DNA of 64,000 nucleotides from the IMG/VR virus record IMGVR_UViG_3300020179_001470, positions 8,947 to 72,946 of that record. One strand, given 5' to 3'. This stretch comes from a virus. Below, one piece after another: positions 1 to 64,000 of the stretch; within the stretch, counting starts at the first letter, position 1; each line of letters opens with the position of its first letter. Below the pieces are notes generated by a model, which saw only the letters and a program-made list of their open reading frames with translations, was not told the origin of the DNA and did no database searches. A program made the translations under genes and the position numbers.

Positions 1-1
1 C

Positions 2-1582
2 AATATAGACGAAGAGCATCAAAGTAATTTTTGTATCAACGATAATCAGGTCTTACAAATATCAAAATGGGTTACATCGATTGAAAAATACTATTCAAAT
101 CTAAAAGGTTATTGGTGTCCTATGGATGTTGAATGGGCAATAGATGGTTTATCGAATGAATTGTATATTGTTCAGGCAAGACCAGAAACAATCCATTCAA
201 GAAGAAAAAATGATACATTAATTGAGTATAAAATTAATAGTGAAAATTTAATTCCTATTCTCAAAGGAAGTGCAATTGGAGATGGAGTTTCTTGTGGTCA
301 AGTTGTTATCATGCACTCTTTGGATGGTAGAGATGGAACGATTGATGTATCAGAATTTGTAGAGGGTAGTGTTTTAGTAACCGATATGACCGACCCTGAT
401 TGGGAGCCTATTATGAAAAAAGCATCGGCAATCGTTACAAATAAAGGTGGTAGAACTTGTCACGCAGCTATAGTTGCTCGAGAAATGGGACTTCCAGCTA
501 TTGTTGGAAGTATCAATGCGACAAAATTATTAAAAAATAATCAAAATGTTACGATTTCTTGTTGTGAGGGAGATATTGGATTTGTTTATGATGGGTTTAT
601 TGATTATGAAAAAAATGAAACCAATCTAAAAGATTTACCACAAATCTCAACTCCGATAATGTTGAATGTTGGTTCTCCTGAATCGGCATTTAAATTTTCT
701 AATTTACCTAATTCGGGTGTTGGGTTGGCTCGTGAGGAATTTATCATCAATAATTACATTAAAGTTCATCCTATGGCTCTTTTAAAACATAAAGAACTTG
801 ATGATAATAAACTAACAGATGAAATCAATTCAATCACCAAAGGGTATGAGAATGAAGAAACCTTTTTTGTAAAAAAATTAAGTTATGGTATAGCAAGAAT
901 AGCGGCGGCATTTTACCCACAAAAAGTAATTGTGAGACTTTCTGATTTTAAAACAAATGAATATAAAAATTTATTAGGTGGAATTTATTTTGAACCTGAT
1001 GAGGAAAATCCAATGATTGGGTGGAGGGGTGCTTCAAGATACTACTCTGATAAATACAAAGAAGCCTTTGGGATGGAAATCAAAGCAATCAAAAGAGTTA
1101 GGGAAAAAATGGGATTAGATAATGTTGTAATTATGATACCATTTTGTAGAACAGTTGAAGAGTTACTGAATGTTTATAGGGTAATGGAATCTTATGGATT
1201 AAAAAGAGGAGAAAGAGGTTTAGAAATATATTTGATGGCCGAATTACCATCAAACATTTTTATGGCTGAAGAATTTTCAAAACATATTGATGGTTTTTCA
1301 ATCGGGTCTAACGATTTAACACAACTGATTTTAGGTTTAGATAGAGATTCTGCTTTAGTATCTTCAATCTATGATGAAAGAAACATAGCAGTAAAAAGGG
1401 CAATATCTCACCTTATTAAAATTAGTAAAAAAACAAATACGAAGGTTGGTATTTGTGGGCAGGGCCCTTCTGATTTTCCTGATTTCGCGGAGTTTCTTGT
1501 AAAAGAGGGAATAGATACAATTTCAGTAACTCCCGATTCATTGTTAAAGACATTAAAAACACTTAGTAAATTAAAAAATTAA
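2..1582 (+). CDS. ppsA: Phosphoenolpyruvate synthase (5'-truncated by window edge)
   Basis: Frame open from position 2; motifs DVEWAIDG, VQARPET, TDPDWEP, GGRTCHAAI (phospho-His), EENPMIGWRGASRY, DGFSIGSNDLTQ, GICGQ. Confidence 0.95.
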   Translation, partial: NIDEEHQSNFCINDNQVLQISKWVTSIEKYYSNLKGYWCPMDVEWAIDGLSNELYIVQARPETIHSRRKNDTLIEYKINSENLIPILKGSAIGDGVSCGQVVIMHSLDGRDGTIDVSEFVEGSVLVTDMTDPDWEPIMKKASAIVTNKGGRTCHAAIVAREMGLPAIVGSINATKLLKNNQNVTISCCEGDIGFVYDGFIDYEKNETNLKDLPQISTPIMLNVGSPESAFKFSNLPNSGVGLAREEFIINNYIKVHPMALLKHKELDDNKLTDEINSITKGYENEETFFVKKLSYGIARIAAAFYPQKVIVRLSDFKTNEYKNLLGGIYFEPDEENPMIGWRGASRYYSDKYKEAFGMEIKAIKRVREKMGLDNVVIMIPFCRTVEELLNVYRVMESYGLKRGERGLEIYLMAELPSNIFMAEEFSKHIDGFSIGSNDLTQLILGLDRDSALVSSIYDERNIAVKRAISHLIKISKKTNTKVGICGQGPSDFPDFAEFLVKEGIDTISVTPDSLLKTLKTLSKLKN

Positions 1583-1626
1583 AGCACTATAATAGAGGAT
1601 GGATTGAGCGATGACAAATAGTAAAA

Positions 1627-1926
1627 ATGATTAAAGAAATTAAAAAATGGGTATTGTTTAATATCTTGAAAGGTAAAACACATCTTTTAAGGTTAAAACA
1701 TTTTTTAAGAACAGGAAGAGACATTAAAACGTTACCACCACCGCAAAAAGATTATGTCAGAGCTTATTTTTTTGAAATAGAAAATGGAGATTATGTTTTG
1801 AAACATCACGAAATCCCATCATATTTAGGGGAAAAGTTTTATGAGGATTTCAATAATAAAAATGGTAAGTTGATGAGTTTAACAAGGGAAGAAGTGGTTA
1901 GATGGGTTATTGAAAATCAAAAATAA
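1627..1926 (+). CDS. Hypothetical protein
   Basis: 99-aa ORF in a + strand gene run. Confidence 0.6.
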   Translation: MIKEIKKWVLFNILKGKTHLLRLKHFLRTGRDIKTLPPPQKDYVRAYFFEIENGDYVLKHHEIPSYLGEKFYEDFNNKNGKLMSLTREEVVRWVIENQK

Positions 1927-2228
1927 TTATTACTTATAAAAACATTATCTTAAATTAAATTTGAATATAAAAAAAATATTATTTATATTGGAGTATAGAC
2001 AATATTAAGAATAATTAAAAAAATATAAGTTATGGAAAATTTACAAATCAAAATTACAATCACCGATGGTAAAAAGGAAGCAAAAGCAACAATTAGTGTA
2101 AACGAATACCAATCAATAAAAGAAATGCATGGTATAAGTATGCTGGATGAGCAGGTGGGTATTTTATTAGAAGAGATTGAAAAATCAACCACACCCAACA
2201 ATTAAAGCACCATTGAGTAATTAATAAT

Positions 2229-2426
2229 ATGGGTTTTTTAAAATATACATTATTGTGGATTAGTCAAAATTTATCTATACCATTTTGGATGGTCGGTCAT
2301 ATCCATCTAACAATGAACGTATATGAAGACTTATATGAGATATTGGCATCTTTAGGTATGAATATAATTGTAGGTATTGGATTTTGGATTAGTTGGTTGG
2401 ATTACAAAAAAGAAATTAGTAAATAA
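2229..2426 (+). CDS. Small membrane protein
   Basis: 65 aa, two hydrophobic segments. Confidence 0.55.
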   Translation: MGFLKYTLLWISQNLSIPFWMVGHIHLTMNVYEDLYEILASLGMNIIVGIGFWISWLDYKKEISK

Positions 2427-2797
2427 AATATAAGTTATGAAAAGATTACATGTAAAATTTATTAAATGGTTATCTAACAAATTTGGATATAAAATTGTGA
2501 TGTTAAAAGCATCAAACGGAACAACTACAATTGAAGGTGACAAAGAATTACTTCGCTATGTTAATATATCAGGTTACTTTTTTAAAAAAGAACCTTTATC
2601 AAGAGTACAACCAAGTAAAACGCCTACATCAGCTAAGGAAAATTTTTTTAGCTGAACCTAAACCTGATGTGAGTAATATAACACCAATCACAAAATTGAC
2701 ACCAGAACAATTAAGAGAATTGGTAATCACCCCCAACAATTGAATCACCGCTTTCAAATTAGTAAATATTTATAAAAAAAACAAATAAATTAAAAAA

Positions 2798-4174
2798 ATG
2801 AAAATTACAAAAACACTATTATTGATTTTAGGATTATTCGCAATCGTCTACTCTTGTTCTGATACAAGTAAAACAGTTAAACCAGTAAATTTCCCAACTG
2901 ATTTAGATATCTCAGGTTTTAATTTCCCTGAGGACTCTACAAAAATTTATGAGTGGTTGGATGAACAAGATACTACGAGTATTGTAAATCATGCATGGGG
3001 TATTTGGGCTGGACTTACAGAACCAACCAAGCAAAAATACGATGGTCAAACATTGTTGGTTTTCGAAACTTGGATGGGTGTACAAGAGTTATCGGCCATG
3101 TCCGCACAAGGACAAGTTTCAAGTTCTATGGAAAAATCAAATAGAACTCAGTTAAACGTTCCAAGACAATTTATTCATGGTAGGTTATTTTCTGGTCAAA
3201 AAATTGACACCAACTTCACAGTATTAGAAACGGTATCATATGACCCGTCAGCGGCACATTTCGCAACATCTAACAAATTATTTAATCAATCTGAGTTGAA
3301 TAAATATTTGGTCAAGAATGGTATTGGTGCGGTTCCTGAATTTCCTAACACATCAATAACTACAAAACCAACTTATTATGCTGGTGTACCAAGTAAAAAC
3401 GGTTTAATTAGAGTGCCTGTATGGGTATCACCTAATCCCGCTAAAGCATATCAATATAAAGAATGGCAAGAATGGGTATACGCTGATATTAACAATAAAC
3501 AAGAACCCAATAAAAAATTGGTGCCTATTACAACACCGAACCCAACTAATGAACAAATCAAAGCCGCTACATGTAACGTGGATGATTTTATCAACTATAA
3601 AATTGATAGAATTAGTGCGGATTATCTCAACAACCACCAAGATGTTGGAACAACACCAAGTAGACAATTTATTGATGGTGATTATATCTTATTAGTTGCA
3701 ATGCACGTAACCACAAAAGAATTTAAAAATTGGACGTGGCAAACATATTTTTGGTGTCCCGACCCTTCAAACCCACCTTCACCAAGTTCAAAATTTGAAG
3801 CGGGTTTAAGACCAAAAGAACTAAAAGGAGCTGCCGCCCATTACGCTGTTAGTACCGCATATGCAATGGTTTGGCCCAACCAACCCGTAACGGGTGGTTC
3901 CGATTTTAACGCGAGACCAATATTATCTTTTAACCCATATTTAGAGGGTGGATTTGGTCCAAAAGTTTTCAGTTTACCGAACAAGTTTAGACCCGATTTT
4001 GTGTATGGAATGCAGACAAACTGTATGTCCTGTCATGCCTTGTCTACCATGTCAGGTAAAAACGGGTACACCACAAATCAGTATATTGATATGATGGATA
4101 CTTCGTTGTTTAAGAATGATGTTAAGTTAGATTTTGCTTGGTCAATTCAAGGTAATTTGAATTCTGACAAGTAA
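2798..4174 (+). CDS. Lipoprotein with C-terminal CxxCH (c-type heme) motif
   Basis: Lipobox-type signal MKITKTLLLILGLFAIVYSC; NCMSCH near C-terminus; TATTTAT at 2767-2773. Confidence 0.7.
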   Translation: MKITKTLLLILGLFAIVYSCSDTSKTVKPVNFPTDLDISGFNFPEDSTKIYEWLDEQDTTSIVNHAWGIWAGLTEPTKQKYDGQTLLVFETWMGVQELSAMSAQGQVSSSMEKSNRTQLNVPRQFIHGRLFSGQKIDTNFTVLETVSYDPSAAHFATSNKLFNQSELNKYLVKNGIGAVPEFPNTSITTKPTYYAGVPSKNGLIRVPVWVSPNPAKAYQYKEWQEWVYADINNKQEPNKKLVPITTPNPTNEQIKAATCNVDDFINYKIDRISADYLNNHQDVGTTPSRQFIDGDYILLVAMHVTTKEFKNWTWQTYFWCPDPSNPPSPSSKFEAGLRPKELKGAAAHYAVSTAYAMVWPNQPVTGGSDFNARPILSFNPYLEGGFGPKVFSLPNKFRPDFVYGMQTNCMSCHALSTMSGKNGYTTNQYIDMMDTSLFKNDVKLDFAWSIQGNLNSDK

Positions 4175-4193
4175 TAATTAAAATAAACAATAA

Positions 4194-4508
4194 GTGAAGC
4201 TCCGCAAAATTGTAAAAGAATATAAAAATGCTACGACTTTTGAAATTTGGGAAGGAATTAGAGATAACTTTACTTTCGGTTTCATTGGAGCGACACTTAT
4301 TGTTTTTATTGCAACAAGAACCGATTTTGCTGTTCTTGTCGGTTACATTGTATACTATTATTACATGGGTCGGATTGTAAATCGACCAAAATATGTCACA
4401 GATTTGGGTAAATTAATAGTATTCCCAATCCCGTCGGCATTAGGAGCGTTTATAGGGTATAAATTGTCTTATACTTTAATTAGTTTGTTGGAAAAGGTTT
4501 TTATTTAG
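4194..4508 (+). CDS. Small membrane protein
   Basis: 104 aa with hydrophobic helices. Confidence 0.6.
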   Translation: MKLRKIVKEYKNATTFEIWEGIRDNFTFGFIGATLIVFIATRTDFAVLVGYIVYYYYMGRIVNRPKYVTDLGKLIVFPIPSALGAFIGYKLSYTLISLLEKVFI

Positions 4509-4653
4509 TTCTTCTACCTTGTCCTCGGTAGTTTTTTTCTTTTTTGTCGTGTTTATTGAAAGATTTCTTAGATTTACCTAATTTTCTTTTACCAAAAGTC
4601 ACCTTTATCGATGCGTTTGATGATTTACTCTTTGAACTTTTTCCTGCCGCCAT
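4501..4653 (-). CDS. Small basic protein ending YRGQGRRTK (not in ORF track)
   Basis: Manual translation MAAGKSSKSKSSNASIKVTFGKRKLGKSKKSFNKHDKKEKNYRGQGRRTK; TATTTAT on - strand at 4672-4678. Confidence 0.7.
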   Translation of the reverse strand: MAAGKSSKSKSSNASIKVTFGKRKLGKSKKSFNKHDKKEKNYRGQGRRTK

Positions 4654-4721
4654 TTTAATAATTTTATAAAAATAAATATGGATATCATTAAAAAAGAAGT
4701 ATATTTGTAAAAAATAAAGAA

Positions 4722-6563
4722 ATGCAACTCATCAAACAAAGGTTTTCATATTTTAGGATAGAGTTACTCAGGGACAATTGTATGGTTACCCAAGAGAAAC
4801 CTGAAATAAGTGTTGCACCTGAAAAAGAGATATTCGATGACCCGTTTATCAATAAACTGATTGAAAAAAATCAAATCTCGCCCGTGACGAGTATTCATAC
4901 TCCGTATGAAACGGTTAAGTTAGAACCTAAACCTAAAAAAGGTCCTAAGACAAAGTATTTCTACAATGATAACGAAAAAGAATATGTCTCTTTTCCAAAA
5001 TTAACTAAACAACCTTTTTATACAACAAAAGAGAGACATCTTAAAAGACATTATGGAAATCCATTTGCATCAATACATATTGTCATATATGAAAGAACAA
5101 TAGAACTTCGTGATGGTAAATTATACATAAGGTGTTATAAAAACACAAGACATCGTGATTTTAATTGGAGGTATTTTCGCAAATCTTCTAATGTGATGAC
5201 CCTTACAATCGATTTACATAAAGGTGATTTTACTATTGGGGATTTAAATTTTGGTAAAAATAAATCCAAGAGATTTAGAAAAAATTCATTTACTACTTTA
5301 GAAATTTTATTGGGTTCAAATAATCTTTTTAATTTAAAAAAAGAGTTTAATAGTAATTTAAAAATTTCAAGTGAGTTCAATGAAGCGTTCAATGAACAAA
5401 AGTTCATGCAAACTATAAAAGATTTCATTCCAAATATACCTAATTCAATTCAAGATTTATTTGATAAACACGGATTCTTAACTAGTTTTATTGAATTTTT
5501 TGTTGAAAAGAAAAAAATAAAGACCCCAAATGATTTTATTACACTGATAAAACTATATTACCCAACTGAAAAATTCCTCAAAAAAAATCAGAGAAAATTA
5601 ACACAATCCATTTTGGATAGTTACGGTATAAATTCCAAATTCACATTAAAACTTTTTCATGATAAACCTAAATTGAATTTACAGGAATTTTCATGTTTTT
5701 GTGATTTACTTGGAAAAGATTACCCAAAATACCTTGGTTCCTTAAAACCAGAATGTTTTGATTTTTTTATAAACAACGAAGGTTCATCTCAGATGGCCAC
5801 ACCTCTTGAATTAAGGGGTGCGGGAAATCACCACCGACATCTTTTTATTGATAATATTGATAGAGAAAATATTATTAAGATTCTTAACTCTTTGATTGGT
5901 TCATCATCCGAAGTTGTTTACAGACCTCCAATTAGAGGTCTGTATACACTCATAAAAGACCATTTTGATATGATTGAAAAAGTTAGGGAATTTGACCCTA
6001 ATTTAAAAATGAGGGCAACTAACTACAATGACTTTCACACAGAACATATAGAACTCAGTAAAACATGTTCCGTAATTAGAAAAGGTTGGTCGATTGAATA
6101 TCAATATGATAATCGAATGGTCAGACTTGTTGAGGAGAGTATAAATACAAATTTTGAAAACAATAATTACGAATTCAAACCGGTAATTTTAAAAAGGCAA
6201 GAGGAATATTCGGAAGAAGGTACATTTATGCACCACTGTGTTGCTAGTTACGCGAATAAAGAATCGTCAATGATAATTTCATTAAGAATTAATGGTGGGG
6301 CCGATAGAGTAACGTGTGAGTTTAATAAAAAAACAGGTGAAAGTATACAAGAAAGACATTTTTGTAATAAGTTACCACCTGAGTATTTTGGTGAGTCATT
6401 AGAAATATTGAAAAAAAGGGTTAGAAAATTTGCTAGTCAGAGACTATTGAATCATATTGACATGAAAAAAGTTAAAGTTAAAATAAATGGTAAAGAGGTT
6501 GCAGATAGAACGGAACCCGATTTATTTGAACAACTTTTAAATGGTGACAACTTGGAGTTGTAA
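4722..6563 (+). CDS. PcfJ-like domain protein
   Basis: C-terminal EEGTFMHHCVASY motif typical of the PcfJ family. Confidence 0.7.
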   Translation: MQLIKQRFSYFRIELLRDNCMVTQEKPEISVAPEKEIFDDPFINKLIEKNQISPVTSIHTPYETVKLEPKPKKGPKTKYFYNDNEKEYVSFPKLTKQPFYTTKERHLKRHYGNPFASIHIVIYERTIELRDGKLYIRCYKNTRHRDFNWRYFRKSSNVMTLTIDLHKGDFTIGDLNFGKNKSKRFRKNSFTTLEILLGSNNLFNLKKEFNSNLKISSEFNEAFNEQKFMQTIKDFIPNIPNSIQDLFDKHGFLTSFIEFFVEKKKIKTPNDFITLIKLYYPTEKFLKKNQRKLTQSILDSYGINSKFTLKLFHDKPKLNLQEFSCFCDLLGKDYPKYLGSLKPECFDFFINNEGSSQMATPLELRGAGNHHRHLFIDNIDRENIIKILNSLIGSSSEVVYRPPIRGLYTLIKDHFDMIEKVREFDPNLKMRATNYNDFHTEHIELSKTCSVIRKGWSIEYQYDNRMVRLVEESINTNFENNNYEFKPVILKRQEEYSEEGTFMHHCVASYANKESSMIISLRINGGADRVTCEFNKKTGESIQERHFCNKLPPEYFGESLEILKKRVRKFASQRLLNHIDMKKVKVKINGKEVADRTEPDLFEQLLNGDNLEL

Positions 6564-6607
6564 TTTTAATACTACAAAATTAAAATTCATCCACGTATAT
6601 TTTATAC

Positions 6608-8002
6608 GTGGACTTATTAATTAGACACTACCAAACAAAAAAATCAAAGGTTGACAATTCAACCTCGATTAGTGAAATTCAGTTGTATCAATACGATGAT
6701 TTAATACACTACATCGCAGATTTTACTTTTGATTATTTAAGATACGGAGTAAGAAATACCCTAACAATTCATCATGGTTTAACACTTAATTTAAAAAGTG
6801 GAGATATACATACTTACTACCAAATAACTAATCGAAGTTTGGACACCAACCAATATGGTAGAAATAATAACAATAAAAAGAAAAATAATTTTGAATCGCT
6901 AATTGGTTTGGTGGACAATGGTATGTATAAGGGTGAAAAAAGAAAAGGGTATTGGGGTAAAAGATATGATACGTCAATTCAAAAAATTACTGACATACTA
7001 ATTTTAAAAATCAAACCCTATATAGATTTACCATCAGGTGAAAATAAAAGTTATACTGAAAAATATATGGTAAATCCAATATTCGATTTGTTAGTTGATT
7101 TTCATTTATCTAAGAAAAAAATAAAATACCACGATGGAATATATGTCACAATACAGAAAGAGTATCCAAAACCAAAGTGGTTAAAATTAAATGATAATAA
7201 ATTTTTACCCGCTGTGTTAGATTCTTACGGGATAAAATCAAAATATCTAATTGCCGAATTAAATAAATCCAAAAACTTTGATATCGATATTCGATGTTTA
7301 AGTTACCTGTGTAAATTATTTGGTCAAGGATATGTTGATTACTTAAGAAAATTAAACTGGACCGCAATAGTTACAACAACATATCAATTTAGGAAATATC
7401 ACACCTTAAACAATAAAAATGAAAAATTATCAATGGTTAAGGTAATTAACGATTGGCAATCCAGTTCAATTTTTAGGGACAATTTTATTAAGATTATTAA
7501 TAGACTTTTAATTATTCGTGAATTTTTGAAAAGTAAGGGAATTGAATTAAAGTTTAATGTAAGAGATTCTGATTCTACGGAACTGTTATTGAATAAATAT
7601 GAAAATATTATAAATCATTTTAAAAAGGGATACAAAATAAGATTTACTTTTCCTGAAGAATTTCAAAAAGATGTGGAATCAGATATTTTTATCGGAGACA
7701 AGGTTTATAAAGTAAGGATACTGAAAACTGAAGAGGATTTTTTTACGGAGGGTTTTCTAATGAAAAATTGTATAGGTAAACAGTTTAGTAGGGGTGTTGT
7801 TTACATTTATATATCGATGAAAAATAACCGTACAAAGATTAATTTGGAATATAAAAAAGGAAACCTTATAATTTCATTTGGTAAAGCTAATACACCAATT
7901 GAATCACATTTCAGTGAGGCGATAAATGAACTAAACATAAAAATGATGAAATATTCAGACATGGTTTGGGAAAAAGAAAAGTATGAATACATTTTTAAAT
8001 AA
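6608..8002 (+). CDS. PcfJ-like domain protein, paralog of upstream gene
   Basis: EGFLMKNCIG motif; shared LDSYGI(N/K)SK and TL(T/N)(I/L)...GD segments with 4722-6563. Confidence 0.65.
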   Translation: MDLLIRHYQTKKSKVDNSTSISEIQLYQYDDLIHYIADFTFDYLRYGVRNTLTIHHGLTLNLKSGDIHTYYQITNRSLDTNQYGRNNNNKKKNNFESLIGLVDNGMYKGEKRKGYWGKRYDTSIQKITDILILKIKPYIDLPSGENKSYTEKYMVNPIFDLLVDFHLSKKKIKYHDGIYVTIQKEYPKPKWLKLNDNKFLPAVLDSYGIKSKYLIAELNKSKNFDIDIRCLSYLCKLFGQGYVDYLRKLNWTAIVTTTYQFRKYHTLNNKNEKLSMVKVINDWQSSSIFRDNFIKIINRLLIIREFLKSKGIELKFNVRDSDSTELLLNKYENIINHFKKGYKIRFTFPEEFQKDVESDIFIGDKVYKVRILKTEEDFFTEGFLMKNCIGKQFSRGVVYIYISMKNNRTKINLEYKKGNLIISFGKANTPIESHFSEAINELNIKMMKYSDMVWEKEKYEYIFK

Positions 8003-8064
8003 TTTTAAATTTTTTTGTAAATTCAAAATTATTTCATACATTTAGTTACTTAATACAATTTAAA

Positions 8065-8229
8065 ATGGAACCGAAAGAATCTAAATCAAATTCTCACTTT
8101 AATATAAGTTTGGTTAAATCCACTTTGAGAATAATCGCTTGTTATTTTTTATTTTTTACTAATTTTACCCTTGCTGCGGTTTTATTTTTTATTGCCGAAA
8201 TACTTGGAATTGCTGAAGAAATATTCTAA
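8065..8229 (+). CDS. Small membrane protein (54 aa, not in ORF track)
   Basis: MEPKESKSNSHFNISLVKSTLRIIACYF...AEILGIAEEIF. Confidence 0.6.
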   Translation: MEPKESKSNSHFNISLVKSTLRIIACYFLFFTNFTLAAVLFFIAEILGIAEEIF

Positions 8230-8320
8230 AACAAAAATACATAGCTAAAGAGTTTATTATGATTTTATTCAAATAAAACGGAATATTAAAAGTTACACAA
8301 CAAAAAAAGAAAATAAAAAA

Positions 8321-8638
8321 ATGTTAATAGTTGACCCAACTAACAAAAACGACCAAGAAGTTGATTTTGGGGGTAATTGGATGAATATAAAAACTTCCAC
8401 TGTTGTTAAATTAAATGATTTGTTGGTTGTCCAACACGATGGGGTTCCATTGACTTTAATGGTTGAAATCAAAGCGGATTTTAATACTATACCTGTAGAA
8501 TATCACGAAGTTTTTTTTAATGTAATGTCTTCAAGATATATCGGTAAAGTTAATTTTGGGAATAATCCATTTTCACAGTGTAAGCCTGTTCAAAAAAGAA
8601 AATGGTATCAATTTTGGAAATCTAAATATTTTGTCTGA
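8321..8638 (+). CDS. Hypothetical protein
   Basis: 105-aa ORF with KWYQFWK tail. Confidence 0.6.
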   Translation: MLIVDPTNKNDQEVDFGGNWMNIKTSTVVKLNDLLVVQHDGVPLTLMVEIKADFNTIPVEYHEVFFNVMSSRYIGKVNFGNNPFSQCKPVQKRKWYQFWKSKYFV

Positions 8639-8798
8639 CTCTAATATTTATTTTCGTGAAGAGTCCTAAAGAAATTAATAATCAGATTATTAATGACGAA
8701 AACCCAATAGTTAACGATGAAGTAATTTATAATTATTACAATTCAGAGGATGATTATACTTGGGATGACAACAAACAACATACCGAACAGAGTTTTTT

Positions 8799-9266
8799 CT
8801 AAAACCAAAATGGTTGTTGTCTATTTTTCCAAGTAGTAAATCTTGACTTTGCGCCTCGGTAATAATTACGATACGATTCGATTACACAATCGGTTTTATA
8901 TTGTATTGGCATTGCCTTAGGTGGGTCAGTTAATCCTTTGTCAGGTATGTTTAATTTATTTGTGACACACCATTCAATCACATCTTGAGATTTATGTCGT
9001 TTACCATATCGGTAAGTGTATTCCTTACACAATTCCAAACCTAATTCACACAATAAAAGATAATTTGTTAACGATTCCCTAACCCAAATAGAACACGGAT
9101 GATTTTTCTGTGATAACTTATAGGGGGCCTCACTATCATTTTGATTAGTCACATGATGAGCACCACATAGTAATTGTGCGGTTTCCAATATCATTTTTAC
9201 TACGTGTTTGTCACAGTGATATTCAGCACATTTCTTGATATCTTTATCTAAAAAGAAAATATTCAC
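8799..9266 (-). CDS. Pyrimidine-dimer DNA glycosylase/DenV-like family protein
   Basis: MNIFFLD...HCDKHVVKMILETAQLL, NHPCSIW, EYTYRYGKRH motifs. Confidence 0.75.
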   Translation of the reverse strand: MNIFFLDKDIKKCAEYHCDKHVVKMILETAQLLCGAHHVTNQNDSEAPYKLSQKNHPCSIWVRESLTNYLLLCELGLELCKEYTYRYGKRHKSQDVIEWCVTNKLNIPDKGLTDPPKAMPIQYKTDCVIESYRNYYRGAKSRFTTWKNRQQPFWF

Positions 9267-9324
9267 AGGTCAAATATAGTGACAATTTATAAAAAAATAT
9301 TTATTTTTACAAAAACATATTAAA

Positions 9325-10014
9325 ATGCGTATATCTAATTTTTTAGTTAAGGGAGAAGTCAGGGAAATTAAACCTTTCATATTTGCAATCATAATAAAAA
9401 ATCAATATGATAGGTCAAGTTTATTCTGTAGATATCAAGAGTTCTACGAATCACCTTATCCACAAATTAGAGGTAACCATTTTACAATTGAAGAGTATAT
9501 GAAACTATACACTTACACAAATAAAAAACCACATTTTACGTATCCAAGTGATTGGACCGGATACAACATCCCCTCGAATATTTTATTAAGAGCAAGAACA
9601 ACATTTGGTTCTCCAAGAAGTCAGTACGACCAAACCATGAGTGATATTATCGATTATTGTGAAAGAGAATCAAGAATTCAAAATAAGGGCGAACAACATT
9701 CATGGTACTTAATTGGTGTGGACAAACTAAAGAGTAGTATAATGAATCATGAAATTGCTCATGGTTTTTATTACACTAATCCAGAATATAAAGTTGAGAT
9801 GGACTATTTGATTGATGATTTAAATAAAAAAGATTATGAATGCTTTAAAAAAGTTTTAGTTAAAAGTGGATATTTAGATGACAAGATTATTATCGATGAT
9901 GAAATTCAAGCTTACATGTCAACCGGTAAACACAATAAGTGGAGTGAAACTCCATATAAAAAATATTCACCTTATTTTATAAAGGTTTTTAAAAAATTTA
10001 TTAAGAACAAATAG
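9325..10014 (+). CDS. Hypothetical protein with HExxH zincin-like motif
   Basis: HEIAH plus downstream DEIQAY. Confidence 0.6.
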   Translation: MRISNFLVKGEVREIKPFIFAIIIKNQYDRSSLFCRYQEFYESPYPQIRGNHFTIEEYMKLYTYTNKKPHFTYPSDWTGYNIPSNILLRARTTFGSPRSQYDQTMSDIIDYCERESRIQNKGEQHSWYLIGVDKLKSSIMNHEIAHGFYYTNPEYKVEMDYLIDDLNKKDYECFKKVLVKSGYLDDKIIIDDEIQAYMSTGKHNKWSETPYKKYSPYFIKVFKKFIKNK

Positions 10015-10015
10015 G

Positions 10016-10360
10016 ATGAAATTTATTATAGCCGGTGGACGAGATTTTTCAAACTATGATTTATTAAAAGAATCTTGCAATTTATTATTACTACAAAAAG
10101 TAAAAGAGATTGTCTCGGGTGACGCTCGTGGGGCGGACAGTATGGGAGAAAAATGGGCTTTGGAAAATAGAATAAGAATAACAGTTTTTCCCGCAAATTG
10201 GAACAAGTATGGTAAATCCGCGGGGTACAAAAGAAATATTCAAATGTCAGAATATGCCGATGGACTGATTGCATTTTGGGACGGTAAAAGTAAAGGAACA
10301 AAACATATGATTGATATTGCAAAAGAAAAGGGGTTGGAAGTTCATGTAATTAATTATTAA
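10016..10360 (+). CDS. SLOG/YspA (DUF2493)-family protein
   Basis: IIAGGRDF, SGDARGAD, AGYKRN, AFWDGKSKGT. Confidence 0.85.
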   Translation: MKFIIAGGRDFSNYDLLKESCNLLLLQKVKEIVSGDARGADSMGEKWALENRIRITVFPANWNKYGKSAGYKRNIQMSEYADGLIAFWDGKSKGTKHMIDIAKEKGLEVHVINY

Positions 10361-10362
10361 AA

Positions 10363-10935
10363 ATGAAAGTAATATTTTTAGACCACGATGGTGTAATTTG
10401 TTTATCTTCAGAGTGGGGTGGTCGATTTAAAAAACAAAAAGAGTGGGGTGGTCGTAAATTATCTATGACTACTTTAGAAATGCCACTAGAATACCGATTT
10501 GATAATTTCAATCAAAAAGCAGTTAAGGTATTAAACCAAATCATCGAAAAAACAGGTGCGGAAATTGTAACGTCATCTGATTGGAAGAGATGGGCAAATC
10601 TCGAAGAAATGGGTGAATACTACGAATCAAAAGGTATCTCTAAAAAACCAATCGCTCTCACACCTAATTTAGGCCAGTGTAATTGGTATAATGATAAAGT
10701 ATGGGTTTGGTCACCGAGATGGGATTTGGAGATGACTCGTGTTATCGAGATTAAACAATTTTTACACGACCACCCTGAAGTTACTCATTGGGTTTCTGTT
10801 GATGATTTGGATATGGGTAAAAATGGAGAGGACTGGAAAGATTGGGGCTTAGATAATTTTGTATTAACTCCATCATCTACTTTAGGTATTAAACAATCTG
10901 GTATAAAACAAAAGATTATCAATTACCTTACTTAA
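10363..10935 (+). CDS. HAD-family phosphatase (RNA-repair-associated type)
   Basis: IFLDHDGV, IVTSSDW, WVSVDD. Confidence 0.75.
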   Translation: MKVIFLDHDGVICLSSEWGGRFKKQKEWGGRKLSMTTLEMPLEYRFDNFNQKAVKVLNQIIEKTGAEIVTSSDWKRWANLEEMGEYYESKGISKKPIALTPNLGQCNWYNDKVWVWSPRWDLEMTRVIEIKQFLHDHPEVTHWVSVDDLDMGKNGEDWKDWGLDNFVLTPSSTLGIKQSGIKQKIINYLT

Positions 10936-10986
10936 TTACACCGTTTCTAAACGTAGGGATATTTATTTAAATATAGAATTGTTTTA

Positions 10987-12561
10987 ATGAAAAAACCCAC
11001 ACTACAAGAAGAATTACAACGAATCCATGAAATTACCTACGGTAAATCAATGGTAAATGAAAATTTTATCGATGATTTATTAAGTAAAATTGGGTTAGGT
11101 AAAAAAGATGAAAAAAAAGTAGACGACCCCAAAAAGGCGGACTTAGTATCTGACGATGTTAAACAGTTCTTCTCAACATTGGAGAATATAAAAACTGAAT
11201 TAACACAACAGACAGCTGGTAATTACAAATATCAAAAAGATGTTGAGAGTGTTCAAATAGGTTTACTTTTGTTAGGTTACGAACTACCTAAACACGGGGT
11301 AGATGGTAAATACGGTCCCGAAACCGCTAATGCAATATCCGAATTCAAAAAAGACAATAATTTAGATAAAGATTCCCAACCAATATCTGAGTCAATTCTT
11401 CTTTCAATACTTGAAGACTTTGAATTGATTAAAGAAAAAGTTGAGTTGGTTCAATTGGATGACACGTCATATCCAAATGTAAAATTTGATAAGGACGGAA
11501 CACAATACGATGAAGTTAATAAAGCGTTGTTAGATGACCTACAAAAAGCTGCAGCTTCGGTTGGTGTTATCGCAACAATAACCACCGCAAAAACTGGTCA
11601 CGGTTTTCTAACAAAGTCAGGGAACCAAAGTAGACATATGACCCAAACGGCGGTTGATATTTCAATATTGGACGGTGAGGGTTCTGCTAAGGCAACAAAT
11701 TCAACGAATGGTAGTCCATCATTCAGAGATAAAGGTAATTTACTTAAAGATGCTTTAGTTCAATTGGGTTATGTTTGGAATACTGAGAGTGGAAACGACA
11801 AGGCGGTTTTATGGCAAACAAATACAGGTGGTAACCACTTCAACCACTTACACGTATCAAATAATTCAGGAGCATCTACCGCAGAATTGAGTTCATTAGC
11901 ACAAGGTACTGGTTCTGTGATGACGGTTGATGACGTAAAAGTCATGGTCGATAAATTGAAAAGTAGAGGTGTATCATCTGAAGACCTTAAAAAACATATC
12001 GACTCAATCACAACCGGTGGTGGACCTGAGTTTACAGATATAGATATAATGACTAATGAAGGATATCAAGCATATTCTGAAATATGTCAGAAATTTATCG
12101 ATAGTAACTCACCAAATCCACTTGGAATTACTGGTGAAATGATGGCGAGAGGTGCTAGGGGTGCATACGAGAAATATCAAAGATACGTACCACCCGAATT
12201 AGCATTAGCACAATTAGTTTTAGAAGGTGGTATTAGAAACGGTAAAATGGACAGTAGACCTATTAGAACTAAGAACCCTTTCAATGTTGGTAACACCGAC
12301 AGTGGTTCAAACGTATCTCATAATGATGTTCAAAGTGGTATTGACACATACTATAATTTAGTTGCTAGCAATTATTTAGGTAAGGGTAAAACCGCGAAAG
12401 ACCTGATAAGTAATTTCGTAAATCAAAACGGAAACAGATATGCGAGTTCCATGGGTTATGAAAAATTACTTGGTAGTATCGCTCAACAAGCAAATAAAAC
12501 CGCACAACCAATTATGGATAGATTGGCGGGTTCAAAGACCTCTAGTTCTGATGTGGGGTAA
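10987..12561 (+). CDS. Multidomain cell-wall hydrolase: PG-binding + M15-like peptidase + glucosaminidase-like domains
   Basis: GVDGKYGPETANAI (PG-binding); SRH..AVD...HFNHLH (LAS-type metallopeptidase); LALAQLVLE...KNPFNVGN; TATTTAT at 10960. Confidence 0.65.
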   Translation: MKKPTLQEELQRIHEITYGKSMVNENFIDDLLSKIGLGKKDEKKVDDPKKADLVSDDVKQFFSTLENIKTELTQQTAGNYKYQKDVESVQIGLLLLGYELPKHGVDGKYGPETANAISEFKKDNNLDKDSQPISESILLSILEDFELIKEKVELVQLDDTSYPNVKFDKDGTQYDEVNKALLDDLQKAAASVGVIATITTAKTGHGFLTKSGNQSRHMTQTAVDISILDGEGSAKATNSTNGSPSFRDKGNLLKDALVQLGYVWNTESGNDKAVLWQTNTGGNHFNHLHVSNNSGASTAELSSLAQGTGSVMTVDDVKVMVDKLKSRGVSSEDLKKHIDSITTGGGPEFTDIDIMTNEGYQAYSEICQKFIDSNSPNPLGITGEMMARGARGAYEKYQRYVPPELALAQLVLEGGIRNGKMDSRPIRTKNPFNVGNTDSGSNVSHNDVQSGIDTYYNLVASNYLGKGKTAKDLISNFVNQNGNRYASSMGYEKLLGSIAQQANKTAQPIMDRLAGSKTSSSDVG

Positions 12562-12614
12562 ATTTTATTTATAATTTAATATTTTTTACATATCTTTTCA
12601 TAAAACAAAAAGTT

Positions 12615-12839
12615 ATGGCAAAAGATACCTGTGTAATGTGTGGTGTTGAAACACCATATGAGTTTAATACTCACATTGACTTGAGAAATGGATATGTTGA
12701 AGGTTTAGGACAGTTATGTGTGAAATGTTATGAACGAGACGAAACAGAAACAATATTAGTTCCCATCAGTTTAATAAAGAGTACACCAAACAATATGGAG
12801 TTGGGTGAAAAAGTCAGAAGATTGTCTGATAAGTATTAA
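12615..12839 (+). CDS. Small Zn-finger protein
   Basis: CVMC...CVKC. Confidence 0.6.
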   Translation: MAKDTCVMCGVETPYEFNTHIDLRNGYVEGLGQLCVKCYERDETETILVPISLIKSTPNNMELGEKVRRLSDKY

Positions 12840-12882
12840 TAATTCCATTTTTGGTTGTATTTATATGTAAAGAATTATTTCT

Positions 12883-14073
12883 ATGGATAAATTAACCGAA
12901 AAATATTTAAGACGTATTATTTCCGAATCGTACATCTCCGATGTGGAGGAAATGGCGTACAAACAAAAAGGGGTTCGAGATGATAAAGGTAAATTAGTAA
13001 AATACAAACCTTTTTTTAAAGAAGATAATGATACGGATATTCCCGATTATTGGATTGCTAACCCCACTTTACAAGAAGGCGCGGAAATATTAGTAGTACC
13101 ATTGGATTGTCAGGAACTTGAGGAATTTAAAAACGCAAACCAAGAGTTCTTAGAAAAAATCAAAGAACTTCACAATTTAGAGCCACAATTAGCCGCTTGT
13201 AAAAGAGGAAAATATCATAGACCTATTGAAAAATATGTAGAAGGTGGTTACAAACCAACAGGGGCTAGTTATAGTGAATCCGAAAAAATTAAAAGAAGAT
13301 TTTTTGACGTAATTGCTCGTAATTTAGAGGATGAGTCTTTCGCTCAGGAATTAAATAAGAGAAGTATTCCGGCGGTTATTGCGAGAGACAGGTCAAATGT
13401 TAACCAATACGGTAAGTTTACAAATCAAAAAATAGAATACAAGACTCACAATAATAACGCATATCAATCAGCAAAAGACTTTTTAATGGCTGCTGTTGCT
13501 CGTGTTCAGGGTAAAGAAACACCAGAAATGAAAACATTCTATATGGCACGTCAATACAATACAAACTATAATAATTGGCGAGCCGATAAAAAAATGTTAA
13601 AACAATATTCGGGTAAAACTGACAAATACATGTTGGATGCATATGGTTTAGAACAAGATAACTTGGATGTAACTATTAGAATGGATTTTGAAATAACTGG
13701 TGAACCATTGGGTGACAATAGTTATACATGGAATGTCAGAATGGTGACTAAATTAGGTAAAAAACTTGAGGATGAAAGTGGATTGAAGGGTGGATTCTTA
13801 GATGATAAGTTAATTCAATCTTCATCAACCGCACAACTTAGACCTGGTACTGAGTTCAACGATAATTACACAGTTATGGACAACAAAGAAGTTGTTGATG
13901 CGTTAATTCAAGCTATCGATGACTTGAAATCACAGGTCATGACCTTAGACCCGAAAGAAACATTAAAAGCTGCGACCGTTAAAAGATACCAAATTGGAAA
14001 TCCACCAAATCAAGTTAACGAATCAGTTAAGAAAAAACTGATAAACAGGATAGTCCAAAAAGTGGTTAAATAA
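12883..14073 (+). CDS. Hypothetical, possibly virion-internal protein
   Basis: N-terminal KLTEKYLRRIISE motif; TATTTAT at 12858. Confidence 0.6.
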   Translation: MDKLTEKYLRRIISESYISDVEEMAYKQKGVRDDKGKLVKYKPFFKEDNDTDIPDYWIANPTLQEGAEILVVPLDCQELEEFKNANQEFLEKIKELHNLEPQLAACKRGKYHRPIEKYVEGGYKPTGASYSESEKIKRRFFDVIARNLEDESFAQELNKRSIPAVIARDRSNVNQYGKFTNQKIEYKTHNNNAYQSAKDFLMAAVARVQGKETPEMKTFYMARQYNTNYNNWRADKKMLKQYSGKTDKYMLDAYGLEQDNLDVTIRMDFEITGEPLGDNSYTWNVRMVTKLGKKLEDESGLKGGFLDDKLIQSSSTAQLRPGTEFNDNYTVMDNKEVVDALIQAIDDLKSQVMTLDPKETLKAATVKRYQIGNPPNQVNESVKKKLINRIVQKVVK

Positions 14074-14087
14074 ATTAAAACCAAATT

Positions 14088-14116
14088 AAATCCCGAGAAA
14101 TCGGGATTTTTTTTTT
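14088..14116 (+). terminator. Rho-independent terminator
   Basis: aaatcccga-gaaa-tcgggattt + T run. Confidence 0.85.
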
Positions 14117-14159
14117 GAGATTTTTTTGAATATCTGAAAATTTTCGCTATATTTGTGCT

Positions 14160-14294
14160 ATGGAAACCCAAAGAAAATTAGCGTCAATTAGGATTATTAA
14201 TCAGATTCAACCCATTGAAGGGGCTGACATGATTGAACTGGCAACCGTTGGTGGTTGGAATGTCGTTGTTGCTAAGTACGTCAACAGATTTTAG
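14160..14294 (+). pseudogene. Truncated N-terminus of an RNA ligase (DRB0094/Rnl5-like family)
   Basis: METQRKLASIRIINQIQPIEGADMIELATVGGWNVVVAK then stop after 44 aa; own TAnnTTTG promoter upstream. Confidence 0.7.
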
Positions 14295-14299
14295 TTAAT

Positions 14300-14956
14300 A
14301 TGTTAAAAATAAAAGAGAACAGAAAAGTTTGGATTACATCCGACACACACTTTGGTCACACTAATATTTGTAGAGGTATAACTAATTGGAGAATGCTTGA
14401 TGGTTCGATTCCTGTGAAACAAACAAGGGATTTTGAAACTATTGAAAAAATGAACTCAGCAATTGTAAACAACATAAATTCAGTTGTTGGTCAAGACGAT
14501 ATTTTAATTCACTTGGGTGATTGGTCATTCGGTGGATTTGAGAATATCGAAATATTCAGAAACAGAATAGTTTGTCAAGAGATTCACCTTGTATTAGGTA
14601 ACCATGACCACCATATTGAAAGGAACAAACAGAACTGTCAAAGTCTGTTTGCTTCGGTTCAAGATTTCTTAAGAATGGAATACTTGGGTCACACCTATGA
14701 GATGATGCACTACCCTATAACCTCTTGGAATAATCTGAGAAAGGGTAGAATCCATTTACATGGACATTGTCACTTACCTCATTACGCCAAAATTAGTGGT
14801 GGACGTAGGATGGATGTGGGTATGGATGGAAGTCCTGAGTTCAGACCATATGATTTCGAACACGAAATTCTAAAACCAATGTTGAAAGTTGCAATTGGTT
14901 CTGAGATGGGCTCATTAGACCACCACTTCTATGAAATGCAAAATGTTGTGGGTTAA
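14300..14956 (+). CDS. Calcineurin-like metallophosphoesterase
   Basis: TSDTHFGH, HLGD, GNHD, HGHCH. Confidence 0.9.
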   Translation: MLKIKENRKVWITSDTHFGHTNICRGITNWRMLDGSIPVKQTRDFETIEKMNSAIVNNINSVVGQDDILIHLGDWSFGGFENIEIFRNRIVCQEIHLVLGNHDHHIERNKQNCQSLFASVQDFLRMEYLGHTYEMMHYPITSWNNLRKGRIHLHGHCHLPHYAKISGGRRMDVGMDGSPEFRPYDFEHEILKPMLKVAIGSEMGSLDHHFYEMQNVVG

Positions 14957-15325
14957 ATTTGAAATTACAGAAAAAAAAATTTATATTTTATATTATGTTT
15001 CGTAAAATCTTTACCAACATCATCAAATCCAAAACGACGATTACTTTTTTAGTATTCTTCTTTATTGGTATGAGTTATCAATTTTTAATCTTTCCCGGAT
15101 TAACTGTGGCCAACACAATAATCAACATTATCTCGGTAATTTTTTTGGTGGGTACGATAATGTTTGTACTATTTTATGTGAGATTCATGTATTTCAATGA
15201 TAAACCATTTGAATTATTCACACCTGACCCAAACAAAACACCCGAGACAGAACTTGATTATAATCCTAAAAAAGTTAACAAGAAAAAAACTAAAACAAAA
15301 ACTAAAAAAACAATTTAAAACAAAG

Positions 15326-15349
15326 AACCCCTCGAAAGAGGGGTTTTTT
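15326..15349 (+). terminator. Rho-independent terminator
   Basis: aacccctc-gaaa-gaggggtt + T run. Confidence 0.85.
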
Positions 15350-15383
15350 GTTTACATACGATATTTATATATAAAAGAAAAAA

Positions 15384-15617
15384 ATGAAAAAAGTAGTTAA
15401 ATTATCAATCAAAGACATAGAAGGTATCGTTAAAAGAACGTTAAGTGAAGCAGAAATAGATGATTTCACCATGAAACAACAACCCGAAGAATTACCGGGG
15501 GCACAAGATTACGATGATGAACAAGAATTAAAAAGAACTGTGGCTATTGGTAAGGGTGACGATGGAAAAATATACGTGACAGATGTTGAGACTGGTGAAA
15601 TAATTGCGACGAAGTAA
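15384..15617 (+). CDS. Hypothetical, possibly virion-internal protein
   Basis: MKKVVKLSIKDIEGIVKRTLSE N-terminus; TATTTAT at 15362. Confidence 0.65.
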   Translation: MKKVVKLSIKDIEGIVKRTLSEAEIDDFTMKQQPEELPGAQDYDDEQELKRTVAIGKGDDGKIYVTDVETGEIIATK

Positions 15618-15618
15618 A

Positions 15619-16122
15619 CTACTGATGACTAACTTTTTTCTTCAGATTCTTAATCATCCCAATTAATTTCTCATCTCTTTTATTATTAATAATTGTAGTG
15701 GTATTAGATGATTCGGGAATCATCACCATAACTCTGACAGAACTATCTTCATCATTAATATTATAAGTTTTACGAGACATTAAGTTCACTACTCTTGTCT
15801 CGTTTTTCATTTTATTAGTGTAGTTCTCAATGTCACTTATCATGCTTAATATCTCATTTTCCCTTTTAACCATTTCATTGGTACACTCTCTTTGATTTTC
15901 TATTACCTGATTGTTTAATTCATTAATTCTATTATTTAGTTGTACAATCTGACTATTTTGAGATTCAATTCTGATTTTTAATTCTTTGTCATTATATGTT
16001 ATGGATTCGGTGATTTTGGGTCCAACCGAGATAATTATAGTTGAAAATAACAAAATAGACAGAGCAACAATTCTTTGTCTTTGTGTGAATTTTAGTAATA
16101 TTTCAGATATGTACTTAAACAT
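15619..16122 (-). CDS. Membrane-anchored coiled-coil protein
   Basis: N-terminal TM helix followed by heptad-like region. Confidence 0.6.
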   Translation of the reverse strand: MFKYISEILLKFTQRQRIVALSILLFSTIIISVGPKITESITYNDKELKIRIESQNSQIVQLNNRINELNNQVIENQRECTNEMVKRENEILSMISDIENYTNKMKNETRVVNLMSRKTYNINDEDSSVRVMVMIPESSNTTTIINNKRDEKLIGMIKNLKKKVSHQ

Positions 16123-16149
16123 ATAATAATAAATATTTAAAAATAAGTT

Positions 16150-16494
16150 ATGGTAAAGAAAAGGGGTCTAATCACAAAAGTAATCACGGTCTACAATTCA
16201 CGGACCGATGATGAAATTGATTTGTTTGTCACATATGAAATAGTTGATTCTGAGAATTTAGAAGACGATGAGACATATTTTAATTCAAACTATGAAATCG
16301 ATATAAAATCATTCGAACCTAATAACGAATCCGAAGAATTATTAGAATGGGTTACTGAAGATTTAGTTTATGATTATTTGTACGATGAGATAGAAATAGA
16401 CATGTCAGAAGATGAACTGACTGAAGAGGAAAGTGATGACGAGTTTTATGAAGATTATGAAAACGATTACTTAGAAGGCGACGAGGATTATTAA
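16150..16494 (+). CDS. Highly acidic protein
   Basis: D/E-rich, tail EDELTEEESDDEFYEDYENDYLEGDEDY. Confidence 0.65.
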   Translation: MVKKRGLITKVITVYNSRTDDEIDLFVTYEIVDSENLEDDETYFNSNYEIDIKSFEPNNESEELLEWVTEDLVYDYLYDEIEIDMSEDELTEEESDDEFYEDYENDYLEGDEDY

Positions 16495-16553
16495 TTTTAA
16501 CGATACGATTTGTTTTTTACTAAAAATTTTCTTATCTTTTTAAAAAAAATTAT

Positions 16554-17255
16554 ATGTCCTATTTAAATACACCAATTCCAGTAGTGGAAGCTTTTATACG
16601 TGGTAATTTCCTCAGAAATCAAGAAGATTCACATGAAAAAAAATTTCCTTGTTATATTTTTGGGATGTCCTCAATTCCTGCACAAGCACCCTTATTTCAT
16701 TTTATAATGGAGGACGGTGCTTTGTGGTGGAGAATGCCAATCCACGCTTTCTGTTGGAAAGAAGATGCGCCAGAACAAGAACTTGACGAACTGGTATTGT
16801 GGGATTCTTTCTCTTACCATGTGGGTGCAATATCATTCCCAATGTTAAAAAATAAAACTTGTAAATTCACATCACGAAGAAGAATTCAATACAGTGGTAG
16901 GTATCTATTTACATTAGATTGGGGTTCGTCATCAGACATGAGTGATACCGATTTTGGTCTCAGTGAGTTTCCATCACAACACAAGTGCGGTCACTTTATT
17001 GCAATGGATAATGGAAACTTTGCAATTCAACCAAATAATAGGTTACTCATTCACGACCCATCTTTTACCGTTAAAGAAGAGTTGGTTATCCATAGAAAAT
17101 ATAACACAACTCTGTGGACGGCAGAGAGAAATATGAGGTGGGTTACACCGGATACTGACATTATGAACTACGACCATACAGATTTAGAAATGGGTGAAAG
17201 TAACAAGTTAAGGTCGGACGAATACAACAAACCTGATAATGAGGGTACAGTATAA
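16554..17255 (+). CDS. Hypothetical phage-type protein
   Basis: 233-aa ORF with HKCGH and GNFAIQPNNR motifs. Confidence 0.65.
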   Translation: MSYLNTPIPVVEAFIRGNFLRNQEDSHEKKFPCYIFGMSSIPAQAPLFHFIMEDGALWWRMPIHAFCWKEDAPEQELDELVLWDSFSYHVGAISFPMLKNKTCKFTSRRRIQYSGRYLFTLDWGSSSDMSDTDFGLSEFPSQHKCGHFIAMDNGNFAIQPNNRLLIHDPSFTVKEELVIHRKYNTTLWTAERNMRWVTPDTDIMNYDHTDLEMGESNKLRSDEYNKPDNEGTV

Positions 17256-17856
17256 ACATGAAAATGGTTTTTTCTTTAACGAGAGAGTTTTTTGTGAAGT
17301 TTATTGTACGCCTGAAAACGAATCAAACGATGATTTATTAAATCAAGGGTGGCTACCTTCGATGGAAGAAATGGGTATATGGTACCAATCTCGAAGTTGT
17401 AGGATAAATCTGAATCATTTCACGATATCAAAGAAAAGAAGGTATATAATAAAAAAATTAGACGTTTCATTTTCAAATGAAAATGACAATCATATGATTG
17501 ACAAGTTTTTTGAGGATTATTACAAAGTTATGGGGTACGATATAATGGATATTTACCATAATTGCTCAAAATTTTTTAATCCTAAAATGTTAATTATACA
17601 CCACGATAATAATATAGTTGGTGTTGCTAAGTATGTTGAAAATGAAGACTCTAACCTTTTCCTGAATTTATCTTACAAACACGATTACGATAAGTTATCA
17701 TTGGGCACCAACTTGTTTTATATACTTTCTGATATTACAAAAAAACAAAACAAAAACTATTTGTACGTTTACGAAACTTACAAAGATACTTTTTCGTATA
17801 AACAAAAGTTACCAAATCTTGAAATTTGGAATGGTAGGGAGTGGTGTTCTGAGTAA
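17239..17856 (+). CDS. Aminoacyl-tRNA-protein transferase-like (ATE1/Bpt, GNAT fold)
   Basis: LLNQGW...WYQSRSCRINL N-terminal block; KLSLGT and YLYVY...YK C-terminal block. Confidence 0.55.
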   Translation: MRVQYKHENGFFFNERVFCEVYCTPENESNDDLLNQGWLPSMEEMGIWYQSRSCRINLNHFTISKKRRYIIKKLDVSFSNENDNHMIDKFFEDYYKVMGYDIMDIYHNCSKFFNPKMLIIHHDNNIVGVAKYVENEDSNLFLNLSYKHDYDKLSLGTNLFYILSDITKKQNKNYLYVYETYKDTFSYKQKLPNLEIWNGREWCSE

Positions 17857-17887
17857 TATTTTAACTTTTTCTATATTTATATAGAAT

Positions 17888-18601
17888 ATGAGACAGGGAG
17901 ATTTCAACACGTTAAAAGAAACTATAGGTACATTAAATAACTTCAACAAAGTTCTTTTACTTACTTGTTCAAACAGAGGTGAAGAAGTTTCAAAAACGCA
18001 GATTCCAAAATCTAGTATAATTGCAAAACTAATTCATAAGAATTTACCTAGTTCTACTTTAATAGATGTTACCAAACTAAAAATTTATCCATGTGAGGGT
18101 AACGTTTCTAGAATGGAAGGAAATGTTTGTGGTGTAAAAGATGCTTTACTAAAAGATTCTTTTAAAAATCCGAGTGGGTTTCATAGGTGTTGGGCATCAA
18201 TTAATAACCCCGATGATGAATTATGGATGGTTAGTAAATCTCTTTTTGAATCAGATTGTGTTATTTTTTTCTCTTCGGTAAGATGGGGGGCAGCAAATAT
18301 GTTTTATCAAAAATTAATTGAGAGACTTAATTGGATAAATAACAGATTTATACCTTACGGTGAGGATAACATAATAAAAGACATTTCATCAGGGTTTATT
18401 ATTGTTGGACAACACCAATCTGCATTTGAAATTACTCAAACGCAATTCGAGAATCATGACTATTATGGTTTTAAAGCGGACCCAAATTTATATTGGTATT
18501 GGAATGCTGAAAACATTCATTTTGACGAAGAAACTTTAGAGGGTTACATTGAGAGTTATCCTGAATTTTTCATAGATTTTCACATTAGAATAGAAAATTA
18601 A
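17888..18601 (+). CDS. Flavodoxin-fold/NADPH-dependent FMN reductase-like protein
   Basis: CSNR, LKIYPCEG..., RCWAS...DDE, SDCVIFFSSVRWG, KLIERL. Confidence 0.75.
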   Translation: MRQGDFNTLKETIGTLNNFNKVLLLTCSNRGEEVSKTQIPKSSIIAKLIHKNLPSSTLIDVTKLKIYPCEGNVSRMEGNVCGVKDALLKDSFKNPSGFHRCWASINNPDDELWMVSKSLFESDCVIFFSSVRWGAANMFYQKLIERLNWINNRFIPYGEDNIIKDISSGFIIVGQHQSAFEITQTQFENHDYYGFKADPNLYWYWNAENIHFDEETLEGYIESYPEFFIDFHIRIEN

Positions 18602-18658
18602 ATCAAAATTTTTTATTTAAAAAATTTATTCTTATACTTGTCATAGATAGAATTTCTA

Positions 18659-19138
18659 ATGATAAAATATCGTATTTTTTGTGATTTAGATGGTGTGTTA
18701 ATTGATTTCAACCAAGGTTATAAAGACCTAACGGGTATTGATTTGAGTAAATACGAAAATCTGAATGATTCAAAATTTTGGGAACCGATAGAAAACGCCG
18801 GTTATGATTTTTGGGTCAACCTTAAATGGATTGAACCCGATGGACACATCCTTTGGGGACACATTTCAAAATACAACCCAACTCTATTATCCGCTCCGTC
18901 AAGGCAAGTTGAATCTCGCATAGGAAAAATGGATTGGGTAAGTAGGGAATTACCTGGTGTACCTTTAATATTGAGAAGTGCTAAACACAAAAAAGATTTT
19001 GCGGGGCCGTACACGATATTAATCGATGACAGAAAAGACACCATAAACGGTTGGAACGAAAACGGTGGCGAGGGTATCCTTCACACATCTGCCGAAGAAA
19101 CAATCAAAACACTAAAAGAAAAATATAATTTACACTAA
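18659..19138 (+). CDS. 5'(3')-deoxyribonucleotidase-like HAD
   Basis: IFCDLDGVLIDF, LSAP, K..W, ILIDDR. Confidence 0.85.
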   Translation: MIKYRIFCDLDGVLIDFNQGYKDLTGIDLSKYENLNDSKFWEPIENAGYDFWVNLKWIEPDGHILWGHISKYNPTLLSAPSRQVESRIGKMDWVSRELPGVPLILRSAKHKKDFAGPYTILIDDRKDTINGWNENGGEGILHTSAEETIKTLKEKYNLH

Positions 19139-19329
19139 TGGCAGAAAATGGTTCATCATCAGGAGGAATTGGATTCTTCGGTCTGATGTTTTTAATTTTT
19201 ATGACACTAAAACTGACTGGTGTTATTGATTGGTCGTGGTGGTGGGTAACCGCACCTTTATGGGGTGGATTTGCTCTTATTTTTATAGTCATTATGATTG
19301 TTGTACTTGTAAAAACTATTGACAGATGA
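19138..19329 (+). CDS. Small membrane protein
   Basis: LKLTGVIDWSWWWVTAPLW signature. Confidence 0.7.
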   Translation: MAENGSSSGGIGFFGLMFLIFMTLKLTGVIDWSWWWVTAPLWGGFALIFIVIMIVVLVKTIDR

Positions 19330-20018
19330 TATACGTATCAATAGATATTGAAACTTCGGGTCTCGAACCGTTAAACCACAGTGTGTTATCTTTTGGTGCC
19401 ATTATCGAGGACACCACCAATAAATTACCATATGAGCAATTGCCAAAGTTTAATGCTATCGTACTTCAAAATCAAATTACAGGTTCACCGAGAGCGATTT
19501 CTATGAACAAAGAAATCATATCCTTAATTGGTGAATATAAGGAGGGTAACGACGAGGATAGAGCAAACTTAGAACACCATAGTGATTATGTATTTTTAGA
19601 AGAGAGTGAACTCTCACAAAAATTCTATGATTTTTTATTCTTAAATGGAGTTTATCCAAATTCATGGTTTCAAAAGAATTACCCTAAAACAACATCTTGG
19701 GGTTCGTTTAGAAATGTTAATGGAACAATGATACCCGCATTTAACAATCATACACCATCTTTGACCATTAATGTCGCTGGTAAAAATTTTGGAACTTTTG
19801 ATAAACTATTTTTAGACGAACTTCCATGGTGGAGAAAACTAATAAAAATCAGACAAAGAATTATTGACCCTTCCGTTTTGTATTGTAAATGGGATGAGGA
19901 TGAATCAATTCCAAGTCTTAAGAAATGTAAAGAACGTGCCGGTATCGATGGAGAAGTTACACACACCGCTATTGAGGACGCTTGGGATGTAGTTCAAATG
20001 TTACGTAAATTTTATTAA
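19326..20018 (+). CDS. DEDDh 3'-5' exonuclease
   Basis: SIDIETSG, GKNFGTFD, HTAIEDA. Confidence 0.85.
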   Translation: MIYVSIDIETSGLEPLNHSVLSFGAIIEDTTNKLPYEQLPKFNAIVLQNQITGSPRAISMNKEIISLIGEYKEGNDEDRANLEHHSDYVFLEESELSQKFYDFLFLNGVYPNSWFQKNYPKTTSWGSFRNVNGTMIPAFNNHTPSLTINVAGKNFGTFDKLFLDELPWWRKLIKIRQRIIDPSVLYCKWDEDESIPSLKKCKERAGIDGEVTHTAIEDAWDVVQMLRKFY

Positions 20019-20042
20019 TCAACAAATGTAAATTAAATCAAT

Positions 20043-21104
20043 ATGTCTAAAATAAAAGAATTAAAACAACACCCCGACAACAACATAAGTATGGTTGATG
20101 TCTTTAAAATATTTTGTCCTGAAGGTAAAACTAAGTACATTGAATTTTTACTTCAACTTATAAAGAATACTAATCATTTGGATGCTTACATTAATCAGTT
20201 AAAAGAAAATTTAGAGGCGGAGTTTGGAATTAACCCCGATAAATTAACGGAGTTAACACCGTTTCAACTTTTCGTATCTTTTAGATTTGTGGAAACGAGC
20301 TTAAATTCCACTGACTTGAAAACCTTTCAAAAATTTTGTGATTACAATGAAAGAGGTTTAATTCACAATAATGATTTGACGAGATATAAAAGTTTTGAGG
20401 ACGTGATGGGGGCAACAAGTGTTGCAGAAATTAAAGCTTTTGAAAAAGACTTGGAGAAACAAATTAAAACTCTTTATACCTCTGATGAGTGGATTGTATT
20501 GAGACCTCTAACATTCCATGCGTCTAAAAAATACGGTTCATCAACTAAATGGTGTACGTCATCAGAGAATAATCCTGATTATTTCTTGAGATACTCTAAA
20601 AGAGGTATTCTTGTATATTTTATTAACAAGTTTACAGGATTGAAGGTCGGAGCGTTCAAATCTTTAGATGGTGAACCAGAATATTCTTTTTGGAATCAAG
20701 TGGATTCAAGAATTGATTCTATGGAAAGTGGATTACCTGATTTCATTTTGGATGTACTCAAAAAAGAAGTTAGTGAGAATCCGGTAACCAACAATTCCTT
20801 GTTGTCTGAAGAAGATAGAATCAAAGAGGATATGTTATTGAATGAGGGTCTCAAAAAAATGGGGGTACGGGAAGAACCAACGGATATGGAAGCCCCAACG
20901 GATGAAGCTGTGATGAGTGAAGCGGCGCCTATGGATTATAGAAATGTTGATATTAGAGAAGAGAGAGAATGGGCGATTGAAAGTGGTAATGAATCTCCCA
21001 TGGAAGAAAGGTCATATGAGGAAAGTGGAATGATGTCGGGAGAACCGAGAGAAGTCCTACGAGGAAGTTATGACAATGAAAACGCAGCAATGAGGAGAAT
21101 TTAA
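20043..21104 (+). CDS. Hypothetical protein with acidic low-complexity tail
   Basis: YGSSTKWCT motif; E/M-rich C-terminus. Confidence 0.65.
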   Translation: MSKIKELKQHPDNNISMVDVFKIFCPEGKTKYIEFLLQLIKNTNHLDAYINQLKENLEAEFGINPDKLTELTPFQLFVSFRFVETSLNSTDLKTFQKFCDYNERGLIHNNDLTRYKSFEDVMGATSVAEIKAFEKDLEKQIKTLYTSDEWIVLRPLTFHASKKYGSSTKWCTSSENNPDYFLRYSKRGILVYFINKFTGLKVGAFKSLDGEPEYSFWNQVDSRIDSMESGLPDFILDVLKKEVSENPVTNNSLLSEEDRIKEDMLLNEGLKKMGVREEPTDMEAPTDEAVMSEAAPMDYRNVDIREEREWAIESGNESPMEERSYEESGMMSGEPREVLRGSYDNENAAMRRI

Positions 21105-21127
21105 TCATAATCAAATCTAAAATTGTA

Positions 21128-21155
21128 AAGAGGGACTTCGGTCCCTCTTTTTTTT
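21128..21155 (+). terminator. Rho-independent terminator
   Basis: agagggac-ttcg-gtccctct + T run. Confidence 0.9.
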
Positions 21156-21213
21156 AAAAAAAATTTGTATATCTCAAATACTAGTTGTATATTTGTTTGT
21201 AAATCATAAAAAA

Positions 21214-21681
21214 ATGAAAAAATTATTAATGATATTATGTGTATCGATGGTCGGTAACACATGGGCTCAGGGACTTAGACTACCTGAGAGAGTATTCAAT
21301 TACGCATTATCATATGGACCAAGAGGTAACCATTCTTATTATTCCGTAGGTTATGAGTTTTCTGCGGAAAAAACCAATGCGAGTATTGGTGTCGGATATA
21401 GTAAAATTATGGCCGAATTAAATCTCTTTAATCCACACACACTTACCATAAATGGTAAACCCGAAGAGATTTATGTTGGATTAAATTATGTATACACCAA
21501 TAAAGATTTTAGGTGGTTAATCTTAACAGGGGGTGTCGGTTACTCAACCAATGGTAACAATCAAATTTTGTTAAAAACCGCAGCAAATTTGAGAGTATCA
21601 TATCCTTTTTATATAACTTTAACTTTTTACCAAACCAACAAACCACAGTTTATGGTAGGGGGTAAACTATTCATTTTTTAA
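21214..21681 (+). CDS. Secreted, possible outer-membrane beta-barrel protein
   Basis: Signal peptide MKKLLMILCVSMVGNTWAQ; alternating beta-strand pattern; terminal Phe. Confidence 0.55.
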   Translation: MKKLLMILCVSMVGNTWAQGLRLPERVFNYALSYGPRGNHSYYSVGYEFSAEKTNASIGVGYSKIMAELNLFNPHTLTINGKPEEIYVGLNYVYTNKDFRWLILTGGVGYSTNGNNQILLKTAANLRVSYPFYITLTFYQTNKPQFMVGGKLFIF

Positions 21682-21683
21682 AT

Positions 21684-22058
21684 ATGAAAATAGCGCTGAT
21701 AGCTCACGACGGTAAGAAAGCAGACATGGTTGCTTTTGTTATGAAACGATTAGATTTCTTTAATCGAAAAGATGTGGAGATTGTTGCCACTGGAACCACG
21801 GGTAAAAGAATTATGTTTGCCGGCGTTACAAAAGTTGAACAAGTAAATTCTGGTCCAATGGGTGGAGACGCCCAAATAGCCGCCATGGTTTCGAGAAAAG
21901 AAATTGATGCAGTAATATTTTTCAGGGACCCATTGGATAAACATCCACATGAACCTGATGTTCAAATGTTAATGAGAGTATGTGATGTACATGAAGTTGC
22001 ATTATCCACAAACTACTCAAGCGCGAGAATGGTCGTAGACCATTTCACCAAAATTTAA
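21684..22058 (+). CDS. mgsA: Methylglyoxal synthase
   Basis: IALIAHDGKK, ATGTTG, SGPMGGDAQI, FFRDPL..HPHEPDV..L.R.CDVH. Confidence 0.95.
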   Translation: MKIALIAHDGKKADMVAFVMKRLDFFNRKDVEIVATGTTGKRIMFAGVTKVEQVNSGPMGGDAQIAAMVSRKEIDAVIFFRDPLDKHPHEPDVQMLMRVCDVHEVALSTNYSSARMVVDHFTKI

Positions 22059-22099
22059 ATTTTGGAACAATAGTTGTCTAACACTAAAGCACAAAAATT

Positions 22100-22666
22100 A
22101 TGTTTTACAAATATGATAAAACCCATCTCCTTTGGAGGAAAGATTGGAAAAAAGTAAAGATTACATTATCGGTAGTAATCGTTTTAGTTATTTCTTCATT
22201 TATTTTTGGGAGGTTTATAAGATTTAAAAATTTGGATGACTATGAAAAAGAATTGATTGTTGTTTCATTGGAGAAAGAAAAAAACAAGTTTTCAGAAGAT
22301 AAATTTGTCTCTGAATTAAAACGACTAAATGTTAAGTTTCCATATATAGTGATGGCACAAGCAATTGCAGAAACGGGTCATTATAAGAGTCAGGTGTTTA
22401 AAGAAAATAATAATCTCTTTGGAATGAAACAGGCGACTGTTAGAATCAACACCGCTAAGGGAACACAAAATGGTCATGCGTATTATGATAATTGGTATCA
22501 GTCTGTATATGATTACGCGTTTTATCAGTGTCGTTATCTTGGACAAATTAACTCAGAAAACGAATACTATTTGTATTTATCAAGTACTTATGCCGAAGCT
22601 GGTGATAGATATATAAATTTATTAAAAGAAATAATTAATACAGAAAATTTAAAAGAAAAATTTTAA
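22100..22666 (+). CDS. Glucosaminidase-domain (FlgJ-like) protein with N-terminal TM
   Basis: AQAIAETG, NNNLFGMK, YAE. Confidence 0.8.
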   Translation: MFYKYDKTHLLWRKDWKKVKITLSVVIVLVISSFIFGRFIRFKNLDDYEKELIVVSLEKEKNKFSEDKFVSELKRLNVKFPYIVMAQAIAETGHYKSQVFKENNNLFGMKQATVRINTAKGTQNGHAYYDNWYQSVYDYAFYQCRYLGQINSENEYYLYLSSTYAEAGDRYINLLKEIINTENLKEKF

Positions 22667-23019
22667 ATATGAATGTAAAACAAGTTACAATTATTTTTCA
22701 AAAACCATATTAGAAGTTCCCATAAACGGGAATTTTTTTTGCATTTATTTGGAAATATCAAAAATATTAAATATTATTTAGATGTTAAACACAAAAATAT
22801 GCAAACATTACTTTTCAACACAACAACAAAAGAAGTCAAACTTTACGAAGGTGAAAAACAATCCTCTAAATTATTAGATTTAGTAACTCAGGTTCCAACC
22901 GTCAGAATTGTAGAAAGTGGTTACTATGAGGTTATGAAAAAAATTGACGGCGGAGAAAAAAATATACCCGTTCTTAGAGTACCTATTTCTAATACCAACA
23001 TGTTCATTGAAAAATAAAA

Positions 23020-24927
23020 ATGATAAATTTTACTCCAAGTACATTTCAAAAAGATATTTTTGATTTTGTACTAAAAGACAATCGAAACTTAGTTGTATCG
23101 GCTGTTGCTGGTAGTGGTAAAACAACTACATTATTAAAATCATTAGATTTAATACCATTTGAATATTCTGTATTATTTCTTGCATTTAATAAAAGTATTG
23201 TTGATGAACTAATAGAGAGAGTACCCAAAAAAAGTAACATACATTTAAAAACTTTACATAAGTTTGGATACGGCACTATTAGAAAAAATTTCGATTCAAA
23301 TCTCGACCCTTTAAAATACAGAAGTATTGTTTGGAATGTGATTGATTTTCTAAGTGGTAAAAAAGAAAACTCAATAGATAAATATAAGTTTGATGAAGAG
23401 CATTTAAATTATTGTAATCAATTATCTGAGTACTTTAAAAGTAATGAAATTGATTATTCTAAATTTGTCACCGACATTGTCAACCTTTGTAATTTATCTA
23501 GATTGCATCTTGTTAATTTTGATATTAAACCGATAGGTGTTGGTGAAATAAATCGTTTATCCGAGATTCACTCAATTAGTAATCAGGACGGAGAATCGAC
23601 ATGTGCATGGTATCTTTCTAAATTGGGTATTTTCTACAAGAGTGAGGTTGACCACACAGACCAAATTTATTTACCTAACATTTTAAATCTACCAACCGAA
23701 ACATATGATTTTGTTTTCATTGATGAGTGTCAAGATTTGAATTCTTGTCAACGAATGTTGATGCAAAAAGCATTAAAACCAAATACAGGTAGATTCATTG
23801 CGGTTGGTGACCCCAAACAAGCAATATATGCATTTGCAGGCGCTGACCATGAATCATATGAGAAATTGAAAAGTATTCCGAACACACTTGAATTACCCTT
23901 ATCTTACACCTATAGGTGTGCACCACAAATTTTGAATTTAGTACGTCACTTAAATCCAGCAATAATCGCCCACCCAAAAAATAAAAAGGGAAAAGTTTTA
24001 GAAACATTTTCTTATAAAGACCTACAAGACGGTGACATGGTTTTATGTAGAAACACTTTTCCAATTGTGTCTCTCTGTATAAAACTTTTAAGTGAAGAAA
24101 AGAAATCCTATATCATAGGTTCAGATATTGGAAAATCACTCATCACATTGATTGAGTCTTCTCGAAATAAAACCCAAGAGTTTACTATGGAAAACGTTTT
24201 GTGTTCTTTACTTAAACAGAAGGAAAAAATGATTGAAAAGATAATGTCTTCACAAACAATGAAAAAAAGTGAGGCATCTGAAGACAGCCAAGTTGTTATC
24301 TTTTCTGAAAAAATTCAAGTTATCGAAGCGTTGAGTAATAATATAGAGGACCCAAATGTGGTAATAGAAAAAATACAAAAGATTTTTGCTGACGATAAAA
24401 AAAACGGGATTTGTTTAAGTACAATTCACAAATCTAAGGGTTTGGAAGCTGAAAGGGTTTTTATTATTCACCCCGAACTTATTCCGTCAAAGTTCGCAAC
24501 ATTACCTTGGCAAGTAGAACAAGAAAGGAATTTAGAATATGTTGCATACACAAGAGCGAAAACTACTTTAGGATTCATTAACGACTTTGACGCTTTCACC
24601 ACTCACAAAACAAGAGACATAAATGAATCAAAATTGAAAATTAGTAAACACGTTGGTAGTCCAGGTATGAAAATGTATTTTGAATTAACCGTAATTGACG
24701 TAAGAACAATAAATGGTATGTATGGGGAAACCACTGTGTACGATTTGGTTGATAAAAATGGTAACATGTTTTGTAAGTTTGGTAACATTAGTGATGAATA
24801 TCTTACAAATAACTTACAAAACAGAGTTGCAATAAATTCAAAAGTTTCTTTTTATGGAATAATAAAAGAACATTCTGATTTTAGGGGTAACAAAGTAACC
24901 AAATTAGGTAAAATATCACAATACTGA
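23020..24927 (+). CDS. SF1 UvrD/Rep-like helicase
   Basis: AVAGSGKTT, DECQD, VGDPKQAIYAFAGA, TYRC, STIHKSKGLE, YVAYTRA. Confidence 0.92.
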   Translation: MINFTPSTFQKDIFDFVLKDNRNLVVSAVAGSGKTTTLLKSLDLIPFEYSVLFLAFNKSIVDELIERVPKKSNIHLKTLHKFGYGTIRKNFDSNLDPLKYRSIVWNVIDFLSGKKENSIDKYKFDEEHLNYCNQLSEYFKSNEIDYSKFVTDIVNLCNLSRLHLVNFDIKPIGVGEINRLSEIHSISNQDGESTCAWYLSKLGIFYKSEVDHTDQIYLPNILNLPTETYDFVFIDECQDLNSCQRMLMQKALKPNTGRFIAVGDPKQAIYAFAGADHESYEKLKSIPNTLELPLSYTYRCAPQILNLVRHLNPAIIAHPKNKKGKVLETFSYKDLQDGDMVLCRNTFPIVSLCIKLLSEEKKSYIIGSDIGKSLITLIESSRNKTQEFTMENVLCSLLKQKEKMIEKIMSSQTMKKSEASEDSQVVIFSEKIQVIEALSNNIEDPNVVIEKIQKIFADDKKNGICLSTIHKSKGLEAERVFIIHPELIPSKFATLPWQVEQERNLEYVAYTRAKTTLGFINDFDAFTTHKTRDINESKLKISKHVGSPGMKMYFELTVIDVRTINGMYGETTVYDLVDKNGNMFCKFGNISDEYLTNNLQNRVAINSKVSFYGIIKEHSDFRGNKVTKLGKISQY

Positions 24928-24963
24928 TTTGACAATTTGAAATATTTTAACTATATTTGAAAC

Positions 24964-25449
24964 ATGGGATGCGATATTCATGTTTATTTAGAAAAATACA
25001 CCTCAGTAAATGGTGAGAACAAGTGGGTCAACGTTGACCATTGGCAAGTAAATCCAAATTTCGGCATTTTTGAAAACGAACCTGAGTACGACCAAGTTTC
25101 TTTTTATTGGGGTAGGAATTACGATTTGTTTTCAATTCTTGCTGAGATTAGGGGTTCCATGGACTCAATTGACAGTCCAAGAGGATTACCTGAGGATGTG
25201 AGTTCAGTCACTAAAAAACAATACGATATACACCGAGAAATCCATACCCCTTCTTACTACACACTAAAAGAACTGAAGGATTATCTATATAACAATTCCG
25301 ACAATGAAGAAATAGTTGAGAACTTGAAAGGTTTTGTTGAGCGTATGGACAACAGATTTAAAGAAGAGTTTTGGATAACAAACGACGACGAAAAGAGATA
25401 CACAGTTAAAGAGAATGGATTCAGGGTTGTCTTTTGGTTTGACAATTAA
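24964..25449 (+). CDS. Hypothetical phage protein
   Basis: MGCDIH...RNYDLF...PRGLPED...RVVFWFDN pattern. Confidence 0.7.
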   Translation: MGCDIHVYLEKYTSVNGENKWVNVDHWQVNPNFGIFENEPEYDQVSFYWGRNYDLFSILAEIRGSMDSIDSPRGLPEDVSSVTKKQYDIHREIHTPSYYTLKELKDYLYNNSDNEEIVENLKGFVERMDNRFKEEFWITNDDEKRYTVKENGFRVVFWFDN

Positions 25450-26009
25450 TTTTATCAATGTTAGACGATAAATTATATAATGCAGCAAGAGAGTTCGTTA
25501 AAAAATACGAACAAGAAAATGTTAGTGAACACATCATTAACATTATAGTTTCAATTATGAGAACGAGAGATAGCATTGGACCTGTTGGTGGTGGTTTTGT
25601 TCAGTGCGTAGTAAACAATGATTTGTATGGTGCTTTGGTTAGGGCGGATAATGAATGTTTGAAGCATATTAAATTAATTGCGTTATCTAAAAATAATTGT
25701 TTTTGTGAAATTTAATTTATTTTTTTACTATAAAATTTTATATTTAGAACATGAAAAAACTTACATTAATATTAACACTTAGTTTGGTTTTTATGTCTTG
25801 TAAATACAAAACTACTTACATCGACAAAAAAGTAAAATGCGTCATTGATTCTGTGGAATACCATGGCGTTAGTCAAGACAATACTATGCAAACAACACCG
25901 TATTGGAAATTATATTTAAGAGAACCTAAAATAAAAATAACTTCACATAGGTGCTACGAAAAAGGTGACACTATTGAGGTTATAGAAAGACAAATAAAAA
26001 AATAAAAAT

Positions 26010-26882
26010 ATGATTAATAGAACTTTTACTCCCGAGTGGAAACTATGGATTTGGTCGAACATTGTTAAGGGATACGATAAAGAATCCATATTTAATGTAT
26101 TATTGAATAACGGATTCGATTATAATTTAATAAAAAAAGAATTAGAAATCGAACCGACGAATGCTCTAATTTGGCAAAGACAATATTCACAGGAAAATCT
26201 CAACCAATCTTACGAAATTGAATTATACCCATTTAATAAATCTATTTGTGATGACCCAAAAGCTTATAGAATTGAAAACAATTTCGTTGAAATATATCAT
26301 TATCCTGAATTATTAACGTTGTCCGAATGTGATGATTTGATAATCATCACGGATAAAAAATTAAATTCACAGAAAAAATCTAAAGACGTACAATCACCTT
26401 TGATTCATAAATTAGATAAGAAGTCAAAACTTTACAAAAAAGTAAATGAGAGAATTAATTCTGTGGTGGGACTTTTAGACTCTTTTGGTGAAGATATTTT
26501 TATTCAAAAAATAAGACCTGAATTTGACTACAAAGAAAAATACGATTTCCTACTGCCCAATCAAATATTGGAGGATAAATTATTTACAAACATGGGCATG
26601 AGGATATGGAGCGTTCAAATATCATTAAATAACATCACTGAGGGGGGTCATTTAACTTTCCAATCTATTGATAGAAGTGTAAAACCCATTAAAGGAGATG
26701 GTGTAATTTGGAAAAATTTATATCACGACTTTAAACCAAATCCGTACACTAAACATACACATTTTAAAACAACCGAAGGTGACAAATATGTGTTGTTCAA
26801 ATATTATAGAATGGAGGATGGTAGTCAGGTTAAAAAAGAAGGTCAACAAGAGATTGAAATCCAACTCGATGAAGTTAAGTAG
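26010..26882 (+). CDS. 2OG-Fe(II) oxygenase/prolyl-hydroxylase-like protein, possibly degenerate
   Basis: LTLSECD, LNNITEGGHLTF, VKPIKGDGVIW, GDKY; expected HxD reads KYD. Confidence 0.6.
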   Translation: MINRTFTPEWKLWIWSNIVKGYDKESIFNVLLNNGFDYNLIKKELEIEPTNALIWQRQYSQENLNQSYEIELYPFNKSICDDPKAYRIENNFVEIYHYPELLTLSECDDLIIITDKKLNSQKKSKDVQSPLIHKLDKKSKLYKKVNERINSVVGLLDSFGEDIFIQKIRPEFDYKEKYDFLLPNQILEDKLFTNMGMRIWSVQISLNNITEGGHLTFQSIDRSVKPIKGDGVIWKNLYHDFKPNPYTKHTHFKTTEGDKYVLFKYYRMEDGSQVKKEGQQEIEIQLDEVK

Positions 26883-27165
26883 TCTTATTTTATTTCTTGT
26901 ATTGGTTAGTTCATACTCTCAACCTAATACAAAACAAGTTTTGAATGAATCCAACAACCCCCCAAAATATTAAATTAACTAATCAAAGTGAGTTCAGAGT
27001 TTTTGAATGGAAACATAAAGGACATACATACCTAATAATTGATATCCCCCATGGTTCAGGAATCACACACGCAGGACATTGTCCCTGTGGAAAATAAATT
27101 AACAACAGAACAGGAAGATATTTTGTGGTGGGAACACTATGAAAAAATGTATTTAACCAACAAAG

Positions 27166-27705
27166 ATGGGGAATCTGAATTTTTATGAGGATATAAAAAT
27201 TGGTCAAACCAATGAGCAAGTCGTTATTGAAGTATTTGAAAAAGAATATAACGCCATTTGTGTTGGGAAGAGTGAAAAGGAAAATGGTGATTTAAAAGAG
27301 TTTGATTTAATATTCAATTTCCCAACCAAAACTCACGTGGTTGCTGAGGTTAAGACTGAAGATAAGTGGGTACAACCTGGTAGATGGTTACCAAATGGTG
27401 CATACTTTCCCGGAATAGACACAGGAAACATTTGTATCGAATTTAGGATGCACGGTAAAGACAGTGGAATCATGGTAACCAAATCTGATTTGTGGGTGAT
27501 AGTGTTTATGAATATCAAAGAGATTTGGGTCGTGAGAACCGAAAAATTAAAGAAGTTATTATCTCAAAATAACTTCAATATTAAGATTGGTGGTGACGAA
27601 GTTTATGCTGGTACAAATACGGCAATACCCGAGGAAAAAAGGTCACACATGTATCTTATTCCAAGAAAAGAATACGAAAATCATTTTACAATTTTAAAAT
27701 ACTAA
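27166..27705 (+). CDS. PD-(D/E)XK-like nuclease
   Basis: FDL...EVKTED, TGNICIE, SGIMVTKSD. Confidence 0.6.
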   Translation: MGNLNFYEDIKIGQTNEQVVIEVFEKEYNAICVGKSEKENGDLKEFDLIFNFPTKTHVVAEVKTEDKWVQPGRWLPNGAYFPGIDTGNICIEFRMHGKDSGIMVTKSDLWVIVFMNIKEIWVVRTEKLKKLLSQNNFNIKIGGDEVYAGTNTAIPEEKRSHMYLIPRKEYENHFTILKY

Positions 27706-28118
27706 GAAGACTTTTCTCTAATAAAATCTCTTATTATTTTACCCATTACATTTGCGAAATTCAATTCAATTAATTCTTCTTGGTTTACAAATCTAAGGTA
27801 TTGACCTTCATTTAATGGGATTTCATTAATTGGTTTGTTTATTACACCTTGAAATATGTATTTCATATTAGGTGTCACGTCACCTTCTATACAAACATAC
27901 TTCTTCCAAAAAGAAAAGTTTCTCAGATTATTTGAATCAAATTCAATTTCCTCTATCATCTCCCTTTTCAAAGCTTCTAATGGTGTCTCCCTTTTCTCCA
28001 CATGACCACCAATTAAATCCCAATGGTTAGGAAAGGGTATTTCGGGATTATTATCTCTTAGGTAAACCAAATATTCACCCTGAAGATTCTGAAGTATTAT
28101 TTGAGATATTCGTATCAT
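27702..28118 (-). CDS. NUDIX hydrolase
   Basis: GGHVEKRETPLEALKREMIEE Nudix box. Confidence 0.9.
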   Translation of the reverse strand: MIRISQIILQNLQGEYLVYLRDNNPEIPFPNHWDLIGGHVEKRETPLEALKREMIEEIEFDSNNLRNFSFWKKYVCIEGDVTPNMKYIFQGVINKPINEIPLNEGQYLRFVNQEELIELNFANVMGKIIRDFIREKSS

Positions 28119-28544
28119 AATTTTGAATTATAAAGATAAATATTTATATTTTACATATGAAAATATTATTATTAACATTTGGTGTACTATTTTTAATTGT
28201 TATGTACTTCTTAACAACCGAAATAACAATAAACGGGGAACATAATCGGACAGCGTTTAAAATAAAATCAATATTTTATTGGTTTGCTGTTACTTCATCT
28301 TTTTGTTTGAGGTACATTGTTGCTTTAAAATTTTAAAAAAATATGAAATGACTAATGCAGAAGTACACGAATATTATGGTTGGTTGGCGTTCAGTGAGGG
28401 TTTCTTTCAACAATGGCAAGACGAGGTTTCGAGAAGAATTTTGACTTTAAATCCACATGAAAGTAAAAGAGAGTCTGTGAGGGCTGATATATCTATGCAA
28501 GTTTACAAGGAAATGTTAAAACGTAAATCTAATTTAGATTAACG

Positions 28545-29003
28545 ATGACATTTTTGGAAAAAATTAAATTATTAGTGGACAAAAGATATGTGTCCGAGTT
28601 TTTAAAAAAACATAAAGATGAATACTTCTGTAATAAATGGTGGTGCCATAAAATTCAAATCTCAACACTACATCTTTCTGAAATTAAAAGTAGTTTAAAA
28701 AACATAGACCTTATTGACCCATTATATAAACAAATAGAAAAAGAAATACTTGAGAAGGGTTTTGATTATAATAAAAGTTACATTTATGTTTCTAATAAAA
28801 AATATATTATAGATGGTCATCACCGATATTTTATTTTAAAAAAACATTTCGAAGGTACATTTCTAATTACGGTTTTCGTACTTACAGATATGAATAGTAG
28901 GTATTTGTATATTTTGAAAATGTCAATTGTTCATTTGTTTGTTTGGTTGATTAGATTTTTATTTAAAAGAAATAAAGGTCAAATTATAGAGTTGAATCTT
29001 TAA
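28545..29003 (+). CDS. ParB/Srx-like domain protein
   Basis: IIDGHHRY. Confidence 0.55.
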   Translation: MTFLEKIKLLVDKRYVSEFLKKHKDEYFCNKWWCHKIQISTLHLSEIKSSLKNIDLIDPLYKQIEKEILEKGFDYNKSYIYVSNKKYIIDGHHRYFILKKHFEGTFLITVFVLTDMNSRYLYILKMSIVHLFVWLIRFLFKRNKGQIIELNL

Positions 29004-29020
29004 AAGAGATAATTATAGAT

Positions 29021-29716
29021 ATGAAAATAGATGCACTTTTTATTTCAGATGTTCACCTTGGTACGAAAGGTAGTAATTCTGAAATGGTTTTAGAGGTGTT
29101 AAAATCTTACGAACCGAATTATCTATTTTTAGTGGGTGACATCATAGATGGTTGGATGTTACAAAGAAAGTTCAGATGGAAACAATCTGACACAAATGTT
29201 ATTAGAAAAATATTATCACACTCTAAACGAGGTTGTCATGTAGTCTATATCACAGGTAATCACGACGAATTTTTGAGACAGTATAATGATTTATCTTTTG
29301 GTAATATTGAAATATGTAACGAGTATAAGTATGGTAATGTTTTTATAACACACGGAGATTTATACGATGGTGTTGTAAAATTGAAATGGTTAGGTGTTTT
29401 AGGTTCAATTGGGTATGATATTGCAATATCAGTCGATAGAACCCTCAAAAAATTTGGACACAAAAGGTCTTTATCAAAATTTTTAAAAGACAGTGTAAAA
29501 GAAGCCGTAAAATTCATAACAAGTTTTGAATTAGAGTTGGTTAGACAAGCAAAAAAAAGAGAATGTGACACGGTAATTTGTGGTCACATACACAATCCTG
29601 AAGATAAAATTATTGAAGGTGTGAGATATTTGAATTGTGGGGATTGGGTTGAGAATAATACTTATATAATACACCATAATGGTAAATTTGAACTTCAGAA
29701 ATATGACACTCTATAG
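29021..29716 (+). CDS. LpxH-like UDP-2,3-diacylglucosamine hydrolase family metallophosphoesterase
   Basis: ISDVHLG, GDIIDGW, GNHDE, HGD, CGHIH, NCGDWVE. Confidence 0.8.
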   Translation: MKIDALFISDVHLGTKGSNSEMVLEVLKSYEPNYLFLVGDIIDGWMLQRKFRWKQSDTNVIRKILSHSKRGCHVVYITGNHDEFLRQYNDLSFGNIEICNEYKYGNVFITHGDLYDGVVKLKWLGVLGSIGYDIAISVDRTLKKFGHKRSLSKFLKDSVKEAVKFITSFELELVRQAKKRECDTVICGHIHNPEDKIIEGVRYLNCGDWVENNTYIIHHNGKFELQKYDTL

Positions 29717-30440
29717 ACCTAAAAAAATAAAAGATAAAATCACAATTGTAATCCCATGTTACAATGAGGAGAGGTATATAAAAAAAACAATTGATTCAAT
29801 ATACAATCAAGTATTAATCGAGGGAACGCGTGTAATCGTATCCGACAACTATTCAACCGATAGAACTAGAGCAATCATAAACAATCTTTCACATATGTAT
29901 TCAGATAGATTGAATATAGAAATGATTAATGGTGGTAGGGTTGGTGTTGCCAGAAATTTAGGTAGTGATTTAGTCAGGACAGAATACATACTTTTTTTAG
30001 ACGCGGATATCCGGTTGTTTAACAATGTAACGATACATGATTGTCTTGAAGATATGGTTGAGGACAAATTGGACTTGATGACTTGTAAAGTTAAATCGGT
30101 ATCGTCGGGTTGGAGGTCTAAACTAGCATTTGTTAGTTTTAATATAGTCAATCAAATAGTCAGTCACTTTACACCTTTCGCGGTCGGAACGTTTTTTCTA
30201 ACGAGAACCGATAGATTCTTCGAAATGGGAAAGTTTAGTGAGGATTACCCACACAGTGAAGATTATGGTCTAAGTAGAAAATACAACCCAAAAAAGTTTA
30301 GAATATCAGAACATTATGTCGGTCAAGATGACCGTAGGTTCAAAAAAATGGGGTATTTTGGTATGATTAAACTACTTGTTAGGTCATTTTTCAATAGAAA
30401 AAACGAAGAATATTTCAAGAAAGACATAGGTTATTGGTGA
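29703..30440 (+). CDS. GT2 glycosyltransferase
   Basis: IVIPCYNEE, SDNYSTD, ARNLG, FLDAD, ED. Confidence 0.9.
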   Translation: MTLYRPKKIKDKITIVIPCYNEERYIKKTIDSIYNQVLIEGTRVIVSDNYSTDRTRAIINNLSHMYSDRLNIEMINGGRVGVARNLGSDLVRTEYILFLDADIRLFNNVTIHDCLEDMVEDKLDLMTCKVKSVSSGWRSKLAFVSFNIVNQIVSHFTPFAVGTFFLTRTDRFFEMGKFSEDYPHSEDYGLSRKYNPKKFRISEHYVGQDDRRFKKMGYFGMIKLLVRSFFNRKNEEYFKKDIGYW

Positions 30441-31183
30441 TTTCAAAAAAAATTTTGAAATAGTTAAATTTATTCATAATATTGACAAATGATTGTACTT
30501 TTATTATTCATCATTTGCATATTATTGTATGCAATTAATGAAAACATCCGAAAAAAATGACCTATGATACATTCCAACCTTCAGGTATACGATTACCTAC
30601 AACCTCATTACAAATGGAATTTAGTATCAATAGCATTCTGTGATAGAATATTGATGGTTATGGTTTCCAATGGGTGTAGTGAGAAAGAATTTTTAGATTT
30701 GAAAGAATATCTAACAAAAAACATGTTTCACAGACATGATGAAACTAACGTCTATTATCGACTTAAAAGTAGGGGAGGGGAATTTGTTAATCCAATTGTT
30801 TTTGACAAAGAAAACGGAAATAGCAGGGTCGAAATGACTAAAAGGTTTATTGGTAGAAATTTACTGATTTAATATTACTTTTGTATGGTGATACACAAAA
30901 AAGTCAAAGAAGCATACCAAGAATATATCGAGTGGTATGATAATTTAGGTATAAATAAGGAATACCTTAAAGAGGTAAAAATCAAGAGTCTAACTGAATT
31001 TGCGCAAAGTATGATTAATGATTATGAACTTTGGTACATGTTTGGTGAGGATTGTACCTTACCACTGTCACTTTTAGAAAGACAAGAAATATACAAGGAA
31101 AGATACCCAATTTCATGGGATATTTTATCTCATAAGCATTATGATGATTTTTTAATACCGACAGTTAAACTAATTGAGTAAAA

Positions 31184-31768
31184 ATGAAGTACATATTAAA
31201 AACTTATGGGTGGAGCGCCGAGTTTATCGGTAAGAAACTTACAGACGAACAAGTCCAAAAAATTGAACTTTTAAAAGAAGAAAAAAAGTACGATGAACTT
31301 TGGGAAGTTAGATTTGACTTGGAAAGTTTAGATATTGACATTTACGATGGTGACATCTTTCACGTAAACAAAGCATTGGATAACCAAACAATGACTTTTG
31401 AACTTGAAGATGAAAACGGTAACAACGTATTATCTTTTGGTATTGAAGATATTCAGACAATCTCTTCAGTGAATGAGGATTGGGATGATTATATTTCACA
31501 TCGAGCATTCCCAATGGAAAGGGGCGAGAACATCTATGTGAGTGTTGATGAAAACAAAGGTGGTATTTGGGAATATGAAATTGAATCTGAAACGGTTCCA
31601 ACCATTGAAGATTTCACCTACTGTCATGGCTCTGTCGACTTTCCTGATGGGGACTGGGATTACATCGATAGAATATTTTTTAAGGGTGAATCCATCGAAC
31701 CCTCTGATTTTTTGGACAACTGGGGTAAATCCTCTCAGGTAGACATTTTTAAATTTGAAGAAAACTAG
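31184..31768 (+). CDS. Acidic hypothetical protein
   Basis: 194-aa D/E-rich ORF. Confidence 0.6.
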   Translation: MKYILKTYGWSAEFIGKKLTDEQVQKIELLKEEKKYDELWEVRFDLESLDIDIYDGDIFHVNKALDNQTMTFELEDENGNNVLSFGIEDIQTISSVNEDWDDYISHRAFPMERGENIYVSVDENKGGIWEYEIESETVPTIEDFTYCHGSVDFPDGDWDYIDRIFFKGESIEPSDFLDNWGKSSQVDIFKFEEN

Positions 31769-32667
31769 TTCACCTTGTAAAGAATGTCCTTGGGTTGTCA
31801 GGAATAATAACAATGACGCAATTATTCATTTTTCCAAAAGAATGAGTAGACCACACGCATGTCACATGATTCAAAAAGATATATGGGGCGTTTCCAAAGA
31901 TAATATTTGTAAGGGTAGTAAAATACACTTTAAAAAAATTAAATTTATTTAATACATTTAAAAATTAGTTTTTTGTGATTTTTTTGTATTTCACGAAAAT
32001 TTATTTATATTTGAAGAAAAAACGACCATGGAAAAACTTCCTTTTTGGTTAAACAACTTGGTATACTTCTTATCGGGGGTTGGATTTGGATTTTTAATAT
32101 TTTTATATCTATGAACACATTTAGTATTGGTCAACGGGTGTTATACAATCGAATGGAATGTATTGTAACCAATGCATCCATCGCTAGTGGAAAAAAGTAT
32201 GAAGTTTCACCCGTTGGTCGTAATCAATATTTTGTTGTGGGATATTGGGAACTTGAAACACCTAAAATTACATACAATGGACAACCAAGGAAAGAGAAAA
32301 GAACAAATTGAATTCAGTGAAAAAATGACTTTTTGGTCATTAGTAAGTATTATCGCGATTATTGTTAGTTTGATAATACTTAATAGGTGAAGACAATGAA
32401 TATGAGAATATATAAAGCATCAGGTTACACAGAAAATCACACTATGTGCGCAGGAACAGTTTACAAATTTGAGGACCGATGGTTCTTTCGTTATATTTTA
32501 ATGCTCGACGATGAATACACCGAAATACCGGTTAATGAGGAATCTATCCCAAAATCAAAATGGATGTATGATTTTTTTTCCTCGGGTGTTAGGGTAAACG
32601 CTCGAATTGTAACCAAACAAAGAGAAGACGGTACCAAATACGATGAAGCAATTATTACCGAGTAAAA

Positions 32668-32937
32668 ATGAAAACATTTAAAGATTTAGAATTCGAACAA
32701 ATCGATGGAGCGCCATATATGGTGGGTAAAAAAGTTCGTGTACAATTTGATAATGGATACGGGGTGTCTGTTGTTTCTCACACATTTTCCTACGGAGGTA
32801 AAGATGGTTTGTACGAACTTGCGGTCTTAGATAAAAATGGTGACCTCACCTACGAAACACCAATAACCAACGATGTCCTAGGTTATTTGGAACCTGAAGA
32901 AGTTACAGAGATTATGACAAAAGTACAGTCTCTGTAA
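32668..32937 (+). CDS. Hypothetical phage protein
   Basis: FDNGYGVSVV...GLYELAVL...DVLGYL pattern. Confidence 0.7.
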   Translation: MKTFKDLEFEQIDGAPYMVGKKVRVQFDNGYGVSVVSHTFSYGGKDGLYELAVLDKNGDLTYETPITNDVLGYLEPEEVTEIMTKVQSL

Positions 32938-33065
32938 TGATAGATAATATAGAATTAATTAAGTCATTACTCAACTTCGAAGATAAGGGTGATTTCTATA
33001 TGCTCTATATCTTCAAACGAAAGAAAGACCCAACACTACTTTATTTACCAAACTCTTTAAGTTAA
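32937..33065 (+). pseudogene. Short, probably truncated ORF (MIDNIELIKSLLNFEDKGDFYMLYIFKRKKD...)
   Basis: Resembles the N-terminus of a longer Bacteroidota-phage protein family; stops after 42 aa. Confidence 0.45.
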
Positions 33066-33072
33066 AAGATTA

Positions 33073-33915
33073 ATGCGTGAGATTTACAAAATAGTAAAAA
33101 AATACAAGAGGTCTTTATTATTAATATACTTCTACATCTTTATTGCTCAAATCATTTTCTTGGTTGAACCCTTTGTCTTGGGTAAATCAATAGATGGTTT
33201 ATTGAATAAGGAGTATTATTGGATTGGTGTGTTTTTGTTCATTGAGACGCTATCAAATTTTACAATATACAAGAGAATGATATTCGACACCAAGATTTAC
33301 ACATCCATATATAATGATATTGTGTTTAACTATTTAGATAATTCAGAAAACTCTGACGCATCAACACGATTAGGTAGAACCGATTTGGCTCACAATATTG
33401 TCGACTTCTTGGAACACCATATTCATTATTACATAATGTCCATACTGACAATTATTGGAACCTTGTTTTTCATATTCATGTCCCATGTGATTACTGGTTT
33501 CATTGTGTTATTGTGCGCCCCATTCATTTGTTTTATTGTATGGAAGTTCTATGGTAAGATTGCACAATCTACCAAAGTTAGTCACAACCAACATGAAAAG
33601 AAAATGGATGTACTTGGTGGGAATGACCGAGGTATAATCGATACCTTTTTCAAAAGAAGAAGGAAGATTTGGATTTCAGCATCAACCATACAAGGAAAGA
33701 ATTGGACATCCTTGAATATGGTAAAGACAATCTTCTTGGTCTTAGCATTAATCATCTTCACTCACGAAAATGTAAAACTAACCCAAGGTGAAGCGATTGC
33801 CATGTATTCTTATATAAATCAATTTTTGGTTTCTCTTTTGTCCATTCCTGTGGGTATGGAAATGTTAACGAGAATGACCGATGTAATAAACAGATTAAAA
33901 ACAACAAATGAGTAA
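33073..33915 (+). CDS. ABC-transporter six-TM-domain-like membrane protein (no ATPase domain)
   Basis: LVEPFVLGKSIDGLL, VDFLE, multiple TM helices. Confidence 0.65.
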   Translation: MREIYKIVKKYKRSLLLIYFYIFIAQIIFLVEPFVLGKSIDGLLNKEYYWIGVFLFIETLSNFTIYKRMIFDTKIYTSIYNDIVFNYLDNSENSDASTRLGRTDLAHNIVDFLEHHIHYYIMSILTIIGTLFFIFMSHVITGFIVLLCAPFICFIVWKFYGKIAQSTKVSHNQHEKKMDVLGGNDRGIIDTFFKRRRKIWISASTIQGKNWTSLNMVKTIFLVLALIIFTHENVKLTQGEAIAMYSYINQFLVSLLSIPVGMEMLTRMTDVINRLKTTNE

Positions 33916-34618
33916 TAACGAATTATCACCAGTCAATTGGTTAATAAAAAAACTTCAGTTGGATACAAGGTATAGTGGGATTTATGATGATATCCTCAAC
34001 CAAGCAAGACAAATGGAAGATGACCAATACGAAAAACTAAAGGACTTTGACAATTGGAAAGATTGGAAGAACAATATTGAAACTAAATCAGAATAAGATG
34101 ACACCACAAGAACAAGCATTAAAAGACACAACTAACAGATACACTAACCTACTTGATGGTTGTGTAAAATCTGGTGTAAGTGTATCAGAAATCATTCGTT
34201 ACTACGAATCGAGATTGAACAATCAACCAGCACCTGAAACCAAAAGGTCATCGGGAATCGTTGATAATTTTATTGAGGAATATCTTAACTATATGTCAAA
34301 TGAAGATTAATGTTTATCTAAATATTTTTTGGGATATTCAAATTAATCACTTATAATTGTATTAAAATAAATCGGTCATGAGTACTTGGGAAATTGTATT
34401 GTTAATTTTATTCGGAATTTGTCTCATGGGTGCTTTGGTTCAAAAAAAGTGGAATGACTTTTTTTATTATTTGTGTACTGGGTTGGTAGTCATTTCGGAG
34501 TTACCCGTTTTTACATCTTTTATCGCTTTAATATTTCTTTTAATCTTACACGTTAACATTAGAAATATGGAAAATTAAGTATATGAAAAGTCTATATCTA
34601 AAATAGATATTTATTAAT

Positions 34619-35038
34619 ATGGGATACTCAGATTTAGTAATTGACCACTACACCAATCCCCGTAATGTAGGAACATTGGATAAATCCAAATCGAATGTTG
34701 GTACGGGATTAGTTGGAGCTCCTGAGTGTGGTGATGTAATGCGTCTACAAATTGAGGTAGACGAAGATACGGGTATTATAAAAGAAGCAAAATTTAAAAC
34801 ATTTGGATGTGGTTCTGCAATTGCTTCATCATCATTAGTAACTGAATGGTTAAAGGGTAAATCAATAGATAAAGCACTTACTATTGATAATATGGATATA
34901 GTTGAAGAACTTAATCTACCGCCAGTCAAAATACATTGTTCAGTTTTAGCTGAAGACGCTATCGTTGCGGCTATAGATGATTACAGAAAAAAACAAGGTC
35001 TCAAAGAATTGATTAATAATAAAACAATTTTATCATAA
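34619..35038 (+). CDS. iscU: Fe-S cluster scaffold IscU
   Basis: DHYTNPRNVG, GAPECGDVMRLQI, KFKTFGCGSAIASSS, LPPVKIHCSVLAEDAI. Confidence 0.97.
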   Translation: MGYSDLVIDHYTNPRNVGTLDKSKSNVGTGLVGAPECGDVMRLQIEVDEDTGIIKEAKFKTFGCGSAIASSSLVTEWLKGKSIDKALTIDNMDIVEELNLPPVKIHCSVLAEDAIVAAIDDYRKKQGLKELINNKTILS

Positions 35039-35045
35039 ATTTTAG

Positions 35046-35369
35046 ATGATTACAGTATCAGAATCTGCATCAAAGAAATTAAATTTACTAATAGAAGAAA
35101 GTGGATGTGTAACACCATTTGTGAGGGTTGCGGTAAAAGGGGGTGGATGTAGTGGTTTATCTTATGACCTATCATTTGATACAGAACAAAATATAAACGA
35201 CACATTAGCGGAAGATAAGGGAATAAAAATTTTGGTGGACAATAAATCTTTATTATACCTTTGTGGCACCGAATTAGAATTTTCTGATGGGTTAAACGGA
35301 AAAGGTTTTCAATTTATTAATCCCAACGCTAGTCGAACCTGTGGATGTGGGGAATCATTTTCAATATAA
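35046..35369 (+). CDS. iscA: Fe-S carrier IscA/HesB family
   Basis: GGGCSGLSY, NPNASRTCGCGESF. Confidence 0.93.
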   Translation: MITVSESASKKLNLLIEESGCVTPFVRVAVKGGGCSGLSYDLSFDTEQNINDTLAEDKGIKILVDNKSLLYLCGTELEFSDGLNGKGFQFINPNASRTCGCGESFSI

Positions 35370-35549
35370 AACAGTGTTTGTTTAACCAAATCTCATTATA
35401 CAATACCCTAAAAACTAAATTTTTGGAGAGGTTATTTAAAAAAATCATCATATAATTTGGTTCTTATCAAACTTTTTATTAATTTTAAATGTTATTGATA
35501 TGGTATTGACCATTTTGATACATTATTAACTTAACTAAATAACATAAAA

Positions 35550-35723
35550 ATGAATAAATTATCTATCCTCGAAATCGGAATTGTCGTTTTATCCGTGATT
35601 TGTATTTTTGTATCTGAGTACCTTTACTTATTTCAGGGCGACCAAATGAAAGCGATTTTTATTGGTCTTTGGCCGCCAACAATGCTTGGACTTTTGAATT
35701 ACATCAATTCAAAAAGAAAATGA
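35550..35723 (+). CDS. Small two-TM membrane protein (not in ORF track)
   Basis: MNKLSILEIGIVVLSVICIFVSEY...AIFIGLWPPTMLGLLNY. Confidence 0.6.
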   Translation: MNKLSILEIGIVVLSVICIFVSEYLYLFQGDQMKAIFIGLWPPTMLGLLNYINSKRK

Positions 35724-36214
35724 AATGGAAAATTTGGATATTATCATATTGACTATCGTTATTGTTTTTCTTTTCGCGGGATTTATATTTATACCATTGT
35801 TATATGCGCACAAGATAGAAAAAAAATACATAACGAAAAATCACTTAAATCGTAGTTGTTCAGATAAAATTAAATTTGTTAATTCTTATAACAATATTGA
35901 AAATTAAATGGAAAATATAGAAGTTATCATATTATCTGTAATCGTTACCATCCTTTTTTCACTATTTTTAGGTTTAACCATAAGGGAACTTAATAATCCA
36001 CAGGAAACATTAAGACCCTCAGATGAGTCGGGACCAAGAGCTAATCTTGTCAAATTTTTGGGTCGTTGTTTTGATTCTCCAACTCCAACAAAAGTGGAAG
36101 AAAATAAAACAACCAGTGAGGAGGAAAAATTTATTTTATAAATGTCTTCATAATGAAAAAAATTCCCGGTTCCGGCGCCCGAGGTTCATTTTAATGGAAA
36201 AAAAATAACACAGT

Positions 36215-36360
36215 ATGGGACAAATAGTTTATACATACGAAAAATGTAGGGAAGAGGCGTTAAAATACAAAACAAGGTTTGAGTTAAAAAAAAATAACCG
36301 TAATGTTTTAATGCCATTTATCGTAATAAATGGAATCACACTATTTTCTCACATATAACT
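36215..36360 (+). pseudogene. Frameshifted remnant resembling a homing-endonuclease DNA-binding repeat
   Basis: YTYEKCREEALKYKTRFELKK then frameshift to NAIYRNKWNHTIFSHI. Confidence 0.5.
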
Positions 36361-36516
36361 ATTGTCGGTCAATCCCCGAAAATCCGACCATCAAGATTAA
36401 CCATACTTAGGTTACATAATTTGGTGACACCAGCTCAAAAGAAACTTGAGTATAAAAGTTCAGAGTACAAACAGTATATGGAAAGAGTAAACAATTCACT
36501 GAACAAATATTAAAGT

Positions 36517-36933
36517 ATGGTCACAGTTGGGGTGATAGCGGGAAATTTTGACATTATCCATCCGGGGTATATTCATATGTTCAACGAATGTAAAAAACAT
36601 TGTGACTATTTGGTTGTATGTTTACACGAGGACCCGTCTATTGAAAGACCCGAGAAACTAAAACCGGTGTTATCCTTAGATGAAAGGACCCAAATACTGG
36701 AATCATTAAGACAAGTTGATGAGGTGATTCCATATAGTTTTGAAATAAATCTATATGAGATTTTAAAGAATAGAAATTTTCATGTTAGGTTCTTGGGTGA
36801 TGATTATAAAAACAAATCGTACACTGGTGATAACCTACCAATCCCCATACATTATTTAGATAGGTCTCACGGTTGGTCAACCACAAAATACAAAACGTTA
36901 ATATCGAACACCATTAACTTAAACAAATTTTAA
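36517..36933 (+). CDS. Cytidylyltransferase (TagD-like)
   Basis: GNFDIIHPGY, DPSIERPEK, LGDDY, RSHGWSTT. Confidence 0.85.
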   Translation: MVTVGVIAGNFDIIHPGYIHMFNECKKHCDYLVVCLHEDPSIERPEKLKPVLSLDERTQILESLRQVDEVIPYSFEINLYEILKNRNFHVRFLGDDYKNKSYTGDNLPIPIHYLDRSHGWSTTKYKTLISNTINLNKF

Positions 36934-36949
36934 AAAATATAAATATTTT

Positions 36950-37001
36950 TTTGGAAATCTCAAAAAATACATTACATTTGTATTGTAATTGTTCTTTGAA
37001 A
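36950..37001 (+). promoter_or_regulatory. Bacteroidetes-type promoter plus boxA-like element upstream of tracr/CRISPR
   Basis: TTTG 36950-36953, 19-nt spacer, TACATTTG 36973-36980, TGTTCTTTGAAA 36990-37001. Confidence 0.7.
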
Positions 37002-37022
37002 TATTGGAAACTTCAATATATT

Positions 37023-37150
37023 ATTTCATCAGAGGTAAAACTTTGGTGGGGGTGGTTGTACACCCCATAGTGAATCCTGAATAAACAGGGTGGAATTTAT
37101 CTGGAGATTAACTTCTCACTCACTAAATACCTTTTATTTTTAAATAAGGG
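37023..37150 (+). ncRNA. Putative tracrRNA (Cas12f scaffold)
   Basis: Stems CAUCAGAG/CUUUGGUG and GGGGUG/CACCCC with loop GUUGUA complementary to repeat 3' end UACAAC; 3' UACCUUUU..AAAUAAG complementary to repeat; homologous to 39377-39484. Confidence 0.8.
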
Positions 37151-37194
37151 AATCATTCACAATATGTTGATTCGTAATAAGATGGGTTAACCAT

Positions 37195-37948
37195 GTTGTA
37201 AATACCTCTTATTTGAAAGGTGTATACAACTGGTTTGAACTGTTTGCACCTCCCTGAAGAGTTGTAAATACCTCTTATTTGAAAGGTGTATACAACTATG
37301 ACCAACAGAACTTGATGTTAAATCAAGTTGTAGATACCTCTTATTTGAAAGGTGTATACAACTGAAATTCCACCTAATGACTGGAATCCAGGTTGTGGAT
37401 ACCTCTTATTTGAAAGGTATATACAACGTTAATCCTCTTTGATTGTGAGGTTATGTGTTGTGGATACCTCTTATTTGAAAGGTACATACAACCGATGAAC
37501 CGGGTCCTTATCAAATTGAGAGCGTTGTAAATACCTCTTATTTGAAAGGTGTATACAACGCAATAACCCAATTCCATAATTACGGTATAGTTGTGGATAC
37601 CTCTTATTTGAAAGGTGTATACAACAGAGAATGATTCAACGGCCATTCCAATAAGTTGTAGATACCACTTATTTGAAAGGTGTATACAACGTCACTTGTG
37701 GCCACTAAATCTGTTGTAGATACCACTTATTTGAAAGGTGTATACAACATTTGTTCTTTATGTTGATGTGGAGGACGCACTGTAACGCTAAGGTTACTGG
37801 TTGTAGATACCTCTTATTTGAAAGGTATATACAACTAGTCGTATTAGTACCGATACTACAAAAACGGAAAGGTATATACAACATGTAGACTCTTGGGTGT
37901 TGTGTTAACCACGTTGTAGATACCACTTGTTTGAAAGGTATATACAAC
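37195..37948 (+). CRISPR. CRISPR array, 36-bp repeat GTTGT(A/G)(A/G)ATACC(T/A)CTTATTTGAAAGGT(G/A)TATACAAC
   Basis: 11 full repeats starting at 37195, 37261, 37327, 37392, 37457, 37524, 37590, 37655, 37713, 37800, 37913; half repeat 37867-37882; spacers mostly 29-31 bp (one 22, one 51); degenerate remnant near 37978. Confidence 0.98.
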
Positions 37949-38028
37949 TTTAGTCCAGTCATCCAAAGGAAAATTTGGTTACCACTTGAAGTTTTTAATA
38001 TGACAATGAACATAAACCCGAACATGAC

Positions 38029-39459
38029 ATGCCAATAATCACAAGAAAAATCAAATTGATTGCGGTTGGTGAAACCAGCAAGGACAAAACCGCATCGTAC
38101 AACTATGTTAAAAGGATTGCATCCGATTTAACTCAGGTGGGTAATGAAGTTATTCGTCTTCACGTTTGTAATCAATATGAATTGGATAGATTAAAATCAT
38201 CCATGAACATATCCAAGGGTGATGCAATCAAGATTTTTCAAGAACAGATTGGTACATCAGTTCAGAACAGTGGTTATCAAATGTTAACCAAGTTTCCATA
38301 TATTGCTTCAGATATTAGAACAAACTTCAATCAGAAGATATTCAAAACCATTAAGGAAAACTTTCACGACATCATGAACAGCAAGATGTCGGTACCATCA
38401 TTTAGGAAGACATCCATATCCATTCCGTTCAGTGGTGTAAAGGCGGGTGAATGTGTATTATTTGTTGATGATGATGATGAACATATGTTTAACTTTCCTT
38501 TATCATCATCGGAAAAAAGTATTCATAAGGAAATTAAATTCAGATTACATTATGGTAGGGACCCCAGTAACAATCGTGTCATTGTAAATAGGATTTTGGA
38601 TGGGACTTATAAGATGAACGGGAGTTCCATTCAGATTGACGATAACGATTTGTACTTGTTGTTGACCTGTGATATTCCTGTAAATGTATCCAATAATATG
38701 GACCCCAATAAGGTAATGGGAATTGATTTGGGTATTAACCGACCGGTATCAATTTATATTGATGGGGAGAAACGTCAACCATCACAAATTCAATTGGGTG
38801 AGAAGATTCAATCTGAAAGGATGAGGTTCTACAAACAACGTAGAGCACTTCAACAATCCATGAAGTTTGCCAAGGGTGGACACGGAAGAAAGAGAAAGAT
38901 GTTGGGGATGGAAAAACTAAGGGAAAAGGAATCCAATTGGGCTACTCTTATGAATCACAACATCAGTAGGGAGGTTATTAATATTGCGCAACAATATAAT
39001 GTGGGCATTATTAAGATGGAGGATTTAACCGGTATAACCACGAACAAGAATGATTATTTTTTAAAATCGTGGGCATACTACCAACTTCAGACCGACATTG
39101 AATATAAAGCGAAGATGGTTGGAATTCAAATTCTGTGGGTAAATCCAAAAGACACATCCATTACATGTCCAACTTGTAAGAATGTGAATAAGGAGAACAG
39201 AAATGATAAGGATAAAACCAAGTTCTCTTGTGTTAATATAGAATGTGATGATTTTGGTAAACTAAAGGATGCTGATATCACCGCAGCACACAATATTACT
39301 TATTCTGAAGGTTCTGATGTGAAAGGTAAGAGTAAGAAAGGTAGATTATTAAAAGGTATTCAAAAGAAACAAGACATTTTCATCACCACAAGTGATGGGG
39401 TTGGTTGTACAACCCATAGTGATTCCTTGTATAAACAGGAGGAGGTAATCTCGGAGTAA
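38029..39459 (+). CDS. cas12f: Cas12f/TnpB-family RNA-guided nuclease, catalytic residues intact
   Basis: RuvC-I GIDLG, GGHGR, RuvC-II MEDL, W.YYQLQ..IEYKA, Zn finger CPTC...C..EC, RuvC-III DADITAAHNI; 476 aa; adjacent to array; no cas1/cas2 in window. Confidence 0.88.
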   Translation: MPIITRKIKLIAVGETSKDKTASYNYVKRIASDLTQVGNEVIRLHVCNQYELDRLKSSMNISKGDAIKIFQEQIGTSVQNSGYQMLTKFPYIASDIRTNFNQKIFKTIKENFHDIMNSKMSVPSFRKTSISIPFSGVKAGECVLFVDDDDEHMFNFPLSSSEKSIHKEIKFRLHYGRDPSNNRVIVNRILDGTYKMNGSSIQIDDNDLYLLLTCDIPVNVSNNMDPNKVMGIDLGINRPVSIYIDGEKRQPSQIQLGEKIQSERMRFYKQRRALQQSMKFAKGGHGRKRKMLGMEKLREKESNWATLMNHNISREVINIAQQYNVGIIKMEDLTGITTNKNDYFLKSWAYYQLQTDIEYKAKMVGIQILWVNPKDTSITCPTCKNVNKENRNDKDKTKFSCVNIECDDFGKLKDADITAAHNITYSEGSDVKGKSKKGRLLKGIQKKQDIFITTSDGVGCTTHSDSLYKQEEVISE

Positions 39460-39520
39460 TGGACTCACTCACTAAGTACTTTTCAAAGGTGTATACAACT
39501 AGTAGAATGTCAAATGATGA
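39377..39520 (+). ncRNA. Putative fused omegaRNA/sgRNA-like guide overlapping the nuclease 3' end
   Basis: Second scaffold copy ending AAAGGTGTATACAAC (39485-39499, identical to last 15 nt of repeat), then unique TAGTAGAATGTCAAATGATG. Confidence 0.75.
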
Positions 39521-39564
39521 TAACGGAAGAAAATTTAATTAATTTGGGGTAACAAGTGGATAGG

Positions 39565-39636
39565 ATGAAGATTGCGGTAATTGCTCATGATGGAAAGAAG
39601 GTGGACATGGTGGCGTTTTGGATTTATTTCAAATGA
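39565..39636 (+). pseudogene. Duplicated mgsA 5' fragment
   Basis: MKIAVIAHDGKKVDMVAF vs MKIALIAHDGKKADMVAF of 21684-22058; stops after 23 aa. Confidence 0.8.
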
Positions 39637-39797
39637 AAAGTTCAATGAACTTCTTGAACAAGCCAAAGAAATGGAGAAAGAGCAGATAATTGAGTTTGCT
39701 AAACATTGTTTAGACAAGAGCATAGACTTGGACATTTTAATGGCATATAATCAAGTAGAAATTGAGTATACCAATAGAACCTTTAAATCAGAATAAG

Positions 39798-40583
39798 ATG
39801 AGCGCAAAAATAGAAATAAACAAAATTTACAACGAAGATTGTTTGATAACTATGAGTAAAATGCCAGATAATTTCTGCGATTTAATTGTAACATCTCCCC
39901 CATACGATAATATGAGAGATTACAATGGATATAAACTTGACTTGCACAAAGTAGGAGAAGAACTATATAGAATAACAAAAGATGGAGGAATGGTTTGTTT
40001 TGTGATGCAAGACCAGACAAAGAATTTTGGAAAATCATTAACCACATTCAAAACTGCTATTGACTTTTACAATATCGGGTTCAAATTGTTTGAATGTTGC
40101 ATATATCGCAAATACGGACAAGAAGGAGCTTGGTGGAATAAAAGATTTAGAATTGACCACGAATATATTTTAATGTTTCTCAAGGGAGATAAGCCAAAAT
40201 CATTTAACAAAGAGCCGTTGAAAATTCCATCAAAGCACGGTGGTAAAACAATTACAGGATGTGCTACGAGGCAAACCGATGGCACTACTCAAAAATCAAG
40301 AGCAATTAAAATTAACTTGATGAAATGTAGGGGTAGTGTTTGGGAATATCTAAATGGTGGAGATAAGAATAAAATTAAACGAAAGCATCCTGCTACATTT
40401 CCTGATTCTCTTGCAAATGATTTAATAGTTTGTTTTAGCAAAGAAAAAGATATAGTTTACGATTGTTTTGGCGGTAGTGGAACTACAAGTAAGATGTCTG
40501 CAAAAAATAATAGAAGTTGGATTATTTCAGAAATAAGTAGTGAATACTGTAAAATCATAAGTGAAAGAATGTCTGAAATATAA
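39798..40583 (+). CDS. Orphan DNA methyltransferase (N4C/N6A, beta class)
   Basis: IVTSPPY, HPATFP, YDCFGGSGTT, SEIS. Confidence 0.9.
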   Translation: MSAKIEINKIYNEDCLITMSKMPDNFCDLIVTSPPYDNMRDYNGYKLDLHKVGEELYRITKDGGMVCFVMQDQTKNFGKSLTTFKTAIDFYNIGFKLFECCIYRKYGQEGAWWNKRFRIDHEYILMFLKGDKPKSFNKEPLKIPSKHGGKTITGCATRQTDGTTQKSRAIKINLMKCRGSVWEYLNGGDKNKIKRKHPATFPDSLANDLIVCFSKEKDIVYDCFGGSGTTSKMSAKNNRSWIISEISSEYCKIISERMSEI

Positions 40584-40873
40584 TCAGTTAAATCAGAATA
40601 AGATGGAGAAGATGAAGAATAAATTAATCAATGATTTGAAGTACTGTGCAGATTCGATAAAGATATATGGAGATACAGAAGGATATCTGGATGACCATCA
40701 TATGAAGTTGATTCTAATGAAGTTGAATGAGATGTCGTATTATTATTCCAAGGAACTAAACCGCAGGGAGATTCTCAAGAACAAGAAGGGATATGAATAT
40801 AGATTGCTCAAGCATCTATCTGAAAAGTACCCAGATGAGGATGTAAAGTAAAACCGGGGGATAAACTCATAAT

Positions 40874-41377
40874 ATGAATATAGAACAATATAGTATAGAA
40901 GAACTTATAGAACTAAGGAATACTATCAATGGTATAATAGATACCTATGAAGATGGATATACCTATATCTGTAATATAAGAAGTTATGGAAAGAATTGGG
41001 TAGATAAGAATATAAAGAATGTACATATACTACAAGAACTATGTCATCAATATTATGGATATGATGGTATAGTAGATGTATATTCAACCAACCCCAATCT
41101 AAATGAATTGGATAACTATGGAAAAACAATGTACATAGTATCAGTAGAGGAATATGATAAATGGAAAGGATATGATTCCCTAAAGAATATTATAGAACAA
41201 CTCGAAATGGAAATAAAGGAATGGAACGAAAGACATACTTTACCATTTAGAGATAGACCTGTATTCGGACCTTTATATAGTGAAGAAGAATTGGAAGGTT
41301 TTAAAAAAGAACTATCCGAATATGATATGAACTTTATTGCTCCTGTAGAATATCATCCCATAGATACAGATTCATGA
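40874..41377 (+). CDS. Hypothetical protein
   Basis: 167-aa ORF. Confidence 0.6.
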   Translation: MNIEQYSIEELIELRNTINGIIDTYEDGYTYICNIRSYGKNWVDKNIKNVHILQELCHQYYGYDGIVDVYSTNPNLNELDNYGKTMYIVSVEEYDKWKGYDSLKNIIEQLEMEIKEWNERHTLPFRDRPVFGPLYSEEELEGFKKELSEYDMNFIAPVEYHPIDTDS

Positions 41378-41931
41378 CATATGGATTTGGGAGGTTTACC
41401 TCCCCATAGGTTATGTCAAACTTCTAGGTATCTAAAACAATATACCCATCAGTTTGTTATATGATTATGAAAAAGTACATGTTACATCGTCCCCTTTCCG
41501 ATATGGAATCTGATGGGGTTTATTTTGACGAATCGGTTAAGAAGAAACTGTTAGAAGAAAGAGAAAAAGAGATATGCCATTATAGTGGTTTACCATCGGT
41601 TATAATGTATAGTACTAATAGGGTTTTACCCCACAATACACACAATGTAATACAGAAAGAGTCAAAAAATACTTGATTTTAATCCCTTAATTTAAATATT
41701 TTTTGTCGTAACAAATTTTTTTAAAATATAAAGGGATGTATGACAAAAAATACCGCTGGTCGTATTACAATCAGTAAAAGTGTATAAAAATGGGAAAAAG
41801 TGGGACAAAGTGTAGGATTGACTCTTGCGTGAAATAAGAGTTATATTTTTATATTTTCAGAAATGTCATACAATAAAAAACCCCCAAGTGTTTTACAAGG
41901 GGGTTGATGTAATACGTATATATGTCATACA

Positions 41932-42675
41932 TCAGTTCCTGAGGAAGATGATTGACACACCGAATTTATGAAATCTAAGTTTAAGTTCGTTCTTTAAAGA
42001 ATCGTTTTGAAATTGATTTGAGTCTTTGAACGACGTGTAAATAACCGTAGATAAATCTTTTTTGTTTTCCAAAGTTTTCTTTGTGGGTTCTATTCTAATG
42101 TCAGGGGTGTCGGTCAATTCGTATGGTATACCATAAATGTTTCCGACTTTAAGGACATTGTAATACGTGGTAGCTATCTTACCCAAAATTTTAACCCACT
42201 CGTCCATCCCTTCAAATGGTTTTGGGATTATATTTGGAGGTAATACATACGAATATTCGCCAGACAAAATGTATTGTATTGTGGGGAGGTCGTACTTCAG
42301 GCGGTTATACACTTCTCTTGAAACATTATCAGCGTCAATGGTGAAATGAAATAAACCATCTTTATATTCTATGTTACCGATTCCAAGTTTAAAAGGGTAC
42401 TCACCAAAACCCATTTCCTGAATTTTCTTGCCAACCAAATTGTATACGTCGTTAACCAGCTGAGGGTAAACTTTCGTTGTGTCCACCCATAGTACCAAAA
42501 CACATTCACTAATAAATGCCACACCATCTATGGTTCCTTGTGTTGGGTTTTTTGCGAGAACATCATCAATTTTAATCACCCCATTAGTTAGACCTCTTAG
42601 TTTCTCAACTATCATTGGTAATGACTGGTTGAACTTCTCAACGTCATCACCCTTAATTATTTCAGTTAGTTTCAT
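41932..42675 (-). CDS. Hypothetical protein
   Basis: MKLTEIIK N-terminus; TATTTAT on - strand at 42694-42700. Confidence 0.6.
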   Translation of the reverse strand: MKLTEIIKGDDVEKFNQSLPMIVEKLRGLTNGVIKIDDVLAKNPTQGTIDGVAFISECVLVLWVDTTKVYPQLVNDVYNLVGKKIQEMGFGEYPFKLGIGNIEYKDGLFHFTIDADNVSREVYNRLKYDLPTIQYILSGEYSYVLPPNIIPKPFEGMDEWVKILGKIATTYYNVLKVGNIYGIPYELTDTPDIRIEPTKKTLENKKDLSTVIYTSFKDSNQFQNDSLKNELKLRFHKFGVSIIFLRN

Positions 42676-42918
42676 ATTAGTTGAACTTTACTTATAAATA
42701 CCATTACCCCGCCAAACTAAATCGACCATCTCAGTTCCCTGTACTAACTAATGTTAGTTAGTTTTGTGCCAAACTAAATCGACCCGTCGGATGGTCCCTG
42801 AGGATTCTGATTCCGCCAAACTAAATCCGGAGTCACAGGTCCCTCTTCAGAATTTTCTTATAAAAAAAAATCCTGTGGGATTAATCACAGGATTTGGTTA
42901 AGAGGTCTTGAGTTAATA

Positions 42919-43191
42919 TCACATGTTGCTCAAGATACTCTTACGGAACTCGAACGCTTTCTTCTTTGAAGAGAAGTTCTGAGAGTAACGGGTTCCGTTC
43001 ACACTAGCGCGTACACGGTAAGAGAAACCATCGTAGTAGATGTGGTGAGAAACCGGTACGTAAGTACTTACGGTTGCTTTAACCACTGGTGCGGCTACGG
43101 CTTTTTTACCTCCACCCTTCTTAGGGGCTGGAGCTGGTTTGCTTGCGGGCTTGCTAGCTGTTTTTTTTGTAGTGGACTTTTTTGTTGCCAT
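42919..43191 (-). CDS. Basic K/A/P-rich tail plus AP2/arm-type-like DNA-binding domain
   Basis: MATKKSTTKKTASKPASKPAPAPKK...; HIYYDGFSYRVRASVNGTRYSQNFSSKKKAFEFRK. Confidence 0.6.
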   Translation of the reverse strand: MATKKSTTKKTASKPASKPAPAPKKGGGKKAVAAPVVKATVSTYVPVSHHIYYDGFSYRVRASVNGTRYSQNFSSKKKAFEFRKSILSNM

Positions 43192-43326
43192 AATATATTG
43201 ATTTTAATATATAAAATATAAACAATAAAATCCTAAAAACCAAATCCTATAAAAAAAAAATTTCAAAGAACTAATGCCAATCTAAATCCAGATTCCGGGG
43301 TCACCTGTCGTCTGTACGTCGCCAAA

Positions 43327-43647
43327 CTAAATCCACAGTGTAACACCCTCCTCAGGATTCTCGGGGTACCTTGTCTTATTGAGACAGTCTTTACATGAAC
43401 TGGGTAGTAGATTATACTTACCCCTCAACCCGTCTACCTGAAAATAAGATAGAGGTGTTGGTATCATGTCTCCACACTCATGACAGTGTATCCTGTATAC
43501 TCCTAACTTACCTGAATTATAATAATCAGTTAAGTCATATGATTTACCTGTCACAACGTTGTCATCCACGTGTGTGACTGTGTCTTCTATTATTTCACCT
43601 GTAGTAGGGTTGGTAAAGTATACCTTATCCCTGATGAAGAGTTTCAC
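43327..43647 (-). CDS. Hypothetical Zn-binding protein
   Basis: CHEC...CKDC. Confidence 0.55.
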   Translation of the reverse strand: MKLFIRDKVYFTNPTTGEIIEDTVTHVDDNVVTGKSYDLTDYYNSGKLGVYRIHCHECGDMIPTPLSYFQVDGLRGKYNLLPSSCKDCLNKTRYPENPEEGVTLWI

Positions 43648-43816
43648 TGAAGTTTCCCCCTTTCTTCTATACGTCGTAAGTATTGGGTAAACATTTTTGC
43701 CGCAATAGCCAACTTCTGTGGTCTAAAACAATATTTGTTACCAAGTCTAGCCATTGCTATCCTCATGAACTGTTCCTGAATCTGTGGTTCTACTCGTATC
43801 ATGACTTTAAATATTA

Positions 43817-44278
43817 CTAAAGGTGAGTATTGAACACATCGAAATCTCTAATCCCCATATTCTGTCTCTCCACTTTTGCGTTGTGCTGTAAAAATGATTG
43901 GATACTTTCACCCTGTTCCACAGCTTGGAACACCAATTCCTGTTTAAATTGTTCTGAAGTTATAACTCTAACAACGGATAGTCCAAGTAACCTCATCCAA
44001 AATGGTTCGTCGACCATCACAGATTTAATTCTGAAATAGTTCACAGATTCTCGAGTCACACTAAAAACCCCTTTTCGTTCAATCACACAGTCATCATAGA
44101 ATTCATACCTCCAACAGTCTACTTCGAAGTATTTGTAGATGTATATGACCACAGCCAATGCACATGCATATGGGTGTACGAAATAAGTTGCTGGTACCAT
44201 GGCCAGCCAACCAAAATTCAACCACTGAGATGGTCTTAGTATGTGAGTCGGATTCTCTTTTTGTTGTGTATTAAACAT
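43817..44278 (-). CDS. Bacterial PH-domain (bPH_2-like) membrane protein
   Basis: TM pair then ERKGVFS...YFRIKSV...PFWMRLLGL. Confidence 0.7.
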   Translation of the reverse strand: MFNTQQKENPTHILRPSQWLNFGWLAMVPATYFVHPYACALAVVIYIYKYFEVDCWRYEFYDDCVIERKGVFSVTRESVNYFRIKSVMVDEPFWMRLLGLSVVRVITSEQFKQELVFQAVEQGESIQSFLQHNAKVERQNMGIRDFDVFNTHL

Positions 44279-44600
44279 AATACTAATTTTTAGTTATATT
44301 CTTGGTTGTTGCGCCTGAACTACAATTACATGGAACTGACTTTTTCCTTACTTTTTTCCATTCAATAGAATGAGGTGGTAATAAATGTGGTGTAGTTGAA
44401 TCACCATAACAATGATTAACCCAACAATTATAAATCAATGGACCATGTAGAGTATCTGCGATGTAAATGTGTTTCAAATTACTCGATACGATTGCCACAT
44501 CTGAGCATTGGATGTATGTTTGGTTGGACCTGCAACCAAATAATCCGAGTGTCGATATAAATAATATTTTTTTCATAACCCCAAATCTAAACAAAATTTA

Positions 44601-45203
44601 TTATTTTTCCATATGGATATCACGAAAAAATTCAAAATCGATTACCTCGTCTTCTTCAACCGCGAAGTCAACACACATTGCAATAATCTTTCCTCTTTTC
44701 TTTGTAACATATAATGTGTAAGAACCATCACCAAAACCAGATGAAGAAACTACTCCCTCGTCATACACACCGTATCTGTTATCACCCAAGGTTCTTGAAC
44801 ACATACTGATGTACCATTTTTCACCTTGTTCCTCCTCACGGGCCTCAGTCATTTCTTTCCAAGGAGTTTCACCAAAGAATGAAATATCACCATCCCCCAA
44901 ACCGATTCGTTCTGTAATAGAGTCGTCACGATAAGATTCTTTGGAGAAGATTCCACACTGACCTGAGTCAACACCGATGGTTGCTGGATATTCTTTCCAT
45001 ACCAAATCATCTCCCTGATGGTCCTCGTGTATGACAAGTACCATTGAACTTCGGATACCCCAATCACCACAGTCGTGACGCTTGACATAGGTGTCATACA
45101 TACCAGGTTTAACACCACTAACAATTCCCTGACACCAGGTTGGGATTGTGTAACAAGGGTCGGATACTACGACCTCATTTCCTAATTTGATTTTGTTTGT
45201 CAT
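44601..45203 (-). CDS. Hypothetical (DUF4241-like) protein
   Basis: VSDPCY, GVDSGQ, SGFGDGSY. Confidence 0.6.
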   Translation of the reverse strand: MTNKIKLGNEVVVSDPCYTIPTWCQGIVSGVKPGMYDTYVKRHDCGDWGIRSSMVLVIHEDHQGDDLVWKEYPATIGVDSGQCGIFSKESYRDDSITERIGLGDGDISFFGETPWKEMTEAREEEQGEKWYISMCSRTLGDNRYGVYDEGVVSSSGFGDGSYTLYVTKKRGKIIAMCVDFAVEEDEVIDFEFFRDIHMEK

Positions 45204-45531
45204 ACACTATATGTTATTAAATGGTTTCTATTTCAAAATTAGTTCATTTACTAGAATATTCCAAATTTTTCTAGAATATTTTTGCCAGACTAATTTGCCG
45301 GATTCTCCTCCTTCTTGTTTTTCTTTTTGAAATAGATGTAGAACGGAACCCAACCAGTAAGAACAATTGTCATACACAATAAGGACTCCAATACTGATAT
45401 GTCTTCAGGGTTCGCTGAAGGGTTGATTGCTCTTGCAATGTTTGCGGTGATAATTACAACACCTAACCATCCTAAAATGGTGATACCAACTTGTTTTAAT
45501 TTTTGATTTTTCATCTTTTTGATTTTAAAGT

Positions 45532-45831
45532 TTAATACAATTGTTGCTTTAATTCTTTTGCTTTCTCAAAGTGTTTCTTGATTTGGTTTGCAAAACTTAC
45601 CAAACGAGCTTTGGTCTTGGCGTATGCGAAAAACTGACAATACTCACTGTCGAAATCAATTCCACTACAGTTGATGTTTCTTTTTACACAGTCCTCAAAG
45701 TCATATGCCGACTCGTAGTCGTGACCTATCACCTCTTTATTGGGGTAACCAGTAAGAGTCCATTGGGCTCCATCCCAATCACCTTTGTAGATTGATAATC
45801 CAATACCTGTTGAAATTGTTTCTGTCTTCAT
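45532..45831 (-). CDS. Hypothetical protein
   Basis: ORF with IDFDSEYCQFFAY. Confidence 0.55.
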   Translation of the reverse strand: MKTETISTGIGLSIYKGDWDGAQWTLTGYPNKEVIGHDYESAYDFEDCVKRNINCSGIDFDSEYCQFFAYAKTKARLVSFANQIKKHFEKAKELKQQLY

Positions 45832-45835
45832 GTTG

Positions 45836-46315
45836 CTACTTTTTAAATGTTGATTTAAATACTCGAATGTTTTCCTCAATCTCAAGGTCCATTGCTTGAG
45901 CTAACTTCATTTTAGCCTTAATCATGAACTCTTTGTCGCCAGACAAAATTTCCAAATCCTCCTCAGGGTGAAACTCAATCTTGTCGACAATGACGCGAAC
46001 ATCCTTTGATTTCTTACTCTGACGGTAGAATGGTGTACGTGCGTAGATGTACTCACGAACCTGAGTCAACTTAATATCACTGAGGTCCTCACGAATTCTC
46101 ATTTGGATGATAATCTCCTCAAGTGATGCAAGTTTTTCGAATGTTAACTTACTCTCAATAACCATGGTCTTATATAAACTAATTAACTCTACTAGCTCCT
46201 TAGAATATTTCTTACCATCACCATGGTTGATGAATTGGTCATATGAACTCAGTTCACTCTTTGACCCTACGATGTCAATGAAGACACCTTCGATTGTTTT
46301 ATTTACTCGTCCCAT
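45836..46315 (-). CDS. Hypothetical protein
   Basis: 159-aa ORF. Confidence 0.6.
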   Translation of the reverse strand: MGRVNKTIEGVFIDIVGSKSELSSYDQFINHGDGKKYSKELVELISLYKTMVIESKLTFEKLASLEEIIIQMRIREDLSDIKLTQVREYIYARTPFYRQSKKSKDVRVIVDKIEFHPEEDLEILSGDKEFMIKAKMKLAQAMDLEIEENIRVFKSTFKK

Positions 46316-46590
46316 AATTTTTAAAAAAAGTTATTTAATAATGTTTTTAACATGCCAAACAAAATCCGGGGTTCAGCTGTCCCGTCGGAATTTTTTTCTT
46401 CAGAGTTTTCCATTTCTTTTTTCATTTGAATTGCTTCGTCTACTCTAATCCTTTGCTCGATGGTTCTTGCATGGTATTTAGATGAAACAATAACATTTTC
46501 TTTAGTCCTCAACTCATCCACCCACTCTTGATATGTGAATTGATTCGTTGGTTCTGTACTCGACATTATTTTCAAATCTTCCATATGAAT

Positions 46591-47205
46591 TTATTTTACT
46601 TTTTCCTTTAATTCTTCTTCGTATATTCTACGGATTTCTTTTTCGTCTTCCTTATCAACATAAGGGAATTGTGCAACGAAGTCATCAACACTAGTTTCGT
46701 TATCAATTGCGTATTCCATCTCATTTTGGAAAAGGGATTCCCAAAAGTATTCTTCGTCAAAACGATAGTTACCTTCTAAAAAACCATAATCCTCCTCAAC
46801 CAAACCATTTTCGTTGATGAACGCTTTACCGCAGAAATCGTTTCCACCCTCCGAATAAGACATCTCCACATTCACACCATACATCTTGTGTAATACAACT
46901 CCAAAGTTGATTGGTGGTGACCACGCGGTATCGGGATACAAATAGATACAATCTTTTTCAAAGGTGAAGTTGCAGTCGGCGTATGACACATCCCATTTGG
47001 TACCATACCAACCTGTGTTTGCGTTATACCATCCACCTTGTTCATATTGTTCTTTACCCATTTCAGGGAAACGACCGATTAAGGACTCGAATATGATACA
47101 TTTTTCAGGTTCCGATTTTGGAACATCATTAAGGACACGAGTAAGCAATCCTATTTGCTCTTCAGTACCTGTTATTGTTATTGAGTTTTGACACCAGTTC
47201 GGCAT
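46591..47205 (-). CDS. DUF1281/Api92-like protein
   Basis: MPNWC, WYGTKWD, DTAWSPP. Confidence 0.7.
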   Translation of the reverse strand: MPNWCQNSITITGTEEQIGLLTRVLNDVPKSEPEKCIIFESLIGRFPEMGKEQYEQGGWYNANTGWYGTKWDVSYADCNFTFEKDCIYLYPDTAWSPPINFGVVLHKMYGVNVEMSYSEGGNDFCGKAFINENGLVEEDYGFLEGNYRFDEEYFWESLFQNEMEYAIDNETSVDDFVAQFPYVDKEDEKEIRRIYEEELKEKVK

Positions 47206-47288
47206 AAACTATCTATTTTAAGTTGTTCATTAATACAAAGGTATAAAGAGGATACCATTTTACCAAATAATATCCCCTTTTTATTTTT

Positions 47289-47834
47289 TTACCAGGATGC
47301 TTGATAGTAGAAATCTCCTTCTTCTTCCTTTAATAAGGGGGTGATTTGTTTAATGGTATTTTCTAAACCTTTTAGATACCACTCGTCATATTCAGTTCCC
47401 CCGAAAAAGAACCCCGATTGGGTTGGTAGTAGTTCTTCCGCAAGTTCGGTGTCGGTGTAGACATCGATATCATCGTACAACTCCTTACCACCTTGCCAAC
47501 CAACTTTCACCTGAACCTTCTTCGTCGGAGAGTTTATCAAACTATCCAAAACTTTCTCACAGGTATCCACCAACTCCTTGAGTTGTTCACGGGATACAGA
47601 ATACTCTCGACAATCGTCCTCACCATCCTGTACATTGTTTACGAACCATGCGTGGATGTGGTTCTCTTTTCTCCAATATGCGACACTTTCTTCGATACTC
47701 GAAACTCTGTCGGGTTGGATTTCCTTAACTACTTTTCCACCTTTCTTAACTGTCACCTTGTGAAGTTGTTCAGGTGTCATATGTGACCAATTTTTCACAT
47801 AGGTTTTCTTGTGGAGATACATATCTAATCCCAT
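47289..47834 (-). CDS. Hypothetical phage protein
   Basis: MGLDMYL, YWRKENHIHAWF, LLPTQSGFFFG, YYQASW. Confidence 0.75.
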   Translation of the reverse strand: MGLDMYLHKKTYVKNWSHMTPEQLHKVTVKKGGKVVKEIQPDRVSSIEESVAYWRKENHIHAWFVNNVQDGEDDCREYSVSREQLKELVDTCEKVLDSLINSPTKKVQVKVGWQGGKELYDDIDVYTDTELAEELLPTQSGFFFGGTEYDEWYLKGLENTIKQITPLLKEEEGDFYYQASW

Positions 47835-47838
47835 TGTA

Positions 47839-48141
47839 TTATTGATTTAAGATGTTAAACAATTTTGTACCAAGACCAAATAACTTTTCCGCCTTATCCT
47901 CTCTTTTTCCTTCACTACACACGTAGATTGATTTATCAGGTAGAACACCCAAATCCAACATTCCAAATGTGTGTTCCCATTTACCATTGATGAATTGTTC
48001 ACCTGTGAACCTTTCTTGTGCGTTGTACGCTTCGTAGGTCATTTTCAATTTGACATTATTCTCATTTTGAATAATTCTCATCTCATATGACTTATCTCTC
48101 AAGTGAGATGATACCGAGTGGATTACTTTTTCTTTTTTCAT
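47839..48141 (-). CDS. Hypothetical protein (near-leaderless)
   Basis: ATG lies immediately downstream of the TATCTTTG box. Confidence 0.6.
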   Translation of the reverse strand: MKKEKVIHSVSSHLRDKSYEMRIIQNENNVKLKMTYEAYNAQERFTGEQFINGKWEHTFGMLDLGVLPDKSIYVCSEGKREDKAEKLFGLGTKLFNILNQ

Positions 48142-48281
48142 AATACAAAGATATAATGATTTTTCTTTTATACCAAATTTATTTTCAACTTTGTTGCCAA
48201 CCTAAATCAATGTCCATCCTATGTGTACGAGGTTTTTAATAAAAAACCCCACATTTCTGTGGGGTTCTCCCCTTAAACCAA

Positions 48282-48872
48282 TCAATCATAAGTAATCCTC
48301 GCGTATTTTACTGTGACCCAGTTGTCCTTTACAACAATCTTACCCATGTCCTCACCATCCTCGCCTTTCCAATAAACCTCACCATTTAATTTCACACCCC
48401 ACTTCTCAAAGAAATGATTGATAAGATACTTCAACCACTCAACGTAGTTGTAAAACTTCTCACCACCATCCCACATTAGATGAATTCCATTTTCATCCGT
48501 AGTCCATTGACACCATAAACCAGGTTGACATTTACCCTCTCGCGTTCTCAAATCATTTTGTGTCCACCTTTCGTTGTAGTTAGTTGTTAGAAAATCAAGT
48601 TGACCTGGAGGTGTGTTGTAATCAACAATACTATCATCCTTGTCTTGACCCGCGAACCCATTACCACCAACAAAGTATTCACCATCGTTTCCGTAGGTTT
48701 CTTCTTTTGGTAGAAAAGGGTTTCCGTGTTCACCCTTAAATAACTCATAGAGTTTCTCAACATTTCGTTTCATTCTACGAGTGTTGTTGAACTTGGTGAT
48801 GTAATTTTTTTCATCACTAGTGAGTGGACGACTGAATTCAAATCCACCTTCGAAATCGGTTGTGTATCCCAT
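48282..48872 (-). CDS. Hypothetical phage protein
   Basis: MGYTTDFEG, QPGLWCQW, WDGGEKFY.YVEWL. Confidence 0.75.
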   Translation of the reverse strand: MGYTTDFEGGFEFSRPLTSDEKNYITKFNNTRRMKRNVEKLYELFKGEHGNPFLPKEETYGNDGEYFVGGNGFAGQDKDDSIVDYNTPPGQLDFLTTNYNERWTQNDLRTREGKCQPGLWCQWTTDENGIHLMWDGGEKFYNYVEWLKYLINHFFEKWGVKLNGEVYWKGEDGEDMGKIVVKDNWVTVKYARITYD

Positions 48873-48951
48873 ACTTTTTTGATTTAATTGTAATACAAAG
48901 ATATAACAATTTTTCTTTTATACCAAATTTATTTTGAACTTTGTTGCCAAC

Positions 48952-49428
48952 CTAAATCCCCCCCGTGAATCTGGGGTTCAACCTGAACTCCAATTTGTAT
49001 TTAGGGTTGTAACTACCACCTGAACAATTACTACACGAATAAGACCTTCTTCTTAAACGATGCGCTTTGGATACTTTACCACAACCAACACATGTTGCAA
49101 CATATTTTGTTTCGGATGTTTCAACTACTTTACTACTATAACAACGATGTCCGTCACAACCTATTTCAATTGCCTTCGCTCTCCATACATGGTTATGTTT
49201 TTGACCAGGACAAAGTGCGTGTGCAATTTCATGTAGAATAGTATTCTTTACATGACTTTCATCATTAAGTAATGTCAATACTTTGGATAGTGTAATTTGT
49301 TTAGGTCTGTATTTACAACACCCAAACCTAAGTTTTGCGTTGTCATACACAAATGTCCATCCATTAACATCTAACTTGTGTTTACGAATTAACTTATCTG
49401 CGAGTTGTTGTGCTTTAATTAAGTCCAT
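48952..49428 (-). CDS. SprT-like metalloprotease
   Basis: TILHEIAHAL, H..VW, C-terminal CxxC pairs. Confidence 0.8.
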   Translation of the reverse strand: MDLIKAQQLADKLIRKHKLDVNGWTFVYDNAKLRFGCCKYRPKQITLSKVLTLLNDESHVKNTILHEIAHALCPGQKHNHVWRAKAIEIGCDGHRCYSSKVVETSETKYVATCVGCGKVSKAHRLRRRSYSCSNCSGGSYNPKYKLEFRLNPRFTGGI

Positions 49429-49450
49429 GTTGTTTTATTTTGTGGCCAAA

Positions 49451-49840
49451 CTAAATTTCACCTTCACCTGTTGTGATGTACACTCCGTAATCGATGGTAT
49501 GTAATTGTGGTACCCCATCATTATCCATGATGTGACCATCAAATAACCAGTTAGGTTGAACTCGTGGATTGTATCGAACCCTACGACTTTCATCCTTGTA
49601 TGGTTGACCTGTGTAAATCTTAATGTCCTTACAAAGTATCCACGCGCACACTACTTTATTACCACCATCAAAAATCTTTTGTGCGGTTTTCCTGTGGTTC
49701 TTAAATGTGCAACCCGTCATCACTAATTGATTATCGGTTGGACTGTAATACAATACACTACCGTCTGGGTGTTGTACTTTCCATTTCAGGTAGTTCTTAC
49801 CTCTACCGAGATTGAACCTAACTTTAATACTCTTACTCAT
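49451..49840 (-). CDS. Hypothetical protein
   Basis: KVRFNLGRGKNYLKWK...YNPR. Confidence 0.6.
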   Translation of the reverse strand: MSKSIKVRFNLGRGKNYLKWKVQHPDGSVLYYSPTDNQLVMTGCTFKNHRKTAQKIFDGGNKVVCAWILCKDIKIYTGQPYKDESRRVRYNPRVQPNWLFDGHIMDNDGVPQLHTIDYGVYITTGEGEI

Positions 49841-49933
49841 CTTGATTGGTTTATGATACAAATATAATATTAATTCTTTTATATTCCAAATGTTTTTTGC
49901 CAAACAAAAATCCCCCTGTGACGGGGGACCTTT

Positions 49934-50536
49934 TTATTCTTTCAAATCAAAAATCAATTCGGCGTAATCCATTGTGCCGTTGGTAACAAGTGGACTATCT
50001 TTTTCTATTGAGATGACATCTCTCGACCACGAACCAATAATCTCATTTTCATCATCACCTCTAAAATCTCCACCACCTTGTCCGTTACCCTCACTAGTTA
50101 ATAGTGGTAAAGGGTGAATTTTTGCACCATCCCATCCTTGAATTTCGGGAACTTTGTTTTTGTCCACGAACATTTTTTTGCTGTGGTTTACAATGTAGGG
50201 GTATTCGTCAGTTGATGAAACCTTTGGTTTGATTTGGTTTTCATCATTACAAAGTGAATACAAATTTGCGTCGTACTCCTTCCCTTCCGAAATGACTTTT
50301 ACTCCTGGTTCTTCTTCTGCGTAATCACCCGCCCACACTACACGACTTTTGTAATGTTCACCTCTACGGGTTAATTGTTTTTCAAAAGTTGAAACGAAGT
50401 TGTTCCCTTGATAGGAATGCTCCATCAGTTTGAGTCCGTTGTCGTACTCGTGTGAATACATCCACGCTTTAACTGTTTCGTGTTCACCCTCTTTTGGGGT
50501 GATACCTAAAATGATTGGTTTATAATACTGTCCCAT
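49934..50536 (-). CDS. Hypothetical phage protein
   Basis: MGQYY, GLKLMEHSY, WAGDYA, HPLPLLT. Confidence 0.7.
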   Translation of the reverse strand: MGQYYKPIILGITPKEGEHETVKAWMYSHEYDNGLKLMEHSYQGNNFVSTFEKQLTRRGEHYKSRVVWAGDYAEEEPGVKVISEGKEYDANLYSLCNDENQIKPKVSSTDEYPYIVNHSKKMFVDKNKVPEIQGWDGAKIHPLPLLTSEGNGQGGGDFRGDDENEIIGSWSRDVISIEKDSPLVTNGTMDYAELIFDLKE

Positions 50537-50800
50537 AACTATGTTGTTTTATGATACAAATATACATCTATTTTTAATATAATCAAATTTTTTTTATATT
50601 TTTTTTGCCAAACAATTTTTGGATTAACCGGGGTCACCAGCAAAATAGCCAGAAAAACTGGTAGCAATAGCCGCGCAAACCAGATGTGATTTTGGTTGGC
50701 ATTCTGTAAATGTAATAAAATCAACACTTTGAGTTACGCCAAACAAAATCCTGAAGACCGGCGCAAAAGCGCAGCAAATGTTTTAGCAATAAAAAACCCC

Positions 50801-51571
50801 TCATTGTGAGGGGTCTACTATAAACTTGCTATCTTTTTGAGGTCGTTTTCGTGTGACTTTATATTTTAATCCCACAATAATGTCGTTCTCATCTCGATAT
50901 CTCATATCATATAAGTCACCATCGATAACTTTTCTACCCCAAAACTTTTTGGGTATTTCTTTTTTGAAAACAACGGCAACTCGTATACCATTGTTCAACA
51001 TACTAATACAATCTGAAAAGTTTGTACCACTAAATGAAAATGTTAAGTCGTAGTTCTTATACTTCTTAACTAACTCCATTCGTTTACCTACTTTGCTATA
51101 GTCGTAAAACATAATATCAGGAAACAATTGCAAAATGTTTTTTCTTTTACCATCTACAACCATATGAAAAGATTCGGGCGAAATGTCTGAAGTGTTATTT
51201 AAACGAACACTAAAGTGATAACCCTGTTTTTCAGCTTTCTTTTTTGCTGCCTCAATTTCTGCAACCATCCATTGCATAAAATACTGACGGTGTTCAAAAA
51301 ACAATTTTGTTTTTTTAATTCTACTCTGAGTAATCATGTCATCTCTCATGTTCATTCGATTCATACCAGATTCGTTTAAACATAGTGCAGTACATTCTTC
51401 ATTCCTCATCGGACAAACTTCGTAACCACTTAAGTCCGCGGGTGCTAGATAAAGACTGTAGGTTAATTCATCATACTTGTACGCTTTAGCGTGTTTTGAT
51501 GTGAGGTTGACTGAACCTAAATAATTGATACCAGTCTCCTTTCTTGCTTGGGTTTTATTTCTATACTCCAT
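50801..51571 (-). CDS. GP88-family phage protein
   Basis: LYLAPA..SG..VCP...C...CL, VRLN.TSDI, FYDYSK, DGDLYDMR. Confidence 0.65.
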   Translation of the reverse strand: MEYRNKTQARKETGINYLGSVNLTSKHAKAYKYDELTYSLYLAPADLSGYEVCPMRNEECTALCLNESGMNRMNMRDDMITQSRIKKTKLFFEHRQYFMQWMVAEIEAAKKKAEKQGYHFSVRLNNTSDISPESFHMVVDGKRKNILQLFPDIMFYDYSKVGKRMELVKKYKNYDLTFSFSGTNFSDCISMLNNGIRVAVVFKKEIPKKFWGRKVIDGDLYDMRYRDENDIIVGLKYKVTRKRPQKDSKFIVDPSQ

Positions 51572-52435
51572 TTCTATACTCCATTGGTTTAACAATACAA
51601 ATATAAAACAAATTTTTTTATATTCCAAATTTATTTTTATTTTTTTCTTCAGGGGTACCCAGTCTTCCCAGTGCAATATTGGTTGGCACACGCCAAACAA
51701 AATCCCGAGATGTAACTGTGCAGCTCTGTTGCACACATCCGAGCATAAAAAACCCCCACATTTCTGTGAGGGCTTTTCGAACCGAACATTAAATCAATAT
51801 ACTAAATCACAGAACCCCTTCTATCGAGTGTCCTTTTTTGGTGAGGTTTTTACCTTTACGCTCATAGTTGTTGTATCCAACCAAAAACAAATCGTCTTTG
51901 GTTCCAAACACCATTGAACCTTCAAGTTTCATTCCACCATAATTTACTTTCAGCTTACGCATAAAGTCATTAAAAGAACGTTCAAGCTGTACACCAATTT
52001 TATCGGTAGGAGGAACTGGTGCGTTTTCAATGTGGTAACGAGTACCAACTCGAGAAAACTTAATACCTACCATTTCTTTTTTCTCAAAATTTGGTAAACT
52101 CTCATTTAGGCATTCACGAATTTCGTGCAAAGACTTCTTCAATGAATTAGCCGTAGTCTTTCTTGGTTTTTTTATCATAATCAATTTTTTGAATTACAGT
52201 ACAAAAATAATAAGAATATTTTCTATTTCCAACAAATATTTTTAATTTGTTCAACTTTTTTTACAAAACACTGAACAAATAGTGTATTTTTTATTGGAAT
52301 ATGAACATTTAAGTGTTGAAAACTAAGCCAAACAAAATTTGGAGTCGTCTTCAGGACAAAACATCTTGTGAAATTTTGAGCGTAAAAAAGGGGTAACTTT
52401 TCAGTCACCCCAATTACTAACCCCTAAACTAAAAG

Positions 52436-53188
52436 TTAGAAACGAAGATTTAACTTATCCCCTGTTTTACGTTTGTAGTTATAGATATCCTCAATCATCT
52501 CCGCGTATGACTTTTTATCGCCACACATAAAGATTGAACTTGGACGAAGTTTTACCTTGTGAAGAAACTCCTGAAATTTAAAATCGGTTTTTTTCTCCAT
52601 AATTGTAAGAATGGTACGAACAAATACTGATTTGTTGTAACCTTTTTCAAAGTAGGGTTTTAATTGAAGTAGGTTATTCGCCCACTCTTTAGCGGTGGTC
52701 ATATCCCCTACAATAAATTTTCCGTCTGCAAAATCTTGTTTATCACAATGACGAGTACCCGAATTTTGAAGTAACATAATTCTTTCGGTAAGGGAGAACA
52801 TTGGAAACTCTTTTGAAAATTCCTCCAATGTTTTGTAGGATTTGTTTCCTTGTTCAGAGAAACCATGAATGTAATCTTTCTTACCCCACTCTTTCATGTT
52901 TTGATTGAACTTACGTGCGGCATCAAAGATACCTTTCGTGGTGTTAGGAATTGAGTTGTCTACAATAAAGTAGATACCTTTTCCGGCTTCTTTTGCTGCG
53001 GTTAGTCGGTGTTGTCCGTCTACAACCACGTACTGCGAATTAACAATGATTGGAACGAGTTTCAACCCGTCTTTCTTCATTGAATCTGTAATACGCTTGA
53101 CGCGTGGAGTGTCTACCTCACGATTTACATTGTGAAGTTTGAACATACCCAAATTTTGGGTAAATTTTACTTGAACATTTTTTGTCAT
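52436..53188 (-). CDS. ParB-like N-terminal domain protein
   Basis: NR..., PIIVN, VVDGQHRL. Confidence 0.75.
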   Translation of the reverse strand: MTKNVQVKFTQNLGMFKLHNVNREVDTPRVKRITDSMKKDGLKLVPIIVNSQYVVVDGQHRLTAAKEAGKGIYFIVDNSIPNTTKGIFDAARKFNQNMKEWGKKDYIHGFSEQGNKSYKTLEEFSKEFPMFSLTERIMLLQNSGTRHCDKQDFADGKFIVGDMTTAKEWANNLLQLKPYFEKGYNKSVFVRTILTIMEKKTDFKFQEFLHKVKLRPSSIFMCGDKKSYAEMIEDIYNYKRKTGDKLNLRF

Positions 53189-53552
53189 TTCGTTTCTAAT
53201 TTAAGTTTATGAATTAATGTTGGGTACAAAGGTATAATGGTTTTTCTTTTTTTCCAAATTTTATTTCATTTTTTTTAAAAAAAGTTTTCCACAAACATTT
53301 TTTTGACTTTATGTATGACAAACATACCGAAGATTTTTATGATATTATCAAAAATACTAGTGTTTATTTTGCCAAACAAATTCGCCCAGCGGACCGACTG
53401 GACGATTTAATTTATTGATTTTCAGTGGTTTATAAATAAAAAAAGGGATTCCAAAGAACCCCTTTAGTGTGTCAAACCAAACACAAAATTACAACTATGA
53501 AATGTAATCTGAATAAAACATAAACATCTTATTTCATAATGTCAAGTGTTTT

Positions 53553-53804
53553 TTAGATTACAGGTAATACATCAAGTTCTTTACCTTTTTCTTGGTAGAA
53601 CAAACTTCCACCATCATTTCCCTCATCGTCCATAGAAGGAATACATAGTGTTCCATTGTCCAACTCAAAACAAATAGGTCTCTTGTACCAACCCATAAGT
53701 TCCATTTCCTCATCGGTAAGATAACGAACTGATTTAATAACTCGTCCTTTTAGGACTTTCTCACTTTGGTTTACCCAATGGGTAGTTAATTCTTGATTTG
53801 TCAT
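53553..53804 (-). CDS. Hypothetical protein
   Basis: PSMDDEGNDGG motif. Confidence 0.6.
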   Translation of the reverse strand: MTNQELTTHWVNQSEKVLKGRVIKSVRYLTDEEMELMGWYKRPICFELDNGTLCIPSMDDEGNDGGSLFYQEKGKELDVLPVI

Positions 53805-53954
53805 ACGAATGATTTTTTACAAAGGTATAAAGATTATTTAATTTTACAAGTTATTCTTGCCAATCAATATTCAACCTTTCACCTTCCACTGAGAAATTCG
53901 TTCTCATCCAAGTTGTTACCTTTTGGTCAAGGTAGAAATTAAACTTTTCCATAG

Positions 53955-54703
53955 TTACCAAGTTTTAGGGTATCTTTCCAAAACATCTTCAGGATAGAGA
54001 ACACCATCGCCATTAAGTAATACATCCTCCCACCAACGAATACCAATTCGTAAACGAGGTACGGCAAACTTTGGGATATCGTTTTCGTGGACTCTGAAAA
54101 AAACATCATTTCTTCCACCAGTATCTGGTTCACCAGGTGTAGGTAATGTTTCCACTTCTTCACAATACTTTACACGAACACTGAATTCTTCTTTCGCCCA
54201 CTTTTCGAAATCTTTAATGTTGGACTTACCGATGATAGTTGCGGGCCAAACACAAACTTGACTGAACTTTTTCATGTTACAAATAATTTAATTGACAATA
54301 ATCCTCAAGGTCTACTAATGGTATACGACCATATTTTACGGAAGAATAATACCCTTGAGTTTCGTATCTTTTCTTCCATTCTTCGAACGCCTTGGCGGCC
54401 GCTTTGTGCGACTTGTAGTAGGGTACATCCCTTTCGAGTGTGAACCCATCAGGGGATAGGATTTGAATTTTGTGTGTCATATGATTAACGATAAAGAGTT
54501 ACATAGTCACCAAAATACTTTTCAATCACGCCAATCAAATTCTCATAATCCCCACTCATCATCTCCTCTTGAATTTTCTTGGAGTCCAAACCGAGTTGTT
54601 TCGCCCATTTTGAGGCGAGACCAATAAGAACGAATGCGTTCCCATCAGGTCCTGTGAGGTCAATCTCGATACCCCCTTGTTTTTCATTAATTGATTTTAT
54701 CAT
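53955..54703 (-). CDS. Three small hypothetical genes (53955-54275, 54277-54480, 54485-54703)
   Basis: Tightly packed ORFs behind one TATATTTG promoter. Confidence 0.6.
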
Positions 54704-55039
54704 TGTCTTATCGTTTTATAATACAAATATAAATCAGTAATTAATATAATCCAAATATTTTTTTATTTTTCTTGCCAAACAAGTTATTGGATTTCAGGTC
54801 CCTGCAGCAGGAAACTAGTTAAACCTAGAAGCAATGGCTAGAAAAACCAGAAGCTGCAACCAGCGCAACCAGGTTCGATTTTGGTTGGCACACAGAAAGT
54901 ATTGATTTTATTGGGTTTACAGAATGCCAAACAAAATCACGAACAGCAGCGCAACCAGCAGCGCAACCAGCAGCAACTTTGGAGCAATAAAAAACCCCCA
55001 CCTTTTGAGTGAGGGTTTTAACCAATAAAAATGAAACAA

Positions 55040-57075
55040 CTAACTCTCTGCGACCAATAGTTTTCGGTATTCTTTTTCGGTCAAGTGTCTAACCGAACCA
55101 CTTTCACACTTTTTTTTCTTCTTAATAAGAACACAATCACCTTGCCGAACAATTTTCTCAATTCCACCTTCTTTAATGTCTGTTTGAATTGTCCACGCAA
55201 TTGCTTGGATAGGAGTAATCTTACTACCAAAGTCCTCACTACTACTCAACCATTTGTCTTTGTTGTTAGTACGATAAACACTTTGTGCGTCCACCCAAAT
55301 AAAATACTCTCTATCAGTTGAGGTGTCTTTACATTTTACAAAGTGAACATTCTCTGGTTTACGCCAACCAAATTCCGCACCTTCACCCCAATCATTTCCA
55401 TTTACTTGGTATAGTTCATAGGTGTCCTTAAACTTTTTTTCAATAAGTTCACCATTCTCACCAACCCAAAATGTTTCTTTTGAAATTGTTTCGGACTTAA
55501 TAAGTGTGGGGTTCACTTCTTTGTAAATGTTTTCCAAACCCAAACAACCTACGGCGATACGCCTCTGTTCAATGTTTTGAATTTCGGTTGCAATCTCTTT
55601 GAAAGTAATAGGAACAATATCTTCCCATATATCTTCCAAACCATTAAAGGGTGTATTACGATACTTTGTTTTTAATAGACGACAACCAATGTTGTAGTCA
55701 AAACGAGTGTTTTCAATTATGATTTTCATTTCTTTTACTTTTTAATTGTTTACATATCACTATCACTCAATACCAAAAATTGTCTTGTTAGTGAAACGAA
55801 TAATGTGTTATCTACAATTTTAGGTAATACATCACTATCCACTTCTTCTGTGTTGAATTGAAACCAATCCTCTTGTTCGCCGTCTGCGTTTTCAAATTCG
55901 TGGTTCTCAACAACATCAGTAATCTTTTCCAAAATGGTGTCGGAAATTTGTTCTTCCTCATTATTAAGAATACAATCACCTTTATAGTTAATTGAACTTC
56001 CGTCTTGACTGCCAACCAAATTGCGAACTTTGGTTCTGACAAACTCAACTTCTTTTTCTGTGAGTTCTATTCCAACTTCTTCCGTAAAACTCTCTGACCA
56101 TTCCGCCTGTGCGGATTTGTAATACGAGAAATCGGGTTCTTCGTTGTCCTCATCAAGTGTAATCTCAACACTTCCAAATTCACCAATGTAGTGTCCGTCA
56201 GAGTTCACATAAAACTCTACCCTACGGAAAACTTCATCATCAAAGAAACTATCAAGTTCACCACTCTCAACTTCTTTGTTTTCGGAATTGTAAAAATTAA
56301 AGTGATAATCATTCATACTATCACCACCACAACTAAATTCCATAGTTGCGCTTGTAATACCTAACTCTTTCCAGAGTGCGATTGCTTCATTAGTTTGCAT
56401 ATTCGTGGATTTTTTGGTTTAATTGTTTAACTACTTCGTACGCTTCGGGGTTGTCTAAATCTTTTACCCCATTACACATCCAGGGTTGAACCTCTAAATG
56501 TTTAAGGTAATCTTGTGGGGTTGGAACAAACTTCATTCTAAAATCTTCTGCGATATGTAACATCGCAATATCAACAACATCAACTGACTTGCCGTCGCTA
56601 TTGGTAATGTTGTAACCGAAGATTTTTGGAATGATAGTGTATGCGAACCAAGTGTTGTGGGTGAGTAACCGAGAACTATTATTGTTCATTGTCGCTTTCG
56701 GACTATCAATAAGTTCGTGGATAGGTAAATAATCTTCTACCTTACCACCCCAACGCTTGACGCTGCTTTTTGAGTGAATTAGTGGGTTCGCCATAGTTAA
56801 TCCCAAATTTGAGTGATTGTACCTTCAAATGGATTGTACTCAACTTGTTTTCCCATAACCCAATCGCCTTTCTCAACTTTGAGTGGTTTGTGTTCCTTTG
56901 AGAAACTTCCATCTGGTTGTTCGTGTCTTAATACACTATCCTTTTTTACTTCAACCTCTGCGAACTCTGTTTGTGTTTCATCAATTACGAAATCACCATA
57001 CAGAGTGTGCTGGTTAACACCTTCACCCTTTAAGAGTGTGTGTTTTTTCTTCGGAGTTACTTTCTTGTTTTTCAT
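55040..57075 (-). CDS. Four-gene operon (56797-57075, 56390-56794 DUF6915-like, 55750-56400 DUF6878-like acidic, 55040-55729)
   Basis: Overlapping/abutting ORFs; MANPLIHSKSS..WGG and FSCGGDS motifs; RQGD in the last gene. Confidence 0.6.
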
Positions 57076-57521
57076 TTTTTAATTGTTTTATGGTACAAAT
57101 ATAAATCTATTTTTCGTATAAAAAAACTTTTTTTTTATTTTTTTCATACTTTTTTGCCAAACAAAAGTTGTCCTGTGCTGTGTCATCACCATCTTGGATA
57201 CTTATTATTATGATAGAAGGGATACTTTATACATTAGGAGTTGAGTTCGTGTTGTTTTTAATATGGTATTGTTACGAGTTAAGAAGACAATTAAAAGAAG
57301 ATTACAAAGAAAAACCATTTAGATTTTGGGAAGATATGTAACATCTCCTGATTGCGCGCAGCCCTCGATTTTGGTTGGCTCAAACCCAAAGTATTGATTT
57401 TATTGGTTTTAGGTAATGCCAAACAATTTTCACTGTTTGCGCGCAGCTCACGAGGAGTTTTGGTGCAATAAAAAACCCCACATTTCTGCGGGGTTCTTAT
57501 TAATTGAGTACCTAACCAATC

Positions 57522-58376
57522 TTAAACCAACTCAACCAATTCTTTGAAAATTTGACGTTCCCTTTGTCCATAGGTTCCAAACATCTTGTTTTCAGAGTTA
57601 TCACCTTTACTTAAGGAATGTGTGGTGTACTTAGTAACCCCACTGAACAACCCCCAAAGGTTATCACCTTTCTCTTTTATTTCACCGTTAAGGTCTACGT
57701 AGAAACGAGAAAGACGATTACGAGTCACGGTCGACACATCTTTTTCACTATTCAAATCAACATCTTTCATGATATTGAACAATGTACGTGTAACCCAATC
57801 CTCTTGTTTCTTGGTCATCTTCGTTTCAGAAAGTTTCTTAATGTCTTCGAACATCTCTTTTTCTTCCTCGAGTACTCCCTCCAAACCACGACAGATATCA
57901 TCGATTCTCATCTCCATGTTTTTGGTGTGACGAATTTTTGCATTCAAGTTACGGAACGCGGCGAAGAATGAATTCTGACAACTGATTGTAATATTACTTG
58001 GACCGAATGCCAAACTAGTTGACCCATCGAAGGAATTCACACCAGTTATATAACCCTCAACTCTGTCATTGCCCAATTTCAAATCATTTGATTTCAATTG
58101 AAGGTATACTTTCTCACCTCCACCAAAGTAACCACCTTTGTGAATTGGTAAACCAACCTGTTGAGATACCTTGTCTAGTAAATCAACCATCTGATGATTC
58201 TGATAAGGAAAGTAACCATCACCATGTACAGACAAAACAGTGTTGGTGTCCTCACGGATGATTGCTTTACTCTTAGGAACAATGATACCACTTTCTGTAG
58301 CGATACTTTCTTCTCTTACGGTCCAATTCAGGCCGACTTGGTCGAGAACTTGCTGTGTACGATTTTCTTGTGACAT
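57522..58376 (-). CDS. DUF932/DUF945-family phage/plasmid protein
   Basis: GLNWTV, Y.P.QN, NSFDGS, CQN, IRHT, NLWGLFSGVT.Y. Confidence 0.8.
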   Translation of the reverse strand: MSQENRTQQVLDQVGLNWTVREESIATESGIIVPKSKAIIREDTNTVLSVHGDGYFPYQNHQMVDLLDKVSQQVGLPIHKGGYFGGGEKVYLQLKSNDLKLGNDRVEGYITGVNSFDGSTSLAFGPSNITISCQNSFFAAFRNLNAKIRHTKNMEMRIDDICRGLEGVLEEEKEMFEDIKKLSETKMTKKQEDWVTRTLFNIMKDVDLNSEKDVSTVTRNRLSRFYVDLNGEIKEKGDNLWGLFSGVTKYTTHSLSKGDNSENKMFGTYGQRERQIFKELVELV

Positions 58377-58779
58377 ATGGATGTTTTTTAATTTGATACA
58401 AATGTAATACACTTTTTATTATAATCCAAATAAATCTTTATTTTTTTTTCTGACCCCAGAATTCACCGTCCCATCTCAGAAATTGGTTGGCATCTGTCAT
58501 ACACCCGCCAAACTAAATCTCACTCGAGACGCACCCGGCGACGAATTTTTTTAGCAAATAAAAAACCCCCACATTTCTGTGAGGGTTCTTAACCAAATAA
58601 AACTAATCTATGAACTACAAATCAAGTGTATTACACTTTAACCAAATATAGGAATTAAAACGAACATTGTCAATAGGAAATACCCAAGTATTACAACACC
58701 ACCCAAAATTCCATCCCAAAATTCCTTTCGGTCTTCTTGGTAAACTTCTTTGAAAGTTAAAAACATATCCTTAAACATA

Positions 58780-59139
58780 TCAATAATTGTTTTGGTTATC
58801 GTAGTTGTTTCGGTAAACCCTTTTACGAGGGTTGTTAGGTCGTTGACCAACCCAATGTCGGTTTTCAAAACCACCATTTTCGTAAAATGAGTTATTAATC
58901 ATATCATCAACTGATGGAACATCAAAGTCCATATCACAACTTCCGTTCATCATTTTCCATTGAATTTCATAAATGGTTTTAATATCTTCTTCAACATTTA
59001 TATAAGTACCATCTATGTATTCAATTTTTGTTACGATTTTGTTATCTCTTTTATCTAAAATGGTAAAAACGTTTTTAACATTTTTTAAGTTTACAAGAGT
59101 TGGAGTTCCTTTACCTTGATAGGTGAGTTTAATTAACAT
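58780..59139 (-). CDS. Hypothetical protein
   Basis: 119-aa ORF with own promoter. Confidence 0.6.
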   Translation of the reverse strand: MLIKLTYQGKGTPTLVNLKNVKNVFTILDKRDNKIVTKIEYIDGTYINVEEDIKTIYEIQWKMMNGSCDMDFDVPSVDDMINNSFYENGGFENRHWVGQRPNNPRKRVYRNNYDNQNNY

Positions 59140-59231
59140 TTCTTTATTTTTTAATTATTGAACAAATATACAAATGAATTTTAGAATATACAAACTATTG
59201 TGCCAAACTAATTCGACGAGTCACCATCTCC

Positions 59232-59483
59232 TCATATATTTCCCGAAAATACGAGAAAGTTATTGGGTGGTAAATAAGTGTCGAAAGTGTCAATGATTTC
59301 ATATTCATCTTCACCCTCAACTACACCAAGAGTCCTACCACTATCCCAATGGACATTGATAACACCATGACCAACGTGATAAATTGTTCCCATTGAACCT
59401 TTCTCAACGGGGTTAGGGTCGTTCTCCATTGAAACAAGACGAATTCTTTTTCCGATTAAATTTTCATTTATTTTCATATTCAT
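59232..59483 (-). CDS. DUF4314-like protein
   Basis: RIRLVSM.DP.PV..G..GT, VHWDSG.TL. Confidence 0.65.
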   Translation of the reverse strand: MNMKINENLIGKRIRLVSMENDPNPVEKGSMGTIYHVGHGVINVHWDSGRTLGVVEGEDEYEIIDTFDTYLPPNNFLVFSGNI

Positions 59484-59733
59484 ATAGTTTATTGATACAA
59501 ATATAAAACACTATTCCATATAAACAAAACTTTTTTTTATATTTTTTGCCAACCTATCAACACCAACCACTGTTTCACCCAGAGTCGGAAAAATTTTGGT
59601 TGGCGTACTACACCCCAATATGTAATACGACGCCAAACAAAATCCCCACCAGGCGTGAGCTGGACGAATTCTGATATAAAAAAAATCCCCGACTTTCGCC
59701 GAGGACTTTTCACCAATTAAAACAAAATAAAAC

Positions 59734-60141
59734 CTATTCGTATTCTTCTTCGTACAATTCACCTGTGAGGTACATGTCGTAAGTTCTAACTTCACTTATT
59801 AACACTTCGGTTACTTTGTCAATAAGATTGTGGGTAATTTTCTTTACACCATATTCTTCACGGACTTTCTTTTTTGAAACAAAGTACCACCCAACTTGTC
59901 CACTATCCCAAGGACAATGAAAGGGGGTTGTACTCATTGTAATTCCCGAGTGGTCGTACAAGTAAAGGGGTAAGATAACACAAACATCTTCTTCTTTGAT
60001 AATTGCGTTTTTCATTTCTTCCCAACTATTGTAGTTATTGTGGTTGTAGTCGTGGTTGTCTCCGAGGTTGTAACGTCCGTGAAAACACACCATTTTTCCG
60101 AGGTTGTCCCAACTCCGTGGGTTGTCTAAATCTTGATACAT
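59734..60141 (-). CDS. Hypothetical phage protein
   Basis: LPLYLYDHSGITM, WDSGQVG. Confidence 0.7.
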   Translation of the reverse strand: MYQDLDNPRSWDNLGKMVCFHGRYNLGDNHDYNHNNYNSWEEMKNAIIKEEDVCVILPLYLYDHSGITMSTTPFHCPWDSGQVGWYFVSKKKVREEYGVKKITHNLIDKVTEVLISEVRTYDMYLTGELYEEEYE

Positions 60142-60787
60142 ATTTTTTAATTTATTGGTTTATACAAATATATAACAATTTTATTCGTTTACCAAATCTT
60201 TTTTGCCAAACTTTATTCGTCTGTACACCTTCGCCGAAGGTTTTGACTTCTGTAACATTTTCCTACGGACTATTTGTGCGACGTGTCTCACACTTAATCC
60301 ATTAAGGGTTTCATTGTTCCCATTCTTTTTCATCTTCTATTTCTTTAAGTTTTTGTTCAAACTCATTTCTCATTTCATCAGTATCAAATACTGGTTGATT
60401 GGTTTCTTCATCAATATAATAGTAAACACCGACTTTGATTTCCATTGGAATTAATTTCTTACTCATACTAATTATGTATTACGATACAAATATAAAACAA
60501 ATTTCAATATACACAACATTTAAGTATATTTTTTTTTTATCTATTTTGCCACACTACCACGAAACAGATGACCACCTGTCGTCAAATCCAAAAAATTGTT
60601 TGGCTTAATTTGTTTAATGTTTTGACTAAAAGGTTAAACAAACTATATAACGTAATACGTGTTTATTAGGTGTCATACAATGCCAACCAAATTTTGGATA
60701 CAGCACGTGCTGTGCGTCGAAACTAAAACGCAATAAAAAAGGGTAACATTTCTGCTACCCTTTCCACCACAACCGATGTTAAACCAA

Positions 60788-61336
60788 TTAAATCGACAAG
60801 TAGAGGCGGTTGTGATTGTATAGTGCGACTGGGTTTTCTTCCGCAATCTTACCATATTCCTTTTTAATTCTTTCGTACATTTTATCTTGTGGTTCGTTAA
60901 TACACTCCGATAAAAGTTCGCAGAAACCATAATTACTTTCATCAACTACTTCTTGTTCAGTACCAGGTAAACCACAATAGTATGCCTCCCCAACTTCGGA
61001 AATGAACATACCCGAATAAAAACCTTTCAACTGATAGTAGTTTACGAATTTGTCCGCGTTACACCAAATAAAAACTGAATTGTCTTTTTCTTTTAATAGG
61101 TACACCATACTTTCATCTATGATAAACCCATTTGAACCAGGGAATTGTCCAACTGAAAACAACCCCATAGGTGCTCCGTGTCCACACATTATTACTCTGT
61201 CGTGGGCTTCGATTAGTTTTTTAACTTCCGATTTTGTTACTCCGCCCGTAATAATTGTTTTATTCGGTATCGGTTCGTACACAATATCTAAAAATTGTGT
61301 CGATTTGTCTTTTGGGTGAATTACAAGTGTTTTCAT
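60788..61336 (-). CDS. Hypothetical protein
   Basis: VIHPKD.ST.FL, MCGHG, IWCNAD, GMFISE. Confidence 0.65.
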   Translation of the reverse strand: MKTLVIHPKDKSTQFLDIVYEPIPNKTIITGGVTKSEVKKLIEAHDRVIMCGHGAPMGLFSVGQFPGSNGFIIDESMVYLLKEKDNSVFIWCNADKFVNYYQLKGFYSGMFISEVGEAYYCGLPGTEQEVVDESNYGFCELLSECINEPQDKMYERIKKEYGKIAEENPVALYNHNRLYLSI

Positions 61337-61618
61337 TACTTTGTCGATTTTAATATGATACAAAGATATAACGAGTTTTTTATTTTACCAAATTTATTTT
61401 TATTTTTCTTGCCAACTAACCAATAGGTAACTTACCATTCGGTAACACCTCAGGACCCGGCCGGGTACCCGGCGTCGTGGAAAATTGTTTGGCGTTCTTG
61501 CAAAGTGTAAAGTAAAAACCTACTAATCTGTAAAGTAAGCCAACCAAAATCCACCCTGAACCGTGACTCCATGTCTTCAGGTCATAAAAAACCCCCACCT
61601 TTCGGTGAGGGTTCGTTG

Positions 61619-61921
61619 TTAAAAAACTTCGGGTTCAAACTCAATTTGTGGGATACCCAATAGTTCGTAATCATCAAATTCCCCCCAATCGGGTTCATTG
61701 AAATAACGATAACGGATATCCATTGTTCCATCTTCGTTCCACCAAATACGGACTTGGGTTCGGTGTTCGGAAATGTGAAAACCTTCAATCTTTTCCAATT
61801 CATCAATTAGAGGTTGAACATCTGAATCGTCAATATCTACTTCTTCGTTATTAACGAGGAAATCATCAACACATTCACAATTACCATCGTAGTCGATAGA
61901 GAAATCAATGTACTTTTCCAT
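61619..61921 (-). CDS. Small highly acidic protein
   Basis: 100 aa, roughly a third D/E. Confidence 0.65.
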   Translation of the reverse strand: MEKYIDFSIDYDGNCECVDDFLVNNEEVDIDDSDVQPLIDELEKIEGFHISEHRTQVRIWWNEDGTMDIRYRYFNEPDWGEFDDYELLGIPQIEFEPEVF

Positions 61922-62171
61922 TTTGTTTTTTGTTTTAGTGGTTTAACAATACAAATATAAAACAATTCTGATTATAACCAAATTTTTTTGAAACTTTTTT
62001 TCACGGGACCTTCCCATCCTACAAATTGTTTGGCGTAGGTGTAATACAATGTACGATAGTGTCATACAACGCCAAACAAATTGTGGACTGCGCGGTCCGC
62101 TGAGAGCAATCTTCCGAGCAAAAAAAATCCCCGACTTTCGCCGAGGACTTTCCAACCTAACTAAACCAAAT

Positions 62172-62546
62172 CTAATATGAACCAAACCTTGCTTTTAACG
62201 CCACATCAAACGCGGACATAAACGATACTTGTTCTTTGACTTCTTCAAGTGAAAGTTTGGTATCACCATTTTCACCCGTTTCATCATCGTAACCCATTAT
62301 CAACCCATTACCCGATAAAGGTTGTGGGTAATTCTTCAACTTAAAAAACTTTGTGTCATCATTCATATACATCAAACCTTCTTCATCTACATACACATCA
62401 TTTTCATAATCATACCCAACAACTTCAAAGGTTGAACACTTTAAGTGTCCATAGATACTTGGTAACTGACTACCAGTTTCATCACGAACAACCTCAACTT
62501 CGGAAATTGTTTTGTTTTCTACGTCGATTAAAATTCCTCTTGACAT
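62172..62546 (-). CDS. DUF3846-like protein
   Basis: YVDEEGL, LSGNGLIMG. Confidence 0.65.
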   Translation of the reverse strand: MSRGILIDVENKTISEVEVVRDETGSQLPSIYGHLKCSTFEVVGYDYENDVYVDEEGLMYMNDDTKFFKLKNYPQPLSGNGLIMGYDDETGENGDTKLSLEEVKEQVSFMSAFDVALKARFGSY

Positions 62547-62672
62547 TTTTTTTGTTTTATTGGTTTAACTATACAAATATAACACAAATTTTTTTATATC
62601 CAAATCTTTTTTTGCCAATCAAATTTCAACACCATGTGGTGAATCCCCCGACTTCCATCGGGGGATTTTTTC

Positions 62673-62951
62673 TTAAACTAATTGTTCACTCCCAATCTCT
62701 TCTTCAACTCTTAAAACATCTTTAAAATGTTCGGTGTCAATTTGAACATTCCAAATTCCGTCTTCTTTCCAAATAGAACCGATTGGTGTTCCGTGTGTTT
62801 TTCTTGTTGCTCCTTGTGTAATGATTACAAATTGGTCTTCGGAAATCATAGGAGGTTCCATAAAAATCTTGTTGTCACCCACTTGTGAGTACATTGCATG
62901 TTTGGTATTCATCCATAGAATACTCAAATTTTCGTGTTTTGATTGAAACAT
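62673..62951 (-). CDS. Hypothetical protein
   Basis: 92-aa ORF with own promoter and terminator. Confidence 0.55.
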   Translation of the reverse strand: MFQSKHENLSILWMNTKHAMYSQVGDNKIFMEPPMISEDQFVIITQGATRKTHGTPIGSIWKEDGIWNVQIDTEHFKDVLRVEEEIGSEQLV

Positions 62952-63134
62952 AATTTATTGAATTTTATTTTTTTAACAATACAAAGATATAATGTGTTTT
63001 TTATTTTACCAAATTTATTTTTATTTTTTTTGAGGGACCGTCCGTATCTAAAAATTGGTTGGCTCAATAAGACCACTAAATAAAAACCCCCACCATTCGG
63101 TGAGGGTTCGCCAATCAAATTTTAACATCTTCCG

Positions 63135-63350
63135 TCAGGAGGTCAAGTATTTCTTGTCTTTCAAAAATTTGAGGTGTTTACATTCCTCAATCGTCAACCC
63201 CACAAACTCGTCGGGGGTAAAACTGATTTCATCGGGATAGTAGTCGAACAAAAATTCTTCTTGTCCATTTTCCATTGTAACCCACACTTGGGGCATCGGG
63301 TCGAACAAACTCTTTGGTTGTTCGGTAATTCTTGATGAGATAACTTTCAT
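63135..63350 (-). CDS. Hypothetical protein
   Basis: LFDYYPDEISF...FVGLT. Confidence 0.65.
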   Translation of the reverse strand: MKVISSRITEQPKSLFDPMPQVWVTMENGQEEFLFDYYPDEISFTPDEFVGLTIEECKHLKFLKDKKYLTS

Positions 63351-63457
63351 GATTTTGTCTATTGGTTTAACTACACAAATATAAAACTATTTTTCTTATA
63401 TACCAAATTTATTTTTATTTTTTTCTTGGTTTTTATTTCTCATCATATTTATCTTAT

Positions 63458-64000
63458 ATGAAAAAAGTTGTTAGATTAACGGAATCTGATTTAACAAGAA
63501 TTGTTAGACGAATTATAAAGGAAAATGAAACAGAAAATGAAACTCCTACATGGGATAATATGATGAGAGATAATCGTATATTGTTTGATAAATTAAAAGC
63601 GCCTGAAAAGATAACCTTACAAATAACTGATGAAGGTAAAGAAAAAATCAAGTCTGAATTATTAGATTGGATTCCACAAAATGCAAGAGTTCCATCCCGC
63701 ATAACTATTGTAGATGAAGTTACTTTAGATAGAAGTCTTCATGATGAAAATATGAGTATTAGGGTTGGTGAAATAGTATTAGATATAGGTGGAAGAGAAG
63801 TGCCATATTTTGGTAAATATACACAAGATGATGATGAAGAGTTTGGATTTGGTAAGGAAGTTAGCACAAGTAGATTTTCAGTTCGTGCTGAATATTTCCC
63901 AGAATCAAAAAAGGGTCAACTTAGCGCAGTAATAGGTCTAACTAAAGGTTTAGAACGACGTTCAGTTAAGTCAACAATGAGAAATTTAAAAAAAATGAAT
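63458..64000 (+). CDS. Hypothetical, possibly virion-internal protein (runs off window end)
   Basis: MKKVVRLTESDLTRIVRRIIKE; TATTTAT at 63446. Confidence 0.7.
   Translation, partial: MKKVVRLTESDLTRIVRRIIKENETENETPTWDNMMRDNRILFDKLKAPEKITLQITDEGKEKIKSELLDWIPQNARVPSRITIVDEVTLDRSLHDENMSIRVGEIVLDIGGREVPYFGKYTQDDDEEFGFGKEVSTSRFSVRAEYFPESKKGQLSAVIGLTKGLERRSVKSTMRNLKKMN

Follow-up and report, generated by a model that had tools for sequence, protein, structure and literature searches.

A phage Cas12f locus encoding two guide-RNA modules on one scaffold, one of them a probable natural single guide

Introduction

TnpB, the nuclease of IS200/IS605 elements, processes its own mRNA into an omegaRNA (reRNA), whose scaffold overlaps the last part of the nuclease ORF and whose guide forms the 3' end. 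The step from such one-piece transposon guides to the two-piece tracrRNA:crRNA has so far been inferred from distant comparisons. In type V-F1 Cas12f systems (Al3Cas12f, CnCas12f1, OsCas12f1 and AsCas12f1; PDB 9NZO, 8HR5, 8J12 and 7WJU), a miniature nuclease with RuvC and zinc-finger motifs stands beside an array, and a long structured tracrRNA carries an anti-repeat and makes a pseudoknot-type contact with the repeat end; the single guides described in excerpts of PMC13186708, from which the names of the Cas12f PDB chains were also taken, are artificial and contain a GAAA loop. TranC (Jin et al., Cell 2025, doi 10.1016/j.cell.2025.09.004), according to secondary descriptions, pairs a compact effector resembling TnpB with a CRISPR array, the single-molecule and the split form of its scaffold both being relevant, and a preprint reports a phage-borne example, CauTranC9. 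Natural scaffold-plus-guide RNAs with vestigial arrays are described for dCas12f of the Cas12f lineage in the available part of Hoffmann et al. (Nature 2026, PMC13472631), where some loci hold full-length gRNAs together with CRISPR arrays and the dual guide is proposed to have 'collapsed again' to a single guide; these systems are nuclease-dead, sigma-E-associated, chromosomal and regulatory.

The phage locus analyzed here shares with type V-F1 the miniature RuvC and zinc-finger effector, the adjacent array and the long tracrRNA with its anti-repeat and pseudoknot-type contact. It differs in that two scaffold genes flank the effector, one of which lies within the ORF and carries a natural guide fusion, and in that the tracrRNA of its family normally continues into the first array unit. 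Unlike dCas12f, its nuclease has intact catalytic residues and belongs to a jumbo phage, with a scaffold inside the ORF and a guide against a phage gene. As in TnpB, a scaffold runs over the ORF end, a guide follows it and the RNA probably derives from the nuclease mRNA, whereas TnpA and extra copies are missing, the guide resembles a spacer and finds its match in a phage gene, and the overlap appears to be derived within a CRISPR family. The likeness to TranC lies in the compact effector, the array and the two forms of one scaffold; the difference is that this single locus encodes both guide forms, and that change in its family seems to run from a fused array head through both forms to the split form only.

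The locus and its nuclease

The window (the whole stretch of DNA that was analyzed, 64,000 nt) belongs to a record of 72,946 bp with an estimated completeness of 22%, and the genomes of its relatives measure 246-365 kb, sizes in keeping with the probable jumbo phage proposed in a first-pass annotation made from the letters alone. Its features are listed in Table 1. Array spacers differed among lake-metagenome contigs, where a 265-nt deletion was also variable. The candidate promoter follows what we take to be the Bacteroidota consensus; its TAnnTTTG element occurs only once on the plus strand within 36800-39600, the full pattern occurs six times in the 64 kb, and the same pattern lies 37-49 nt 5' of 10 of the 22 scaffolds in relatives. 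This promoter-like site may drive the entire locus.

Table 1. Features of the cas12f locus (window positions, except for the window itself)
Feature	Position	Strand	Description
Window with cas12f locus	8,947-72,946 of the record		IMG/VR IMGVR_UViG_3300020179_001470
Candidate promoter, Bacteroidota type	36950-36980	+	TTTG, 19 nt, TACATTTG
Leader box	36991-37007	+	GTTCTTTGAAATATTGG; conserved, 5' of upstream scaffold
Upstream scaffold, split tracrRNA	37024-37137	+	107.3 bits; anti-repeat AAAUACCUUU at end
Gap, anti-repeat to repeat 1	37138-37194	+	by-eye reading of the sequence
CRISPR array	37195-37948	+	11 full 36-nt repeats (GTTGTARATACCTCTTATTTGAAAGGTRTATACAAC) and a half-repeat unit at 37864-37882
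cas12f gene	38029-39459	+	476 aa; Pfam OrfB_IS605 and Cas12f1-like_TNB
Downstream scaffold, in ORF end	39375-39486	+	87.3 bits, covariance model
Repeat 3' half	39481-39499; 39482-39499	+	TTTCAAAGGTGTATACAAC; TTCAAAGGTGTATACAAC; joined in cis to the anti-repeat
Fixed guide	39500-39522	+	TAGTAGAATGTCAAATGATGATA; 23 nt, single

The encoded protein falls within the size expected for a TnpB-derived Cas12f with RuvC and zinc-finger (TNB) domains (about 400-550 aa), and both Pfam matches exceed their cut-offs (OrfB_IS605, 37.9 bits; Cas12f1-like_TNB, 52.3 bits). Its closest characterised protein was Al3Cas12f (9NZO/9NZR; E 1.1e-56, 196 bits, residues 78-414), followed by CnCas12f1, OsCas12f1 and AsCas12f1; all 14 PDB hits were Cas12f-type chains, and at E <=0.01 none of the 14 was an ISDra2-type TnpB structure. 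With the Cas12f2 model NF049972 the score (108.2 bits) stayed far under the cut-off of 450, so the protein does not classify as Cas12f2. The GIDLGIN and MEDLTG motifs align with those of Al3Cas12f, and the RuvC and zinc-finger residues D233, E331, D414/D416, C380, C383, C401 and C406 were invariant across the 35 sequences of the homologue alignment, which agrees with the intact RuvC D/E/D residues noticed at first pass; the catalytic ones among them we presume from the family. By these comparisons the window protein groups with characterised Cas12f1 enzymes and not with transposon proteins. Type V-F enzymes cleave dsDNA as asymmetric homodimers, dependent on a 5' PAM. Two features expected of type V-F, an adjacent array (11 repeats) and a tracrRNA with an anti-repeat (on a covarying scaffold), are present, and the locus is, judged by its sequence, a nuclease-competent type V-F (Cas12f1-like) CRISPR locus of a freshwater jumbo phage. 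No sigma factor was found among the 8 neighbouring ORFs scanned, which together with the intact RuvC residues places it outside the dCas12f-sigmaE systems.

Two copies of one structured scaffold

A covariance model of the scaffold (about 113 nt) was built from 22 scaffolds of 15 related loci. It recovered the upstream copy with E 3e-24 and the downstream copy with E 4e-19, while the next best match in the 64 kb reached 16.8 bits (E 0.32), so their similarity is not due to chance and the recurrence of the scaffold noticed at first pass is borne out. A repeat finder paired 37044-37134 with 39393-39483 (70% identity over 91 nt), and alignment with MAFFT stretched the match to 37023-37137 against 39376-39487. 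Both stems are maintained through compensatory change, as had been read by eye: stem 1 is CAUCAGAG/CUUUGGUG upstream and CAUCAC/GUGAUG downstream, and stem 2, with the loop GUUGUA, is GGGGUG/CACCCC upstream and GGGUUG/CAACCC downstream. Beyond stem 2 both copies form a multi-branch junction closed by AGUGA/UCACU.

When the alignment was extended to the homologous loci, one shared fold was obtained, with compensatory changes at 13 of its 19 consensus pairs. Paired cells amounted to 95.5%, against 75.6% in shuffled alignments and 33-45% in slid controls, and the covariation score was 0.575, compared with 0.191 in shuffles, none of 500 of which reached the observed value. By this measure the scaffold is a real structured RNA. 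The fold z-score of the upstream scaffold was -3.5; that of the downstream unit taken alone was weak (-1.7, 15 of 200 shuffles folding equally well) and counts against the latter.

The scaffold's anti-repeat AUACCUUU is complementary to AAAGGURU. Pairing between the loop and the repeat end was complete (6/6) in 17 of the 22 scaffolds and 5/6 in the other five, and the two elements covary, with the states GUUGUA:UACAAC, GUUGUG:CACAAC (L004 and L088) and GUUGUU:AACAAC (L089). This covariation fits the pseudoknot that had been proposed at first pass from the complementarity of GUUGUA and UACAAC.

The downstream unit within the coding sequence

The downstream scaffold overlaps about 28 codons of cas12f, stop included, close to the ~27 counted at first pass, and the last ~27 residues of the protein are a read-through translation of the scaffold; this C-terminal tail is missing in all 11 more distant homologues. 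Among the four loci of the window, L001, L082 and L083, identity was 74-82% in the gene body, 87-95.5% in the scaffold and 30-59% in the guide. At third codon positions of the same loci it rose from 60.1% in the gene body (1579/2628) to 96.4% in the overlap (159/165), a contrast by which the embedded copy is shown to be under purifying selection at the RNA level, and not unconserved and decaying, the outcome that would have told against the first-pass reading.

A repeat HMM run on 39480-39800 gave a single match, the repeat half (E 4e-5), past which the sequence has no similarity to the repeat, consistent with the order of scaffold, repeat 3' half and unique sequence described previously. The end of this half, UACAAC, complements the scaffold loop at all six positions. 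The cis stem between anti-repeat and repeat is short (~6 pairs including wobbles), which counts against a single-guide reading.

The unit could also be a non-functional relic of an old array, kept solely through its position inside coding sequence. Its scaffold is the only single-unit one among the 22, and the promoter motif was found in none of the four embedded copies (0/4), compared with 10 of the 18 other scaffolds for the full motif. Moreover, the sequence of a relative (~87% identity, one metagenome run) departs from that of the window after the first 12 nt of scaffold, and L002 and L003 lack the downstream copy, which indicates that it is dispensable in some relatives; in L083 one stem-2 pair of the downstream copy is broken. 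Nevertheless, third-codon identity of this order is beyond what constraint on the protein explains, and the tail, being absent from the more distant homologues, does not count as a conserved part of the protein. Pairing, pseudoknot complement and repeat half have each stayed intact, and a perfect match to the guide exists in a related phage, as detailed below. We regard a relic as quite unlikely.

Arrangement of the scaffold across the family

Across the 15 loci, 15 of the 22 scaffolds are fused in cis to a guide unit, and a cis-fused first unit is thus, on these counts, the norm of the family. Lineages at the base of the rooted protein tree have only a downstream scaffold; it lies outside the ORF, carries its own promoter and forms one piece with the opening unit of a regular array. 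An ORF that reads into the scaffold was restricted to the window clade at the tip of the tree (4/15 loci), next to which stand L002 and L003, with an upstream scaffold only; the window clade has both copies. As polarised by this tree, the overlap with coding sequence is derived, and in the ancestral layout the gene precedes a scaffold that continues in cis into the first unit of an array lying downstream. The three closest relatives have 1-2 more repeats behind this downstream scaffold, with guides unrelated to that of the window, which identifies the downstream unit as the head of a shrunken CRISPR array. The window clade, L004 and L244 represent three lineages with dual scaffold cassettes. 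The tree suggests that change ran from fused array head to both forms and then to the split form only.

The first-pass annotation had seen in the downstream copy a TnpB-style omegaRNA and in the locus a possible TnpB-to-Cas12 (TranC-like) intermediate, in which a transposon omegaRNA/reRNA was retained while a split tracrRNA and an array were gained. The layout is indeed that of TnpB, with the scaffold across the stop codon and the guide at its 3' end; the protein scores above the cut-off of the NCBIfam guided_TnpB model (151.5 vs. 100 bits), and published work, as cited in secondary sources, holds that splitting of the reRNA gave tracrRNA and crRNA. However, the overlap is a feature of the tree tip, the basal scaffolds with their own promoter head normal arrays, and in relatives the downstream unit has repeat-spacer units behind it. 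Among characterised proteins the closest are Cas12f1 enzymes, and a profile search found no Y1_Tnp transposase in the 72.9-kb record (controls were positive in 6 of 14 genomes). Scaffold copies, searched in the window and in the genomes of three relatives, were confined to the CRISPR locus (two each in the window, G001 and G002, and one in G003), and the guide matches a gene in another phage contig, and not flanking DNA as in TnpB homing. A retained transposon omegaRNA is not supported in view of the derived overlap, the array-head nature of the downstream units, the Cas12f1 kinship and the non-flank guide, and an intermediate of this type is very unlikely.

The fixed guide and its target

The guide is constant in metagenome contigs of the same strain. 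From the first base after the repeat, it matches exactly (23/23) the viral contigs L181/L182 (G004) within a 570-aa ORF; a 20-mer scan of the viral collection with the guide returned only these two contigs, both of one phage. The target contig has 51 of 73 ORFs in common with G001, which is related to the phage of the window; a chance match would not be expected to fall within the same phage group. Among 107 spacer-like 26-mers compared with ~1.09 Mb of these phages, the fixed guide was the sole foreign match of at least 20 nt. Protospacers were found in the viral collection for one of the three fused guides checked (window, L001 and L083), and for neither of two upstream-array spacers. The nearest characterised Cas12f relatives use T-rich PAMs according to the available excerpts (including PMC13186708), whereas the 5' flank of the protospacer (..TTAGATGT) is not T-rich, which counts against targeting and rests on a single protospacer, no second one to define a PAM having been found.

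This flank would also suit a self-directed unit, the target contig being the same or a near-identical phage whose own structural-region gene is regulated, or the match being tolerated as the flank is not a PAM. On the map of the G001 genome, G004 and the window record occupy separate stretches; their G+C is nearly equal (0.334 and 0.332), tetranucleotide signatures do not tell them apart, and dCas12f is known to use fixed single guides for regulation (PMC13472631, available part). On the other hand, none of the 24 spacers of G001, G002 and G003, whose genomes are 75-100% complete, matches its own genome elsewhere. G004 is also less like G001 than the window record is, with a median ORF identity of 44% vs. 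57% and an excess over outgroups of +13 points (n=29-30) vs. +22 points, the latter from few genes (n=4-5). As the catalytic residues are intact, a perfect self-match beside a PAM would be harmful. Self-direction is unlikely on this evidence.

The match also bears on whether the downstream copy does no more than provide a further tracrRNA from the 3' end of the mRNA, with an incidental guide. Its anti-repeat (GUACUUUU) can still pair with the array repeats, and the recurrence of dual cassettes in three lineages would be in line with such a role; yet the repeat half in cis would occupy both the anti-repeat and the pseudoknot loop, and the 23-nt match to a phage gene starts precisely at the repeat junction. 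We consider this highly improbable.

A two-module model

The explanation that we favour, with slightly better than even confidence, is that the locus holds two guide-RNA modules on one scaffold, the downstream one being a natural single-guide RNA, a remnant of the ancestral array, probably cut from the cas12f mRNA. Of the first-pass proposal of a dual-guide intermediate or a natural single guide, the encoding of both forms on one fold stands and the TnpB-to-Cas12 intermediate is not supported. The upstream module consists of its own promoter-like site, a tracrRNA with a free anti-repeat and the 11-repeat array with population-variable spacers. The downstream module, a presumed remnant of the ancestral downstream array, would have lost its own promoter, and its scaffold would have moved into the last part of the cas12f reading frame; a short anti-repeat:repeat hairpin and the loop-to-repeat-end pseudoknot would link that scaffold in cis to one fixed 23-nt guide. 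We infer that transcription of cas12f yields this unit at the 3' terminus of the mRNA, that processing frees it, and that it is taken up by the protein as a complete single-guide RNA, to direct cleavage of a PAM-compatible target in a different phage. Cas12f would then be armed with a hard-wired guide on synthesis, and changeable guides would come from the array by way of the trans-acting tracrRNA. The hard-wired one would target a gene in a related jumbo phage, most probably so as to exclude a competitor. More tentatively, and with rather less than even confidence, single-molecule and split guides may interconvert in this family, both may work here, the embedded unit being cut from the mRNA much as TnpB excises its omegaRNA and hard-wired against a rival jumbo phage, with expression in step with the nuclease, and the upstream tracrRNA may have arisen by decay of a cis repeat half.

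Closely related loci hold the fused form, the split one or both on a single scaffold, which allows a direct comparison of the forms when expressed with the same protein. If the interconversion reading is true, the family would be a living, testable model of the RNA splitting presumed to lie behind type V CRISPR, and of its reversal. The locus also suggests a way for a phage to reserve one guide, co-produced with its nuclease, for a particular competitor. In addition, it points to naturally evolved single-guide designs for compact Cas12f, with a putative short natural linker and minimal half-repeat arrays.

The upstream scaffold may preserve a trace of its former state: the gap before the array could be what is left of a cis repeat half (..TTCACAA) and of an old first spacer behind it, and the first intact repeat ends 107 nt past CACTCAC. 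A box-like sequence precedes 7 of the 22 scaffolds, the four copies embedded in ORFs not among them, and in the window the leader box is one arm of an inverted repeat with 37986-38012 (27 nt, 81% complementary).

Locus organization and structure of the scaffold copies

The second scaffold of the Cas12f locus started within the final ~28 codons of the reading frame. According to the repeat finder, the two scaffold copies paired at 70% identity over 91 nt, and they were aligned with MAFFT over the intervals listed in the table. The covariance model R1, built from 22 scaffolds of 15 loci, detected exactly two copies in the window (107.3 and 87.3 bits; next-best hit 16.8 bits, E 0.32), bearing out the first-pass annotation, in which the upstream scaffold was described as recurring at the 3' end of the gene. 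Elsewhere, R1 detected a pair of copies in G001, another pair in G002 and a single one in G003 (jumbo-phage genomes of relatives); a pair was likewise present in L244, a contig of 248 kb assigned to the bin of a Flavobacteriaceae genome. In Rfam no relevant family was found, the sole match being a sub-threshold snoRNA on the other strand.

In the fold common to both copies, a pair of 5' hairpins, of which the second has GUUGUA as its loop, precedes a multi-branch domain with AGUGA/UCACU as closing stem, and the anti-repeat follows; every stem initially named by eye was present in the folds of both. For the alignment of 22 scaffolds from 15 loci, the structure predicted by RNAalifold had 19 pairs, and at 13 of these compensatory changes occurred; the compensatory pairing first noted between the two copies also held across homologous loci. 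Paired cells amounted to 95.5%, vs. 75.6% in shuffles, and the covariation score was 0.575 vs. 0.191, a score as high being reached in 0 of 500 shuffles. When the structure was slid by 1-3 columns as a control, 33-45% remained paired. Judging from this covariation, the scaffold is a genuine conserved RNA. Moreover, the stem-2 hexaloop was complementary to the last six bases of the repeat of its own locus at 6/6 positions in 17 of the 22 scaffolds and at 5/6 in the other five, with three covarying loop:repeat-end states (GUUGUA:UACAAC; GUUGUG:CACAAC in the relatives' loci L004 and L088; GUUGUU:AACAAC in L089). This pairing and its covarying states support the pseudoknot-type contact between loop and repeat end that had been predicted for GUUGUA.

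An inverted repeat flanked the upstream tracrRNA and array, and both of its arms occurred at matching places in the related locus L001. It could represent a long-range RNA stem used in processing or, alternatively, mark the two ends of a tracrRNA-array cassette able to move.

Coordinates of features in the window and in related records
Feature	Record	Coordinates	Strand	Description
Locus elements	window	36950-39560	+	promoter-like site, scaffold, array, 476-aa ORF, second scaffold
Promoter-like motif	window	36950-36980	+	TTTG-N17-23-TAnnTTTG
Inverted repeat	window	36990-37016 / 37986-38012		27 nt, 81% complementary
Aligned scaffold copies	window	37023-37137 / 39376-39487	+	MAFFT
CRISPR array	window		+	11 full 36-nt repeats and one half-repeat unit
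Array deletion	window	37691-37957		265 nt; contigs of two runs, 7 other letters at joint
Half-repeat-only unit	window	37864-37882
cas12f ORF	window	38029-39459	+	476 aa
Repeat 3' half	window	39481-39499	+	directly behind second scaffold (repeat finder)
Half repeat (repeat HMM)	window	39482-39499
Fe-S cluster assembly proteins	window	34619-35369		NifU/IscU-like, IscA-like
DNA methyltransferase gene	window	39762-40583		N6/N4, 125 bits
Half-repeat-only units	L002	2329-2420
Half-repeat-only units	L244	2380-2470, 3940-4050
Fused first spacer	L089	4013-4044
Direct repeat	L001	1220-1398 / 2965-3143		179 nt, 99% identity
Gene in three contexts	G000; G004; G001	40-700; 69950-70625; 5478-6131		~46-54% protein identity

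The effector protein

The protein contained the Pfam domains OrfB_IS605 and Cas12f1-like_TNB; among NCBIfam models, guided_TnpB scored above the cut-off and Cas12f2 far below it. Its best solved-structure match was Al3Cas12f (9NZO/9NZR; E 1.1e-56, residues 78-414), followed by CnCas12f1, OsCas12f1, AsCas12f1, RhCas12f and Un1Cas12f1, with 14 of 14 matches being Cas12f-type chains (chain names as in PMC13186708). RuvC and zinc-finger residues were invariant among 35 homologues, consistent with the intact RuvC site recognized at first reading, and on these residues the protein appears to be a nuclease-competent Cas12f1-like effector. A large protein collection yielded 261 homologues with E-values no higher than 0.001, many of them on 100-340 kb contigs, and among GenBank phages no close protein relative was found (best match 31% identity).

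Guide formats among relatives and origin of the overlap

Loci of relatives were drawn from viral, metagenome and genome collections, and recognisable scaffolds were present at 15 loci (36-85% protein identity) plus L244. In 15 of the 22 scaffolds the format was fused, the anti-repeat leading within 60 nt to the repeat 3' half and a spacer, followed by a regular array, while the split format was seen in seven (upstream scaffold in the window, L001, L002 and L003; both scaffolds in L004; L163). The fused form is thus the norm of the family. In L244 both scaffolds were present, and both were fused. At the window's own locus, the coexistence of split and fused guides that had been proposed is supported at the sequence level.

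Distant TnpB-like proteins of phages served to root the protein tree. In it, the clades nearest the outgroup (L009; L088, L007, L089; L085, L084, L087) carried the downstream scaffold only, L004 carried both, and L002 and L003 the upstream one only; the clade of the window (window, L082, L083, L001; 100/100 support) carried both. Read-through of the ORF into the scaffold was found only in these last four (tail ..IFITTSDGVGCTTHSDSL.KQEE.IS), all 11 remaining ORFs ending before it, and the overlap is therefore derived. In L001, L082 and L083 the embedded scaffold was followed by the fused unit and one to two further repeats, the window's embedded copy being the only one of the 22 with a single unit behind the scaffold. 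Given the tree layout, the read-through in four ORFs and the further repeats of the relatives, the embedded scaffold and guide are interpreted as heading an ancestral downstream array that has shrunk and slid into the ORF. The same layout, the derived overlap and the downstream array repeats argue against an omegaRNA retained from a transposon, and the earlier interpretation of the locus as a TnpB-to-Cas12 intermediate is not supported. A decayed second repeat behind the window's guide was discarded as a by-eye resemblance, since the repeat HMM found only the half repeat in front of the guide, even at E 100.

Units consisting of just the 3' half of the repeat were also seen within arrays (window, L002 and L244), and both L244 arrays were made up solely of half repeats of ~13-17 nt. 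Among 46 distinct repeats the 3' half was nearly invariant and the 5' half varied freely. The upstream cassettes of L082 and L083 (81-85% protein identity) had a scaffold and repeat type unlike those of the window and L001, and their downstream cassettes were nearly identical to the window's, suggesting that phages swap entire tracrRNA-array cassettes.

Selection on the embedded copy

Among the four loci of the window clade, pairwise identity was 74-82% in the gene body, 87-95.5% in the scaffold and 30-59% in the guide. At third codon positions it reached 96.4% in the overlap vs. 60.1% in the gene body. With these values the embedded copy is neither unconserved nor decaying, the outcome that could have undone the initial reading, and it is, from this codon-position signature, under selection at the RNA level. 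Against this, the L083 copy had one broken pair, L002 and L003 lacked a downstream copy, and a ~87%-identical relative in one run diverged 12 nt into the scaffold.

Target of the fixed guide

The first 20 nt of the fixed guide matched two viral contigs, which were 99.8% identical over 12.2 kb and represent one phage; beginning at the base that directly follows the repeat, the match covered 23 nt. The protospacer lay, in sense orientation, within a 570-aa ORF adjoining a 1577-aa ORF. Because the target contig (G004) had 51 of its 73 ORFs in common with G001, and the 570-aa ORF had homologues at 27-29% identity in G001-G003, the target was assigned to the same broad group of jumbo phages, in which a match by chance would not be expected. 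It was also the only foreign match of at least 20 nt for 107 spacer-like 26-mers on ~1.09 Mb of these phages. None of the 24 spacers of G001, G002 and G003 matched elsewhere in its own genome.

The target contig might instead be another part of the window's own phage: G004 and the window's record did not overlap on the G001 map, had equal G+C, and were not separated by tetranucleotide correlations. Apart from the guide, the two shared at the nucleotide level only a single stretch of 517 nt (69% identity), a non-syntenic gene present once in G001 as well. Outgroup-normalised identities, however, placed G004 as more distant, which suggests a different phage, although with 4-5 genes only for the window's record. 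The likeliest function of the embedded unit, at slightly better than even confidence, would be to supply a natural single-guide RNA, produced together with the nuclease and directed against a competing phage.

The 5' flank of the protospacer (TTAGATGT) was not T-rich; T-rich PAMs are described for the nearest characterised relatives. Array spacers 1 and 2 had no matches, the fused guide of L001 matched itself only and that of L083 had none, so that no PAM could be derived from these searches. Against GenBank phages the array gave nothing beyond a 26-nt match (E 0.2). The fused first spacer of L089 resembled a conserved region of TnpB-like genes at eight other viral loci (19-22 nt), and was dropped as target evidence, given mismatches at its first two guide positions and the conserved motif encoded by that region. 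One shared gene occurred in three genomic contexts in the jumbo-phage records G000, G004 and G001, behaving as a mobile gene.

Comparison with known systems

In TranC, according to secondary sources, the reRNA shows a functional division into a tracrRNA and a crRNA. Hoffmann et al. (PMC13472631) describe nuclease-dead Cas12f homologues that use chimeric single guides, report loci in which such guides occur together with arrays, and propose a split followed by re-collapse. In contrast to those dCas12f, the nuclease of the window's Cas12f is predicted to be intact. This intact nuclease, the placement of a scaffold within the reading frame, where codon positions bear a clear signature, and a lone fixed guide whose exact protospacer lies in a related jumbo phage appear to be particular to the window's locus; particular to its family would be the graded series from downstream fused, through both, to upstream split. 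The literature searched contained no account of a nuclease-active Cas12f whose natural single guide is embedded in the ORF.

Transcription and array variation

The motif TTTG-N17-23-TAnnTTTG, which we take to be the Bacteroidota promoter consensus, was located 37-49 nt upstream of 10 of the 22 scaffolds, the window's upstream copy included, and was absent before all four embedded copies. Within 36800-39600 it contained the sole TAnnTTTG of the + strand. From this arrangement, a single promoter may serve the tracrRNA, the array, cas12f and the embedded unit, the last of which would be released from the 3' end of the mRNA. Scans for sigma-70 promoters and terminators performed no better than on shuffles, the lone "terminator" being stem 1 of the scaffold. 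No RNA data set was listed among the runs carrying this DNA, and the one run guessed to be RNA contained only contigs of a divergent relative.

At least half of the words of the stretch were found in nineteen lake-water runs. In contigs of three runs the array showed breaks at repeats, other spacers and a 265-nt deletion, several contigs switching to other spacers where a repeat ends; the lake population therefore varies in array content. In contigs of the same strain, no change was seen in the region of the embedded unit and guide. A variable array beside a fixed guide fits these contigs, which cannot show absence.

Phage context

The record, a virus fragment of 72,946 bp, was estimated to be 22% complete, and relatives carrying the system measured 246-365 kb, in agreement with the probable jumbo phage proposed at the outset. 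Cas1 was not found in four of these phage records, nor was a Y1 transposase in the window's record. NifU/IscU-like (177 bits) and IscA-like (59 bits) proteins adjoined, and the methyltransferase gene lay ~260 nt downstream of the fixed guide. In L001, a direct repeat with a tRNA-like T-arm sequence inside was located upstream of the CRISPR locus.
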